NCBI GenBank assembly: GCA_905612465.1
Contig: CAJQSC010000004.1
Location: 5,443 to 69,442 of the forward strand
Direction: 5' to 3'
DNA length: 64,000 bases
Origin: an uncultured Candidatus Pelagibacter sp.
GTDB taxonomy: Bacteria; Pseudomonadota; Alphaproteobacteria; Pelagibacterales; Pelagibacteraceae
Positions within the stretch are counted from its first letter, which is position 1. Each line of letters starts with the position of its first letter. The translations under genes and the position numbers were made by a program. Shown here one piece after another: positions 1 to 64,000 of the stretch. Below the pieces are notes generated by a model. That model had not been told where the DNA came from. It searched no databases and saw only the letters and a program-made list of their open reading frames with translations.

Positions 1-696
1 AAAAAATATTTTGATGAAGAAAATATTAAGAATACTTTTGTTGGTCATCCCTTAATTGAAAAAAAAGATAATGTAATAACAACATTAGATAACTTAATTT
101 CTAAAGACAAAAAAATTATATCTTTATTTCCAGGTAGTAGAAAATCAGAAACTAATGTTCTTTTGCCAATTTTATTAAATTTTATTGAATTGATGAACAA
201 AAAAAATCTTGATCATTCATTTGTTTTTCATGCAACAGACGAAAATAAAGAGTTTATAATAGATAAGGTAAAAAATACTAATTCAAACAATATAGACGTT
301 ATTTCAGATGAAAATATAAAAGATCAGGTTTTATCTAATTCAATTTTTGCAGTCTCTAAATCTGGAACAATTTCACTTCAAATTTCTAGTGCCAATATTC
401 CTTCAATAATTATTTACAAATTAAGTTTTATAAATTTTATGATTTTTAAATTATTGGTTAATATTAAATTTGCAAATATCATTAATATTATTAATGACAA
501 AGAGGTAATTCCAGAATTATTACAAAAGGAATGTAATGCAGAAGAGATATATAAAACTGTTACATATTTTCTTAAAAATCCAAAGTTAATTGAAAAGCAA
601 TTAATTGATTGTAAAAAAACTTTAGAGGGAATTAAGTCAAAATCTTCTTCATCAAGTGAAGCAGCTTTAATATTAAGTAATTATCTTATTTCCTAA
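1..696 (+). CDS. lpxB: Lipid-A-disaccharide synthase, 3' part (starts before the window)
   Basis: Frame is open from base 1 (KKYFDEENIKNTFVGHPL...LFPGSRKSE...SGT...PELLQ); these are LpxB motifs. The track start at 163 is internal. Confidence 0.93.
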   Translation, partial: KKYFDEENIKNTFVGHPLIEKKDNVITTLDNLISKDKKIISLFPGSRKSETNVLLPILLNFIELMNKKNLDHSFVFHATDENKEFIIDKVKNTNSNNIDVISDENIKDQVLSNSIFAVSKSGTISLQISSANIPSIIIYKLSFINFMIFKLLVNIKFANIINIINDKEVIPELLQKECNAEEIYKTVTYFLKNPKLIEKQLIDCKKTLEGIKSKSSSSSEAALILSNYLIS

Positions 697-2073
697 TCTT
701 CGCTCTACTTCCTCTTTACCTAGGGAAATTATTATATCATATAAACCAGGTCCAAATTTTGATCCAGTTAATGCAACTCTTAATGGTTGACCTACACCCT
801 TAAAATTAGTTTCATATTTTTTTATTAAATCATTAACTATTGGCTCAAGTGTTTCTTTATCTAATGTGTTTAATGAAATTAGATTTTCTTTAAACTCTTT
901 AATAATGCTTTTTGCTTTATCATCAATCAATTCTAAATCTTTATCTTCGAATTTTACATCATCAAAAATTATATATTTAGCGTTATTAAATATATCCTCC
1001 AATGTCTTTGCTTTATTCTTAAGAAATGTTAATGAAGGTTTAATCTTAGCTTCTTTTTCTGGTTTAATTTTTTCCTTATAAATTCCACAATATTTGACAA
1101 GATGATCGTAAAGTTCATTTTCATCAATAGTTTTAATATAATGTTCATTCATTGATAGTATTCTACTCATATCTAGTTTTGATGGAGATTTACCAATCCC
1201 TTCTAAATTAAAGTACTGAATGCTTTCCTCTAGTGTAAATATTTCTTTATCTTGATAAGACCAGCCTAATCTTAATAAGTAATTTCTTAAAGCATCGGGC
1301 ATTATTCCTATCTTAGAATAATCATCTAATGTTGATGCATTATCTCTTTTTGATAGTTTTTTCCCTTCAATAGTGTGTATCAATGGAATGTGAGCAAATA
1401 AAGGAACCTCCCATTTCATACCTAAATAGATTTGCATCTGTTTGAATGTATTAATTTTGTGATCGTCACCTCTAATTATATGTGTCATGTTCATTTGATG
1501 ATCATCTACGGTTGCTGAAAGATTGTATGTTGGTGTTCCATCGTTTCTTAGAATTATAAAATCTTCTATTGTAGTATTTTCTATTTCAACATCTCCTTGC
1601 ACTAAATCTTTAAGTATTGAGGAGCCTTCAATTTTACTTTTAAATCTTACAACTGGCTGAACATCTTTTGGAGCCTCGCTTTCACTCAATTCTCTACATT
1701 TTCTATTGTATGTGTAAGGAAGTTTTTTTTGTCTAGCTCTTTTCTTTTGATCTTCTATTTCTTCAGTAGAGCAATAGCATTTATAAGCATGACTATTTTT
1801 AAGTAGATCATTTGCAACAGCTATATGATCATTAATTTTTTTTGATTGAATATATAGTTCACCATCATGCTCTATACCAATCCATTTTAATGATTTTATA
1901 ATTTGATCTTTATGCTCATCTTTAGATCTTTCCTTATCAGTGTCCTCAATTCTTAAATGAAAAGTTCCCTTTTTATTTTTTGAAAACAACCAGCAAAATA
2001 GAGCAGTTCTTACACCACCAATATGAAGGGCACCAGTAGGTGAGGGAGCAAATCTTGTTGCAACATTGGACAT
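673..2073 (-). CDS. gltX: Glutamate--tRNA ligase
   Basis: TRFAPSPTG, HIGG (HIGH), LRIEDTD, KLSKR motifs. Confidence 0.97.
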   Translation of the reverse strand: MSNVATRFAPSPTGALHIGGVRTALFCWLFSKNKKGTFHLRIEDTDKERSKDEHKDQIIKSLKWIGIEHDGELYIQSKKINDHIAVANDLLKNSHAYKCYCSTEEIEDQKKRARQKKLPYTYNRKCRELSESEAPKDVQPVVRFKSKIEGSSILKDLVQGDVEIENTTIEDFIILRNDGTPTYNLSATVDDHQMNMTHIIRGDDHKINTFKQMQIYLGMKWEVPLFAHIPLIHTIEGKKLSKRDNASTLDDYSKIGIMPDALRNYLLRLGWSYQDKEIFTLEESIQYFNLEGIGKSPSKLDMSRILSMNEHYIKTIDENELYDHLVKYCGIYKEKIKPEKEAKIKPSLTFLKNKAKTLEDIFNNAKYIIFDDVKFEDKDLELIDDKAKSIIKEFKENLISLNTLDKETLEPIVNDLIKKYETNFKGVGQPLRVALTGSKFGPGLYDIIISLGKEEVERRLGNKIIT

Positions 2074-2095
2074 GTGTGATTTTTAGACTATTTTC

Positions 2096-2773
2096 TTAAA
2101 AGTTTCTATATAAAGATACTAGAACACCTTGAACTTTTACTCTATCAGGGCCAAATATTTTAGTTTCGTAGTTTCTATTAGCACTTTCGAGGGCAACTGT
2201 TTTGCCTTTTCTTCTAATTCTTTTTAACATAGCTTCGTGCTCATCTATTAAAGCCACAACAATTTTACCATTGTCAGCAGTGTCAGATCTTCTAATAATA
2301 ACTGTATCACCTTCATTGATACCAGCTTCAATCATTGAATCACCCTGAACTTTAAGTCCAAAATACTGGCCATTTTTTTCAAGGTTACTTGGAAGAGGTA
2401 TTCTAGAAACTTCATTTTGTATTGCCTCAACAGGAGTACCTGCAGCAATACTTCCTAAAACAGGTATTTCCATTTCATTTATATTATTACTTTCTGTATC
2501 TAAACCACCCCTAATAACACTTGGTGAAAAACTATTATAAATATCGTTAGCAGAGGCTGTTTCTGGAAGCTTTATCACCTCTAAGGCTCTTGCTTTATGA
2601 GGAAGTCTTCTAATAAATCCTCTTTCTTCTAAAGCACTTATTAATCTATGAATTCCTGATTTAGACTTTAAATTTAGCGAAACTTTCATTTCCTCGTAAG
2701 AAGGGGACACACCTGAAGCCCTCAACTTTTTGTTGATAAATAAAAGCAAGTTTTTTTGTTTTTTAGTTAGCAT
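2096..2773 (-). CDS. lexA: SOS repressor LexA (alphaproteobacterial type)
   Basis: N-terminal wHTH (PSYEEM..LNLKSKSGIHRLI), AAG cleavage site, GDSM Ser and LKR Lys catalytic motifs. Confidence 0.97.
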   Translation of the reverse strand: MLTKKQKNLLLFINKKLRASGVSPSYEEMKVSLNLKSKSGIHRLISALEERGFIRRLPHKARALEVIKLPETASANDIYNSFSPSVIRGGLDTESNNINEMEIPVLGSIAAGTPVEAIQNEVSRIPLPSNLEKNGQYFGLKVQGDSMIEAGINEGDTVIIRRSDTADNGKIVVALIDEHEAMLKRIRRKGKTVALESANRNYETKIFGPDRVKVQGVLVSLYRNF

Positions 2774-2775
2774 AA

Positions 2776-2790
2776 GAACAAATAAAGTAC
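2776..2790. promoter_or_regulatory. Second, degenerate LexA box GAAC-N7-GTAC
   Basis: GAAC-aaataaa-GTAC lies 2 bp from the lexA ATG, in the opposite orientation to the first box. Confidence 0.6.
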
Positions 2791-2797
2791 AGAATCT

Positions 2798-2812
2798 GTT
2801 CTACAAGTGTTC
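2798..2812. promoter_or_regulatory. LexA (SOS) box GTTC-N7-GTTC upstream of lexA
   Basis: GTTC-tacaagt-GTTC matches the alphaproteobacterial LexA direct repeat exactly, about 25 bp before the lexA start. Confidence 0.88.
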
Positions 2813-2861
2813 TTCTACTTTAACAATAGCTAAAAAGTGTTTAAAATTGGGGTTTATTTGA

Positions 2862-3653
2862 CTAAAGAACTGAGAAAATTGAATTATTATTCAAGTTTTT
2901 CAAAAGTGATTCACCGATTAAAAAAGTTTTAATATTTGTATTTTTGGATATTTCCAAAAGCTCTTCTTTTGTTTTAATTCCACTTTCAGAAATTAATGGT
3001 CCAGAGTGATTAATCAAAATATCATGGATATCATAAGTTGTATTTATATCTGTCTTTAATGTTTTAAGATTTCTATTATTAATACCAATTAGTGCATCTT
3101 TAAAATTAAGAGCTCTTCTTGCTTCTTCAACAGTGTGTACTTCAACTATTATTGACATATCAAATTTTAGAGCCTCTTCGTACAACTCAAAAGCAAGATC
3201 ATCAGAAACACCAGCTAGTATAATTAATATAGCATCTGCTCCATAACTCTTTGCAAGAGGTACTTGAAATTTATCTATAAAAAAATCTTTACAGAGAATG
3301 GGAAGATTTATTTTTTCTTTAACTTTACTCACATGTATTAAATTACCTAGAAAGAAATCTTCCTCAGTTAATATTGACAAACATGTTGTTTTATTTTTGT
3401 AATAAATTTCTGCAATCTCTATAGGGTTGTATTCCTTTATAATAATGCCAGCAGAAGGGCTGGCTTTTTTGATTTCAGCAATTAATGAAATCTTATTATC
3501 TATAATATTGTTTTGAATCTTTGCCTTAAAATTAACAAATGATTTATTTTCATCAATTTTTTCAATTAATAGCTTTAATGAAGTAGTTTTTTTTAATAAA
3601 TCAACTCGTTCAATTTTTTTTTTTATTATCCTATCTAAAGTGTTTTCAGACAT
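2862..3653 (-). CDS. trpC: Indole-3-glycerol phosphate synthase
   Basis: IAEIKKASPSAG, KDF, GINNRNL, SESGI motifs; within the trp cluster. Confidence 0.96.
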   Translation of the reverse strand: MSENTLDRIIKKKIERVDLLKKTTSLKLLIEKIDENKSFVNFKAKIQNNIIDNKISLIAEIKKASPSAGIIIKEYNPIEIAEIYYKNKTTCLSILTEEDFFLGNLIHVSKVKEKINLPILCKDFFIDKFQVPLAKSYGADAILIILAGVSDDLAFELYEEALKFDMSIIVEVHTVEEARRALNFKDALIGINNRNLKTLKTDINTTYDIHDILINHSGPLISESGIKTKEELLEISKNTNIKTFLIGESLLKNLNNNSIFSVL

Positions 3654-4638
3654 TTTGTAATCTTTTTAAATTTTCATATGTTTTTCCTGACAAGATATGT
3701 TTTTTAGCATTCTCATAGGCATTATTAAATGAAGAATATTTGTCTGCAACAATTAGTCCAGCAGCAGTATTTAAACAAACAGCTTTAGAAAAATCATTAT
3801 CTTCACCTTTAAATATATCAACCATTTTATTTGCATTAAATTTAGCATCATCTCCTAACAAATCTTCAAATTTATTTGCATCTATATTTAATTCCTTAGG
3901 ATCAATAGTAATTTCTGAAATTTTACCATCCTTTAATTGAACAACATTTGTTTTTGCATATGGTGATATTTCATCTAAGCCATCTTCACTATTTACAATC
4001 CAAGCAAATTTTATATTTAAGTTTTTTAAAGCTTCAGCAAAAATTTTAAGTAATCTTTTATCATAAACACCAACAACTTGTCGCTCGACAAGAGCGGGAC
4101 TACTTAAAGGACCTATCATATTGAATATTGTTCTTTTACCTATTTTTTTCCTTGTTGGACCCACAAAACTCATTGCACTATGATAATTTGGTGCAAACAT
4201 GAACCCAAAGTTATTTTCCTTTATTTGCTTTTCTATATCTTTAGGTTCTAAATCAATCTTGATATTTAAAGCTTCCAAAACATCACCAGATCCACATTTA
4301 GATGAAACTGCTTTATTTCCATGTTTTGCTACTTTAACTCCCATACTAGCTAATAACAGAGCTGAAGCTGTTGATATGTTGAGCGTATTCATTCCATCAC
4401 CACCAGTCCCACATGTATCAATACAGTCTTTAACGTTAACCCTTTTAGACTTATCTCTTAAAACGTAAACACCACCAGCTATCTCATCCGAAACCTCACC
4501 TTTTGCGGAAAGTAGAGTTAAAAAATCAAATATTTCATCATCAGAAACTTTACCAATCATCAGCATTTCAAAAGCATCTTTACTTTCATTAAATGATAAA
4601 TTTTGTTTATTCTTTAGCTTTTCAATAAATTTTTTCAT
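3646..4638 (-). CDS. trpD: Anthranilate phosphoribosyltransferase
   Basis: DTCGTGGDG, NIST, KHGNKAVSSKCGS, GLDE motifs. Confidence 0.97.
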   Translation of the reverse strand: MKKFIEKLKNKQNLSFNESKDAFEMLMIGKVSDDEIFDFLTLLSAKGEVSDEIAGGVYVLRDKSKRVNVKDCIDTCGTGGDGMNTLNISTASALLLASMGVKVAKHGNKAVSSKCGSGDVLEALNIKIDLEPKDIEKQIKENNFGFMFAPNYHSAMSFVGPTRKKIGKRTIFNMIGPLSSPALVERQVVGVYDKRLLKIFAEALKNLNIKFAWIVNSEDGLDEISPYAKTNVVQLKDGKISEITIDPKELNIDANKFEDLLGDDAKFNANKMVDIFKGEDNDFSKAVCLNTAAGLIVADKYSSFNNAYENAKKHILSGKTYENLKRLQNV

Positions 4639-5210
4639 TAGTTCTTATAATTAATAAAATTTTTTAATATTTTGATACCAATAATAGTTTTTATACTTTC
4701 AGGGTGAAATTGAACACCATGAACATTATATTTTTTATGTTTTACACCCATTATAAGCCCATCTCTAGTTTGTGCTGTAATCTCAAGCTCTTTAGATAGT
4801 GTTTTTTTATCAATAATTAGACTGTGATATCTTGTGGCAACAAATTTGGAAGGGAGGTTTTTTAAAATTCCAGTTCTATATGTCTCAATTATACTAGTTT
4901 TTCCATGCATTAATTTTTTAGCTTGAATAATTTTTGAACCAAATACTTGTCCAATAATTTGATGACCTAAACATACACCAAGTATTGGAATTTTTTTATA
5001 AAGGGCTTGAACTATTTTAATACAATTTCCTGATTGATTTGGATTCCCAGGACCTGGTGATATTACAATTTTATCGTATTTTTTTTTAACTATTTGTTTA
5101 TCCGTAATTTCATCATTTCTAACAACATCAACTTTAGCTTTTAGAGACGACAAGTAGTGATACAAATTAAATGTAAAACTGTCATAATTATCGATTAATA
5201 TAATTTTCAT
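4638..5210 (-). CDS. trpG: Anthranilate synthase component II (glutamine amidotransferase)
   Basis: IDNYDSFT, SPGPG, GVCLGHQ, QFHPES. Confidence 0.95.
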   Translation of the reverse strand: MKIILIDNYDSFTFNLYHYLSSLKAKVDVVRNDEITDKQIVKKKYDKIVISPGPGNPNQSGNCIKIVQALYKKIPILGVCLGHQIIGQVFGSKIIQAKKLMHGKTSIIETYRTGILKNLPSKFVATRYHSLIIDKKTLSKELEITAQTRDGLIMGVKHKKYNVHGVQFHPESIKTIIGIKILKNFINYKN

Positions 5211-6664
5211 TATTTAAGAGCGTTCAGTAATGCTTTTGCTTTATTAACAGTTTCTTTATATTCTTTAATTGGATTACTATCGGCAACAATACCTGCGCCT
5301 GCTTGTACATAAAATTTGTTATTTTTTGCAACAGCTGTTCTTAAGGCTATACACGTGTCAAACTCACCATTTGCAGAAAAATAACCTATGCCACCAGCAT
5401 AGACTTTTCTTCTGGTTGTTTCTAGCTCATCAATAATTTCCATGGCTCTAATTTTAGGTGCACCAGAAACAGTTCCAGCTGGAAAACCAGCAAGTAATGA
5501 TTTAAATCTTGAATATTTTTTATTATAAACTCCCATTACATTAGATACTATATGCATTACATGGGAATATTTTTCTATCATAAAGCTCTCTGTAACTTTA
5601 ACAGTTCCAATTTTTGACACCTTGCCAGCATCGTTTCTCCCTAAATCAAGTAGCATTAAATGTTCTGAAAGCTCTTTTTTATCTTGTAATAAATCTTTTG
5701 CAAAAAAATTATCCTGTTTTGTGTTTTTACCCCTAGGTCGTGTTCCCGCTATAGGTCTAACTGTAATTTTATTATCTCTTAGTCTAACTAGAATTTCAGG
5801 ACTGGCTCCAATTATTTGAAAATCTTTAAAATTAAAAAAGTACATAAAAGGAGAGGGGTTAGTAACTCTTAATTTCTTATAAATTTCTAGGGGTCTTTTA
5901 GTTAATTTAGCTTCAAATCTTTGACTTAAAACTACTTGAAAAATATCACCAATTTTAATGTATTTTTTGGCTCTATTAACCATTTCTAAAAACTTGTTTT
6001 TAGTCGTATTAGATCTAACTTTAATATTAGTTTTAGTCGCTTTATAAGAGTTATTTTTTTCTAGAGAGGCCTGAATTAACAGATCATTTATTTCACTTTC
6101 AATTGCTAAATATTTTATTTTATAATTTGAAATTTTTTCATCACCAAATGTATTTATAATATAATAAATCTTCTTTTTTAAATTATCGTGGATAACCAAT
6201 GTTCTTGGCCTTAAAAGTCGTACGTCAGGGAGTTTTAAATCATCCTTACATTTGTTGGGAATTTTTTCGACGTATCTAATAGAATCGTAAGAAAAATATC
6301 CAGATATTAATGAGCAAATAGGAGGCAGTCCAACTGGCGTTTTGAACTTGAAGTTTTCTATTATTTTTTCAATAATTTTGTCTGGATCTCCCTTAATTTT
6401 TTTTTTAGCTTTATTTGTAATTAAATAAGAATTTTTATTATTAAATTCCCAAATTTTATCGGGATTTTTGCCGAATATAGTATATCTGCCCCTTATCTTT
6501 CCCTTCTCAACAGATTCAAAAATAAAGCTGTTTTTCTCATTAAGAAAATTATTTATTAAATTTAAAACTTCACGATCATCCTGTGTTTTCCTAGAAGTGT
6601 ATAAAATTTGATTTTTGTTTTTTTTGTGCTGAAACTTAAAATCATTAAAGTTTCGATTTAACAT
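5210..6664 (-). CDS. trpE: Anthranilate synthase component I
   Basis: FQVVLSQRF, NPSPFM, PIAGTRPRG, EHLMLLDLGRND, GAPKIRAM. Confidence 0.96.
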   Translation of the reverse strand: MLNRNFNDFKFQHKKNKNQILYTSRKTQDDREVLNLINNFLNEKNSFIFESVEKGKIRGRYTIFGKNPDKIWEFNNKNSYLITNKAKKKIKGDPDKIIEKIIENFKFKTPVGLPPICSLISGYFSYDSIRYVEKIPNKCKDDLKLPDVRLLRPRTLVIHDNLKKKIYYIINTFGDEKISNYKIKYLAIESEINDLLIQASLEKNNSYKATKTNIKVRSNTTKNKFLEMVNRAKKYIKIGDIFQVVLSQRFEAKLTKRPLEIYKKLRVTNPSPFMYFFNFKDFQIIGASPEILVRLRDNKITVRPIAGTRPRGKNTKQDNFFAKDLLQDKKELSEHLMLLDLGRNDAGKVSKIGTVKVTESFMIEKYSHVMHIVSNVMGVYNKKYSRFKSLLAGFPAGTVSGAPKIRAMEIIDELETTRRKVYAGGIGYFSANGEFDTCIALRTAVAKNNKFYVQAGAGIVADSNPIKEYKETVNKAKALLNALK

Positions 6665-8085
6665 TATCTAAAGTAATTTTTTACTCTATCAAGGGTTTTC
6701 TCGTTAACCGTAACCTTGTATTTGCTATTTAATAGATAATCGTATGATTTTAATATTCCGTTTCTATTTTCTGCACTCGCTTCGTTAGAGATTGTATTAA
6801 ATATATTTGAATCTGGAGAAATTTTAGTATCTTCAAGTTTCGTAACCTTAGCTATGAATATGTTGTCTTCTCTATCAGCAATTAGAGTAAATGTGTTAAT
6901 TGGTAGCGTGTATAAAATTTTAACGGAATTATTTTCAAATTTATTAATATCCTTAATTGAGTTTAATTGAGTTTTTTCAACCTCACCATTCCCAAGTTTA
7001 TCAAATGAGGTTTGGTTAAATTCATTTTTATCTAATTGGTTTAGTATATCTTTATTAAATTCAAATTTTTCTTTTTGAAATAGAAGGTTTGTTATTTGTT
7101 TTACAAATCTTTCGTCACTTAATTTTGGTAATTTTTGAATAACATTGTCAATTTGATAAAAGATGAATGTTCCATTGTCTTCAAGTATTTCAATCTCATC
7201 TTTTCTAGAATTATAGATTTTATTTTCAATTGTCTCTTTATTTTCTAAATTAATATAATCTTTTTTTGTAATCACATTGACATTTAATTCATTTGTAATT
7301 GTCTTAAAATCTATGTTTTTAGATATCTTGTTGTCAATTTCATCGATTGCATCAAAAAAAGTCTGATTAAATTCATCTACACCCAATAAGTTTTTAGGTG
7401 TTATTATTGCATAAGAAAAATCAATATAATCTTGCTTAAGTTTTTCTGAATTTTCATCAATAAAAATTTTAATTTCCTGATTGGTAAATTCATCTACTTT
7501 TTTATAAAATCTATTTAATTTAATAAATTCAATATCTAATTTTCTATTGTTTTCTATAAAATATTTATTAGTTAAAAACTTGGGAGATTTCGCTCCACCA
7601 CTTATATATGCAAACAATTCTTTTTGTAGAACATTATTCTTTAATTTTATTTCATACATTGCTGCACTCATACTATTTGTAAGTAAAAATTTTTCATAAA
7701 GAGTTCTTTTAAAATTACCATTTTCATCAAGAAAGTTTTTATTTTTCTTAAGAGTTTCTGCAATTACTTCATCTGATATGACTAGGTCTAAATTTTTTAT
7801 TTCAAGTTCGAGTAAAGTCATTGAAACCATAGAAGACAAAAGTTCTTCAATTACATTTTTATCGATATTCTCTTTTATTACTTGCTGACTTAAGCCAGAT
7901 TGATTTAGGTAATCCATGAAATCTTGCGTAGAGATATTAGTGTTATTTATTTTAGCTATATTATTTTGATTTCCAGTGCTAAATCCTCCACCAAATCCAC
8001 CAAAGCCAAAAGCTATTATAATAACAAAAATTAGTATTAAGCCACCAATCTTTTTTTTTGTAAAATTTTTAAATGGATTTATCAT
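6664..8085 (-). CDS. ppiD: Membrane-anchored periplasmic folding chaperone, SurA-N/PpiD family
   Basis: N-terminal TM then SurA_N-like segment (IAKINNTNIS); sits at the conserved position between tpiA and trpE. Confidence 0.75.
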   Translation of the reverse strand: MINPFKNFTKKKIGGLILIFVIIIAFGFGGFGGGFSTGNQNNIAKINNTNISTQDFMDYLNQSGLSQQVIKENIDKNVIEELLSSMVSMTLLELEIKNLDLVISDEVIAETLKKNKNFLDENGNFKRTLYEKFLLTNSMSAAMYEIKLKNNVLQKELFAYISGGAKSPKFLTNKYFIENNRKLDIEFIKLNRFYKKVDEFTNQEIKIFIDENSEKLKQDYIDFSYAIITPKNLLGVDEFNQTFFDAIDEIDNKISKNIDFKTITNELNVNVITKKDYINLENKETIENKIYNSRKDEIEILEDNGTFIFYQIDNVIQKLPKLSDERFVKQITNLLFQKEKFEFNKDILNQLDKNEFNQTSFDKLGNGEVEKTQLNSIKDINKFENNSVKILYTLPINTFTLIADREDNIFIAKVTKLEDTKISPDSNIFNTISNEASAENRNGILKSYDYLLNSKYKVTVNEKTLDRVKNYFR

Positions 8086-8141
8086 TACATTATTAATTTA
8101 TTGATCTTTAAAATATCAAGCTATAGATTAAATTTTTCATT

Positions 8142-8882
8142 ATGACAAATAAATATATGTATTTTGTAGCTAATTGGAAAATGTATGGGAATTTATCTTC
8201 CTTAAATACATTGGATAAGGTTATTAAATTTTCAAAATCTAAAGAAATAAAGGGAGGTAGATTAATTTATTGTCCTCCAAATACTTTAATAAGTTCTTTT
8301 TCAAAAAAATTTAGTAATTGTCAAATTGGTATTGGTGGACAAAATTGTCATGAAAGCAAAGATTATGGTGCTCACACAGGTCATGTTAATTCCCGTATGT
8401 TAAAAAATATTGGTGCTCATTTTGTAATAATTGGTCATTCAGAAAATAGAGAACAGGGTGAAAGTGATAAACTAATTAATCTTAAAATTAAAAGTGCTCT
8501 TGAAGCTAAATTAAAAGTTATTTTTTGTATCGGTGAAACTTTAAGTGAAAAAAGAAAAAAAAAGACACGCTCAATTTTATCCAAACAAATTAAATTTGGT
8601 TTAAAAAATATTAAAAATAAATCAAATATTTTTTTAGCTTATGAACCTGTTTGGGCTATAGGCAGCGGTCTTATACCGAAACCTCAAGATCTTTTTAAAA
8701 CAGTAGAATTCATCAAAAGTAAATTTAAAGATAAATTACCAAAAGTTTTATATGGGGGTTCTGTAAATCCACAAAATATAAGAATCTTAAGAGAAATTAA
8801 TAATATTGATGGTTTTTTAATTGGTGGAGCATCTCAAAATGCTAAAAAATTTATTGATATAGTCAAAAAAACATATAGTTAA
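8142..8882 (+). CDS. tpiA: Triosephosphate isomerase
   Basis: NWKM, GHSE, AYEPVWAIG, YGGSV, GGAS. Confidence 0.97.
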   Translation: MTNKYMYFVANWKMYGNLSSLNTLDKVIKFSKSKEIKGGRLIYCPPNTLISSFSKKFSNCQIGIGGQNCHESKDYGAHTGHVNSRMLKNIGAHFVIIGHSENREQGESDKLINLKIKSALEAKLKVIFCIGETLSEKRKKKTRSILSKQIKFGLKNIKNKSNIFLAYEPVWAIGSGLIPKPQDLFKTVEFIKSKFKDKLPKVLYGGSVNPQNIRILREINNIDGFLIGGASQNAKKFIDIVKKTYS

Positions 8883-8887
8883 CCCTC

Positions 8888-9190
8888 ATGGAAAATATTC
8901 TATTAGTAGTCAACTTAGTACTAGCAACAATACTTGTACTGTTGATACTAGTCCAAAAATCTGAAGGTGGAGCACTTGGCATCGGTGTTTCTCAAGATAA
9001 TTTTATGCTTTCCAGATCTGCTGGTAATTTTATGGGCAAGGCTACAGCAGTAATTGCAACTTTATTCATAATTTGTAGCTTAGCTTTAACAATAATATCT
9101 AGAGGTGAGTTAACACCCACATCTTCTGTATTAGATGTCATTGAGGAAAAATCTAGTGACACTCCCTCAATCCCTGAAAATAATAATTAA
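8888..9190 (+). CDS. secG: Preprotein translocase subunit SecG
   Basis: Two TMs, LVQKSEGGALG motif; tpiA-secG-pyrG synteny. Confidence 0.93.
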   Translation: MENILLVVNLVLATILVLLILVQKSEGGALGIGVSQDNFMLSRSAGNFMGKATAVIATLFIICSLALTIISRGELTPTSSVLDVIEEKSSDTPSIPENNN

Positions 9191-9230
9191 TCCTTTTAAA
9201 TTCATTAATTAATCGCTATAAGATAATACC

Positions 9231-10847
9231 ATGGCGCGATTTATTTTTGTTACCGGCGGTGTGGTTTCCTCACTAGGAAAAGGTCTTTCCTCCGCATCCC
9301 TGGCATACCTACTACAATCTAGAGGCTTTAATGTTCGTTTAAGAAAACTTGATCCTTATTTAAATGTTGATCCAGGAACAATGAGTCCATTTCAACATGG
9401 CGAAGTCTTTGTAACAAATGATGGTGCTGAAACAGATTTAGATTTAGGTCACTATGAAAGATTTTCTGGAATATCTGCAAAAAAATCTGATAATATTACA
9501 ACTGGAAAAATTTATAGTGATGTTTTAAAAAAAGAACGTAAAGGAGGATACCTTGGAAAAACAGTTCAGGTTATTCCACACATAACTGACCGTATTAAAG
9601 ATTTTATAAAAAGTGATACATCAAAGGAAGACTTTGTAATTTGTGAAATTGGTGGAATAGTAGGTGATATAGAAAGCCTTCCATTCGTTGAGGCTATTAG
9701 ACAATTCTCTAATGATGTGGGCAAAAAAAATGCTTTATTTATTCACTTAACACTAGTCCCATACCTCAAAGCATCAGATGAAATAAAAACAAAACCCACT
9801 CAACACTCTGTAAAAGAATTAAGAAGTCTTGGTATACAGCCAGATATTATTATTTGCAGATCTGAAAGGCCAATACCCTTAGAGCATAGAAAAAAAATAT
9901 CTTTATTCTGCAATGTTGGAATTGAAAATGTAATTCAAACTGTTGATGTTAAAACTATTTACGAAGCACCAATTAGCTTCAATAGAGAAAATTTAGATAA
10001 GCAGGTACTTGAGTATTTTAAAATAAAATCTAGAAAAAAAGTTAATTTAAATCCTTGGAAAAAAATCACCAAAATTGTTCTGCACACAAAAAAATCAATC
10101 AATATTGCAATCATTGGAAAATATGTTGAGCTTAAAGATGCTTATAAATCATTAGATGAAGCCTTAACTCACGGTGGTATTGATAATAATTTAAAAATTA
10201 ATTTAGTGAGAATAGATTCTGAAAATTTAAAAATTTCTGAAATTAAAAAAAAATTAAAAGGAGTTTCTGGAATTCTGATACCGGGTGGATTTGGCAAAAG
10301 AGGAACAGAGGGTAAAATAGAAGCAATTAAATATGCTAGAGAGAAAAAAATTCCTTTTTTTGGAATTTGTTTTGGAATGCAGATGGCCATTATTGAATTT
10401 GCAAGGAATAAACTAAATATAAAAAAAGCTACATCTAGTGAGTTTGGATCTGGAGGAACCCCAATCATTGGTTTAATCTCTGAATGGAATAAGGATGGCA
10501 AATTAATTAAAGGAACTGATAAAGATCTTGGTGGCACTATGAGACTTGGTCTCTATGAGGCTAGATTAAAAGAAAATTCATTGATTAGAAAAATCTATAA
10601 ATCAAAATCAATTCAAGAAAGACACAGACATAGATACGAAGTTAACATAAGTTATAAAGATCAATTTGAAAAAAATGACCTTATCTTTTCAGGATTATCT
10701 CCAGATAAAAAATTACCAGAGATTATTGAGCTAAAAAACCACCCATGGTTTATTGCTGTTCAATTTCACCCAGAATTTAAATCTAGACCTTTAGCGCCAC
10801 ATCCTTTATTCTCATCATTTATCAAGGCTGCTAAAAATTATAAATGA
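9231..10847 (+). CDS. pyrG: CTP synthase
   Basis: [41 protein letters not shown]. Confidence 0.98.
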
Positions 10848-11668
10848 AAAATATAAAAGTTAATTGTGGAAATATAGAAATTTCAAATAATAATAAAATT
10901 TGTATTATTGCTGGACCATGTCAACTCGAGACAGAGCAACACGCTATGGATATGGCTGGTAAAATTAAAGAAATAACATCCAAATTTAATATGGGTTTTA
11001 TTTATAAAACATCTTTCGATAAGGCTAATAGAACAAGTCTAAAAGGACAAAGAGGTGCGGGTCTTGAACAATCTTTGCCTATCTTTGATAAAATTAAAAA
11101 AGAATTAAATGTTCCAATATTAACTGACATACACAACGCCGAGCAATGTTCAGTGGTAGCCCCTCATGCAGATGTATTACAAATTCCAGCATTTTTATGC
11201 AGGCAAACAGATCTATTAATTGCTGCAGCCAAAACTGGGAAAATTATAAATGTTAAAAAAGGTCAATTCCTTGCACCATGGGATATGGTTAATGTTACAA
11301 AGAAAATTGCTGACTCAGGTAATAATAATATTTTAGTTACAGAAAGAGGAGCCAGTTTTGGTTACAATACTCTTGTCTCTGACATGAGGTCTCTACCTAT
11401 AATGGCAAAAAATGGTTACCCTGTTATTTTTGATGCTACACATTCAGTCCAGCAACCCGGAGGTTTAGGCGAAACCAGTGGTGGTCAAAGAGAGTTTGTT
11501 GAATATTTAGCAAGAGCTGCGGTCGCAGTTGGAGTTGCGGGTGTTTTTATTGAAACACACCAAGACCCAGATAATGCTCCATCAGATGGACCTAATATGG
11601 TTCCTCTAGATAAATTAGAAAAATTACTGTCTCAATTATTTGAAATAGATAATCTAATTAAAAAATAA
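10844..11668 (+). CDS. kdsA: KDO 8-phosphate synthase
   Basis: [37 protein letters not shown]. Confidence 0.97.
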
Positions 11669-12925
11669 ATGAGTAAGATTTTAAAGATAAAAGCTCGTCA
11701 AGTTTTTGATAGCAGAGGGAACCCGACAATTGAAGCAGAGGTTTATTCAAAAAATTTAAGTGCCTCAGCTATTTGTCCTTCAGGTGCCTCAACTGGAACT
11801 TACGAAGCATTTGAAAAAAGAGACAACAATAATAAAAAATATTTAGGTAAAAGTGTTCTAGGCGCAGTCAATTTAGTTAATACAAAAATTTCTAAAAAAC
11901 TAACAGGTGCAAATATTCACGATCAAACACGCATAGATACAATCTTAATTAATCTAGATGGTACCCGGCAAAAAACAAGCTTGGGAGCTAATGCTATTTT
12001 AGCAGTGTCTATGGCAGTTAAGAAACTTTCTGCAAAAATCAAAAAAGTACCTTTATACAAAACATTTTTAGTAAAGAATAATTACAAATTACCTTACCCA
12101 TTAATGAATATTATTAATGGGGGAGCACATGCTAATAACGGATTAAGAATTCAAGAGTTTATGATTAGACCTGATAAAGCCAAAAGTTTTTCAGAAGCTA
12201 TTAGAATATGCTTTGTTGTAATTAATAACTTAAGAAAACTGATTGTAAAAAAGGGTTTATCGACATCTGTAGGAGATGAAGGGGGCTTTGCTCCAATGAT
12301 CAGTAACAATGAAAAAGCTTTAGATTTAGTTGTTTCAGCAATTAATAAGTCTGGTTTTAAAAATGGTAAGGATGTTTCGATTTGCTTGGATGTTGCAGCA
12401 AATGAATTAATCAAGAAAGACAAATACTCTATTCATTCAAAAAAATTTGTTTCGGTAGATCGATCTATTAAAGAATACAAAAAAATAATAAATAAATACA
12501 AAATTAAATCTATTGAAGATCCATTTGGAGAAAATGATTGGATAGCATGGAGTAAATTAATGAAAAATACTAATAATGTGCAAATAGTTGGAGATGATTT
12601 GTATGTAACTAATTTAGAAAGACTTAAAAAAGGTTTTTTAAACAACTCTTCAAATTCGATATTAATTAAACTTAACCAAATTGGCACAGTATCAGAAACA
12701 CTTGAGGTTATTAAGTTTGCACAAATTATTGGATATAAAACAATAATTTCTCATAGATCTGGAGACAGTGAAGACACTTTTATTGCAGACCTTGCTGTAG
12801 GTACAAATTCAAATCAAATCAAAACAGGATCTCTAGCAAGATCCGAACGAGTTGCAAAATATAATCAATTATTACGTATAGAAGAAGAGCTTGGAAAAAA
12901 AGCATTAATGAGTAAAATTCATTAA
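11669..12925 (+). CDS. eno: Enolase
   Basis: DSRGNPT, PSGASTG, GDEGG, SHRSG, KTGS..RSER. Confidence 0.97.
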   Translation: MSKILKIKARQVFDSRGNPTIEAEVYSKNLSASAICPSGASTGTYEAFEKRDNNNKKYLGKSVLGAVNLVNTKISKKLTGANIHDQTRIDTILINLDGTRQKTSLGANAILAVSMAVKKLSAKIKKVPLYKTFLVKNNYKLPYPLMNIINGGAHANNGLRIQEFMIRPDKAKSFSEAIRICFVVINNLRKLIVKKGLSTSVGDEGGFAPMISNNEKALDLVVSAINKSGFKNGKDVSICLDVAANELIKKDKYSIHSKKFVSVDRSIKEYKKIINKYKIKSIEDPFGENDWIAWSKLMKNTNNVQIVGDDLYVTNLERLKKGFLNNSSNSILIKLNQIGTVSETLEVIKFAQIIGYKTIISHRSGDSEDTFIADLAVGTNSNQIKTGSLARSERVAKYNQLLRIEEELGKKALMSKIH

Positions 12926-13227
12926 TGCTGGGTAAATTAAAAAAAAATTATTTTTTATTAATCTCTACTTTTTTAATACTTTATTTTTTCTTCAATCTTT
13001 TAGATGGTGAAAGAGGCCTTTTTTCTTATTTTAAAAAAAAAGAGATTCTATTAAATCTAAAAATTGAAGAAGATAATTTATCCAACAAAATCAAAGATCT
13101 TGAATTTAAAAACTCTCTATTAAGTAATAAATTAGACCTAGATTATATCGAAACACTAATCAGAGAAAAATTTATGTTTGGCAAAGAGGGGGAGACACTC
13201 TATATAATTAAGAAGAATGACAATTAA
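12925..13227 (+). CDS. ftsB: Septum formation initiator FtsB/DivIC
   Basis: TM, G.RG, coiled coil, DLDYIE..RE; follows eno as in other proteobacteria. Confidence 0.88.
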
Positions 13228-14161
13228 AGCAAGACACCCAGAAAAAGTTAATAAACCTGTAAATCCAATTAAGAAAAAACCTGATTGGATAAGATCTAAA
13301 TTAACTAATAGTAAAGAATTCTTCTTAACCAAAACTATCGTTAATCAAAACAATTTAGTAACAGTTTGCCAGGAAGCTAATTGTCCAAATATTACAGAAT
13401 GTTGGAGCAAGCGTCATGCCACATTTATGATCATGGGTGATACCTGCACAAGGGCATGTGCGTTCTGCGATGTTAAAACAGGAAAGCCTGAGAGTTTAGA
13501 TCCATTTGAGGCTTATAAAATTTCAAATGCTGTTCACAAACTAAATCTTAAACATGTTGTTATAACTTCAGTTGATAGGGACGACTTAGAAGATGGAGGC
13601 TCCAATCATTTTTTCGATGTAATTACAGCTACGAGAAAAAAAAACCCTCAAACATCAATTGAGGTTTTAACTCCAGATTTTTTAAGAAAAGGTGACTCTT
13701 ATAAAAAGATTTTAGAATCAGACTTAGATGTTTTCAATCATAACATTGAAACAGTTCCAAGACTTTATTTAAAAGTTAGACCAGGTGCAAGATATTTTGG
13801 CTCTTTAGAGCTTTTAAAAAATGTAAAAAAAATTAATAAAAAAGTTTTTACTAAATCAGGACTAATGGTTGGTTTGGGAGAAAGTAAGGATGAATTAATT
13901 CAGGTGATGGACGACTTAAGGTCTGCTGATGTAGATTTTTTAACAATAGGACAATACTTACAACCCTCTGTAAAACACCACCCTCTTGAAAGATATTACC
14001 ATCCAGATGAATTTAAGGATCTAGAAAATATTGCAAAATCTAAAGGTTTTTTATTAGTTTCATCTTCACCTTTAACAAGATCTTCTTATCATGCAGATGA
14101 AGATTTTGCTCAATTACAAAAAAATAAATTAGAAAAGTATAATGCCCAAAGCCTCAGTTAA
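13217..14161 (+). CDS. lipA: Lipoyl synthase
   Basis: [12 protein letters not shown], radical-SAM [14 protein letters not shown]. Confidence 0.98.
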
Positions 14162-14591
14162 GAGATTAATTGAATGCAATAAAGAACAATTAGTTGATCT
14201 TGTTCTAGATATTGAAAATTATCCAAAGTTTATACCTTATTGTTTAGATGCAAAAATTTATGAAAAAAAGGAAGAAAAGAATCTAATCTTAATAATTGCA
14301 GACCTTACAATAGGCAGGGGTCCATTTAAGGCAACCTACAAAAGTGATGTTAGATTTAATAAAGATACAGACACTATTCAAGTAACCAATATCGAAGGAC
14401 CTCTCAAACATTTGGATAATAAATGGGTTTTTTTTGAAAAGGATAACTCTACTGAGATATCTTTTGATATCGATTTTGAGATTGAAAATAAATTTTTAAA
14501 TATTGTAATGAGTAAATCTTTTCAGTATGGTTTGGATAAAATAGCTGACTCTTTTCAAAAAAGAGCTAACGATTTATTCAATAATAAATAA
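14142..14591 (+). CDS. START/Coq10-RatA family (cyclase/dehydrase-like) protein
   Basis: [15 protein letters not shown]..., [14 protein letters not shown]; typical lipA neighbour. Confidence 0.88.
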
Positions 14592-14626
14592 ATCATTAAA
14601 TAACCATATGTGCAGAAAGATATATC

Positions 14627-14833
14627 ATGACTACAGACTTACAAAAAAGAACAATTGTAAAAACATTAACTTGGCGTGTTACAGCCAGTTTAACAACTTT
14701 TATTATTGCATGGGCTTTAACAGGTGACTTATTAATAGGAGCAACTATCGGAAGTATTGAAGCTATAGCTAAAATTTTTCTATATTATTTTCATGAAAGA
14801 GTTTGGAACAATATAAGTTGGGCTAAAAGTTAG
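14627..14833 (+). CDS. Small membrane protein, DUF2061-like
   Basis: RTIVKTLTWRV...YYFHERVW pattern. Confidence 0.85.
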   Translation: MTTDLQKRTIVKTLTWRVTASLTTFIIAWALTGDLLIGATIGSIEAIAKIFLYYFHERVWNNISWAKS

Positions 14834-15300
14834 ATAATATTATCAATTATATTTAGTGCAGTGCTAACCGTAATTTTTTGTATAGATATTCTATTTTTAT
14901 TTTTAAATAGATTTTTTTTAGTTATTATTTTGTTTCCTTTTTTAACACCAATATAAACTAAACCGACAGGCTTTAATTTTGTGCCACCATTAGGTCCAGC
15001 AATACCTGTAATTGATATAGATATATTTGCTTTACTAATTTTGCTTAAATTTTTAACCATTGATAAACAGCATTCCTCACTGACAGCACCATATCTTTTT
15101 ATTATTTTATTAGGAACCTTAAGAATATCAACTTTTGCTTTATTTGAATAAGTGATTATACCTAAATTAAATACTTTAGATGACCCACTTATTGAAGTGA
15201 TTGAACTTGATAAAAGTCCACCCGTGCAGGATTCGGCAAAAGAAATTTTTAGTTTTTTTTGTATTAATTTTTTTACAACTTTATTAGCTAAATTCTTCAT
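14830..15300 (-). CDS. CinA C-terminal / NMN deamidase (PncC) family protein
   Basis: AESCTGG, YSN.AK, GAVS, TGIAGP.GG..KPVGLV. Confidence 0.92.
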   Translation of the reverse strand: MKNLANKVVKKLIQKKLKISFAESCTGGLLSSSITSISGSSKVFNLGIITYSNKAKVDILKVPNKIIKRYGAVSEECCLSMVKNLSKISKANISISITGIAGPNGGTKLKPVGLVYIGVKKGNKIITKKNLFKNKNRISIQKITVSTALNIIDNII

Positions 15301-15803
15301 TATAAAATGTAACTTTTAACAACCATAAAACAAACAAGTGTTAGCACCACGTATAGTCCTGCACATATATCATCCATTATTACACCAAAGCTATTTTTAA
15401 AGTTTTTATCAAAGAAGTTTACTGGAAAAGGTTTCATAATATCGAAATATCTAAATAATAAAAAAAATAATATATAATAAATAATAGCCTCACTACTTTC
15501 CTTAGCTGCTCCATGATAGACTTCATAAAGATAAATTGGTATTGATTGTCCAAGTAGTTCATCAATTACAATTTCTCCAGGGTCTTTATCTTTAGTATCT
15601 TTTGTGTGTGTTGAAACAGCATAAAAAGAATAAATAAATATTATTATTAATCCAATCAAAATTATATTCGAAGAAAGATTAATTGAATGAAATAAGTAAA
15701 AAAGAATAATAGTTGTAACAAGTGACCCAAAAGTTCCTGGTGCAAATTTAATTTTACCCACACCAAACATAGTTACAAAAAGTGAGTTAAAAGTTTTAAT
15801 CAT
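15300..15803 (-). CDS. pgpA: Phosphatidylglycerophosphatase A
   Basis: APGTFGS, DPGEIVIDE, FRYFDI.KP, GVIMDD. Confidence 0.94.
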   Translation of the reverse strand: MIKTFNSLFVTMFGVGKIKFAPGTFGSLVTTIILFYLFHSINLSSNIILIGLIIIFIYSFYAVSTHTKDTKDKDPGEIVIDELLGQSIPIYLYEVYHGAAKESSEAIIYYILFFLLFRYFDIMKPFPVNFFDKNFKNSFGVIMDDICAGLYVVLTLVCFMVVKSYIL

Positions 15804-16911
15804 ATTTTGCTACAGAAGTTATTACCTCACACGCTATAGCTTTTTCTTTACCTATTAAACCTAGTTTTTCAGTTGTTTTACCTTTAATATTTACTTGTGA
15901 TGGTAAAATTTTACATATTTTCGCTATGCAGTTTACAATATCTTTTTTATATTTTTGAATTTTTGGTTTTTGAGTAATGATATTGATATCAATATTATTG
16001 ATAGAAAAACCTTTGTTATTAATCAGTTCAATTATTTTTCTTAATAAAATTGTAGACCTAATATTTTTAAATCTTTTATTTTTATCTGAAAATTTTTCAC
16101 CTATATCACCCAAGCCACATGCACCAAGTATTGAATCTATTACTGCATGTAAAACAGGATCACCATCTGAATGACCTAAGGTGCCTATAGATGATGGTAT
16201 TTTAATTCCACCCAAATAAAGTTTTTTATTAGGTACTAATCTATGAATGTCAAAACCCAATCCATATTTAATTTGTTTATTAATTTTTATATCTGAATTT
16301 ATTGTAATTTTATTGTTATTAATTTCACCTTTAATAATTTTTATTTTTATACCCGCTCGTACGAATAAATTTGCATCATCGGTAATTTCATCATCTCTGT
16401 TATTTTGAAGTGAATATAATTTTTTATAATTAAATGCTTGAGGTGTTTGAATTAAGTAAATGTTTTCTCTTTTCAAGTTTGTAACTGTATTTGAATTTTT
16501 TTGTTTTACAGAATCAGATGTCTGAATTGCCGGTATGACACAATCATTCAATTTGAGATCTTTGTGTAATCTATCTAAAAGTTTAAGAGAAAAGTTAGGC
16601 CTAGCAGCATCATGAATTAAAACATTTTTAATATTATAACTCTTAATACTTTGAAGAGCATTATAGGCTGATTCAGCTCGAGTTTTCCCCCCAATAACTA
16701 TTTTGATGTTTTTAGTTTTTAGTTTTTTTATGTAAGACTTATGTTTTTTATTAATAACAAGAACAATTTTACTAAATTTACTATAATTTTCTGCTTTATC
16801 TAAAGAATGTAGAATTAAAGATTTGCCTTTGTATAGGTGATAAGGCTTTGGTATATTTGAATTAAATCTTTTACTTTCTCCTCCAGCCAGTATTATAAAG
16901 CAACTATTCAT
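15796..16911 (-). CDS. ispDF: Bifunctional IspD/IspF (MEP pathway)
   Basis: IspD: LAGG..KR, HDAARP, QTPQAF, TDD; IspF: GFDIH, GHSDGD, GDIG, KTTE. Confidence 0.95.
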   Translation of the reverse strand: MNSCFIILAGGESKRFNSNIPKPYHLYKGKSLILHSLDKAENYSKFSKIVLVINKKHKSYIKKLKTKNIKIVIGGKTRAESAYNALQSIKSYNIKNVLIHDAARPNFSLKLLDRLHKDLKLNDCVIPAIQTSDSVKQKNSNTVTNLKRENIYLIQTPQAFNYKKLYSLQNNRDDEITDDANLFVRAGIKIKIIKGEINNNKITINSDIKINKQIKYGLGFDIHRLVPNKKLYLGGIKIPSSIGTLGHSDGDPVLHAVIDSILGACGLGDIGEKFSDKNKRFKNIRSTILLRKIIELINNKGFSINNIDINIITQKPKIQKYKKDIVNCIAKICKILPSQVNIKGKTTEKLGLIGKEKAIACEVITSVAKYD

Positions 16912-16944
16912 GATAAAAACATATAATTATTTATTTATCTCACA

Positions 16945-18726
16945 ATGATCGATTTTATTAAAAAAAATATTTTTATTGGTTTAGTTTTTTTAATAACCTT
17001 AACACTAGCTTTTATAACTTTTTTAACCTTTATTGACAAAAGTTTTTTTATACTAACAGATCAAAATTTGCAGCATCTTTTAGGACTTAATATATTTCTT
17101 TTATCACTGTTTTTTTATATGATTTTTAAAGAAGTTAGCGCATCTTTGAAGATTGATGTTGATGTTAGGGGATCAAAGGCTAATAGAAAATATATTACAT
17201 TTTTTGCGCTATTCACTTTAATACCATCGATATTAATATCATTATTTTCATTATTTATACTGTCATTTGCTCTAGAAAAATATTTAGATAAAAAAGTTAC
17301 TTCCGCAGTTAACAACTCATATCAGATTGCTAAAAGTTATACGGAAGAAGTAAGAACCAAGACTCAATCTGAAATCATATTAATTGCCTATGATTTGAAT
17401 AAAAGTATGAATTTTTTAAAAACAAATATTAATCAGTTTAAAAGTTTTCTAAATACTCAAAAATTGATAAGAGATATTGATGAAGTTCATATTATTGAAT
17501 CTGATGGGGCACTTTATTTATCAACTTTAAAGGATTTATCATTATACATACCACCTCAAACCGAGGCTCTTGAAATGGTTTTAAATGATAAAAGACCACT
17601 TAAAATTATTAATGCATATAAAAATCAAACTGCATCAATTATAAAACTAGAAAGTTTTGATGGCAAGTATCTATATATAGTTAAATATTTAGATAAAAAA
17701 ATCTCTCAGTATTTACGAGATTCGCAAGAAGCACTAAATTTTTATTATACAGTATTAAACAAACAAACAGGAATAAAGGTTTCATTCGTGTTTATTTATC
17801 TTGTTATAGTCTCTCTTTTACTATTTTTATCCATATCTATAGCAATAAGGTTTTCATCAAGATTTTTTAGATCAATTAATAATTTAATCATTGCATCGTC
17901 TAATATTGGTAAAGGTGATTTAAATACAAAAGTTCCTGAAATAAAAGCAGATAAAGACATGGAAATTCTTAATAAAAATTTTAATTTAATGACCGATCAA
18001 TTAAGGGCACAACAAGAAAAATTGATTATAAATGAAAGACATGAGGCTTGGGAGAACTTAGCAAGAAAATTAGCACATGAAATTAAAAATCCACTCACAC
18101 CAATTCAGTTAACAATCGATCGTTTAAAAAGTAAACATTCAGAAAAAATGGAAATTGAGCAAAAAGAAGATTTCACTAAAAGTCTAAGAATTATTGGAAA
18201 ACAGATAAAACAGATTGAAAATTTAGTAAATGAATTTTCTGATTTCGCAAGAATGCCAAAACCTATATTTAAAGATAACAATTTATCATCATTAGTTGAA
18301 GATAATATCAATTTGATAGGTGAGCTAGACAAAAATATTTCAATTAATTTTAACACTAATAATGATAGACTAATTATTAATTCAGATAATGAGCAATTGA
18401 GTAGGGTATTCTTTAATATTATCAAAAACTCTATTGAGAGTATTCAGGAGAAAAGAATTAATAAGAAGGGTTTTAAGGGTAAAATTGACATTATTTTAAA
18501 CGAAAATGAATCTGATATAGATTTTACAATAATTGACAATGGTTTAGGTTTTGGATTATTAAATGAAAATATAAAAAATATTTTAAATCCCTACTTTACA
18601 ACAAAGAAAAAAGGTACGGGCTTAGGTTTGGCAATAGTTAACAAAATAATAAATGATCATAACGGATCTATAAAATTCGAAAAAATTGAAGATGGTGCAA
18701 AAATTAAAATTAAGTTTATAAAATGA
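16945..18726 (+). CDS. ntrY: Sensor histidine kinase NtrY
   Basis: Multiple TMs, HAMP, AW..LARKLAHEIKNPLTPIQL H-box, GTGLGL; upstream of ntrX. Confidence 0.92.
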   Translation: MIDFIKKNIFIGLVFLITLTLAFITFLTFIDKSFFILTDQNLQHLLGLNIFLLSLFFYMIFKEVSASLKIDVDVRGSKANRKYITFFALFTLIPSILISLFSLFILSFALEKYLDKKVTSAVNNSYQIAKSYTEEVRTKTQSEIILIAYDLNKSMNFLKTNINQFKSFLNTQKLIRDIDEVHIIESDGALYLSTLKDLSLYIPPQTEALEMVLNDKRPLKIINAYKNQTASIIKLESFDGKYLYIVKYLDKKISQYLRDSQEALNFYYTVLNKQTGIKVSFVFIYLVIVSLLLFLSISIAIRFSSRFFRSINNLIIASSNIGKGDLNTKVPEIKADKDMEILNKNFNLMTDQLRAQQEKLIINERHEAWENLARKLAHEIKNPLTPIQLTIDRLKSKHSEKMEIEQKEDFTKSLRIIGKQIKQIENLVNEFSDFARMPKPIFKDNNLSSLVEDNINLIGELDKNISINFNTNNDRLIINSDNEQLSRVFFNIIKNSIESIQEKRINKKGFKGKIDIILNENESDIDFTIIDNGLGFGLLNENIKNILNPYFTTKKKGTGLGLAIVNKIINDHNGSIKFEKIEDGAKIKIKFIK

Positions 18727-20078
18727 GTTCAGAAATATTAATTATTGATGATAATGTAGATATAAGAAACATTATTAATGATTTGATTAATGATGCTGGT
18801 TATAAGACTAGACTAGCAGCAAATTATAACCAAGCATTAAATGAAATTGATAAAAAACTTCCTGATGTGGCAATTATTGATGTTAAATTAGACAAGGGTG
18901 ATAACGACGGGTTAGAACTTTTATCACACATTAAAACAAAAGATAAAAATATTCCTGTAATTATAATAACTGGTCATGCTAATATTGAAATGGCAATAAA
19001 AGCACTTAAGGCCGGTGCTTTTGAATTTATTGAAAAGCCATTTAATCAAGAAAGACTAATAAACTTTGTTAATCGTGCTGTAGAAAATATTAAATTAAAA
19101 AATAAAAACAAAGAATTTGAAAATAAACTATTTTATTCTTATGAATTAATAGGGGATACTGAAAATATTAAAAATATCAAAGATCAAATAAATAAGATTT
19201 CAATTTCTGAGAGTAGAATTTTTATAAATGGGCCGACAGGCTCTGGTAAGGAATTAATAGCAAGAAAAATTCATAAACAATCTCAAAGACAAAAAGGTCC
19301 TTTCACAGTTTTAAATGGTGCTTTATTAGATATAGAAAAATATGAATTAGAACTGTTTGGAGAAGAAAAAAATAATGGTTCAATTGCTTATGGTGCTTTA
19401 GAAAAATCAACTGGAGGTATCCTTTTAATTGACGAAATTTCAGAAATTCCTCTTGAAACACAATCTAAAATTTTACGTGTCTTAATAGATCAAAAATTTA
19501 AAAGAATTAATGGAAGTCATGATATCAATGTCGATGTTAGAATTATATGTACATCAAGTAAAAATATTAAAAATGAAATAGAAGATGGAAATTTTAGGGA
19601 GGATCTTTATCATAGACTAAATGTTTTTGAGATTAACATAGAACCTTTGAAAAATAGAGTTTCTGACATTCCACTATTAGTTGATTATTTTTCAGAAAAA
19701 GTTTCAACAAATTATAATTTAAAAAAGTTAAATATAGATACAAATAATAATTACTTACTTAACTATGATTGGCCAGGTAATGTAAGAGAACTTAGAAATT
19801 TGATTGAGAGAATTGCAATTCTTACCCCAGATTCTTCAGATAAAATTTCTAATATCATTAAAGAATCGCTAAAAACACCAGATATTTTCAATTCAGCATC
19901 AGAAAACTCATTATCTATACCATTAAAAGAGGCTAGAGAAAATTTTGAAAAGGAGTATTTAACTACTCAACTAAGAAAATTTAATGGCAATATATCAAGA
20001 ACTGCAGATTTTATTGGAATGGAAAGATCTGCCTTACACAGAAAGTTAAAAGGACTAGGTATTAAGGAATTAGATTAA
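18723..20078 (+). CDS. ntrX: Response regulator NtrX (REC-AAA+-Fis HTH)
   Basis: Receiver domain, GPTGSGKE, FREDLYHRL, WPGNVRELRN, GMERSALHRKL; no GAFTGA. Confidence 0.93.
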   Translation: MSSEILIIDDNVDIRNIINDLINDAGYKTRLAANYNQALNEIDKKLPDVAIIDVKLDKGDNDGLELLSHIKTKDKNIPVIIITGHANIEMAIKALKAGAFEFIEKPFNQERLINFVNRAVENIKLKNKNKEFENKLFYSYELIGDTENIKNIKDQINKISISESRIFINGPTGSGKELIARKIHKQSQRQKGPFTVLNGALLDIEKYELELFGEEKNNGSIAYGALEKSTGGILLIDEISEIPLETQSKILRVLIDQKFKRINGSHDINVDVRIICTSSKNIKNEIEDGNFREDLYHRLNVFEINIEPLKNRVSDIPLLVDYFSEKVSTNYNLKKLNIDTNNNYLLNYDWPGNVRELRNLIERIAILTPDSSDKISNIIKESLKTPDIFNSASENSLSIPLKEARENFEKEYLTTQLRKFNGNISRTADFIGMERSALHRKLKGLGIKELD

Positions 20079-21470
20079 ATGAATATAATTATTTGTGGAG
20101 CAGGTAGAGTTGGTTTTACTATAGCTAAAATTCTAAGTGAACAAGGTCATTCTATAACCGTAATTGATCAATCTAGTGAAGACATACAAAAAATTGATGA
20201 GTCTTTAGATGTAAAATCTATAGTTGGTAAAGCTACGTACCCTTCAATCTTAGAGAAAGCAAACGCATCTGATGCTGATATGATAATTGCAGTAACGCGA
20301 AATGATGAGATTAATATGCTTATATGTCAAATTGCTTTTTCTATTTTTAATGTCCAAAAAAAAATTGCTAGAATAAGATCTCAAGATTATTTAAATCCTA
20401 AATTTACAAAAGTTTATAATAAAGAAAATCTACCTATTGATGTAATTATTTCACCAGAAATTGAAATAGCTAAGTCTTTGCAAAGAAAATTAGAAGCACC
20501 AGGAGCCCTAGACAATGTTCAGTTTGCTAACAATAAAATTAGATTACTTGAAATTTTGATTAATGAAAATTGCTCCATAAAAGAAACTAAACTTAACGAA
20601 CTTACAAAAAAATTTCCAAGATTAAATGCTAATATTATGGGTGTTATTAGAGAAGAAAAATTTTTTATTTTAAAAAAAAATGATATAATGCTTAAAGGTG
20701 ATAAGGCTTATGTTATAATTGATGCAGCACAAATGAAGGACACATTAGTTGCTTTTGGGCATAATGAAAAAATTTCAAATAAGATTTTGATAATAGGTGG
20801 TGGAAATATTGGTTTTAATTTAGCTAAAAATCTTGAAGAAAGTTTTGATTCAATGAGAGTAAAAATCATTGAAAAAAATAAAGAAAGATCCGAACTTATT
20901 GCAAGCGAGCTCAATAACACAATCGTAATTAATGGTGATGCTCTAGATGAAGAAGTTTTAATGGAAGCAAATATTGATGAAGTACAAACAGTACTCGCTC
21001 TTACTAATGATGATGAAGATAATTTAATGGTAAGTATATTAGTTGAAAAATTTGCCAAAGATCAAAGTGATATAATAGAAAAAAGAACAATGGCTTTAAT
21101 AAATAAACCTAATTATTCATTATTGCAGTCTTCTTTAAAAATTGATGACTTTATTGATCCAAGAATGAATACTGTATCAAGTATATTAAAACATATTCAT
21201 AAAGGTACAATAGAAAACGCATATAGTATTTTAAATGGTGAATATGAAATTATTGAAGCAGAAATAATTGAAACTTCTGAGCTTATTAACAAAGAATTAA
21301 AAAATTCAAATTTACCAGATGAAATACGTGTTGGTGCCATCTTAAGAGACGAAGATGTTATTATTCCAAGGTCAGATTTTGTATTTAAAAAAGAAGATGT
21401 TGTTGTTTTACTGGCAAAAAAAGATTTTTTAAATATTGTTGAAAATATGTTTCGTATAAGTTCAATCTAA
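20079..21470 (+). CDS. trkA: Trk potassium transport NAD-binding subunit
   Basis: Two RCK domains with GAGRVG and GGGNIG. Confidence 0.95.
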   Translation: MNIIICGAGRVGFTIAKILSEQGHSITVIDQSSEDIQKIDESLDVKSIVGKATYPSILEKANASDADMIIAVTRNDEINMLICQIAFSIFNVQKKIARIRSQDYLNPKFTKVYNKENLPIDVIISPEIEIAKSLQRKLEAPGALDNVQFANNKIRLLEILINENCSIKETKLNELTKKFPRLNANIMGVIREEKFFILKKNDIMLKGDKAYVIIDAAQMKDTLVAFGHNEKISNKILIIGGGNIGFNLAKNLEESFDSMRVKIIEKNKERSELIASELNNTIVINGDALDEEVLMEANIDEVQTVLALTNDDEDNLMVSILVEKFAKDQSDIIEKRTMALINKPNYSLLQSSLKIDDFIDPRMNTVSSILKHIHKGTIENAYSILNGEYEIIEAEIIETSELINKELKNSNLPDEIRVGAILRDEDVIIPRSDFVFKKEDVVVLLAKKDFLNIVENMFRISSI

Positions 21471-21474
21471 TCAA

Positions 21475-22884
21475 ATGCATTACATTAAACTCATTTATTT
21501 GAGTGTTTTTTGTGGAATAATTTCTATTTTATCTTTTTTTAATATTGTTTATTCATATTATTTAAATTTGTATCTTAATTTAAATACTTATGTGTATGCT
21601 TTTTTGGTGTCTCTTGTCTTAGCTTTGGTTTTTTATATATCTAAAAATAATGATAAAAATAAAATTACAATATACGAAAAGATACTAACAATACTTCTTG
21701 GTTATTTTCTATTGCCATTGATAATTGCAATACCTTTTTATTTTAGTATTTATAACTTAACTTTCATTAATTCTTATTTTGAAGCAATTTCTGGTTTTAC
21801 ATCAACAGGATTTACTATTTTTAACAACATAAATCATATTGATCAAAGCTTAATTTTATGGAGATCGGCATCTCAATGGGTTGGTGGTTTATATTTTTTA
21901 TTTTCGATCATACTTTTAATTGATATTTTTGACCATAGTTTTAAAAAATCTTTAACCAATTTTATATCATTCAATAAAGCTGAAACTTTAAAACAGTCGT
22001 TAAAAATTTTTTTCTTATATTCAATAATTACGTTTGTAATCTTTATAATTTTAAATATTTTCGATATTAGGTTATTTAATTCTTTAAATATGGCAATGAC
22101 TATTATTTCTTCTGGTGGCTTTTTACCTTCAAACAATTTATCTAATATTTTGATAAATAATTCTCAAACTATAATAACAGCTTTATTAATGTTAACCTCT
22201 TTTTTTAGTATTTTTTTAGTTTATAATTTAATTTTTACAAAAAACCACAACTTGAATTTTTTTAATGAAGATATTCATTTACTATTTTATCTTCTAATTT
22301 TATTATCTATTTTTTTTATTTTTCTTAACTTTGATAATAATTTCATTATAATACTTCTATCTTTAACAAGTAGTGTTTCCAATATAGGTTTTTCTTTTAA
22401 TAATAGTTCAGCAAATTTGTCATTTATTTTTTTAATATTAGTAATGATTGGAGGGTCTTTTTTTTCTACAAGTTCAGGTATAAGGTTTTTAAAAGTTTAT
22501 TCTCTATTGAAATATTCGATTAACGAAATATTATCATACAGTAGACCAAAAAATATTTTTATTAATAAACATTTATTTTCTAAAGAATTTTTTGAGTTAA
22601 ATGAAATTCATAAGTATTTTTTGTCAGTATTAATTTTTATTATATCTTTGTTATTTTTAAGTTTTCTATTAACATTAAGTGGCATTGAGTTTGAAAATTC
22701 ATTTAAATTATCTATTTTAACTTTGATGAATACAGTTAACTCATCTATGTATGGCTTAGCGGACTTTAACTTCTATGATTTACATTTTTTTACTAAATAT
22801 TATCTAATTTTCTTTATGATTATTGGTCGTCTAGAGCTTTTAACTTTATTAATTATTTGTAAAAAATTTCTTTTTAAAAACTAA
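21475..22884 (+). CDS. trkH: TrkH-family cation transporter membrane subunit (divergent)
   Basis: FEAISGFTSTG, QWVGG, MIGG..STSSG, GRLE; follows trkA. Confidence 0.85.
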   Translation: MHYIKLIYLSVFCGIISILSFFNIVYSYYLNLYLNLNTYVYAFLVSLVLALVFYISKNNDKNKITIYEKILTILLGYFLLPLIIAIPFYFSIYNLTFINSYFEAISGFTSTGFTIFNNINHIDQSLILWRSASQWVGGLYFLFSIILLIDIFDHSFKKSLTNFISFNKAETLKQSLKIFFLYSIITFVIFIILNIFDIRLFNSLNMAMTIISSGGFLPSNNLSNILINNSQTIITALLMLTSFFSIFLVYNLIFTKNHNLNFFNEDIHLLFYLLILLSIFFIFLNFDNNFIIILLSLTSSVSNIGFSFNNSSANLSFIFLILVMIGGSFFSTSSGIRFLKVYSLLKYSINEILSYSRPKNIFINKHLFSKEFFELNEIHKYFLSVLIFIISLLFLSFLLTLSGIEFENSFKLSILTLMNTVNSSMYGLADFNFYDLHFFTKYYLIFFMIIGRLELLTLLIICKKFLFKN

Positions 22885-22918
22885 ATTCGTACTATAAATG
22901 TAACTAATATTATTATTT

Positions 22919-22995
22919 GCACTCTTAGCTCAGCTGGATAGAGCATCTGTTTTCTAAACCGAGGGTCGGTGGTTCGAGTCCACCAGAGTGCACCA
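22919..22995 (+). tRNA. tRNA-Arg(TCT)
   Basis: Cloverleaf: acceptor GCACTCT/AGAGTGC, GGTTCGAGTCC T-arm, anticodon TCT at 22953-22955, encoded CCA. Confidence 0.95.
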
Positions 22996-23164
22996 ACACA
23001 AGATATAATAGATAATTACCAAACCATACAATATATAGTTAGAATAATTCTAATATAAGAAATTATTCTTTGAACAGGTTACGATATTAATAGATAGTTC
23101 ATTCGATTCAAATTTATTTGAATTATTTGTTAACAAATAAATAAATAAAACAGAGGAATAAAAT

Positions 23165-24205
23165 ATGTTTAAATACGTAAAACAATTAACTTCTCTAGTT
23201 GCTATGGTTGCAGTTCTGTTTGCTTTTACAACTGAAACAATGGCCGCTAAGAAATCAAAAACTCTTAAAAACACTATGAAAAAAGGTTTTGTAAGATGTG
23301 GTGTATCTCAAGGTTTACCAGGATTTTCAAATGCTGATGCAGCTGGAAATTGGACTGGTGTTGACGTTGATGTATGTAGAGCAGTTGCTGCTGCAGTATT
23401 AGGTGATGCGAATAAAGTTAAGTTCACTCCTTTAAGTGCTAAAGAAAGATTTACAGCTCTTACTTCTGGTGAGATTGATATCTTATCAAGAAATACTACT
23501 TGGACACTTTCAAGAGATGCAGATCTAGGTGTAACTTTCGTTGGTGTAAACTTCTATGATGGTCAAGGTTTCATGGTAAGAAAAGACTCGGGAATTACTT
23601 CAACTAGTCAATTTAAAAATGGAATTTCAGCTTGTACTAACATTGGTACTACTACTGAATTAAACATGAGAGACTTCTTTAATTCAAAAGGAATTTCTTA
23701 TGAGCCAGTTGCTTTTGAAAAAGCTGATGAAGTTGTTGCAGCTTATGACTCAGGCAGATGTGATACTTACACAACTGATAAATCTGGTCTAGCAGCACAA
23801 AGAACAAAAATGACTAACCCTGATGACCATTTAGTGTTACCAGAGACTATCTCTAAAGAGCCTCTAGGACCTGTTGTACGTCAAGGTGATGCAGTTTGGG
23901 AAGACATCGTAAGATGGTCTCTAAACGTAATGATCGAAGCTGAAGAATATGGTATTTCTTCTTCAAATGCAGATGCTATGAAAGTTTCAGAAAACCCAGC
24001 AGTTAAAAGATTAGTTGGTACTGAAGGTGAATTAGGATCGTATTTAGGTCTAGATCAAGACTGGAGCTTAAGAATCATCAAGCAAGTTGGAAACTATGGT
24101 GAAAGTTATAAGAGAAATATAGCTGACACTGGTATTTTACCTGACAGAGGTCCGAATAATATTTGGACTAAAGGCGGATTATTATACACTCCACCAGCTA
24201 GATAA
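23165..24205 (+). CDS. aapJ: General L-amino acid ABC transporter substrate-binding protein (AapJ/BztA/YhdW)
   Basis: Signal peptide, CGVSQGLPGFS, DVCRAVAAA, SRNTTWT, YDGQGF, ISKEPLGP; GAGG RBS. Confidence 0.94.
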   Translation: MFKYVKQLTSLVAMVAVLFAFTTETMAAKKSKTLKNTMKKGFVRCGVSQGLPGFSNADAAGNWTGVDVDVCRAVAAAVLGDANKVKFTPLSAKERFTALTSGEIDILSRNTTWTLSRDADLGVTFVGVNFYDGQGFMVRKDSGITSTSQFKNGISACTNIGTTTELNMRDFFNSKGISYEPVAFEKADEVVAAYDSGRCDTYTTDKSGLAAQRTKMTNPDDHLVLPETISKEPLGPVVRQGDAVWEDIVRWSLNVMIEAEEYGISSSNADAMKVSENPAVKRLVGTEGELGSYLGLDQDWSLRIIKQVGNYGESYKRNIADTGILPDRGPNNIWTKGGLLYTPPAR

Positions 24206-24224
24206 TTATTATCTTAAATAATTT

Positions 24225-24257
24225 AAAAAGGGCTAGATTTATCTAGCCCTTTTTTTT
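24225..24257 (+). terminator. Intrinsic terminator/stabilising hairpin after aapJ
   Basis: AAAAAGGGCTAGAT-TT-ATCTAGCCCTTTTTTTT perfect stem followed by a U tract. Confidence 0.9.
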
Positions 24258-24271
24258 ATAATATTCCTCAA

Positions 24272-25417
24272 ATGAAATTAAAAAAAATTCTACCTCAAAT
24301 CTTAACACTACTATTTATAATTTTAGTATTTGGTTTCTTTACCATGAATGCCCAAGAGAATATGGGTGCAAGAGGTTTGGAGTTTGGTTTTGGCTTTTTA
24401 AAAACCCAAGCTTCTTTTGATATACAGTTTTCTTTAATAGATTATGATGGCTCTCATACATACGCCAGAGCCTACTTAGTTGGCTTACTAAATACACTTC
24501 TTGTAGCTTTTATAGGAATTATTTTAGCAACACTACTAGGTGCTATCGTTGGTGTTGCGCGTTTATCACCAAACTATTTAATCAGAAAAACAGCTTCTTT
24601 CTACATAGAGTTTTTTAGAAATATTCCTCTATTATTACAAATTTTCTTTTGGTACTTTGCTGCGTTAAGAGCTCTACCAATGCTTGAAGATGCACCCATG
24701 CTACTAAACTCATCTTTTATGACAATTAAAGGACTTTACGCACCAGCTCCAATTTGGATAAACTTTGATGTTTTTTTTACAACAATAGTTATTGCAATGA
24801 TTACAATTTTTTTCTTTGCTAGATATGCAAAAAAGAAACAAGAACAAGAAGGTAAACGATTGCCAGTATTAATGATTTCATTAATAATTTTTATAACATT
24901 ACCTTTATTAACCTTTTTAATTGGAGGTGTTGATTTATCTTGGAGTTTTCCTGTAATTAGACAAATGTCTCAATCGTCTTACACGTTTGATGGTGGTTTA
25001 AAAATACCACCGGAATTAATTGCTCTTACGCTCGCACTTACACTTTACACAGCAACATTTATTGCTGAAAATGTTAGAGCTGGAATTCAAGGAATTGGTA
25101 AAGGACAAAAAGAGGCAGCAGCTTCAATTGGTTTAACCCCAAGTCAAGTTTTGAAATTAGTTATTATGCCTCAAGCATTAAGAATTATTATACCACCAAC
25201 TACAAACCAATATTTAAACTTAACTAAAAATTCATCTCTTGCTGCAGCTATTGCTTACCCAGATTTAGTTTTGGTCTTTGCTGGAACTGCAATGATGCAA
25301 ACGGGTAGAGCTATAGAGATTGTAGGTATTACAATGGCAACATATTTGACTATTAGTTTGGGTATTTCTTTATTAATGAACTGGTATAATAAAAGAATAG
25401 CAATACAGGAAAAATAA
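24272..25417 (+). CDS. aapQ: Amino acid ABC transporter permease AapQ/BztB
   Basis: FRNIPLLLQI, EAA loop (GQKEAAASIGL), KNSSLA. Confidence 0.92.
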   Translation: MKLKKILPQILTLLFIILVFGFFTMNAQENMGARGLEFGFGFLKTQASFDIQFSLIDYDGSHTYARAYLVGLLNTLLVAFIGIILATLLGAIVGVARLSPNYLIRKTASFYIEFFRNIPLLLQIFFWYFAALRALPMLEDAPMLLNSSFMTIKGLYAPAPIWINFDVFFTTIVIAMITIFFFARYAKKKQEQEGKRLPVLMISLIIFITLPLLTFLIGGVDLSWSFPVIRQMSQSSYTFDGGLKIPPELIALTLALTLYTATFIAENVRAGIQGIGKGQKEAAASIGLTPSQVLKLVIMPQALRIIIPPTTNQYLNLTKNSSLAAAIAYPDLVLVFAGTAMMQTGRAIEIVGITMATYLTISLGISLLMNWYNKRIAIQEK

Positions 25418-26697
25418 TGAGCACAAGTAAGTTTAATATATTAGAGTCTAAACATCATAAAAATAGAAATATTTCTTTGATCTTAGGTGTCTTATTTTTT
25501 TCAGTTGGAATTATTGATTTTTATTTAAACAACTATTTTAATACAAATATTACTTCTTTTTTACCAAGGATAATTAATTTTTTTACACCTTTAATTTTTG
25601 GAGTTATTGGGCTTCATTTAATTAGAATAGAATTTTCAGGTATAAAGATTTTAGATAATCTCAATAAAAACATTAACACAAGTAACTTCAATGCTGTTTT
25701 AAGTGTATCTATAATTTTACTTATAATTTTTGGATTACCCCCTTTATTAAATTGGCTTATTCTTGATGCCAATTTTGCTGGTGACACCAAAGAAGCATGC
25801 ACTGGTGGTGGGGCTTGTTGGGTTTATATCAAAGTTTGGTTTAATAGGTTTATGTACGGAATGTATCCAAATGCTGAGCAATGGAGAGTTAATGTTACAT
25901 TTATTGCTGTACTTTTTTTTATGGCAGCAGGTTTTTTTGTTCCAACAAAACTTAAAAATTATCTTTCACTTTATTACACACTTATATTACCTATTATTTC
26001 TTTTATCTTAATCTATTATATAATTTCAGGAGGTTCTTTTGGATTGGTCTGGGTAGAAACAGGTGCTTGGGGAGGTTTATCTTTAACTTTCATGGTATCT
26101 TTCTTTTCTTTAATTTTTTGTTTCCCTTTGGGTATGATGTTGGCACTTGGAAGAAGATCTAATTTACCTATTGTTAAATATTCATCACTTTCTTTTATAG
26201 AGTTTTGGAGAGGTGTTCCTTTAATCACTGTACTTTTTATGTCAGCAGTAATGTTTCCTATGTTTTTACCAGATGGAACTTATGTTGATAAGTTAATTAG
26301 AGTTGTTGTAGCTATCACTTTATTTGAGGCTGCCTACACAGCAGAAGTTATAAGAGGAGGTCTACAAGCACTACCTAGAGGCCAGTATGATGCTGCTAAA
26401 TCGCTCGGGATGGGTTATTGGAGAATGCATGTTTTTGTTATTCTTCCTCAAGCTTTAAAGTTAGTAATTCCAGGAATAGCAAATACGTTTCTAGCACTTA
26501 TAAAAGATACACCATTAATTTTTGTTGTTGGTCTTCTAGAATTAGTTGGAATGTTAAATTTAGCTAAAACTAATCCAAAATGGTTAGGTTTTTCAATGGA
26601 AGGATATGTATTTGCAGGAATAATATTCTGGATTATTTGTTACAGTATGAGTAAATATAGTCAAAAATTAGAATTAAAATATAAAACAGATAGATAG
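25417..26697 (+). CDS. aapM: Amino acid ABC transporter permease AapM/BztC
   Basis: GACW, WGGL, RGVPLITVLF, GQYDAAKSLG. Confidence 0.92.
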   Translation: MSTSKFNILESKHHKNRNISLILGVLFFSVGIIDFYLNNYFNTNITSFLPRIINFFTPLIFGVIGLHLIRIEFSGIKILDNLNKNINTSNFNAVLSVSIILLIIFGLPPLLNWLILDANFAGDTKEACTGGGACWVYIKVWFNRFMYGMYPNAEQWRVNVTFIAVLFFMAAGFFVPTKLKNYLSLYYTLILPIISFILIYYIISGGSFGLVWVETGAWGGLSLTFMVSFFSLIFCFPLGMMLALGRRSNLPIVKYSSLSFIEFWRGVPLITVLFMSAVMFPMFLPDGTYVDKLIRVVVAITLFEAAYTAEVIRGGLQALPRGQYDAAKSLGMGYWRMHVFVILPQALKLVIPGIANTFLALIKDTPLIFVVGLLELVGMLNLAKTNPKWLGFSMEGYVFAGIIFWIICYSMSKYSQKLELKYKTDR

Positions 26698-26700
26698 GTT

Positions 26701-27435
26701 ATGTCAGATTCAATAATTCAAGTTCAAAAAGTAAATAAATGGTTTGGTGACTTTCAAGTTTTAAAAGATATAGACCTTGAAGTTAAGGCAAAGGAAAAAA
26801 TCGTAGTTTGTGGCCCTTCAGGGTCGGGTAAATCTACATTAATTAGATGTATTAATAGACTAGAAGAGCATCAAAAAGGAACTATTATAGTAGATGGAAC
26901 TGAAATTTCAGAAGATACAAAAAATATAGAACAAGTTAGAGCTGAAGTTGGAATGGTTTTTCAACAATTTAATTTATTTCCACATTTGTCAATTTTGGAC
27001 AACTGCACATTAGCCCCAATATGGGTTAAGAAAATGTCTAAAAAGGAGGCAGAAAAATTAGCCTTGGAGCACCTTGAGAGAGTACAAATTTTAGACCAAG
27101 CACAAAAATTTCCTGGACAACTTTCTGGGGGACAGCAACAAAGGGTAGCTATTGCTAGAGCTCTATGTATGGAGCCCAAAATAATGTTATTTGATGAACC
27201 AACATCTGCATTAGATCCAGAAATGATTAAAGAAGTGCTTGATGTTATGGTTAATTTAGCAAAACAAGGGATGACTATGATTGTTGTAACTCATGAAATG
27301 GGTTTTGCTAAAGAAGTTGCTGACCAAATGATTTTCATGGATGAAGGAATGATTGTAGAAAAGGCCACAACTAAAGACTTTTTTGCTAATCCAAAAAATG
27401 ATCGTACTAAACTCTTTTTAAGTCAAATTTTATAG
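26701..27435 (+). CDS. aapP: Amino acid ABC transporter ATP-binding protein AapP/BztD
   Basis: [28 protein letters not shown]. Confidence 0.95.
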
Positions 27436-27607
27436 CTATTCATTATCTGTATATTACAATAAAAAAAATTGTAAAGTTTCCTTATAATATCTTGACACTA
27501 ATTAAATACTTACAGCTAATTTATTAAAATAAAAAAATTTTTCTATTGCGATAACAGTTAAAAATTAGTTCAATGGGTTTTTTAAATTAACTTTAAGAGG
27601 GGTCTTA

Positions 27608-27979
27608 ATGGAAAATAATTTTAACAAACACTTAGGTAATAAATTAAAGCTAAGAAGATTAGCTTTAGGTCTCACACAAACAAAAGTAGCAAAAGCAATA
27701 AATGTTACATTTCAACAAATCCAAAAATATGAAAAAGGAACTAATGGAGTTAGTTCAATAAGACTTCTTCAATTAGCAAATTATTTAAAAGTTCCAGTAA
27801 ATTATTTTTTTGAAGATTTTTCAGAATATTTAATTAATGCTGATAGATCTATAGAAGGTCACATAAATATTAATTATAATTTTTTAGTTAAAATTTATAC
27901 AGAACTTAATAATGATCAAAAACTTAAGTTTAGTAAAAATTTACAAGCATCACCTATTGGAATTTCAAAAGTAAGTTAA
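27608..27979 (+). CDS. XRE-family HTH transcriptional regulator
   Basis: G..LK.RR..LGLTQ..A..I.VTFQQIQKYEKG.N, the conserved alphaproteobacterial XRE signature. Confidence 0.9.
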   Translation: MENNFNKHLGNKLKLRRLALGLTQTKVAKAINVTFQQIQKYEKGTNGVSSIRLLQLANYLKVPVNYFFEDFSEYLINADRSIEGHININYNFLVKIYTELNNDQKLKFSKNLQASPIGISKVS

Positions 27980-28117
27980 TATAAAATTTAATTTAAGACC
28001 CTAATTTAGGCCTGAATTTTATAAAAATTATTCACAAAATATTTTAAAGACATAAACTTATATCTATTTACCAAATAATTTTTTTCAAAAAGATCATTAA
28101 AATTATAAGTAAAGTTA

Positions 28118-28193
28118 TGGCTCCTCGGGTAGGACTCGAACCTACGACCAATTGATTAACAGTCAACTGCTCTACCAACTGAGCTACCGAGGA
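28118..28193 (-). tRNA. tRNA-Asn(GTT)
   Basis: Reverse complement TCCTCGGTAGCTCAGTTGGTAGAGC...ctGTTaa...GGTTCGAGTCC...CCA. Confidence 0.96.
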
Positions 28194-28243
28194 ATATCAA
28201 AACCACAACTTACTTTTTTTTATGAGTAAAACAAGATTTTTTT

Positions 28244-28317
28244 TGGAGGCAACGCCCAGAATCGAACTGGGATACAAGGATTTGCAATCCTCTGCGTAAC
28301 CATTCCGCCACGTTGCC
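28244..28317 (-). tRNA. tRNA-Cys(GCA)
   Basis: Reverse complement GGCAACGTGGCGGAATGGT...ttGCAaa...TTCGATT...TCCA, U73 discriminator, 74 nt. Confidence 0.96.
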
Positions 28318-28446
28318 ATCACATCTCTTAATAAAGCAATTAGAGAACCTTTTATATATAAAATATTAATAATTAGTCTACCAAATAAGCTACTAAATTG
28401 ATTATTGTTAATTGATATTATTAAATTATAAACTTATGAATACCTT

Positions 28447-31074
28447 ATGAGTAACGATAAATACATACATTCTGATGTTGAAGATAAGATTTACTCTTAT
28501 TGGGAAAAAAATAATTTATTTAAACCTACAACAAATAAAAAGAAATTTTCAGTAGTTATACCACCACCAAATGTAACTGGTAGTTTGCATATGGGGCATG
28601 CACTAAATAATTCAATTCAAGATCTTTTGGTGCGATATCACCGTATGAATAATTATGAAACATTATGGCAGCCAGGAACTGATCATGCAGGGATTGCCAC
28701 ACAGGCTTTAGTGGAAAAAAAATTAGTTGCAGATGGAATTGACAAAAATGAAATCGGTAGAGAAAAATTCATTGCAAAGGTCTGGGAATGGAAAGATCAA
28801 TATGGTGACATTATAATCAATCAACTTAAAAAATTAGGTTGTTCGTGTGATTGGTCTAGAAACGCATTTACGATGGATGAAAACCTCTCTAAATCTGTAT
28901 TAAAAGTTTTTGTTGAACTTCATAAAAAAAAATTAATTTATAAAGATAAGAAACTAGTTAATTGGGATACGGTTTTAAAAACAGCTATTTCTGACCTAGA
29001 GGTAGACCAGAGAGATGTTAACTCTTTAATGTATTATATAAAATACCCAATTGATGACTCTCATGAATTTATAACAATTGCAACTACAAGACCTGAAACA
29101 ATGCTTGGGGACACAGCCATAGCTGTAAATCCAAAAGATAAAAGATTTAAAAGTTTTGTAGGTAAAAAGGTTACAGTGCCAATTGTTGGGAGAAAAATTA
29201 ATATTATAGAAGATGATTATGCTGACCCCGAACAAGGTACAGGAGCCTTAAAGATAACACCAGCTCACGACTTTAATGATTATGATGTAGGCCAAAGAAA
29301 CAATCTTGAAATAATAAATATTTTTACAGAAGCTGGCAAAATAAATCAAAATGCACCAAAAGATTATATTGGTCTTGATCGTTTTGAAGCTAGAAAGAAA
29401 ATATTAAAAGAACTTAAGGCAAAAGAATTTTTTGTAAGAGAAGAGAATATTAAAAATAAAGTTCCCTATGGAGATAGATCAAACTCCGTTATTGAACCTT
29501 TTTTAACTGAGCAGTGGTTTGTTGATGCAAAAAAATTATCTACCAAAGCTAAAGAAGTTGTTAATTCAAAAAAAACTAATTTTTTCCCAGAAAATTGGTC
29601 TAAAACTTATTTTCAATGGATGAATAATATTGAGCCCTGGTGTATATCAAGACAATTATGGTGGGGACATCAAATACCTGCTTGGTACGGTCCAGATAAA
29701 GAAATATTTGTTGCTGTTAATGAAGAGGAGGCAAGAATTGCAGCAAAAAAACATTATAATAAAAATGTAGAATTAGTACGTGATCCTGATGTGTTGGATA
29801 CATGGTTTTCATCTGGTCTATGGCCTTTTGCAACATTAGGCTGGCCTGATAATAAAGAATATGTTGAAAAATTTTACCCAACATCTGTTCTTGTAACGGG
29901 TTTTGACATTATATTTTTCTGGGTTGCTAGAATGATTATGTTTGGAATGGAATTCTTAGACAAAGAACCTTTTAAAGATATTTATGTTCATGCTCTTGTT
30001 AAAGATGAGAAGGGTCAAAAAATGTCAAAGTCAAAAGGTAACGTAATTAATCCCCTAGATTTAATTGAAAAATATAGTGCAGATGCTTTAAGATTTACCT
30101 TACTTTCAATGGCCTCACCCGGAACTGATGTAAAACTATCAGAAGATAGGGTTAAAGGTTATAGAAATTTTTTAAATAAACTATGGAATGCTAACAATTT
30201 TTTAATAACAAATAATTGTGATTTTAGTAAGATCGATAAGACACCAAAACTAACAATTAATATTAATAAATGGATTTATTCAGAATTACTATTAGCCAAA
30301 GATAAAATTGAAAAAAATTTAAAAGAATACCGGTTTGATGAGGCTGCTAAAAATGCATATCAATTTGCTTGGCATTCATATTGTGATTTATATATAGAAT
30401 TATCAAAAACAATACTATTTTCAGAAGACGATAAAGCTAAAGATGAAGTTAGAGAGGTATCAGCCTATATATTTAAGCAAATATTGATATTATTACATCC
30501 ATTTATACCATTTGTTACTGAAGAAATTTGGTTAAAAAACAAATTTGATAACTCTGGTAAAAATTTTTTAATGTTAGCGAATTGGCCAACTGGTAATTTA
30601 GAGAAGGATGCAAGTACAGATCAAGTAGAGAAAATTATTAGTATTATTTCTGAACTAAGGTCATTTAAAAATGAATTAAGTGTAAGCCCAGGCTCTTTTA
30701 TTGATATTTCAATTGAAGGCATTGACAAAAATCAAAAGGTATTTTTTGTTGAAAATGAAATCATTTTAAAAAGATTAGGGCGTATTAATAATTTATTTGA
30801 TAAAGATTTGGACAAACCTGCTCCATCATTAATGGTTTCAGGTGATTTATTTAAAGTGTATTTTGCCGAAGATGTTGATTTAAAGTTAATTAAAGAAAAT
30901 TTAACAAGTAAACAAAACAAATATCAACAAGAAATGGATAAAATATCAAAAAGATTAGCTAATAAAGGTTTTGTAGATAGAGCACCAAAAGATATTGTTG
31001 ATCAGGAAAAAAATAATTATAATAATTTAGAAAATGATATTAAAAAAATATCTGTAACAATAGAAAGTTTATAA
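28447..31074 (+). CDS. valS: Valine--tRNA ligase
   Basis: [39 protein letters not shown]-terminal coiled coil. Confidence 0.98.
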
Positions 31075-32792
31075 TGGGTAAATTTAATAAAAAAAAACTA
31101 CCAAGCAGGCATACTTCATTAGGAGCAGATAGAGCTCCTCACAGATCATTTTATTATGCCATGGGAGAAACGGAAAAGGATGTAGCCAAACCCTTTGTGG
31201 GCGTTGTATCAACTTGGAATGAAGCTGCTCCCTGTAACATTGCTTTAATGAGACAAGCTCAATCAGTTAAAAAAGGTGTTAGAGCCTCCGGTGGAACACC
31301 AAGAGAATTTTGTACAATTACTGTAACAGACGGTATTGCGATGGGTCATGAGGGAATGAAATCTTCTTTAGTATCTCGTGAAATTATTGCTGACTCAACA
31401 GAACTTACTGTTCGTGGTCACTGTTATGATGCACTTGTTGGTATTGCTGGATGTGATAAGTCTTTACCCGCTTTGATGATGGCAATGGTCAGATTAAATG
31501 TTCCAAGTGTATTTATTTATGGTGGTTCAATTCTACCAGGTCAATACAAAGGCAAAGATGTAACAGTTGTTGATGTTTTTGAAGCTGTTGGAAAACACTC
31601 GGCAGGTAAAATGTCTGCAAAAGAATTAAGAAAATTAGAACTTGTAGCTTGCCCAAGTGCAGGTGCTTGTGGTGGACAATTTACAGCAAATACCATGGCC
31701 TGCGTTTCTGAAGCTATTGGCTTAGCACTACCTTATTCCGCAGGAACACCTGCTCCATACGAAGAAAGAGATAAGTATGCTTTATTAAGCGGAAAGACTG
31801 TAATGAATTTATTACAAAAAAATATTAGACCTAGAGATATTGTTACAAAAAAATCTTTAGAAAATGCTGCAACAATTGTTGCTGCTACTGGTGGTTCAAC
31901 TAATGCTGCTTTACATTTACCTGCTCTAGCAAATGAAATTGGAATTAAATTTGATTTAATGGATGTTGCTAAAATATTTAAGAAAACACCTTATCTTGCC
32001 GATTTAAAACCAGGGGGAAAATATGTTGCAAAAGATATGTGGTTAGCTGGTGGCGTTCCGATGCTTTTAAAAACTCTTTATAATGGTGGATTTATTCACG
32101 GTGACTGTATGACGGTTACAGGAAAAACAATGAAACAAAATTTAAAAAATATTAAATTTAACTCTAATCAAAAAGTTTTAAGAGCTTATGACAATCCTCT
32201 ATCACCAGATGGTGGAGTTGTTGGCCTTAAAGGTAATTTAGCACCAGATGGTGGTATTGTTAAAATTGCTGGATTAAAGAAACTTCAATTTACTGGTAAA
32301 GCAAGATGCTTTGATAATGAAGAGGCAGCAATGGCTGCGGTTCAAAATAAAAAATATAAAGAAGGTGATGTAATTATCATTCGTTACGAAGGTCCAGTAG
32401 GTGGTCCTGGTATGAGAGAGATGCTTTCAACAACTGGTGCCATTTATGGACAAGGTATGGGTGAGAAGGTTGCTCTAATTACTGATGGCAGGTTCTCTGG
32501 TGCTACACGTGGTTTTTGTGTGGGTCATGTGGGCCCTGAGGCGGCCCTAGGAGGCCCTTTAGCTTTATTACGTAATGGAGATATTATTGATATTGATGCT
32601 AAAAAAGGAACGATTAACGTTAGATTGACTAAATTACAATTAGCTGCAAGACGTAAAAAATGGAAACCAAAAAAATCAAGCTTTGGATCTGGAACTATTT
32701 GGAAATATGCTCAAACAGTAGGTCCTGCTTATTTAGGTGCACCAACACATCCTGGTAAAAGAAAAGAAGTAAAAGTTTACGCTGATATTTAA
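31074..32792 (+). CDS. ilvD: Dihydroxy-acid dehydratase
   Basis: [40 protein letters not shown]. Confidence 0.95.
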
Positions 32793-33997
32793 TGAAAATT
32801 AGACCCGTTATTTTATGTGGCGGAGCTGGTACAAGACTTTGGGAACAATCCAAAAATAATTTAGCAAAACAATTTATTGATTTTGGTGGATGGAGTTTAT
32901 TAGAAAAAACTTTAGAACGGGTTAAAAACCCAACTTTTGATTATCCAATTATCAGTACAAACGCTAAGTACTTAAAATTAGTAAAAAGTTACCTAAAAAA
33001 GTTTAAAGTTAAAAACTATAAAATAGTACTAGAGCCATCTAAAAGAAATACAGCACCAGCAATCCTAGCTTCAGCATTAATTAAAGATATTCCAAATGAA
33101 CAACCCTTGATTTTTTTTGCAGCTGATCATTTGATAGAAAAAGCAAGTATTTTTAATAAAGCTATAAATAAAAATAAAGACAATTTAACTGATCAAAATA
33201 TATTTATTTTTGGCATTAAACCAACGGCTCCTTCTAGCGAATATGGTTATTTTATAACAAAAAAAGTTAAAGGAAATATTAATAAAGTAACTAGATTTAT
33301 TGAAAAACCAACTGAAGCTAAGGCTAAACAAGTGATTAAACAAAAAGGGTATTGGAACTCTGGAATGTTTTTTTTAAGAAAAGACTCAATAATAAATAAC
33401 TTTAAAAAGTACCAACCAACAATATATAAAAATTGTGTTAATGCTGTTTCAAAAGCGAGACTTAAAGATAACACTTATTATTTAGATAAAACTTCTTTTG
33501 AGAAAGCTACTGCTAAATCATTTGATTATGCAATTTTAGAAAAAACTAAACAAATCAATGCAATTAAATTAGATATTCCTTGGTCAGATCTTGGTAGTTG
33601 GAAAGAGATCTTAAAAATGTATGACAAAAATAAGAATAAATATTATAAGAAAAAAAATGTTTATTATAGACCATGGGGTAGGTATGTTAATTTATTTGAA
33701 GGTAAAGGTTTCTTAATTAAAGAATTATTTGTTAAATCAAAAGGTGTATTAAGTTTACAAAAACATCACCATAGATCTGAACACTGGCTAGTTATTCAAG
33801 GAACCCCAAAAATTACACTTAACAAAGATAGTTTTTCTAAAAAACAAAACGATCATATTTTCATTCCATTAGAGGCAGTTCATAGAATTGAAAATCCCAA
33901 CAAAAAACCAGTAAAAATTATTGAGGCTCAAGTTGGATCAATATTAAAAGAAAGTGATATTGTAAGGTTTCAAGATATATATGGCCGTATTAAATAA
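32792..33997 (+). CDS. manC: Mannose-1-phosphate guanylyltransferase / type II phosphomannose isomerase (shortened)
   Basis: GGAGTRLW, EP..RNTAPA, FIEKP, WNSGMF, WSDLGSW, RPWG, SLQKHHHRSEHW cupin. Confidence 0.88.
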   Translation: MKIRPVILCGGAGTRLWEQSKNNLAKQFIDFGGWSLLEKTLERVKNPTFDYPIISTNAKYLKLVKSYLKKFKVKNYKIVLEPSKRNTAPAILASALIKDIPNEQPLIFFAADHLIEKASIFNKAINKNKDNLTDQNIFIFGIKPTAPSSEYGYFITKKVKGNINKVTRFIEKPTEAKAKQVIKQKGYWNSGMFFLRKDSIINNFKKYQPTIYKNCVNAVSKARLKDNTYYLDKTSFEKATAKSFDYAILEKTKQINAIKLDIPWSDLGSWKEILKMYDKNKNKYYKKKNVYYRPWGRYVNLFEGKGFLIKELFVKSKGVLSLQKHHHRSEHWLVIQGTPKITLNKDSFSKKQNDHIFIPLEAVHRIENPNKKPVKIIEAQVGSILKESDIVRFQDIYGRIK

Positions 33998-34024
33998 ACC
34001 CAATACATTAAAATAACTAATAAT

Positions 34025-34990
34025 TTAGAAAAATCCATTTGGAATAATAATGTAGTGAATTGCTAATACAATTGCTACAGACACAGTTAATCCCAAAGTC
34101 ATTTTAAGAAAATCTTTACCAATAAGTGGGAAAACATATTTAAATTTGTAATCACTATTCATTGAGGCAATTGCTAATTCTCTTCCACATAATAGTCCTA
34201 CAAACACCCAGGTTGTAGACATTGGTAAGTCATTAAGTTCTTTAAAGTAATATAGAACACCAGCATAAATAATATTTATTATTGTTGCTGATCTTGCATA
34301 TCTTGTTCCAGTTTTCTCTAATACAACTTTTTGGATTTCTCCACCATGAATGTAGAAAATATAAAATAATAGAACTGTAAAATAACCTAAAACAATTAAT
34401 AATAATGTTACATCTAATTGTCTTGGTAGATATACAGCTATATTAGCTACATCATGAGATAACCAAGCCCACCATAATAAACCCGAAGTAAACCATACTG
34501 AGTTACGCCAGAAACCAATCCATTTATCTTCAACTTCATCTAATTTTTCATTAATAAATTTTGAAATAATAATCCAGCAAATGTAAGCAGCTATTGCTGC
34601 AAGGCCATAACCCACAACGCTTTTCATAAGCATTTTTTCAAGTATTACAGTTGATGCAAAAGCAGACAAAACTAGAAATGTTGTAGAGACAGGTATTCCA
34701 AATCTTGTTAATACCAAAAGTATTCCTGGAGCCACAGCATGATACCATTGAATTTCCTGGTAAGGTATTTGAGTTAATCTTCCATATGAGATATCACCAT
34801 CATTACTGTACCAGCCCCACGTAATAGCAAGGATCAGTACAAATGATGCTGCACTTGCAAGGGTATACCATTTAAACCATTTTTGTTTTGAGGCAATAAA
34901 AGTACCCAATGTTTGAATTGAGTCATTTGCTATTACACTATATCCAGCTAATGCAAATCCAATGATCGTATATAAAAGCGTAAGTTCCAT
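34025..34990 (-). CDS. Multi-pass membrane transporter, distantly PiT/PHO4-like
   Basis: Two related repeats: ANDSIQTLGT...GIPVSTT and HDVAN...LPMSTT, resembling the PiT GANDxxN and PVSTT signatures; about 9-10 TMs. Confidence 0.6.
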   Translation of the reverse strand: MELTLLYTIIGFALAGYSVIANDSIQTLGTFIASKQKWFKWYTLASAASFVLILAITWGWYSNDGDISYGRLTQIPYQEIQWYHAVAPGILLVLTRFGIPVSTTFLVLSAFASTVILEKMLMKSVVGYGLAAIAAYICWIIISKFINEKLDEVEDKWIGFWRNSVWFTSGLLWWAWLSHDVANIAVYLPRQLDVTLLLIVLGYFTVLLFYIFYIHGGEIQKVVLEKTGTRYARSATIINIIYAGVLYYFKELNDLPMSTTWVFVGLLCGRELAIASMNSDYKFKYVFPLIGKDFLKMTLGLTVSVAIVLAIHYIIIPNGFF

Positions 34991-35176
34991 TTTTTTTATT
35001 TTTTCTTAATCAATGATTCCTCGTCTTGACGATGATTTAATATGTGTATGAAATTATATCTACAATTAAATTTAATAAGATAATTTTTATTTAGCAGATT
35101 CAACGTTAATTATATTAATTAGTAACTTTGTCTAGTTGTAAAAAACTTAAATACAACTTGTAATATTAGTATTAAC

Positions 35177-35398
35177 TTAAAATATAACTTTATAAATTCC
35201 TAATAAGAACAGTGGTATCTGTAGCCCAAAGTTAGTTAATATAGCTTTATCTTTTGATATAAAACCAGCTATTGTCCAACCAATAACACCCAGTCCATGA
35301 AAGTAGATATTGATAGGGTAGATGTTTAGATTTGTTAATAATATTCCTATTAATACAAGAGCTGTACTAATCCATTTTAAGTATTTTTTTATAAACAT
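35177..35398 (-). CDS. Small 2-3 TM membrane protein (DUF6552-like, function unknown)
   Basis: LKW.ST..LIG..LT.LNIYP.N...G..GW pattern; AAGGAG RBS upstream on the minus strand. Confidence 0.75.
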   Translation of the reverse strand: MFIKKYLKWISTALVLIGILLTNLNIYPINIYFHGLGVIGWTIAGFISKDKAILTNFGLQIPLFLLGIYKVIF

Positions 35399-35476
35399 AG
35401 TCTCCTTTGTATGTAAGTTTTGTTATTAATTTATTACAATTATAGAGAAAACAAAAATCTTTATTACCAAAAGGTA

Positions 35477-35506
35477 TTGACATAATAAAGTGTTATGTTA
35501 TAACAT
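35477..35506 (+). promoter_or_regulatory. Sigma70 promoter of the zur-like gene, probably leaderless
   Basis: TTGACA at 35477-35482; TATAAC at 35499 or TAACAT at 35501-35506, the latter 6 nt before the ATG at 35513; no SD sequence. Confidence 0.7.
35491..35505. promoter_or_regulatory. Zur box (TGTTAT-N3-ATAACA)
   Basis: TGTTATGTTATAACA matches the proteobacterial Zur core TGTTATAnTATAACA at all but one position and overlaps the -10 element. Confidence 0.8.
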
Positions 35507-35512
35507 CACATA

Positions 35513-35875
35513 ATGAATAATAACGATATAGTTTTTGATTTAATTAAAAAATCCAAGAAGCATTTAACTGCTTATGAAATATTAGATAAATTTCAAAAAT
35601 TTAAGAAGATACAACCGATGGCTGTTTACAGATCTTTAAAAAAACTAATAGAAGAAGATAAGATACATAAATCCAATCAAAATAAGACTTATGTATTGTG
35701 CAGTCATGAACATGTTAAGCATAATCCATCTATAGCTATTTGTAGAGATTGTGGAGACACAGAAGAGCTTAATTCAGAATTATTTGAAACAATATTTAAA
35801 AAAAACCCAATAAAAAAATATGACTTCAACAAGTTTCAACTTGAAGTCTCAACAATATGTAGGAGATGTAACTAA
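35513..35875 (+). CDS. zur: Fur-family metalloregulator, Zur-like
   Basis: TAYEIL, P..VYRSL, YVLC-His-rich loop, two CxxC (CRDC, CRRC); Zur box upstream. Confidence 0.8.
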   Translation: MNNNDIVFDLIKKSKKHLTAYEILDKFQKFKKIQPMAVYRSLKKLIEEDKIHKSNQNKTYVLCSHEHVKHNPSIAICRDCGDTEELNSELFETIFKKNPIKKYDFNKFQLEVSTICRRCN

Positions 35876-36273
35876 TGGAACACGCACACGAATTACCAGA
35901 ATTTCTTCATTTTTTAGAAGAACTTATAGAAGAATATGGAATATTAAGAGGTTTTATCTTTGGCTTTATACATACATTAATTCCATTAATTGGTTTTTAT
36001 TCAGGTTGGAGTATCAACCGTTTTTTAAAATTGGTTTCTAACGGTGCAATTGCTGGAATTATTGGAATAGTTTTAGCTCATATTATAGCGGACTTTATAG
36101 CAGCCATGCTTGATCCTAACTTAAAAAGTGCAGCTTATGGAATTGTTCTTGGTGGATTCTTACCTTTATTAGCAGTACCTTTTTTAGAAAAGTATATAAC
36201 TAAAAGTCAGTATCATAATGTGGTAGGTGATCACGAAGATTTAAAAAAGGATTTGAAAAGTAAACATAAATAA
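35875..36273 (+). CDS. His-rich 3-TM membrane protein of unknown function (candidate metal transporter)
   Basis: ATG overlaps the zur stop (TAATG); 8 His; three hydrophobic segments. Confidence 0.8.
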   Translation: MEHAHELPEFLHFLEELIEEYGILRGFIFGFIHTLIPLIGFYSGWSINRFLKLVSNGAIAGIIGIVLAHIIADFIAAMLDPNLKSAAYGIVLGGFLPLLAVPFLEKYITKSQYHNVVGDHEDLKKDLKSKHK

Positions 36274-36288
36274 TATTTAATAGTTTGT

Positions 36289-37287
36289 GTGAATACAGTT
36301 TCCTTAACTTTAAATGAAATATTAGAATTAGCTAAAAAAACATTATTAGCTAATGGTTGTGATGATGAAAATGCCAGTATTTTAGCAGACACAATCATGA
36401 GAGCCGAAAGAGATGGTTCCGTTTCTCATGGTTTGTTTAGATTGCCTGCTTATGTAGCTGGTTTAAAAAGCAAAAAAATTAACGGTAAAGCAAGACCTGA
36501 ATTAGAAAATGTAGCCCCAAGTATTATTAAAGTATTAGGTAATAATGCCGTTGCACCAATGGTTTTAAGTTTAGGACTACCAGCGGTTATTGATTTAGCT
36601 AAAAAAAATGGTGTAGCAGTTCTTGCCATAAAAAACTCACATCACATGGCAGCACTTTGGCCTGAAACTGAAGCTATTGCAGAAGCTGGTCTTGTTGGTA
36701 TCGCTTGTACATCTTACAAACCAGCCGTTGCTCCAGCGGGCGCTACAAAACCTTTGTATGGAACAAATCCAATTTCTTTTGCTTGGCCTAGACCTGGCAA
36801 AACTCCAGTTGTCTATGATATGGCGACTGCTTCAATGGCAATGGGCGAAGTTCAGATTGCAAAAAGAGAAGGACACAAAGTACCCCTTGGAACTGGCTTA
36901 ACTAAAGATGGAAAAGAAACTACTGATCCTGGAGAAATCGCTGATGGTGGAGTTATACTTCCTTTTGGTGGATATAAAGGATCTAGTATAGCAATGATGG
37001 TTGAGCTATTAGCTGGAGCGTTAATTGGTGAAAATTTTAGTTTTGAGACTGCTGCTAAAGATAATAACGATGGTGGCCCACCTAGTGGTGGTGAATTTAT
37101 TATAGCAATCTCACCTGAGAAAATTTCTGGTAAAGGCTGGGATAAGCACGCTGATGAATTTTTTAATAAAATGTCAGCTATGGAGGGAGTTAGACTTCCA
37201 GGTGAAAGAAGACATAAAAATAGATTAGATAAAGGTCCAAGAAATATTAACGAAGAGTTGGTAAATAAAATTAAATCTTTAAGCTAA
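36289..37287 (+). CDS. Ldh_2 (AllD/ComC/DpkA-like) NAD(P)-dependent oxidoreductase
   Basis: G..SHGL.RL, HHMAAL, GTNPI, DMAT, PFGGYKG, RLPG; GTG start. Confidence 0.9.
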   Translation: MNTVSLTLNEILELAKKTLLANGCDDENASILADTIMRAERDGSVSHGLFRLPAYVAGLKSKKINGKARPELENVAPSIIKVLGNNAVAPMVLSLGLPAVIDLAKKNGVAVLAIKNSHHMAALWPETEAIAEAGLVGIACTSYKPAVAPAGATKPLYGTNPISFAWPRPGKTPVVYDMATASMAMGEVQIAKREGHKVPLGTGLTKDGKETTDPGEIADGGVILPFGGYKGSSIAMMVELLAGALIGENFSFETAAKDNNDGGPPSGGEFIIAISPEKISGKGWDKHADEFFNKMSAMEGVRLPGERRHKNRLDKGPRNINEELVNKIKSLS

Positions 37288-38055
37288 TTCAATTTCAATA
37301 GGTGTGTGATCAGAGGGTTTTTCTTTTCCTCTTGGGTCTTTATTAATTTTAATATCCTTAACTATATTTAATAATGAGTTGGATACTAAAAAATGATCTA
37401 TTCTTAACCCATTATTTTTTTGCCAAGCACCCCTCATATAATCCCAATAAGTATAACCTTCTTTTTCACCGTGAATATGACGGTAAGCATCATGGAAACC
37501 TAGATTAATCATTTCTCTAAATTTTTTTCTTATCTCAAGTCTGTACAAAGCATCATCTTCAAATCCTTTAATATTATATGCATCTTCCTCTGAGGGAAGT
37601 ATATTGAAATCACCAGCTAAAATTATATTTTCATTTTTTTTTGAAAGAGTTTTTAGTTGTTTAATTAAACTATCAAGCCACTCTTTCTTGTATGAATACT
37701 TTTCGGTATCAACAGGGTTACCATTTGGTGTGTAAATATTAATTATTTGTATATTTTTTTTCTTATGTTTTAATTCTGCTGAAATAATTCTAGATTGTTT
37801 TAATTTATCTTTAATTAAATCTAATCTGACATTTTCTAATTTATGTTTAGAAATTATAGCAACACCATTGTAACTTTTTTGACCAAAAACATGACTTTCA
37901 TAATCTAGTGCTGAAAAATCATCATAAGGAAATGTTTCATCTTGAGTTTTAATTTCCTGCATCATAACGACATCTGGAGAAAATTTTAGCAAGTACTCTT
38001 TAATGTTTTCAATCCTAGCTCTAACAGAATTTACATTCCAGGATGTTATAATCAT
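37279..38055 (-). CDS. xth: Exodeoxyribonuclease III (AP endonuclease)
   Basis: SWNVNS, QEIK, YNGVA, GDFN, RIDH, SDH. Start moved to the ATG at 38055 that overlaps the erpA stop. Confidence 0.95.
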   Translation of the reverse strand: MIITSWNVNSVRARIENIKEYLLKFSPDVVMMQEIKTQDETFPYDDFSALDYESHVFGQKSYNGVAIISKHKLENVRLDLIKDKLKQSRIISAELKHKKKNIQIINIYTPNGNPVDTEKYSYKKEWLDSLIKQLKTLSKKNENIILAGDFNILPSEEDAYNIKGFEDDALYRLEIRKKFREMINLGFHDAYRHIHGEKEGYTYWDYMRGAWQKNNGLRIDHFLVSNSLLNIVKDIKINKDPRGKEKPSDHTPIEIELA

Positions 38056-38372
38056 TATACTGAGAATGAAACGCCACAGCCACAAGAAGACTTGCTTTGT
38101 GGATTTGATATTTTGAATTGATCACCAATTAATTCAGTAACAAAATCGACCTCTGAACCCTTTAATAGATCAGCTGAAGTTTTATCGATAAGAATATTTT
38201 CATGTTTTAAATCGTCAGATGCTAATTCTTTGTCAAAAGTAAATTCATATTGAAATCCAGAACATCCTCCACCTTTAATGGCGATTCTAAAATATGACCC
38301 TGGATCCTTTTGGGACAGTAAATTATTAATCTGTTTAATGGCTTTATCTGTAAATTTAATTTCTTTAATCAT
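38055..38372 (-). CDS. erpA: Iron-sulfur cluster insertion protein (HesB/IscA/ErpA)
   Basis: GGGCSGFQY and CGCG.SF. Confidence 0.9.
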   Translation of the reverse strand: MIKEIKFTDKAIKQINNLLSQKDPGSYFRIAIKGGGCSGFQYEFTFDKELASDDLKHENILIDKTSADLLKGSEVDFVTELIGDQFKISNPQSKSSCGCGVSFSV

Positions 38373-38422
38373 ATAACAACACTGATATTACTAATATAAT
38401 ATCAATTTATTGAATTTAAAGT

Positions 38423-39538
38423 ATGAATAATTACTCAAATTTAGCCTTATCTAAAAGTAAAGGTCGTATTTTTAAAGAAGCTAATTCACTTTATAGAACG
38501 CCATTTCAAAGAGATAGAGATAGAATAATTCATAGTGCATCATTTAGAAGGCTAAAGCATAAGACTCAAGTTTTTGTTAATACAGAGGGTGACCACTACA
38601 GAACTAGAATTACACATTCAATTGAAGTTGCGCAAATTGCAAGATCTATTGCTAAGCACTTAGGTTTAAATGATGATCTAGCAGAAACCTTAAGTTTGGC
38701 TCATGACTTAGGACATACACCGTTTGGGCATGCGGGAGAAGATGCTCTGAACGATTGTATGTTTAACTTTGGCGGATTTGACCACAATCTTCAAACTTTA
38801 AGAATTATAATGTTTCTTGAGCATAAATATCTTAAGTTTAAGGGTCTTAACTTAACATTAGAAACTTTAGATGGGTTATTAAAACACAATGGTCCTATTA
38901 AAGATATTTCTACAGTTAAAAGGCTTATTGGATTAAAAAATTTTAATAACAAAATAAATTTTAATAACTCAGGATCGTTAGAAGCTCAAATATCAGCAAT
39001 CTCGGATGATATTGCGTATAACAATCATGACATACAGGATGGAATTAGAGCAAAAATGTTTAATTTGAATGACTTGATTGAAATTAATTTTTTTAAGGAT
39101 ATTTATAAATCACATAAGAAAAACATAAAAAATAATAATAAAGATATTTTGATATATCAGATAATAAGAGATTCAATTGATTTAATGGTTAGGGATTTAA
39201 TTAAAAATACTAAAAGTAATTTAAAAATTAATAAGATTAAATCTTTAACTGATGTGTATCAATTAAATGAGCCCATAGTATGTTTTTCTAGTAAATTTTT
39301 AAATATCGAAAAAGAAGTAAGATTTTTTTTAAGAAGTAAAATGTATAATAACAAAAAAGTATTATTGAAAAACAATCAGGGAAAAAAAATTGTTAATAAA
39401 CTTTTTAATAAAATTAAGGGTAAACCTAAAAAATTCATAGCAACTGATCAATTGAAGAATGATCCAAATAGAGCAATTGCAGATTTTATTTCAGGTATGA
39501 CAGATAGATATGCAATAAATTTACATAAAAATATTTAA
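38423..39538 (+). CDS. dgt: dGTP triphosphohydrolase-like HD protein
   Basis: FQRDRDRI, FRRLKHKTQV, HDLGHTPFGHAGE, GMTD. Confidence 0.95.
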   Translation: MNNYSNLALSKSKGRIFKEANSLYRTPFQRDRDRIIHSASFRRLKHKTQVFVNTEGDHYRTRITHSIEVAQIARSIAKHLGLNDDLAETLSLAHDLGHTPFGHAGEDALNDCMFNFGGFDHNLQTLRIIMFLEHKYLKFKGLNLTLETLDGLLKHNGPIKDISTVKRLIGLKNFNNKINFNNSGSLEAQISAISDDIAYNNHDIQDGIRAKMFNLNDLIEINFFKDIYKSHKKNIKNNNKDILIYQIIRDSIDLMVRDLIKNTKSNLKINKIKSLTDVYQLNEPIVCFSSKFLNIEKEVRFFLRSKMYNNKKVLLKNNQGKKIVNKLFNKIKGKPKKFIATDQLKNDPNRAIADFISGMTDRYAINLHKNI

Positions 39539-41271
39539 TGAACATTTTTGATCTCTACTTAGATAAAATAATAATTTTAATTAAGAAATTAAATAAAGAA
39601 GGCTCTCTTGAATTACCTGAATTGTTAAATGGAATTAATGTCGACATACCACCATCAAATTTTGACTGCGATATATCGACAAATGTAGCCATGGTATTAT
39701 CAAAGGCTAACAAAAAATCTCCAATCGATATAGCAAAAATCTTGATTGATTTAATTAAAACTGAGGATGAGGATATTGAAACTATATCTGTGGCAAAACC
39801 TGGATTTATCAATATTAAATTTAAATTAATATATTGGAATAATTTTATTAAACATGTAAATAAAAATTATAAAAATTTTGGTGTAAATATTAAAGAAAAA
39901 AAACAAAAATATCTTATAGAGTTTGTCTCGGCAAATCCTACTGGGCCATTACATGTTGGGCATTGCAGAGGTGCAATTTTAGGTGACGTCATTTCAAATA
40001 TACTAATTTTTAATAAACATGATGTTTCAAAAGAATATTATGTAAATGATTATGGTAACCAAATTATAAATTTTACAAAATCTGTTTTTCATAGAATTAG
40101 GGAAATTCTTAACAATGAAAAGTTTCCTAGTGACAATCCAGATCTTTATCCTGGAGATTATTTGGTAGACATCGCAAAAAGTATTATTGATAACAACAAA
40201 AATTTAAAATTTGATAAATTTGATGACGTATCTAAAGAATTAACATTATTATCTGTCGCAGAGTCTTTGAAATTAATTAAAACTAATTTGGCCATTTTAG
40301 GAATAGTTCACGATAAATTTACAAGTGAAACTCAAATTGTTTTAAATAAGGAAGTAGAAAAAGTAATTCAAAATTTAAAAGATAAGAACTTAGTATATGA
40401 AGGAAAAATTAAAGCACCCAAAGGAGAGGACGATGATAATTGGGTAGAAAGAGAGCAGCTTTTATTTAAATCAACTGATTTTGGAGATGATAAAGATAGA
40501 GCCTTACAAAAATCAGACAAGTCATGGACTTACTTTGCTAGCGATGTTGCCTATCATAATAATAAGTTAAACAGAGGCTACGATGCACTTATCAATATAC
40601 TTGGAGCTGATCACGCGGGATATATAAAAAGAATTACCTCAGCTGTAGAAGCTCTTTCTAGTGGTAAGAAAAAATTGATTTGTAAAGTTAGTCAACTAGT
40701 TAAACTAATTAAAGATGGTAAACCATTCAAAATGTCAAAAAGAAAAGGTGACTACATTACTTTAGAAGATCTAATATCTGAAGTCGGTAAGGATGCAACA
40801 CGATTTATCATGCTTAATAGAAGTAGTGATGTTGAGTTAGATTTTGATTTTGCAAAAGTTAAAGAAAAGTCAAAAGATAATCCACTTTATTATGTGCAGT
40901 ATTGTTTTGCCAGAATATCATCAGTCTTCAGACATGCTGACTTGGATATTAATAAAGATTTAAATATTAGTGAATATAATTTTCAATATACAAGTGATGA
41001 AATTAAGATTTTAAAAAAAATCGCTGAATGGCCTAAGTGCATAGAGACGGCTAGCTTAAGGTTAGAACCACATAGAATTCCTGTTTATTTATATGAATTA
41101 TCATCTGAATTTCATTCTTATTGGAATATGGGTAAAGACAATCCAAATAAAAGATTTATTAATGATCAAAAAAAAATACCTAATGATAAATTGGTTTTTT
41201 TAAAAGTTATATCTAACGTAATCCAAACTGGTATGAATATTGTTGGTGTTGATACACCAGAAAAAATGTAA
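39538..41271 (+). CDS. argS: Arginine--tRNA ligase
   Basis: EFVSANPTGPLHVGH, GADH, MSKRKG, YVQY, P.KM C-terminus. Confidence 0.97.
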   Translation: MNIFDLYLDKIIILIKKLNKEGSLELPELLNGINVDIPPSNFDCDISTNVAMVLSKANKKSPIDIAKILIDLIKTEDEDIETISVAKPGFINIKFKLIYWNNFIKHVNKNYKNFGVNIKEKKQKYLIEFVSANPTGPLHVGHCRGAILGDVISNILIFNKHDVSKEYYVNDYGNQIINFTKSVFHRIREILNNEKFPSDNPDLYPGDYLVDIAKSIIDNNKNLKFDKFDDVSKELTLLSVAESLKLIKTNLAILGIVHDKFTSETQIVLNKEVEKVIQNLKDKNLVYEGKIKAPKGEDDDNWVEREQLLFKSTDFGDDKDRALQKSDKSWTYFASDVAYHNNKLNRGYDALINILGADHAGYIKRITSAVEALSSGKKKLICKVSQLVKLIKDGKPFKMSKRKGDYITLEDLISEVGKDATRFIMLNRSSDVELDFDFAKVKEKSKDNPLYYVQYCFARISSVFRHADLDINKDLNISEYNFQYTSDEIKILKKIAEWPKCIETASLRLEPHRIPVYLYELSSEFHSYWNMGKDNPNKRFINDQKKIPNDKLVFLKVISNVIQTGMNIVGVDTPEKM

Positions 41272-41534
41272 TGTTAAAAGAATTAAAATACCTTTTATAT
41301 TTATTTGTTATTTTGTTGTTTTTTTTTCTATCATTAAAATACTATTTTTCCGATGACAATAAAAAAAATTCCTATAGATCTTATAAACAGATCGATAAAA
41401 AAATTGTTAATTATTCTCAAAATATGATTTTATTAAAAAGTGATACTATTGATATTGTTGAATATGTTGAAAAAACTATAGATAAAAATAAGAAAAATTA
41501 TAATTTTTGGAATTTAATAAAAAATAATGAATAA
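41271..41534 (+). CDS. Single-pass membrane protein at the ftsN/SPOR gene position
   Basis: Overlaps the argS stop and the nagZ start; one N-terminal TM. Confidence 0.75.
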   Translation: MLKELKYLLYLFVILLFFFLSLKYYFSDDNKKNSYRSYKQIDKKIVNYSQNMILLKSDTIDIVEYVEKTIDKNKKNYNFWNLIKNNE

Positions 41535-42474
41535 CAAAAGAAGTTTCATAACTGGGATTAAATCTACAACTTTATCTGTTAAAGAAAAAAAATTCCTTCA
41601 ACAGTATAAACCATGGGGCATAATACTTTTTTCAAGAAATATAAAATCTTTAAACCAAGCAAAAAAATTAACCAATCAAATCAAAAAAATATTTAAAGAT
41701 AATAATTATCCTATTTTGATTGATCAAGAGGGTGGACGAGTTAATAGATTAAAAAAAGTTTTCAATACAGAACCTTTAACAGGAGAATTTTTTGGTAAAC
41801 TTTATTTAAAGGATAAGAAAAAGTTCTATGATTTTTATAAAATTTTTATAAAAAAGACATCTTTATTATTAAAATTGATTGGAGTAAATATTAACACTCT
41901 GCCTGTTCTTGATTTGAGATTAAAAGGTTCTAGCTCAATAATTGGTGACAGATCATTTTCAAAAGACCCAAAAACTGTCTCAAAAATAGGGGATATTTGT
42001 ATTAATAACTTTCACTCAAATAACATAGGAACTGTTATTAAACATATTCCTGGTCATGGTTTAGCTAAAGTGGATAGTCACAAATTAACACCGAGGGTTA
42101 ATAAAAATTTAAGATATTTGATAAAAAATGATTTTTCAACTTTTAAGAATAAGTCTAGTCTTTTTGCTATGACTGCTCATATTATTTACACAAATATAGA
42201 CAAGTCAAATACAACGACACACTCGAAAAAAGTAATTCAATTAATTAGAAATAATATTAAATTTAAAAACATATTAATTTCAGATGACATATCTATGAAA
42301 AGTTTAAAAAGCTCAATAAAAATCAATACTTTGAGAGCTTTTGATGCAGGTTGTGATTTAGTTCTTCATTGCAATGGAAATATTAAGGAAATGTACGATG
42401 TTGCAATTAACTCACCCTTAATAAGCAAGTTTATAATTAAAAAAACATCACAATTTAATAAAATTATAAGTTAA
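41527..42474 (+). CDS. nagZ: Beta-N-acetylhexosaminidase (GH3)
   Basis: IDQEGGRV.R, KHIPGHG....DSH, MTAH, ISDD. Confidence 0.94.
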   Translation: MNNKRSFITGIKSTTLSVKEKKFLQQYKPWGIILFSRNIKSLNQAKKLTNQIKKIFKDNNYPILIDQEGGRVNRLKKVFNTEPLTGEFFGKLYLKDKKKFYDFYKIFIKKTSLLLKLIGVNINTLPVLDLRLKGSSSIIGDRSFSKDPKTVSKIGDICINNFHSNNIGTVIKHIPGHGLAKVDSHKLTPRVNKNLRYLIKNDFSTFKNKSSLFAMTAHIIYTNIDKSNTTTHSKKVIQLIRNNIKFKNILISDDISMKSLKSSIKINTLRAFDAGCDLVLHCNGNIKEMYDVAINSPLISKFIIKKTSQFNKIIS

Positions 42475-42482
42475 TATTTAAT

Positions 42483-43223
42483 ATGTCTAATACCGATTCT
42501 AATAATTTTAATGTTGATCTTGAAAACTATCAAGGCCCCCTAGATGTTCTTTTAGATTTAGCTAAAACACAAAAAGTGGATCTTGAAAATATTTCCATAA
42601 CATTACTGGCAGATCAGTTTCATGATTATATTACAAATGAAAAAAACCTTAATTTAGAAACCGCATCTGAATATTTACTAATGGCTACTTGGTTAACTTA
42701 TCTAAAATCTAAACTTTTATTACCAGGGAATCCAGAGGAAGAATTTAAATTATTGGAAGTTGCTCAACAATTAAAATTACAATTAAAAAAATTAGAATTA
42801 ATTCGCCTTCTTTCAGACCAGATGTTAAAAAGAAAAAGATTGGGTAGAGAAATACGCTTAAGAGGAATTAAAGGAAGTATACGATCAATTTATAGTACTG
42901 AATATAAATTAAACCTTTATGAATTGTTGAAAACATATTCGGGTATTATCATGACAAAAGACTACCAGAGAATGAATATACCCAGATTACCCGTTTTTAC
43001 TACTGAGGATGGAATAAAACGTATTAAAGAATTTTTTGGTAAATTGATTGATTGGAAGAATATTAACGATTTAATCCCCAAAAATTTTAAAGATGGTATG
43101 AAATATAAAAAAACTGGTAAAGCTGGAATTTTTGCTGGATCTCTTGAACTTGTTAAAGAGGGAAATCTAACAATAAAACAAGAAAACTTATTTGATGAAA
43201 TATATGTTAAGGAGATTGAGTGA
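42483..43223 (+). CDS. scpA: Segregation and condensation protein A
   Basis: GPLDVLLDL, EYLLMATWL..KSK.LLP, LEL..EG. Confidence 0.93.
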   Translation: MSNTDSNNFNVDLENYQGPLDVLLDLAKTQKVDLENISITLLADQFHDYITNEKNLNLETASEYLLMATWLTYLKSKLLLPGNPEEEFKLLEVAQQLKLQLKKLELIRLLSDQMLKRKRLGREIRLRGIKGSIRSIYSTEYKLNLYELLKTYSGIIMTKDYQRMNIPRLPVFTTEDGIKRIKEFFGKLIDWKNINDLIPKNFKDGMKYKKTGKAGIFAGSLELVKEGNLTIKQENLFDEIYVKEIE

Positions 43224-43921
43224 CCAAAATTAATAAAAATTTAAAAACTAATATTGTAACATTTCCAAAGAAATTAAGTGATGGAGAGAGGGAAGTTGAA
43301 GCTATTGTCTTTGCTGCACTAGAACCACTTGATATAGACACAATAGAGTCTAAAATTTCTAAAAAAATTGATGTTTTAAAAACTTTAGAAAAACTTCAAA
43401 TTGAATATTCTACGAGGGGTATAAATTTAGTCTGCATTTCAAAAAGATGGTCATTCAGAACTTCTGAAAATTTATCAAACTTAATGTCACAAGAAAAAAC
43501 TGTTGAAAAAAAACTATCTAGAGCAGCTATTGAAACGCTTGCTATTATTGTTTATCACCAACCTGTAACCAGAGCTGAAATTGAAGAAATCAGAGGTGTA
43601 GCCTTTGGTACTAATACACTTGATATATTAATGGAACTAAATTGGGTCAAACCACAAGGACGTAAAGATGTTCCAGGTAAACCAATTCAGTATGGAACTA
43701 CAATTGATTTTTTAAGTCATTTTAGTCTTCAAAAATTATCAGACTTACCAACTGTTGATGAACTAGGTTCGGCTGGCTTAATCGATAGTGCTAATATCGA
43801 TAATGCAATATTTGGTACTGGTAAATTTTATAAAGAAAAACAAGAAGAAAAAAAAGAAGACATCTATGAAAATATAGATGAAATGCTAGGTGGTACGCTT
43901 AGTCCTGAAGAAGAAAAATAA
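43220..43921 (+). CDS. scpB: Segregation and condensation protein B
   Basis: EAIVFA, LSRAAIETLAII.Y.QPVTRAEIE.IRGV, PG.P..YGTT..FL; GTG start. Confidence 0.94.
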   Translation: MTKINKNLKTNIVTFPKKLSDGEREVEAIVFAALEPLDIDTIESKISKKIDVLKTLEKLQIEYSTRGINLVCISKRWSFRTSENLSNLMSQEKTVEKKLSRAAIETLAIIVYHQPVTRAEIEEIRGVAFGTNTLDILMELNWVKPQGRKDVPGKPIQYGTTIDFLSHFSLQKLSDLPTVDELGSAGLIDSANIDNAIFGTGKFYKEKQEEKKEDIYENIDEMLGGTLSPEEEK

Positions 43922-43964
43922 AAATGTTACTTTAAAGTTAAATCTAAAAGGAGTATAAAATTGT

Positions 43965-44165
43965 ATGAGCATAGGAATTTGGCAAATAGCAATAGTTGTT
44001 ATCTTAGTTGTCCTTTTATTTGGTAGAGGTAAAATCTCAAGTTTAATGGGTGATGTAGCTAAAGGTATTAAAAGTTTTAAAAAAGGTATGGCTACAGACA
44101 TCACAGATGAGCCAGAGCCAAAAAATGTTTCTGAAAATAATCAAGACAGTAAAGACAAAGAATAA
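43965..44165 (+). CDS. tatA: Twin-arginine translocase TatA
   Basis: TM-FG-amphipathic helix (GIKSFKKG); AAGGAG RBS. Confidence 0.95.
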
Positions 44166-44170
44166 TTTAA

Positions 44171-44392
44171 ATGCCCACTATTGGCTGGTTTGAGATTTTG
44201 CTGGTTGTAGCTGTTGCAATTATCGTTATAGGTCCAAAAGATTTTCCCTTTATGTTAAAAAAAGTTGGATCCTGGATTGGAACGACCAAAAGATATATTA
44301 TTAATATACAAAGCGAGGTAGCTGACCTTGATATTGGTTCTAACGAAATAGAAAAACCCTCAGAAGATGAAAAAGATAATGACAAAATCTGA
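44171..44392 (+). CDS. tatB: Twin-arginine translocase TatB (short)
   Basis: IGWFEIL...IGPKDFP; lies between tatA and tatC. Confidence 0.88.
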   Translation: MPTIGWFEILLVVAVAIIVIGPKDFPFMLKKVGSWIGTTKRYIINIQSEVADLDIGSNEIEKPSEDEKDNDKI

Positions 44393-45143
44393 AAATGAAG
44401 GCGGCTTTGTAAGTCATTTAACAGAACTTAGAAAAAGATTAATTCATTCGTTTATTTTTTTATTCATATTTTTTATTGGTTGTTATTTTTTTTCAGAACA
44501 TCTTTATGGTTTTTTAGTCGAGCCTTTTGCTAAAGCGGTAAATGACAGTGGAACCGATAGAAGGTTAATTTTTACAGCTTTACAAGAAACATTTTTAACA
44601 TACTTAAAAGTTTCTTTTTTTGCAGCATTCTTTGTTACTTGTCCTTTCATATTAGTGCAAATATGGAAATTTATTGCGCCAGGACTTTACAAACATGAAA
44701 AAATTGCAATCATTCCTTATCTAATATTAACACCTATATTATTTTTCTTAGGAGGAATGCTTGTTTATTATTTAATAATGCCACTCGCTATAAAATTTTT
44801 TCTTTCCTTTGAAAGTACAGGGGCTTCAACGGGCTTACCCATTCAATTAGAAGCAAAAGTGAGTGAATATCTTTCGCTTGTTATGAAATTAATTTTTGCA
44901 TTTGGTATAAGCTTTCAGTTACCGGTTGTTCTTAGCTTATTAGCTAGAGTAGGTATGGTTGATGCTAAATTTCTTAGAGAAAAAAGAAAATATGTTGTTG
45001 TAATGATTTTTGCAGCTGCAGCACTATTAACACCACCTGATCCCATAACTCAAATTGGCTTAGCAATACCATTATTGATTTTATATGAATTATCTATATT
45101 TTCTGTAAACATTATCGAAAAGAAAAATAAAAAAAATGCATAA
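44379..45143 (+). CDS. tatC: Twin-arginine translocase TatC
   Basis: HLTELRKRL, FIAPGLY..E, FQLP, TPPD; start is 44379 or 44367. Confidence 0.95.
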   Translation: MTKSENEGGFVSHLTELRKRLIHSFIFLFIFFIGCYFFSEHLYGFLVEPFAKAVNDSGTDRRLIFTALQETFLTYLKVSFFAAFFVTCPFILVQIWKFIAPGLYKHEKIAIIPYLILTPILFFLGGMLVYYLIMPLAIKFFLSFESTGASTGLPIQLEAKVSEYLSLVMKLIFAFGISFQLPVVLSLLARVGMVDAKFLREKRKYVVVMIFAAAALLTPPDPITQIGLAIPLLILYELSIFSVNIIEKKNKKNA

Positions 45144-46395
45144 TATAAAAGAAATTAGAAATGACATTGAAGCTTTTAAAAAAGCTTTAGATAAAAGATT
45201 CTTAGACATTGATGTTGATAAAATTTTATCATTAGATGAAAATAATAGAAAATACATCCAAGAAAGAGAAATACTTGAAAAAGAAAAAAAAGATATTTCA
45301 AAATCAAAAGATAAAACACTCTTTGAAAAATCCAAAAATATTTCTACTGAGATTGAAAAAATTAATAACTTACAAGCAGTTGTTAGGGTGCAATTAGAAA
45401 CCATTTTATCATCAATTCCCAATATACCTTATTCAGATGTACCTATTGGTAAAGATGAAAACTCAAATATTGAAATTTTAAAATCTGGAATAATTCCTAA
45501 CTTTACATTTGAACCTAAATCTCACTATGAATTAGGTGAGAACTTAGAAATGTTAGATTTTGATCTTGCAACGAAAACAACTGGATCTAGGTTTGTTTTT
45601 GTAAAAGATAAATTAGCTTTATTGGAAAGAGCATTATCTAATTTTATGTTAGATACTCACGTTAACATTAATGGCTATAAAGAAATTTCACCTCCATTAA
45701 TAGCAACAGATTCAACTATGTTTGGAACTGGTCAATTACCAAAATTTGATAATGACCAATTTGAGCTTAAGCTAGAGGACTCAAGTGATAGAAAGTTTTT
45801 GATTCCAACAGCGGAAGTGATTTTAACAAATATTGTTAAAGATAAAATTGTTGAAAAAAAAAATCTACCCATGAGAATGGTTGCCTCAACCCCTTGTTTT
45901 AGAAAAGAAGCTGGAAGCTATGGTAAAGATACCAAAGGGATGATTAGACAACATCAATTTTATAAAGTTGAAATGGTGAGTATTGTTGAGGCTGAAAAGT
46001 GTTTACCAGAACTTGATAGAATGACTGATTGTGCAACTAAAATTTTAGATTTATTAAAACTTCCTTATAGAAAAATTGTTTTATGTACTGGTGATATGGG
46101 CTTTAGTGCTGAAAAAACTTTCGATATTGAGGTATGGCTACCATCTGAGAATAAATATAGAGAAATTTCTAGTTGTTCTTCTTGTGGATCATTTCAAGCT
46201 AGAAGAATGAAAGCCAGATATAAAAATGACAAAAAAGAAACAGTTCTTGTTGGAACACTAAATGGTAGTGGTTTAGCAGTTGGCAGAACTATGGTTGCTA
46301 TTTTAGAAAATTATCAACAAGAAGATGGATCTATTATTGTTCCTGAGGTTTTAAAGCCATACATGAATAATATTCAGAAAATCAACAAGATTTAA
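45136..46395 (+). CDS. serS: Serine--tRNA ligase
   Basis: GTGQLPKF, LIPTAEV, FRKEAG, RQHQF.KVE, EISSCS, LNGSGLAVGR. Confidence 0.98.
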   Translation: MHNIKEIRNDIEAFKKALDKRFLDIDVDKILSLDENNRKYIQEREILEKEKKDISKSKDKTLFEKSKNISTEIEKINNLQAVVRVQLETILSSIPNIPYSDVPIGKDENSNIEILKSGIIPNFTFEPKSHYELGENLEMLDFDLATKTTGSRFVFVKDKLALLERALSNFMLDTHVNINGYKEISPPLIATDSTMFGTGQLPKFDNDQFELKLEDSSDRKFLIPTAEVILTNIVKDKIVEKKNLPMRMVASTPCFRKEAGSYGKDTKGMIRQHQFYKVEMVSIVEAEKCLPELDRMTDCATKILDLLKLPYRKIVLCTGDMGFSAEKTFDIEVWLPSENKYREISSCSSCGSFQARRMKARYKNDKKETVLVGTLNGSGLAVGRTMVAILENYQQEDGSIIVPEVLKPYMNNIQKINKI

Positions 46396-46448
46396 AGTTG
46401 TTTTAATTTAATAGATGTTGTAAGTATTCACTTTAATCAAGGAGAATT

Positions 46449-46739
46449 ATGGATCAAGGAATAGGCCAATTTATACCACTAATTTTAATTTTTGTTATTT
46501 TTTACTTTTTTTTAATAAGACCTCAACAAAAGAAAGTTAAAGAGCATAAAGCCATGGTAGAAAACTTATCCAGAGGGGACAAAGTTGTAACATCTGCTGG
46601 TATCATTGGAACGGTTGAAAGAATTATTGATAATGAAAAAGTTGAAGTGCAAATTGCTGACAACGTTAAAGTTGAAATTGTCAAATCTACAGGTATCCAA
46701 GGATTACTTAACCCACCAGTAACTGAAGTAAAAAAATAA
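46449..46739 (+). CDS. yajC: Preprotein translocase subunit YajC
   Basis: FYFFLIRPQQK, GD.VVT..GI.G; AAGGAG RBS. Confidence 0.95.
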   Translation: MDQGIGQFIPLILIFVIFYFFLIRPQQKKVKEHKAMVENLSRGDKVVTSAGIIGTVERIIDNEKVEVQIADNVKVEIVKSTGIQGLLNPPVTEVKK

Positions 46740-46751
46740 CATTAAACTAAA

Positions 46752-48305
46752 GTGTTATACTTTTCTAAATTAAGAATTACTTTAGTTTCTTTAGTATCAC
46801 TTTTTTTTATCTATATTGCCTCGTCTAATTTTCAAGATCCAGATCGTAGTCTTATATCTAAAAGAATAAACTTAGGACTAGATTTACAGGGTGGCTCTTA
46901 TTTATTGCTTGAAATTGATAATGGACCTGTTGAAATACAAAAATTACAAAACACTACAACGGTCATAAGAAATTTTCTAAAAGATAAAAAGATAAATTTT
47001 AATGATTTAAGAATACAAAATAAATCAATTGTATTTACTGTTTCTAAAAATAATGCTGCTTTAGTCGAAACTTTTTTCCTGGATAAAGAAAGTGAAATCA
47101 ACCCTTATTACAACCAATATAAATCACATCAATTTGATCTAATTATAGATGGTAGTGAAATTATACTATCACTTTCTAAATATGGACTTATCGAAATTAA
47201 AACATCTTCACAAGATCAAGCTCTAGAAATAGTTAGAAGAAGAGTTGATGAAGTTGGGACTAATGAACCAAATATAATAAAAAGAGGTAATAATAGAATT
47301 CTTGTTGAGCTTCCTGGTTTAGATGATCCTATGAGGATAAAATCTCTACTAGGTAAGACTGCAAACTTGACATTTAGATTTGTCTCAAAAAATAATAATG
47401 ACTCTTTTGGTACAGAAACACTTCAATTTGAGGACGGTATGAGTGAGGCATTGGTTAGTAAAAGAATAATTTTAAATGGTGAAAACTTACTTGATGCACA
47501 ACCACAAATGAATAACCAGACTAATGAAACAGTAGTATCATTCACTCTTGATAGAGTAGGTGCTAAAAGGTTTGGTAAAGCAACTAGCACAGGTATTGGT
47601 AAGCAATTGGCAATTGTTCTGGATGGAAAAATTGTTAGTGCACCAGTAATTAGAGACACAATAGCCAGTGGAAACGGTCAAATTAGTGGTGGTTTTACAT
47701 TTCAGTCAGCAACCGACTTAGCTTTATTGCTTAGATCCGGGGCTTTACCGGCACCATTAAATATAATTGAAGAAAGAACTGTAGGACCTGATCTTGGTCA
47801 GGATTCAATTAATGCTGGTGTTATTGCTTTATTGATTGGTTTTTTACTTGTAATTATTTTTATGTTTTTTAAATATAAAATATTTGGCTTGATTGCCAAT
47901 ATAACATTATTAGTTAACCTATTTTTCTTAGTTGGTATACTGACATTATTTGGAGCAACATTAACACTACCTGGAATTGCTGGTATTATATTGACGGTTG
48001 GAATGGCTGTAGATGCAAATGTTTTAATTTTTGAAAGAATTAAAGAAGAGTGCAAAAAAGAAAAAAATAATATTATAGCTTTTGATACTGGATACGTTAA
48101 ATCAAAAACGGCTATTATAGACGCAAATATAACAACACTGATCGCAGCTATCATTTTATTTTTGATGGGATCTGGTCCCGTTAAAGGCTTTTCAGTAACT
48201 TTAGCTGTTGGAATTTTTACTACTTTATTTTCAGTATATTTTATTGCTAGAATGCTTACTGGCCTTTACGTTGTAAGGAATAAAGAGAAAGAAAATTTAA
48301 TATAA
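46752..48305 (+). CDS. secD: Protein translocase subunit SecD
   Basis: LGLDLQGG, RRVD..G, LRSGALP, GMAVDANVLIFERI; GTG start. Confidence 0.96.
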   Translation: MLYFSKLRITLVSLVSLFFIYIASSNFQDPDRSLISKRINLGLDLQGGSYLLLEIDNGPVEIQKLQNTTTVIRNFLKDKKINFNDLRIQNKSIVFTVSKNNAALVETFFLDKESEINPYYNQYKSHQFDLIIDGSEIILSLSKYGLIEIKTSSQDQALEIVRRRVDEVGTNEPNIIKRGNNRILVELPGLDDPMRIKSLLGKTANLTFRFVSKNNNDSFGTETLQFEDGMSEALVSKRIILNGENLLDAQPQMNNQTNETVVSFTLDRVGAKRFGKATSTGIGKQLAIVLDGKIVSAPVIRDTIASGNGQISGGFTFQSATDLALLLRSGALPAPLNIIEERTVGPDLGQDSINAGVIALLIGFLLVIIFMFFKYKIFGLIANITLLVNLFFLVGILTLFGATLTLPGIAGIILTVGMAVDANVLIFERIKEECKKEKNNIIAFDTGYVKSKTAIIDANITTLIAAIILFLMGSGPVKGFSVTLAVGIFTTLFSVYFIARMLTGLYVVRNKEKENLI

Positions 48306-49193
48306 ATGATTAATTTTAATAAATTTTATAGATTATTTAACCTGATTTCACTTAGTCTAGTTATAATGTCTATTCTATTGCTGCTTTTTAAAGGACTTAA
48401 TTATGGTGTAGACTTTAAAGGTGGAACTTTAATTGAGTTAAGAGCAAATGATAAAAGTATCAACGTTACATCTTTAAGACAATCTTTTAGACAAATGAAT
48501 GTGGGAGATTTTAATGTTAAAAAATTTGGCAATGAAAATGACTTTTTAATTAAGATTGAAAAAAAAGATACCAGTGCTAATGCTATTGAGATTATTAAAA
48601 AAGAATTAACATCATCAGTAGGTGGTTCTTTTAACTTTAGAAGAGTAGAGAATGTAGGTCCAAAAGTAAGTGCAGAATTATTAAAATCTGGAGTTATCGC
48701 TATTGCATTGTCATTGGCCGCTATGTTGTTTTATATTTGGGTAAGATTTGAATGGCAATTCAGTTTAGGTGCAATTTTAGCTTTGTTTCATGACGTTATT
48801 ATAACATTGGGTCTATTTTCATTATTTAGCTTAGAGATAAATCTTTCAATAGTGGCTGCTGTTTTAACGATAGTTGGTTATTCTATGAACGATACAGTTG
48901 TCATTTATGATAGAGTTAGAGAGAATCTTAGAAAATTTTCTGATATTAAGATCTTTGAACTTACAAATATCTCGATTAATGAGACTCTTTCAAGAACTAT
49001 AATTACATCTGTTACAACTTTACTTGCACTGGTCTCAATTTATTTATTTGGTGGAGAAATATTAAAAGGTTTTTCATTAGCTATGATTATGGGCGTAGTA
49101 TTTGGAACTTATTCTTCAATATATATCGCTAACCCAGTACTAGTAAAACTTAGAGTTTCACAAAAAACAATCCTAAAAGAAGATTCAGAGTAA
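48306..49193 (+). CDS. secF: Protein translocase subunit SecF
   Basis: GVDFKGG, VGP.V, HD, GYSMNDTVVIYDRVRE, GTYSS. Confidence 0.96.
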   Translation: MINFNKFYRLFNLISLSLVIMSILLLLFKGLNYGVDFKGGTLIELRANDKSINVTSLRQSFRQMNVGDFNVKKFGNENDFLIKIEKKDTSANAIEIIKKELTSSVGGSFNFRRVENVGPKVSAELLKSGVIAIALSLAAMLFYIWVRFEWQFSLGAILALFHDVIITLGLFSLFSLEINLSIVAAVLTIVGYSMNDTVVIYDRVRENLRKFSDIKIFELTNISINETLSRTIITSVTTLLALVSIYLFGGEILKGFSLAMIMGVVFGTYSSIYIANPVLVKLRVSQKTILKEDSE

Positions 49194-49195
49194 AA

Positions 49196-49801
49196 TTAAT
49201 ATAGATTTTGTGCGGCTACCATTGAAAGTAACATTGGCAAAGATAAAAGTGTATTTGTTCTTGAAAACAGCATAGCAGTTCTAGCTGATTTTGCCTTAAT
49301 ATCAGGTTCACATGCTACAATTCCTAAAGCCCTTTTTTGATTTGGCCAAATTATAAACCAAACATTAAAAGCCATATATAATCCAAGCCACATACCAATT
49401 CCAATGGCTGTACTTTTTCCACCACCACCTAAAGTCATAGCATCATGCAAATAACCATTTAAGTAAGCTAAAAATAATCCAGAAATTATTGTAAGTAGTG
49501 CTGCCCACCTAAAATAAAATAGTGCTGCAGGTGCGATCACCTTACCTATTGCTGGTTTTTGTTCATCTGGGATTTTTGGCATGTTTGGAATCTGAACAAA
49601 GTTGAAATACCAAAGTAAGCCAATCCACATGATTGCAACTGTCACATGAATTAATCTAGTTAACCAACTCCAAAAAATTGTATCAAAATCGAATCCACCA
49701 TTCCCATAAAATAAACCTAAGAAAAGAATTATGGCTAATGCTAATGAGGCATGAATAGTTTTTGGAAGTGATGATAGTAAATTACCCATATATAGAATCA
49801 C
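49196..49801 (-). CDS. Urate oxidase N-terminal (PuuD-like) membrane protein without a cytochrome c domain
   Basis: H...IMWIGLLWYFNFVQ, FRW, NVW..IWPNQ, SRTNT; start may be 49789. Confidence 0.78.
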   Translation of the reverse strand: MILYMGNLLSSLPKTIHASLALAIILFLGLFYGNGGFDFDTIFWSWLTRLIHVTVAIMWIGLLWYFNFVQIPNMPKIPDEQKPAIGKVIAPAALFYFRWAALLTIISGLFLAYLNGYLHDAMTLGGGGKSTAIGIGMWLGLYMAFNVWFIIWPNQKRALGIVACEPDIKAKSARTAMLFSRTNTLLSLPMLLSMVAAQNLY

Positions 49802-49816
49802 TTATACACTAATTAT

Positions 49817-52696
49817 TTAAATCTTTAACTTTTTTTTAAATTTATCTTCCAACATAGGTTTTAAGAATTCACCAGTATAACTACCCTTTATCTTAATAAT
49901 ATCCTCAGGTTTCCCTTCTGCGATAATATTACCACCTTTGACCCCACCTTCAGGACCCATATCCACAATATAATCAGCTGTTTTGATAACATCTAGATTA
50001 TGTTCAATAACAACTACGGTATTTCCTAATGCAACAAATGTATGTAAAATTTCTAGTAGTTTTTTTATATCATGCTGATGAAGACCAGTAGTAGGTTCAT
50101 CTAGAATATACATTGTTCTGCCCGTTGATCTTTTAGATAATTCTTTGGCTAACTTAATACGTTGAGCTTCACCACCAGATAACGTTGTTGCCTGCTGTCC
50201 AATTTTTATATAGCCAAGGCCTACTTTTTTTAATGTTAATAGTTTTGTTTTAATATTTGAAATATTTTCAAAATATTCACATCCCTCATCTACAGACATA
50301 TCTAATACATCGGCAATACTTTTGTCTTTGAATTTTATCTCAAGAGTTTCTCTATTATATCGAGTTCCTTTACATTCATCACATTGTATATAAACGTCAG
50401 GTAAGAAATGCATCTCATATGTAATTACACCATCCCCCTCACAAGCTTCACATCTTCCACCTTTAACGTTAAAAGAAAATCTGCCTGGCTTATATCCTCT
50501 TGTTTTTGACTCTGGTAGTGCCGTAAACCAATCTCTAATAGGGCCAAATGCTCCAGTATAAGTTGCTGGGTTTGATCTAGGTGTTCTTCCAATAGGAGAC
50601 TGATCTATATCGATTATTTTATCTATAAGTTCAACACCCTTATAACTTTTAAATGCTTTAGGAACTTTTCTAGCTTTATTGTTTAAGGTTAAATTTAGCG
50701 CATGATATAACGTTTGTAATATTAATGTAGATTTACCACTACCAGAGACACCAGTTACGCAAGTAAAACTTCCTGTTGGAATTTTAAGATTAACGTTATT
50801 TAAATTATTTCCACTAGCACCATTAATTTCAACAAACCTACCATTTTTTGCAAGCCTTCTAGTTCTTGGAATTTCTATATACTTTTTATGAGATAAGTAT
50901 TGGCCAGTGATACTGTTTTTATTTTTTAGTATTTCATCATAGGTACCTTGTGCAATTATTTCACCACCATTAGTTCCAGCTTCTGGACCCATATCTATTA
51001 TGTGATCTGCATTTTCCATAGTTTCCGTATCATGCTCAACAACAATTACTGTATTGCCTAAATCTCTCAGTCTTTTTAATGCATTTATTAATTTAACATT
51101 ATCTTTTTGATGCAATCCAATAGAAGGCTCATCAAGTACATACAGTACACCAGTTAATCCAGAACCAATTTGTGAGGCAAGCCTTATTCTTTGAGCCTCA
51201 CCTCCAGAAAGGGTGCCTGACTCTCTCGATAGGGTTAAATATTCAAGCCCAACATTTAAAAGGAAGGTTAGTCTTTCATTAATTTCTTTTAAAATATGTT
51301 CTGCTATCTTAAATTGTCGTTTATCAAGATTTTGTTCTAAGCTTTTAAACCATTTAGCTGCATCTAAAATAGATTTTTTAGTTACCTCACTTATATTTTG
51401 ATCATCAATTTTAACACATAAGGCTTCTTCTTTTAATCTATTGCCGTTACATCCTTCACAAGCAGAATCAGATTGGTATTCAGCTATCGCTTCTCTTTTC
51501 CAATCACTATCAGATTCAAGAAATCTTCTTTCAAGATTGTTTATTACACCTTCAAAAGTTTTTTTATGAGAATATTTTTCATAACCATCGTCATAAACAA
51601 ACTTAATTTCTTCCTCATCTGATCCAAACAATATTACATCTTTAAATTTTTTTGGAAGTTTTTTCCATCTTTCATCTAAAGAAAATTCGTAATGTTTAGC
51701 AATAGAGGCTAAGGTTTGGGCATAATATAATGTTGTTGATTTAGCCCAGGGTTCTATAGCACCATCAGCAATACTTTTTTTCTCATCAGGAATTACAAGG
51801 TTTGGATCAACGTTTAACTTTATACCGATACCTTCACATTCTGCACACGCTCCGTAAGGACTATTAAAAGAAAAAAGTCTTGGCTCAATCTCTTCAATTG
51901 TAAAACCACTTTCTGGACACGCAAATTTAGTAGAATAAATTAATTTTTCAATTTTTCTAAATTTTTGTGGCAATGTTTCATCTTCATACTCAACAAATAC
52001 CAACCCATTTGATAAATTTACAGCTGTCTCAATACTTTCAGCAAGTCTATTACCAAGATTAGAATTCAAGACAATTCTATCAACTAAAACAGATATATCA
52101 TGTTTAAGTTTTTTATCTAAATTTGGTGCTTTATCTATTTCATATATGACTTCATCAATTTTAATTTTTCTAAAACCTCTTCTTTTGTAACTTAAAATAT
52201 CCTTTCTATATTCTCCCTTACGACCTCTAACTACAGGAGCAAAAATATAAATAGTTGATTTTTTTGGTAATTTTTTTATTAAATCAACGATTTGGGTTAT
52301 TGTTTGTGATGTTATTGGTTTTCCTGTGAATGGTGAGTAGGGTACACCTGCCCTTGCGTATAGTACTCTCATGTAGTCATAAATTTCCGTAACTGTTGCA
52401 ACAGTTGACCTTGGATTTTTAGATGTATTTTTCTGTTCTATAGCTATAGCAGGACTTAATCCCTCGATAAGATCAACATTTGGTTTTTTCATCTTATCCA
52501 AAAATTGACGGGCATAAGCAGATAAGCTTTCAACGTATCTTCTTTGTCCTTCAGCATACACAGTGTCAAATGCTAAAGAGGATTTTCCGGAACCAGAAAG
52601 ACCAGTAATTACAACAAACTGATCTTTAGGTATTTCTACTGAAACATTCTTTAAATTATGTTCTTTTGCACCCTTGATAACTATCTTTTTAATCAT
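49817..52696 (-). CDS. uvrA: Excinuclease ABC subunit A
   Basis: Two ABC ATPase domains ([26 protein letters not shown]) and Zn-finger CxxC motifs. Confidence 0.98.
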
Positions 52697-52784
52697 AATT
52701 TTAGTTGCTTTAAATTAATAAAATTAATATTCAATAAATATTGTGATATAAATTTAATTAAATAAATAAAGAATTATAAATATT

Positions 52785-53246
52785 ATGGCTGGAAGTTTAA
52801 ATAAAGTATTATTAATTGGGCGTTTAGGCGCAGACCCAGAAATTAAACAAATGGTAAATGGCAAAAGTGTTGCCAGATTAAGTTTGGCTACAAGCCAATC
52901 ATGGAAAGATAAAACTACTGGTGAAAAAAAAGAAAAAACAGAATGGCACCGTATAGTTGTATTCAATGATGGTTTAGTTAACGTTGTTCAGCAATATTTA
53001 AAAAAAGGTGCTCAAATTTATGTTGAAGGACAAATAACTACTAGAAAATGGAAAGACGAACAATCTGGACAAGACAAATACTCAACAGAAATAGTAATTC
53101 AAGGATACAATTCTTCACTTACTATGTTAGGTGGTGGAAACACGGGTGGTGGTGGTATTCAAAATGATAACACTCAGACACCTGCTAGTAATATTGAAGA
53201 CAGTCCTCAAGTTTCAAATGATATGGATGATGAAATTCCCTTTTAG
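52785..53246 (+). CDS. ssb: Single-stranded DNA-binding protein
   Basis: NKV.LIGRLG.DPE, TEWH, acidic DDEIPF tail. Confidence 0.98.
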
Positions 53247-53251
53247 TTTCT

Positions 53252-55822
53252 ATGAAAGATACAGAAATTTCCAAAGATAAGAATATAAAACTCATTACGA
53301 TGCATGATGAGATGAGTGCGTCTTACTTGTCATATGCGATGAGTGTAATTGTTAGTAGAGCGCTTCCAGACGTAAGAGATGGATTAAAACCTGTTCATAG
53401 AAGAATATTATTTGCTATGTATAAAGGTGGTTACGATTGGTCAAAACAATTTAGAAAGTCTGCAAGAATAGTCGGTGACGTTATTGGTAAGTATCACCCA
53501 CATGGTGATCAATCTGTTTATGATGCACTTGTTAGAATGGTTCAGGATTTTTCAATGAGCTTACCGTTAGTTCAGGGTCAGGGTAACTTTGGATCTATAG
53601 ATGGAGATCCTGCTGCAGCAATGAGGTATACCGAAACAAGATTAGCAAAAGTTTCTCAATACTTAATTGACGATATAGAAAAAAATACCGTTGTTTATAA
53701 AAGTAATTACGACGAAACTGAAAAGGAACCAACTGTTTTACCTGCTCAATATCCTAACTTATTAGTAAATGGTGCTGGCGGTATAGCCGTTGGAATGGCA
53801 ACAAGTATTCCACCGCATAATTTAGGTGAAATTATAGATGGAACATTAGCTTTAATTGAAAATAAAGATCTTAAAATTAAAGAATTGATGAAACATATAC
53901 CTGGTCCTGATTTTCCAACAGGTGGTATCATTATTGGAAAAGAGATTATTAAAGCAGGATATAATGTGGGTCGTGGTTCATTTAAGATTAGAGGTGAAAT
54001 TAGTGTTGAGACACAAAAAAATGGAAGAGAGAGACTTGTTATAACTTCTGTACCATATCAAGTAAATAAATCAGTTTTGAATGAAAGAATTGCTCAATTA
54101 GTTAGAGAGAAAAAAATTGAAGGTATTAGAGATATAAGAGATGAGTCAAATAGAGAAGGTATTAGAGTTGCTATTGATTTAAAAAGTGGAATCGAACCTG
54201 AAACTATCAAAAGACAACTTTATAAAAATACATCTATAGAGAGTTCATTTGGTTTTAATACACTTGCAATCGTCGATGGAAAACCAAAAATTTGTAATTT
54301 AAAAGAATTTTTAACTAATTTTTTATCCTTCCGTGAAGATGTGGTGATTAAAAAAACTAAATTTGATTTAAAGAAAGCAGAGGATAGAGCTCATATATTA
54401 ATTGGTCTGTCAGTATCAGTGGAAAATTTAGATAAAATTATAAAAATTATTAGATCATCAAAAACTCCAGATGATGCAAAAAAGTCTTTATTATCAACTA
54501 AGTGGAAAATTAATAAATCTTTAAAATTAATTTCATTAGTTGAGGACAAGAAGGGAAAAAATTTATACTCACTATCTGATCCACAAGTTATAGCAATTTT
54601 AGAACTTAGACTTCAAAAGTTAACTGCATTAGGGATTAATGAAATTGAAGTTGAAATAAAAAAATTAGCTGACTTAATCAGGGGTTTTAAGAAAATTATT
54701 AACTCAAAAAAAGAACTTTTAAATGTTATTAGTGAAGAGTTAAAAAATATAAAAGAAAAATTTGCAGTACCAAGAAGAACTAAAATTATTGACGCAATAT
54801 TAAATTACGATATTGAAGAAACTATTCAAAAAGAATCAGTGATTATTACTGTAACTTTTCAAGGTTATATAAAAAGAGGAGCCTTAAGCAATTTAAAACA
54901 ACAAAAAAGAGGTGGTAAAGGTAAATCTGGTATCACTACAAGAGATGAAGATTCTGTCGTACAAACACTATCAGTAAATACACATACTGCTGTTCTTTTT
55001 TTTTCAACAGAAGGTCTTGTTTATAAGATTAAAGCATGGAAAATTCCTGAAGGATCGTCTACTTCAAAAGGTAAATCTTTATTTAATATTTTACCACTAA
55101 AAAGTCATCAATCGATCAGTTCTATTATGCCTTTTCCTGAAGATGAGAGTAGTTGGAAAAATTTACAGATAGTATTTGCTACAGCAAAAGGAAAAGTTAG
55201 AAAAAATAGTCTTGAGGATTTTTCATCAATTAATTCAGCTGGAAAAATTGCAATGAAACTAGACCCTAATGACAAAATTGTTGGAGTTGAAATTTGTAAA
55301 GATGACCAAGATATAATGCTAAGTACTAAAAATGGAAAATGTATCAGATTTGAATCAAAAAAACTTAGAGTATTTAAAGGAAGGTCATCAAAAGGCATTA
55401 AGGGTATAGATCTGGCTCCTAATGATGAAATAGTTTCACTGTCTATTGTAAATCATGAAAAAGGGGGGAGAAATGATAAAGATAAAAAAAATGATTCAAC
55501 TAAAAAAGAAAGATTTATATTATCTATTACTGAAAATGGTTATGGAAAGAAAACCTCCCATTACGATTATCGTGTAACTAATAGAGGGGGCAAAGGTATT
55601 ATTGGTATAATTAATTCTCCTAGAAATGGAAGTATTTGCTCATCATTTCCAGTATTTGAAGTTGATGAGGTGATGATATCTACTAATAAAGGCAGAGTGA
55701 TCAGGGTTGCTGTTAAAGAAATTAGAACTGCAGGAAGAAATACCCAAGGTGTTAGAATTATTAAATTATCCGGTGATGAAAAAGTGGTTTCAGCAATAAA
55801 AATTGATGATAACTTGGCTTAA
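53252..55822 (+). CDS. gyrA: DNA gyrase subunit A
   Basis: [28 protein letters not shown], GyrA-box QKRGGKG. Confidence 0.98.
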
Positions 55823-56316
55823 TGAAAAAAGTTGCTGTATATCCAGGCACATTTGATCCAATTACCTTTGGTCATATTGATGTTATTAAAAAAGCTTTGA
55901 AACTATTTGATAAAGTTATCATTGCTGCATCTGAAGGTGCTAATAAAAATTATCTCTTTAATTCCACTGAAAGAATTGAAATAATCAAAAAAGCGCTTTT
56001 TCATGACCTAAGACTGGATAAAAAAAAAATTGAAATTATTTCCTTCACATCTTTAACAACCGATTTATGTAAAAAATATAAATCAAATATAATTCTAAGA
56101 GGCTTAAGAGCTGTATCTGACTTTGAATATGAGTTTCAATTAGCTGGAATGAATAGAAAGTTGAGTAATAATATAGAAACAATTTTTTTAATGTCAGATG
56201 TTGAAAACCAAATTATTTCATCCAGATTTGTAAAAGAAATAGTTAGATTAGGTGGTGATATTAAAAAATTTACTACAAAAAACACAATTAAGTCATTAAA
56301 AGAAAAATATGAATAA
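55822..56316 (+). CDS. coaD: Phosphopantetheine adenylyltransferase
   Basis: YPGTFDPIT.GH, RGLR..SDFEYE, ISS. Confidence 0.97.
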   Translation: MKKVAVYPGTFDPITFGHIDVIKKALKLFDKVIIAASEGANKNYLFNSTERIEIIKKALFHDLRLDKKKIEIISFTSLTTDLCKKYKSNIILRGLRAVSDFEYEFQLAGMNRKLSNNIETIFLMSDVENQIISSRFVKEIVRLGGDIKKFTTKNTIKSLKEKYE

Positions 56317-56863
56317 ATTTATAGTAAAATTATTAATTTTATTTTTTATACTAACCAACAATACAATAGCAGGGGGAAATATTATGATTTTAAAACTTAA
56401 GGATGGAGACGTAAAGATTGAACTATTTGAAGATGTAGCACCAAATCATGTTAAAAGAATTAAACAACTTGCCTTAGAAGGTAAATATGATGGTGTTGTT
56501 TTTCATAGAGTAATTGATGGCTTTATGGCACAAACTGGTGATGTTAAATTTGGTAACTCCTCTAATGATAAATTTAACTTAAGAAGTGCTGGTATGGGAG
56601 GATCTGATTTACCCGATCTTAAGGAAGAATTTAGTGATTTACCACATGAAAGAGGAACTTTATCTATGGCAAGATCACAAGATCCAAACAGTGCTAATAG
56701 TCAATTTTTTATTTGTCTTAAAGAGTCATCGTTTCTAGATAGACAATATACTGTTTTTGGTAAAGTTATTGATGGTATGGAGTTAGTTGATAAAATTAAA
56801 AAAGGTGATTCAAATAACAATGGATCAGTTACTGACCCAGATAAAATTATCAGTTTTAAATAA
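56309..56863 (+). CDS. Cyclophilin-type peptidyl-prolyl isomerase
   Basis: FHRVIDGFMAQTGD, SMAR, SANSQFFI, YTVFG; signal-peptide-like N-terminus. Confidence 0.94.
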   Translation: MNKFIVKLLILFFILTNNTIAGGNIMILKLKDGDVKIELFEDVAPNHVKRIKQLALEGKYDGVVFHRVIDGFMAQTGDVKFGNSSNDKFNLRSAGMGGSDLPDLKEEFSDLPHERGTLSMARSQDPNSANSQFFICLKESSFLDRQYTVFGKVIDGMELVDKIKKGDSNNNGSVTDPDKIISFK

Positions 56864-56878
56864 TATTAACATACGTCA

Positions 56879-57991
56879 ATGGCGTTAAAAAAATTTAAAT
56901 TTAATGTTATTAAAAAAGATAAATTTGCAAGAGCTGGGTTAATTGAGACTCACAGAGGTGATATTCAAACGCCAGCTTTTATGCCTGTTGGAACGCAGGC
57001 CACTGTTAAAGCGTGTCTAATTGATGATGTTATTAAAACTGGGTCTGAAATAATATTATCAAATACATATCACTTAATGATTAGACCTGGAGTTGATAGA
57101 ATTATTTCAGCAGGTGGTCTTCATAAGTTTATGAATTGTAAACTCCCAATACTCACAGATTCAGGTGGTTTTCAAGTTATGTCTCTCTCAAAATTAAATA
57201 AAGTTGATAGAGAAAAAGGTGCAATTTTCAATTCCCATGTGGATGGTAAAAAATTCATACTAAGTCCAGAAGAAAGTATAAGAATTCAAAAAGGTTTAGA
57301 TTCAGATATAGTAATGATTATGGACGAGTGTCCAAAAAAAACTACAGACTATAATCTTATTAATAAATCGATGGAACTATCTATATATTGGGCAGAAAGA
57401 TCCAAAGCTGCTTTTGGATCAAATCCTCACAAAGGATTATTTGGAATAGTGCAGGGTGGTTTATTTAAAGACTTAAGAATTAAATCCCTTAATGCTCTAA
57501 CAAAAATTGATTTTAATGGATATGCTATAGGTGGATTAGCTGTTGGTGAATCTCAAGATGAAATGTTTAATACATTAGATGATATTAAGGAAGCAATGCC
57601 AGAGGATAAACCAAGGTATTTAATGGGTGTTGGTACACCAACAGATATTTTAGGATCAGTTAAACGAGGCGTAGACATGTTTGACTGTGTAATGCCAACT
57701 AGGTCTGGAAGAACAGGTTTAGCTTTTACTTGGAATGGCCGTTTAAACATTAAAAACAATAAATTTAAAAATGATAACACGCCACTTGATAACAATTGTT
57801 CAAATCTTAGCTTAAATAAGTATTCAAAAAACTACCTAAATCATCTTTTTAATACAAATGAAATATTAGGATCAACTCTGCTAACTCTTCATAATATCAA
57901 TTTTTATCAAGAATTAATGTCTGCAATTAGAGAAAATATTAAAAACGGATCATTTGACAAATTTCATGATGAATACATTAGTAAGTTGTAA
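56879..57991 (+). CDS. tgt: tRNA-guanine(34) transglycosylase
   Basis: TPAFMPVGT, TDSGGFQV, DEC, GIVQGG, GGLAVGE, MGVG, DMFDCV.PTR. Confidence 0.96.
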   Translation: MALKKFKFNVIKKDKFARAGLIETHRGDIQTPAFMPVGTQATVKACLIDDVIKTGSEIILSNTYHLMIRPGVDRIISAGGLHKFMNCKLPILTDSGGFQVMSLSKLNKVDREKGAIFNSHVDGKKFILSPEESIRIQKGLDSDIVMIMDECPKKTTDYNLINKSMELSIYWAERSKAAFGSNPHKGLFGIVQGGLFKDLRIKSLNALTKIDFNGYAIGGLAVGESQDEMFNTLDDIKEAMPEDKPRYLMGVGTPTDILGSVKRGVDMFDCVMPTRSGRTGLAFTWNGRLNIKNNKFKNDNTPLDNNCSNLSLNKYSKNYLNHLFNTNEILGSTLLTLHNINFYQELMSAIRENIKNGSFDKFHDEYISKL

Positions 57992-58190
57992 TTTAAATAT
58001 TTGCAATTGTCCAAGTTATGGAATAAATAATTGTTTTTTGGTAATAAAATTTATTTATTTTTAGATATTTTTTTATTGTTTAAATTTTTAAGTGTAAAGA
58101 AATTTAAAAATTTTAAAGAAGACTTCACCAAAAGTTTTTTTTTAAAATTAAATAAAAAAAACATTTATCTAAACTTATTAATTTTTATGT

Positions 58191-58266
<76 letters not shown>

Positions 58267-58284
58267 TTAAAAATTCTTGAAAAT

Positions 58285-59112
58285 TTAACTTAATACTATC
58301 GGTGGATAATCTAAAATAACACTATTTTCCCACTCTTTTAAGTCTTTAATTCTTTTAGATGAAGATGGATGAGTGCTCATAAATTGTGGAGGTTCTTTTC
58401 CTTTATTGGCTTCTTTCATTCGTTCCCACAATTTCTTTGTTTCTCTAACATCATAACCTGATAGTGATGCAAAAATCATTCCCAAATAATCCGCTTCACT
58501 TTCTTGTGTTCTGGAAAAAGGATTCATAATTCCTATTTGAGAAAGTAGACCAACGGTATTCATTCCTGTTGCTCTATTTATTTGAGCTAATTTTCCACCA
58601 GAGAAAATATCTAAAAGTGATGTACCAGTTTGTAAAAGTGCACCTCTACTAGCTCTTTCAACTGAATGTTTAGCAACTGCATGAGCAATCTCATGCCCCA
58701 TTACTGAAGCCAAACCATCAATATTTTTGGTTACATCTAATATTCCTGTATAGATAGCAATTTTACCTCCTGGCATACACCAAGCATTTTTAATTTTTTT
58801 ATTATCTATTAATATGTATTCCCAACTAAAATTAACAGTTGGATCATTTAAACCAGCTCTATAAAAATATTCAGAAATTGATTCTTCCATTTTTTTTCCA
58901 ATATCTTTAATTTCGTTAAGTGACTTTATATCATCACTCATTTTTTCTTTTTCTTTTACTTTTTCATAGATTTGTGCTGCTTGTGCATTTAACTTCGACT
59001 CAGGTATTATTTTCAATTGTCTTCTGTCCGTAATAGGAGCTTTAGAGCATCCATTAATTATCACACCACCAAAGCAACAGCTGGAATAATTTAAAAATTT
59101 TCTTCTATTCAT
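58285..59112 (-). CDS. M48-family Zn metallopeptidase (LoiP/Oma1-like), probable lipoprotein
   Basis: NAWCMPGGKI, HEIAH (HExxH), E.EAD, STHP. Confidence 0.92.
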   Translation of the reverse strand: MNRRKFLNYSSCCFGGVIINGCSKAPITDRRQLKIIPESKLNAQAAQIYEKVKEKEKMSDDIKSLNEIKDIGKKMEESISEYFYRAGLNDPTVNFSWEYILIDNKKIKNAWCMPGGKIAIYTGILDVTKNIDGLASVMGHEIAHAVAKHSVERASRGALLQTGTSLLDIFSGGKLAQINRATGMNTVGLLSQIGIMNPFSRTQESEADYLGMIFASLSGYDVRETKKLWERMKEANKGKEPPQFMSTHPSSSKRIKDLKEWENSVILDYPPIVLS

Positions 59113-59151
59113 TTTAATAAATTGTTGATATTTATATAACTATAAACTTAT

Positions 59152-59229
59152 ATGAATTTAAACAATAAAATTTTAGCAGTACTTTTTATTATAGCTGTTT
59201 CGTTTGTTATTTATTCTAGTTATTATTAA
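59152..59229 (+). CDS. Putative 25-aa single-TM small protein (not in the ORF track)
   Basis: MNLNNKILAVLFIIAVSFVIYSSYY*; fills the gap and ends 7 nt before the DUF502 ATG. Confidence 0.45.
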   Translation: MNLNNKILAVLFIIAVSFVIYSSYY

Positions 59230-59236
59230 ACTATTT

Positions 59237-59851
59237 ATGTCCATTAAGAAGAAAAAATCAATTGCTTTAAAACTAAGAAACTACTTTTTTACAGGTGTCA
59301 TTGTTCTAATTCCAATAGGTTTTACACTTTATTTGAGTAAATTTTTGATTAATTTTTCAACAAAATTAGTTCCTTCAGGATTAAATCCAAACACTTATCT
59401 TCCTTACGCTATTCCAGGAATTGAAATAATTTTAACAATTGTTTTTATTACAGTTGTTGGAGGACTCTCTTTATCTTTCTTGGGTAAAAAATTTTTACAA
59501 ATAATTGATGATCTATTTAAAAGAATACCTATATTGAGAACTATTTATTCAGCTATAGGTCAAATGACTGAATCATTTAGAAATCAAGAAGGTAACAAAA
59601 AAAGTGTAGTTTTACTAGAATATCCAAGAAAAGGTTCTTGGGCTGTAGGGTTTGCCACTAAAGAAAATACTGGTGAAATTAAATTAAAAACAAATTTAAA
59701 TCTTGTAAATGTTTTTGTACCAACAACACCAAACCCAACCAGTGGTTTTTTGCTTATGATACCAAAAGAAGATTTGATTTATTTGGACATGACTTTCGAA
59801 GAAGCCTCTAAATTTATAGTTTCTGCTGGTACATCATCTCCAGCAAGTTAA
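59237..59851 (+). CDS. DUF502-family membrane protein
   Basis: LRNYFFTG..V..P, RIP..RTIYS, EYPR, VFVPTTPNPTSGFL; start placed at the ATG at 59237. Confidence 0.9.
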   Translation: MSIKKKKSIALKLRNYFFTGVIVLIPIGFTLYLSKFLINFSTKLVPSGLNPNTYLPYAIPGIEIILTIVFITVVGGLSLSFLGKKFLQIIDDLFKRIPILRTIYSAIGQMTESFRNQEGNKKSVVLLEYPRKGSWAVGFATKENTGEIKLKTNLNLVNVFVPTTPNPTSGFLLMIPKEDLIYLDMTFEEASKFIVSAGTSSPAS

Positions 59852-61899
59852 ACCATGTCGTTAATTATATCTGCTTGATCATACAGTTTTAGTAATGCTT
59901 TATATTTATCAATATTAATGTTTTCTAATTCTATCTTTTTAATTTGTTTTTCGGCCATCAAGAATAAATCTTCATTTTGAATAGGGTCGGCTAATCTAAA
60001 GTTTTTAACACCACTCTGTTTAAAACCAAGTAAATCACCAAAACCTCTCAACTTCATATCCTCTTCAGAAATTTCAAATCCATCATTTGAATTCTTTAAA
60101 ATATTAATTCTTTTTTTAGCATTAACACTTAAATTAGACTTAAACATTAGTATGCAGCTAGCCTGTTTGGTGCCACGTCCAACTCTCCCCCTTAATTGAT
60201 GTAACTGTGACAAACCAAACTTATTAGCATTTTCTATTATAATTACATTGGCGTTAGGAAAGTCTATCCCAACTTCTATAATTGTTGTTGAAACTAAAAT
60301 TGAATACTCATTATTTAAGAATTTATTTAATATTTCCTCTTTTTCTTCAATATCAACTTTACCATGCAGCAGACCAACATTATTTGGGAAAATTTTGTTA
60401 AGAAACTTGTATTTGCTAACTGAAGATTGGTGGTCTAATTTTTTCGACTCTTCAATTAATGGGCATACCCAAAATACTTGGTTTCCATCTTTTATTTCTT
60501 TTTTTACAAAATTAATAACATCATCTATTTTGCTTTCTAGTTTACTGTATGTTTTGACTTCTTTTCTATTGCTTGGTTTTTCCCTAATAATAGAAACATC
60601 CATATCGCCATAAAATGACATTGTTAAAGTTCTTGGTATTGGTGTTGCTGACATTAATAGAACATCACAATTATCTCCACCCTTGTCAGATAAAAGCTTT
60701 CTTTGTCTTACACCAAATTTATGCTGTTCATCAATTATAATATAACCAAGGTTTGCAAAAATTATCTTTTTTTGAAAAATTGCATGAGTACCAAAAACCA
60801 TATGAATTTTATTATTCTTTAATTCTTTCACAATACTCTTTTTTTCAACATATTTACTTTTGCTTGAAAGCATTTCAATATTGATATTTTTGGGAAACAA
60901 TTTTTTTGCTAGCTCGTAATGCTGTCTAGCTAATATTTCTGTAGGAGCCATTATCGCTACTTGAAAACCAGAACTAATAACACTTAAAGAGGAAATTAAT
61001 GCAACTATGGTTTTTCCACTTCCTACGTCACCCTGCAACAGTCTAAACATTTTACTTTTAGAATTTAGATCTTTATTAATATCTTCTAATGATTTCTTTT
61101 GATCACCAGTAAGATTAAAATTTAATTTATTAATAATATTATTATGAGCTCTTTCAGTAAATTTCTTAGAAGTTTTTTTAATTTTCTTAATTTTTTTTCT
61201 AATTTCTGAATTAACTAAAAATGACGCTAATATCTCATCATAAGCGAGTCTTTTATAAAAATCTGATTTATAATTCTCGATATTTTTGGGATCATGTAAT
61301 TTAACTATAGCTTCATTCCAACTTTCGTTATTAAAGATTTTTAATATTTCTTTGTCATGCCACTCTGTTAATGTAGGTAAATTTTTTAAAATTTGATTAA
61401 TGATTTTATTATACGTTTTTTCTGTAATTCCTTCTGTTAAAGAGTATTTATTATCTATAGTTTCTATCAATGTACTATCTTGTGAAATATAAGTTGGGTT
61501 GGTTATTTGATAACGCCCTTTATAATTACCAATCTTACCACTAATTGTTACTTCTTCATTTATAGGTAGAATCTTTCGTACATAACCTTCATGGCTATTA
61601 AAAAATATACAATCAATTTTTCCAGTATCATCAAGACAGTTAACTTTATTTGGTAAATTTCTAACTCGTGGAAATTGATACTTTAATGGAATTATTCTAA
61701 TAGTTTGAATTGTACCGATTTGAAGGTCACAAATTTTACTTACCAAGGTTCTATCAGTGTACGATTTGGGTAATCTCCACAATAAGTCAAAAATATTATT
61801 AACTTTTTTTTTTTTCAAAATTTCCATGGTTTTTTTTCCGACACCATCTAATTTAGTTAAATCTGCTAATAAATAATCGTAATTATTTTTAATTTTCAT
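59848..61899 (-). CDS. recG: ATP-dependent DNA helicase RecG
   Basis: LLQGDVGSGKT, DEQHKFGV.QR, SATPIPRT, QLHQLRGRVGR. Confidence 0.97.
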   Translation of the reverse strand: MKIKNNYDYLLADLTKLDGVGKKTMEILKKKKVNNIFDLLWRLPKSYTDRTLVSKICDLQIGTIQTIRIIPLKYQFPRVRNLPNKVNCLDDTGKIDCIFFNSHEGYVRKILPINEEVTISGKIGNYKGRYQITNPTYISQDSTLIETIDNKYSLTEGITEKTYNKIINQILKNLPTLTEWHDKEILKIFNNESWNEAIVKLHDPKNIENYKSDFYKRLAYDEILASFLVNSEIRKKIKKIKKTSKKFTERAHNNIINKLNFNLTGDQKKSLEDINKDLNSKSKMFRLLQGDVGSGKTIVALISSLSVISSGFQVAIMAPTEILARQHYELAKKLFPKNINIEMLSSKSKYVEKKSIVKELKNNKIHMVFGTHAIFQKKIIFANLGYIIIDEQHKFGVRQRKLLSDKGGDNCDVLLMSATPIPRTLTMSFYGDMDVSIIREKPSNRKEVKTYSKLESKIDDVINFVKKEIKDGNQVFWVCPLIEESKKLDHQSSVSKYKFLNKIFPNNVGLLHGKVDIEEKEEILNKFLNNEYSILVSTTIIEVGIDFPNANVIIIENANKFGLSQLHQLRGRVGRGTKQASCILMFKSNLSVNAKKRINILKNSNDGFEISEEDMKLRGFGDLLGFKQSGVKNFRLADPIQNEDLFLMAEKQIKKIELENINIDKYKALLKLYDQADIINDMV

Positions 61900-61923
61900 G
61901 TTAGATACAATATATAAAAAATT

Positions 61924-62190
61924 ATGACTATTAATATAAAGGATTTAAAAAATAAAATAATCTATCGAGCAAATTATCGAGGTACAAAAGAAATGGACAA
62001 ATTATTAGGCTCATTTGTTAAAATATATATAGATCAATTAATAGAAGATGATTTACCTCTTCTTTGTGATTTATTGGATTATGATGATGAAAATCTTTAC
62101 AAGTTTAATCAGGGCCTGCATTTAACAATTGAAATTAAGTCTAATAAAGTTACTGAGTTATTTAAAAATTATAAGTATGTGAGTGTTTAG
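61924..62190 (+). CDS. sdhE: Succinate dehydrogenase flavinylation factor SdhE/Sdh5
   Basis: YRA.YRG.KEMD.LLG motif; divergent from recG as in other alphaproteobacteria. Confidence 0.9.
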   Translation: MTINIKDLKNKIIYRANYRGTKEMDKLLGSFVKIYIDQLIEDDLPLLCDLLDYDDENLYKFNQGLHLTIEIKSNKVTELFKNYKYVSV

Positions 62191-62280
62191 TGGCGGAGAG
62201 ACTGAGATTCGAACTCAGGAAAGAGTTGCCCCTTTGCCGGTTTTCAAGACCGGTGCATTCAACCGCTCTGCCATCTCTCC
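62191..62280 (-). tRNA. tRNA-Ser(TGA)
   Basis: Reverse complement GGAGAGATGGCAGAGCGG...ctTGAaa, long variable arm, GTTCGAATC, G73-CCA; 90 nt. Confidence 0.96.
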
Positions 62281-62373
62281 GTTAGCAATGTTTTATAAAC
62301 AAATTTTATTAATTCAACAATAAAATAGACAATACCCTCAATTAATGGATTATGACTGAAATCTTTTGATTTA

Positions 62374-63255
62374 ATGAAAAATAATGACTTCAATAAAGGA
62401 ATAACATTAACAGCACTAGGTTCGTTTTGGTGGGGTGTAATAGGGGTTATTTATTTTGAGTATATTTCTTTTGTAGGTCACATAGAGGTAGTTTTACACC
62501 GATGTATTTGGACAGCTTTTTTTTTACTTTTAACAACATCTTACTTTTCAAAATGGCAAATTTTTTTTCAGACTATAAAAAATTATAAAATATTAATTAC
62601 TCTTTTTTTTTCAGGGTTACTTATCTTTATAAATTGGGCTGTTTGGATATATGCTGTTGCCAACAATCAAATTATTGATGCGAGTTTTGGATATTTTATT
62701 ATGCCCATTTTAAGTGTTTTATTGGGAAATATTTTTTTTAAAGAACTTTTAAATACAAAAAGAAAAATTTCTATAATTTTAGTTTTAATTTCAATATCTT
62801 TTTTACTTTTTGTAAGTTTTAAGTCAATACCCTGGGTTGGTCTTGTAGTTGCCTTAAGCTGGGGTTTTTACAATTTATTAAGAAAAAAAATAAATGTAGA
62901 TACTGATATTGGTCTCTTAATTGAAAGTCTTTTTATTTTGCCATTTGCTTTAGTTGCTTTTTATCTAATATTTAAAGAAGGACTAAATGATTTTACCTTT
63001 TCAAATCCCTCTTTAATGCTGCTACTATTATTAGCTGGCCCAATGACGGTAATTCCATTATTTTTATATGTTAGGGGTGTTGAACTATGTGGGCTAGGTC
63101 CAACTGGTATGATTTTCTATATAACTCCCACTTTTCAATTTATATTAGGTTATTTTTATTATAATGAGCCTTTTTCAATCACAAAGTTAGTAAGTTTCAT
63201 TTTAATCTGGATTGCTGTATTTATTTATTTAAAAGATTTATATGAAAATAATTAG
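62374..63255 (+). CDS. rarD: EamA/DMT transporter RarD
   Basis: WG...YF, HR.IW, NW..IYAV, ASFGYFI.P, RKK, YITPT.QF. Confidence 0.9.
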   Translation: MKNNDFNKGITLTALGSFWWGVIGVIYFEYISFVGHIEVVLHRCIWTAFFLLLTTSYFSKWQIFFQTIKNYKILITLFFSGLLIFINWAVWIYAVANNQIIDASFGYFIMPILSVLLGNIFFKELLNTKRKISIILVLISISFLLFVSFKSIPWVGLVVALSWGFYNLLRKKINVDTDIGLLIESLFILPFALVAFYLIFKEGLNDFTFSNPSLMLLLLLAGPMTVIPLFLYVRGVELCGLGPTGMIFYITPTFQFILGYFYYNEPFSITKLVSFILIWIAVFIYLKDLYENN

Positions 63256-64000
63256 ATATTTTATAATCATATTTTTATTCTTTATTAGTAATTCTCTATC
63301 TGAAAATAGTGACTCATTTAAAGAATGGTTAAATAATTTTAGATTATACGCATTAAAAAATAATATTTCTGAGTCAACTTTCGATACAGTAATGTCAGAT
63401 GTTATTTTTTTACCTAAGGTGATAAAGTATGATCGTTTTCAACCTGAATTTTACGAAGATACAAAAACCTATATATCTAAAAGAACCTCTAATCTAAAAG
63501 TAAAACAGGGAATTAAACTTTACAGATTAAATACTAATTTTATAAATTCTATAGATGATAAATATTCAGTAGAAAAAAGTTTATTACTATCGTTGATGGG
63601 TATAGAGACAAACTTTGGAACTTATGTAGGTAAAATGGACATTATATCTTCATTATCAACACTAAGTTTCGACGAAAGAAGATCAGAATTTTTTACAAAG
63701 GAGCTTATTACATTGCTTCAACTCGTTGAGGCTAAAAAAATTAATCATAGAATTTTATATGGATCGTGGGCCGGTGCTTTTGGATATTTTCAATTTATGC
63801 CATCAACAATAAAAGGATATGCTATTGATTATGATAAAAATGATATTATCGAATTAAAATCAATTAAAGACTCTTTTGCATCTGCTGCTAACTATATTAA
63901 TAAAATTGGTTGGAAAAAAAATCAGCCGTGCTTCATAAAGGTAAATTTAACTAAAAATGTGCCTAAAAAATTACTAAATACTTCTGCAAAAAAAATACAT
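63242..64000 (+). CDS. Lytic murein transglycosylase (MltB/SLT_2 family), 5' part; runs off the window
   Basis: My translation from the ATG at 63242: signal peptide, D..QPEF, GIETNFG, GSWAGAFG..QFMPST. Confidence 0.92.
   Translation, partial: MKIIRYFIIIFLFFISNSLSENSDSFKEWLNNFRLYALKNNISESTFDTVMSDVIFLPKVIKYDRFQPEFYEDTKTYISKRTSNLKVKQGIKLYRLNTNFINSIDDKYSVEKSLLLSLMGIETNFGTYVGKMDIISSLSTLSFDERRSEFFTKELITLLQLVEAKKINHRILYGSWAGAFGYFQFMPSTIKGYAIDYDKNDIIELKSIKDSFASAANYINKIGWKKNQPCFIKVNLTKNVPKKLLNTSAKKIH

Follow-up and report, generated by a model that had tools for sequence, protein, structure and literature searches.

A zur-coupled three-helix protein of TMEM65 type as a candidate zinc importer in place of ZnuABC in SAR11

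The locus described here lies in a window of 64,000 nucleotides, the whole stretch of uncultured Candidatus Pelagibacter sp. DNA that was analysed, and consists of two genes on the forward strand: zur, encoding a regulator of 120 aa, and an open reading frame (ORF) encoding a membrane protein of 132 aa (Table 1). Both meet in a TAATG stop/start overlap, as the preliminary description had it, and we infer that zur and the ORF are translationally coupled there. The flanking genes are a DUF6552 gene on the left, and on the right a Ldh_2-family dehydrogenase and a gene that, from its motifs, we take to be xth. Further to the left, at 34025-34990 on the reverse strand, lies a divergent PHO4/PiT-like gene of 321 aa (Pfam E 0.2 only); such a gene also neighbours zur-less copies of the ORF at five other loci (L187, L193, L196, L199 and L229).

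Table 1. Features of the zur-ORF locus, in positions of the window
Feature	Position	Strand	Basis
DUF6552 gene, left flank of the slot, outside the cassette	35177..35398	-	Domain scan, slot comparison
-35 hexamer TTGACA of the predicted zur-ORF promoter	35477..35482	+	Sequence and TTGAC conservation
Predicted Zur operator: 15-bp dyad and overlapping second dyad, covering the -10 region	35491..35510	.	Conservation, likeness to znu promoters
zur, zinc uptake regulator, 120 aa	35513..35875	+	NCBIfam Zur best match; best PDB match 4MTD
TAATG stop/start overlap	35873..35877	+	ORF coordinates
132-aa three-helix membrane protein, His-substituted TMEM65-like, predicted zinc importer	35875..36273	+	Sequence, profiles, AlphaFold
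H33, helix 1 (D of GFxDN in TMEM65-like proteins)	35971..35973	+	155/155 loci; alignments
H69-x-x-x-D73, helix 2 (N..SD of TMEM65-like proteins)	36079..36093	+	155/155 loci; alignments
C-terminal H114..GDHED..H131 tail, predicted cytoplasmic	36214..36267	+	H114 in 155/155 loci
Ldh_2-family dehydrogenase (+) and xth-like gene (-), right flank of the slot, outside the cassette	36289..38085	.	Domain scan, slot comparison

The zur gene had been described as having its promoter covered by a regulatory box, and this is what we find: TGTTATGTTATAACA, at 35491-35505, begins 14 bases after the start of TTGACA and overlaps the -10 candidates of the zur-ORF promoter. A second copy of the dyad, on the reverse strand and with 1 mismatch, overlaps the first and extends to 35510. 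In the window alone, 3-mismatch matches to the box stand at chance level (8 found vs 9.5 expected), and its significance is drawn from conservation across genomes and not from window counts. The exact 15-mer is present in 31 of the 36 ORF-bearing genomes, a reversed control pattern matched once in 201 genomes, and TTGAC occurs 12-16 bases 5′ of the box in 43 of 49 exact-box matches (loci L001-L080). Five near-complete genomes with the ORF contain a single exact dyad, the box of the zur-ORF cassette, and where zur is divergent (L065, L073, L172) the box lies 41-42 bases before the ORF. Boxes of the form TGTTATATTATAACA, one base different from TGTTATGTTATAACA, are found at SAR11 znuA/znuC promoters, and the box also resembles the Zur boxes given for Caulobacter and E. 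coli in the accessible parts of PMC4176598 and PMC4219657. Uptake genes that carry similar boxes over their -10 region are repressed by Zur in Caulobacter (PMC4176598). In three ZnuA-bearing genomes (L137, at G157:C3:32175; G182; G183), perfect double boxes lie away from the znu locus, 5′ of other genes, and may mark further Zur targets.

The zur start codon is located approximately 7-9 bases after the -10 candidates (window 35505-35513), so the zur-ORF mRNA may be nearly leaderless. The zur-ORF stretch is contained in 14 metatranscriptome runs. Among the six RNA runs examined, contigs from three studies start at 35527-35528 and two span both genes; one run of unrecorded kind extends upstream of that point. 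Since contigs cannot show a transcript start or a single transcript, these starts are a weak hint on zur-ORF expression, and the absence of cover at 35337-35503 in several RNA runs was left out of the evidence.

Zur is the best-scoring NCBIfam model for the 120-aa protein (E 4.9e-13, under its cut-off of 167), and a Pfam FUR match over the cut-off (36.7 bits) indicates a Fur fold. The closest solved structure is that of E. coli Zur, 4MTD, whose site B ligands H77, C88, H96 and E111 (as given in the accessible text of PMC4219657) align with H52, C63, H70 and E85. C77 and C80 align with two cysteines of site A, and a second CxxC is located at C116/C119. C63, H70, E85 and both CxxC motifs are kept in 27 of 27 Zur proteins linked to the ORF, a tally that does not include the H52 column. 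It is reasonable to regard the protein, from its sequence, as a Zur of the Fur family that is predicted to bind the box in a zinc-dependent manner.

The His and Asp residues attributed earlier to the 132-aa protein (H3, H5 and H12, H33, H69xxxD73, H114, H120 and H131) are all present, and the three transmembrane helices proposed for it are recovered by AlphaFold as confident membrane-length helices at 22-43, 58-79 and 84-99 (mean pLDDT 75.5). H33, H69, D73, D80 and H114 are invariant across 155 distinct loci. Conservation of the first three had been named as a check, and they were not part of the patterns used to collect the loci; the GDH[ED]D part of the tail was itself a search pattern, which biases its count. 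The N-terminal His are variable, with H3 in 87/155 and H5 in 80/155 loci and the remainder mostly unaligned. A search for longer or fused forms, between 260 and 2000 aa and confined to A4, gave one match. Tandem paralogue pairs with one short copy exist at L168:3856-4679, L210, G033:C6 and G037:C34 (G033 is an unpublished genome); in the L168 pair the other paralogue has a signal-peptide-like start and both have the H/H/D triad. It is possible that such pairs form heterodimers. The ORF is present twice, without zur, at L133 (G041:C2:250000-267000), within a stretch of about 4.1 kb that is duplicated in tandem.

The kinship of this protein was reached through intermediate homologues. Across 1.84 billion representatives searched, phmmer reaches proteins with GxxFGxxDN/GNxxSD motifs (D/N-type) at E 7e-12 to 6e-5. 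PF10507 (TMEM65) matches 10 of 12 D/N-type proteins at E <= 0.05, with 2 over the cut-off, and 15 of 26 viral ones at E <= 0.001. Profiles of the His-type and D/N-type align at 99.5% (E 7e-23, over 110 columns), and a mixed alignment, A1, aligns at 96.8% with P0273 (PF10507 E 7e-23), in which H33 stands opposite D, H69 opposite N and D73 opposite D. In the Pfam scan PF10507 does not match the ORF protein at E <= 1, hence it is under the gathering cut-off, and the Atlas lead from the ORF to TMEM65 is 0.84 only. The resemblance to TMEM65 with D/N replaced by His, put forward in the preliminary description, is thus upheld by way of the intermediates: judged from these alignments, the 132-aa protein is a His-substituted relative of TMEM65.

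With the TMEM65 family (PF10507; human TMEM65, mitochondrial Ca2+ efflux) the ORF protein has in common three helices and a glycine-rich helix 2; it differs by the His in place of D and N, by an additional His/Asp C-terminal tail and, relative to the mitochondrial protein, by being bacterial and linked to Zur. The H114..GDHED..H131 tail is absent from the D/N-type relatives that were aligned. D132 and D167 of human TMEM65 presumably lie in the two motifs, in which case the first is His in the ORF (H33) and the second is kept (D73). Both aspartates are required in human TMEM65 (accessible text of PMC12830682), and whether TMEM65 itself transports is disputed (PMC13483046, in part).

D/N-type relatives are also found in 84 viral stretches and in pelagiphage HTVC109P, as gp04, annotated as hypothetical. 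Viral D/N-type proteins share DP and GIxxG motifs with the ORF, but have D/N and not H/H and lack the GDHED tail. The His-type gene was not found in viral contigs with two pattern sets, a PHROGs search with the ORF protein gave no match, and the Zur-type box is absent from 80 of 80 viral D/N-type loci. The gp04 gene (L391:820-1104) lies near the left end of the pelagiphage genome, other D/N-type genes being at L232-L311; perhaps these viral TMEM65-like proteins serve cation flux in infection. P0216 and 2 of the 80 viral loci have D/N in helix 1 and His in helix 2, and such mixed forms are possible steps between the two types.

ZIP/ZupT, CDF and MntP are membrane metal transporters that act independently of ATP and have His/Asp sites. 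The ORF protein resembles them in its His/Asp residues and in its predicted independence of ATP but, unlike them, has three helices only. ZIP (PF02535) scores 21.8 of the 35.1 bits needed, over positions 7-106 of a profile of 323, and MntP 23.1 of 24.4; we rejected membership of MntP on the score, and of ZIP on the score and on three helices vs about eight. The HxxxD motif had been likened to the zinc site of CDF transporters, an analogy that does not hold as kinship, since there is no PF01545 match, one HxxxD instead of paired motifs, and three helices instead of six. As far as profile scores go, the protein falls under the cut-off of every family tested.

Comparisons of structure were less specific. 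Sequence search of solved structures with A1 gave nothing below E 0.55, and Foldseek against PDB and BFVD gave nothing at E <= 0.001 with either model. PsaL heads the Foldseek lists, which, on modelled structures, we take as a common three-helix arrangement. EgVIT1 (6IU4) matches one model with Z 7.7 (87 aligned at rmsd 4.5) and the other with Z 7.8 (84 aligned at rmsd 3.1), PsaL being equal or higher; these searches point to no transporter in particular. VIT1 carries Fe and Co, and in the EgVIT1 dimer the ligands D43 and M80 come from TM1 and TM2 (accessible text of PMC7714665), a spacing that resembles that of H33 and D73, where the ORF has His and Asp. VIT1/Ccc1 has five helices and a cytosolic metal-binding domain, whereas the ORF protein has three and no such domain. 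Prediction of a homodimer of the ORF protein with two Zn scored 0.16 and 0.26 (mark 0.42) and was counted neither for nor against.

Of 120 close homologues, 51 begin with some 22 additional aa that resemble a signal peptide, with a basic start, a hydrophobic core and in most cases xxA-AE at the end. Acidic residues prevail in the N-terminal segment (7 D/E, 1 K/R), and loop 1 and the tail contain 9 K/R. Taking the extensions and the charge pattern together, we predict an N-out/C-in topology. This would be the inverse of both exporters in comparison, TMEM65, with its N-terminus in the matrix (PMC12830682, in part), and VIT1, which is N-in and a H+ antiporter.

We analysed linkage to zur in the 146 loci (out of 155) with at least 600 bases upstream, classed by record title. 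Adjacent zur was expected across homologues, and it holds for most SAR11 loci (81 of 98, with the box in 79; downstream controls for the box, 0/92) but is not universal: of 29 other non-SAR11 loci, 15 have zur beside the ORF and 8 have the box, and neither is present in the 19 SAR86/gamma loci. The ORF without adjacent zur therefore amounts to 17/98, 14/29 and 19/19, respectively. At eight other loci the ORF adjoins a gene of the ZrgA zinc-uptake family; six of these were checked and have no box of the zur-ORF type within 900 bases. This adjacency fits a tie of the ORF to zinc, yet is also compatible with an accessory role. In G205, outside SAR11, the ORF occurs together with a znuAB-like operon. 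The order of G202 (101 genomes) has the ORF in 20, ZnuA in 1 and ZIP in 0, and 80 of its genomes match none of them, which implies that streamlined cells can dispense with all three. At six loci (L200, L202, L204, L206, L209, L216), a MerC-like gene and an unannotated gene of 450 aa are divergent from zur-ORF-zrgA-ABC-DUF3299, a candidate for a larger zinc locus in marine alphaproteobacteria. ArsC-like phosphatase and aquaporin genes often adjoin either cassette (L128, L131, L133, L134, L154-L161), and a CDF gene is adjacent to the ORF, on the opposite strand, in four loci.

The preliminary description placed zur and the ORF "instead of znuABC", and genome counts agree. In a sample of 200 family genomes with completeness of at least 90%, the ORF is found in 36 and ZnuA, over its cut-off, in 155; none has both, and nine have neither, three of these deduced from absence in the list of matches. 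The counts include two unpublished genomes, G033 (ORF) and G087 (ZnuA), without which they are 35 and 154. One ORF-bearing genome, G040, shows a weak sub-cut-off ZnuA match (E 1.5e-4) and is 6% contaminated. Among the 36 ORF genomes, ZnuB was found in none (3/3 controls and 1/9 "neither" genomes were positive), ZrgA in none, ZIP over the cut-off in none, weak ZIP matches being the ORF itself, and NRAMP over the cut-off in two. ZnuA and ZIP were not found in the genome of the window either, which is 50% complete and was left out of the argument. Fisher's test gives P 1e-31 for the exclusion, a value that we do not rely on because related genomes are not independent. In this sample, the box-zur-ORF cassette and znuABC are mutually exclusive.

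This exclusion is played out at shared chromosomal slots, for which regions were taken from 29 of the 36 genomes with the ORF and from 50 of the 155 with ZnuA. In genus g1, xth is no more than 5 kb away from 36/36 znu cassettes and from 16/17 ORF cassettes, a count that takes in the genome of the window; most of these cassettes have DUF6552 on one side and Ldh_2 on the other. Genus g6 has a second common slot, where the two neighbours of znuABC in G023 are also those of zur-ORF in G006 and G013. A tree of xth and dgt from 51 of 53 g1 genomes, those with both genes covered, requires 12 changes of cassette state, of which starred branches force at least 6 (mean after shuffling, 13.2). The Zur tree, built from 77 rows with few columns, requires 2. 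Cassettes have therefore been swapped repeatedly, each as a whole with its own Zur, and we infer exchange by recombination in the flanks. The znuA/znuCB-zur cassette is found in both orientations at the same slot (L118-L122, L136, L312-L371). The SAR11 Zur-znuABC system (PMC4771312) thus shares regulator family, box type and chromosomal slot with zur-ORF; against the approximately 880 aa of binding protein, permease and ATPase in ZnuABC (L119), there is one protein of 132 aa and no ATPase.

Hogle et al. (2016) reported znuA in 50% of 22 SAR11 genomes and, in the accessible text, no ZIP or NRAMP, leaving the origin of the znuA patchiness open (PMC4771312). The accessible part of a 2026 preprint places ZnuABC among variable genes (10.64898/2026.10.07.757358). 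Our literature search, with most subscription papers and the supplements outside its scope (those of the two works just cited might list the gene), gave no description of the 132-aa protein or of a replacement for znuABC in SAR11.

Zur repression, replacement of an importer, His-rich ligands and inverted topology are most simply explained together by an importer. A homodimer is likely, since a three-helix chain probably needs a partner copy to form a path. We consider it likely, on the whole of these observations, that the ORF protein is a homodimeric, ATP-free Zn2+ importer, a uniporter driven by the membrane potential, which replaces ZnuABC. At high zinc, Zn-bound Zur would block the -10 region; at low zinc, zur and the ORF would both be made. 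The protein would insert N-out/C-in, and a dimer would likely form through helices 1 and 2, in the manner of VIT1 protomers, bringing H33, H69 and D73 of both copies into a nitrogen-rich intramembrane site of zinc type. Zn2+ would travel inward, driven by membrane potential and by the low level of free zinc in the cytoplasm. On the periplasmic side, the variable His/Glu segment may serve to concentrate the metal beforehand; on the cytoplasmic side, the conserved His/Asp tail may pass it on or gate the pore.

It is also conceivable that the ORF protein does not transport alone, but is a metal-capturing or regulatory subunit that gives a general divalent-cation transporter, or an ABC system, a zinc route. 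Its place beside zrgA in eight loci, its coexistence with a znuAB-like operon in G205 and the description of TMEM65 as a regulator of NCLX in one study (10.1101/2023.10.06.561062, seen in part) would suit such a role; however, the SAR11 cassette has two genes only, no partner gene travels along, the swap with znuABC is one for one, and invariant polar residues lie mid-membrane in the helices, and we regard this reading as unlikely. His/Asp metal sites are not exclusive to zinc. Slightly less probable still, in our judgement, is an importer under Zur control whose specificity is broader or different (Co, Mn, Cd, Ni), so that cells could use another metal in place of zinc, or else a protein that buffers or senses zinc at the membrane: besides the nature of such sites, the Fe and Co carried by VIT1 (PMC7714665, in part) and the many ORF copies without a Zur link speak for it, while the site B ligands kept in ORF-linked Zur, the match between the boxes of the ORF cassette and of znuABC, and the loss of znuABC that accompanies the ORF in 36/36 genomes speak for zinc uptake.

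The direction reported for VIT1 and TMEM65 is out of the cytosol or matrix (accessible text of PMC12830682 and PMC7714665), and four loci have a CDF gene adjacent on the opposite strand, so a zinc exporter was considered, in strains that live in ample zinc and need no high-affinity uptake. This is very improbable, given that the box overlaps the -10 region, where Caulobacter Zur represses uptake genes (PMC4176598, in part), for which reason the ORF would be off at high zinc, and that the predicted topology is inverted. We give the least credence to a phage-derived membrane gene without metal role that came to lie behind a zur promoter left over after loss of znuABC. The nearest distant relatives are indeed viral (84 viral stretches; HTVC109P gp04), but the viral contigs searched gave no gene of His type, the ORF goes with its own Zur clade and not with znu-linked Zur, the box is kept in rearranged loci and the His substitutions are invariant.

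Returning to the importer, the 132-aa protein is predicted to work like a Zur-controlled metal permease and appears to descend from TMEM65-like proteins. We lean towards a still broader proposition, with somewhat less assurance than for the importer itself: that these proteins form a new zinc importer family, with members among the smallest such importers, of TMEM65-type three-helix build, akin to phage proteins, N-out and with carboxylate ligands turned into His. Each would act by itself as a Zn2+ uniporter without ATP, and in SAR11 the gene would be exchanged one for one with znuABC as a two-state allele. Of the 45 genomes that lack ZnuA in the 200-genome sample, 36 are explained by the cassette, and the candidate replacement is about one seventh the size of ZnuABC. 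Zinc uptake would become a two-allele marker, one that ocean metagenomes could reveal in relation to zinc levels. If the reading is true, a prokaryotic relative of TMEM65 would gain a function, and the dispute on whether TMEM65 transports cations by itself would gain a small bacterial model.
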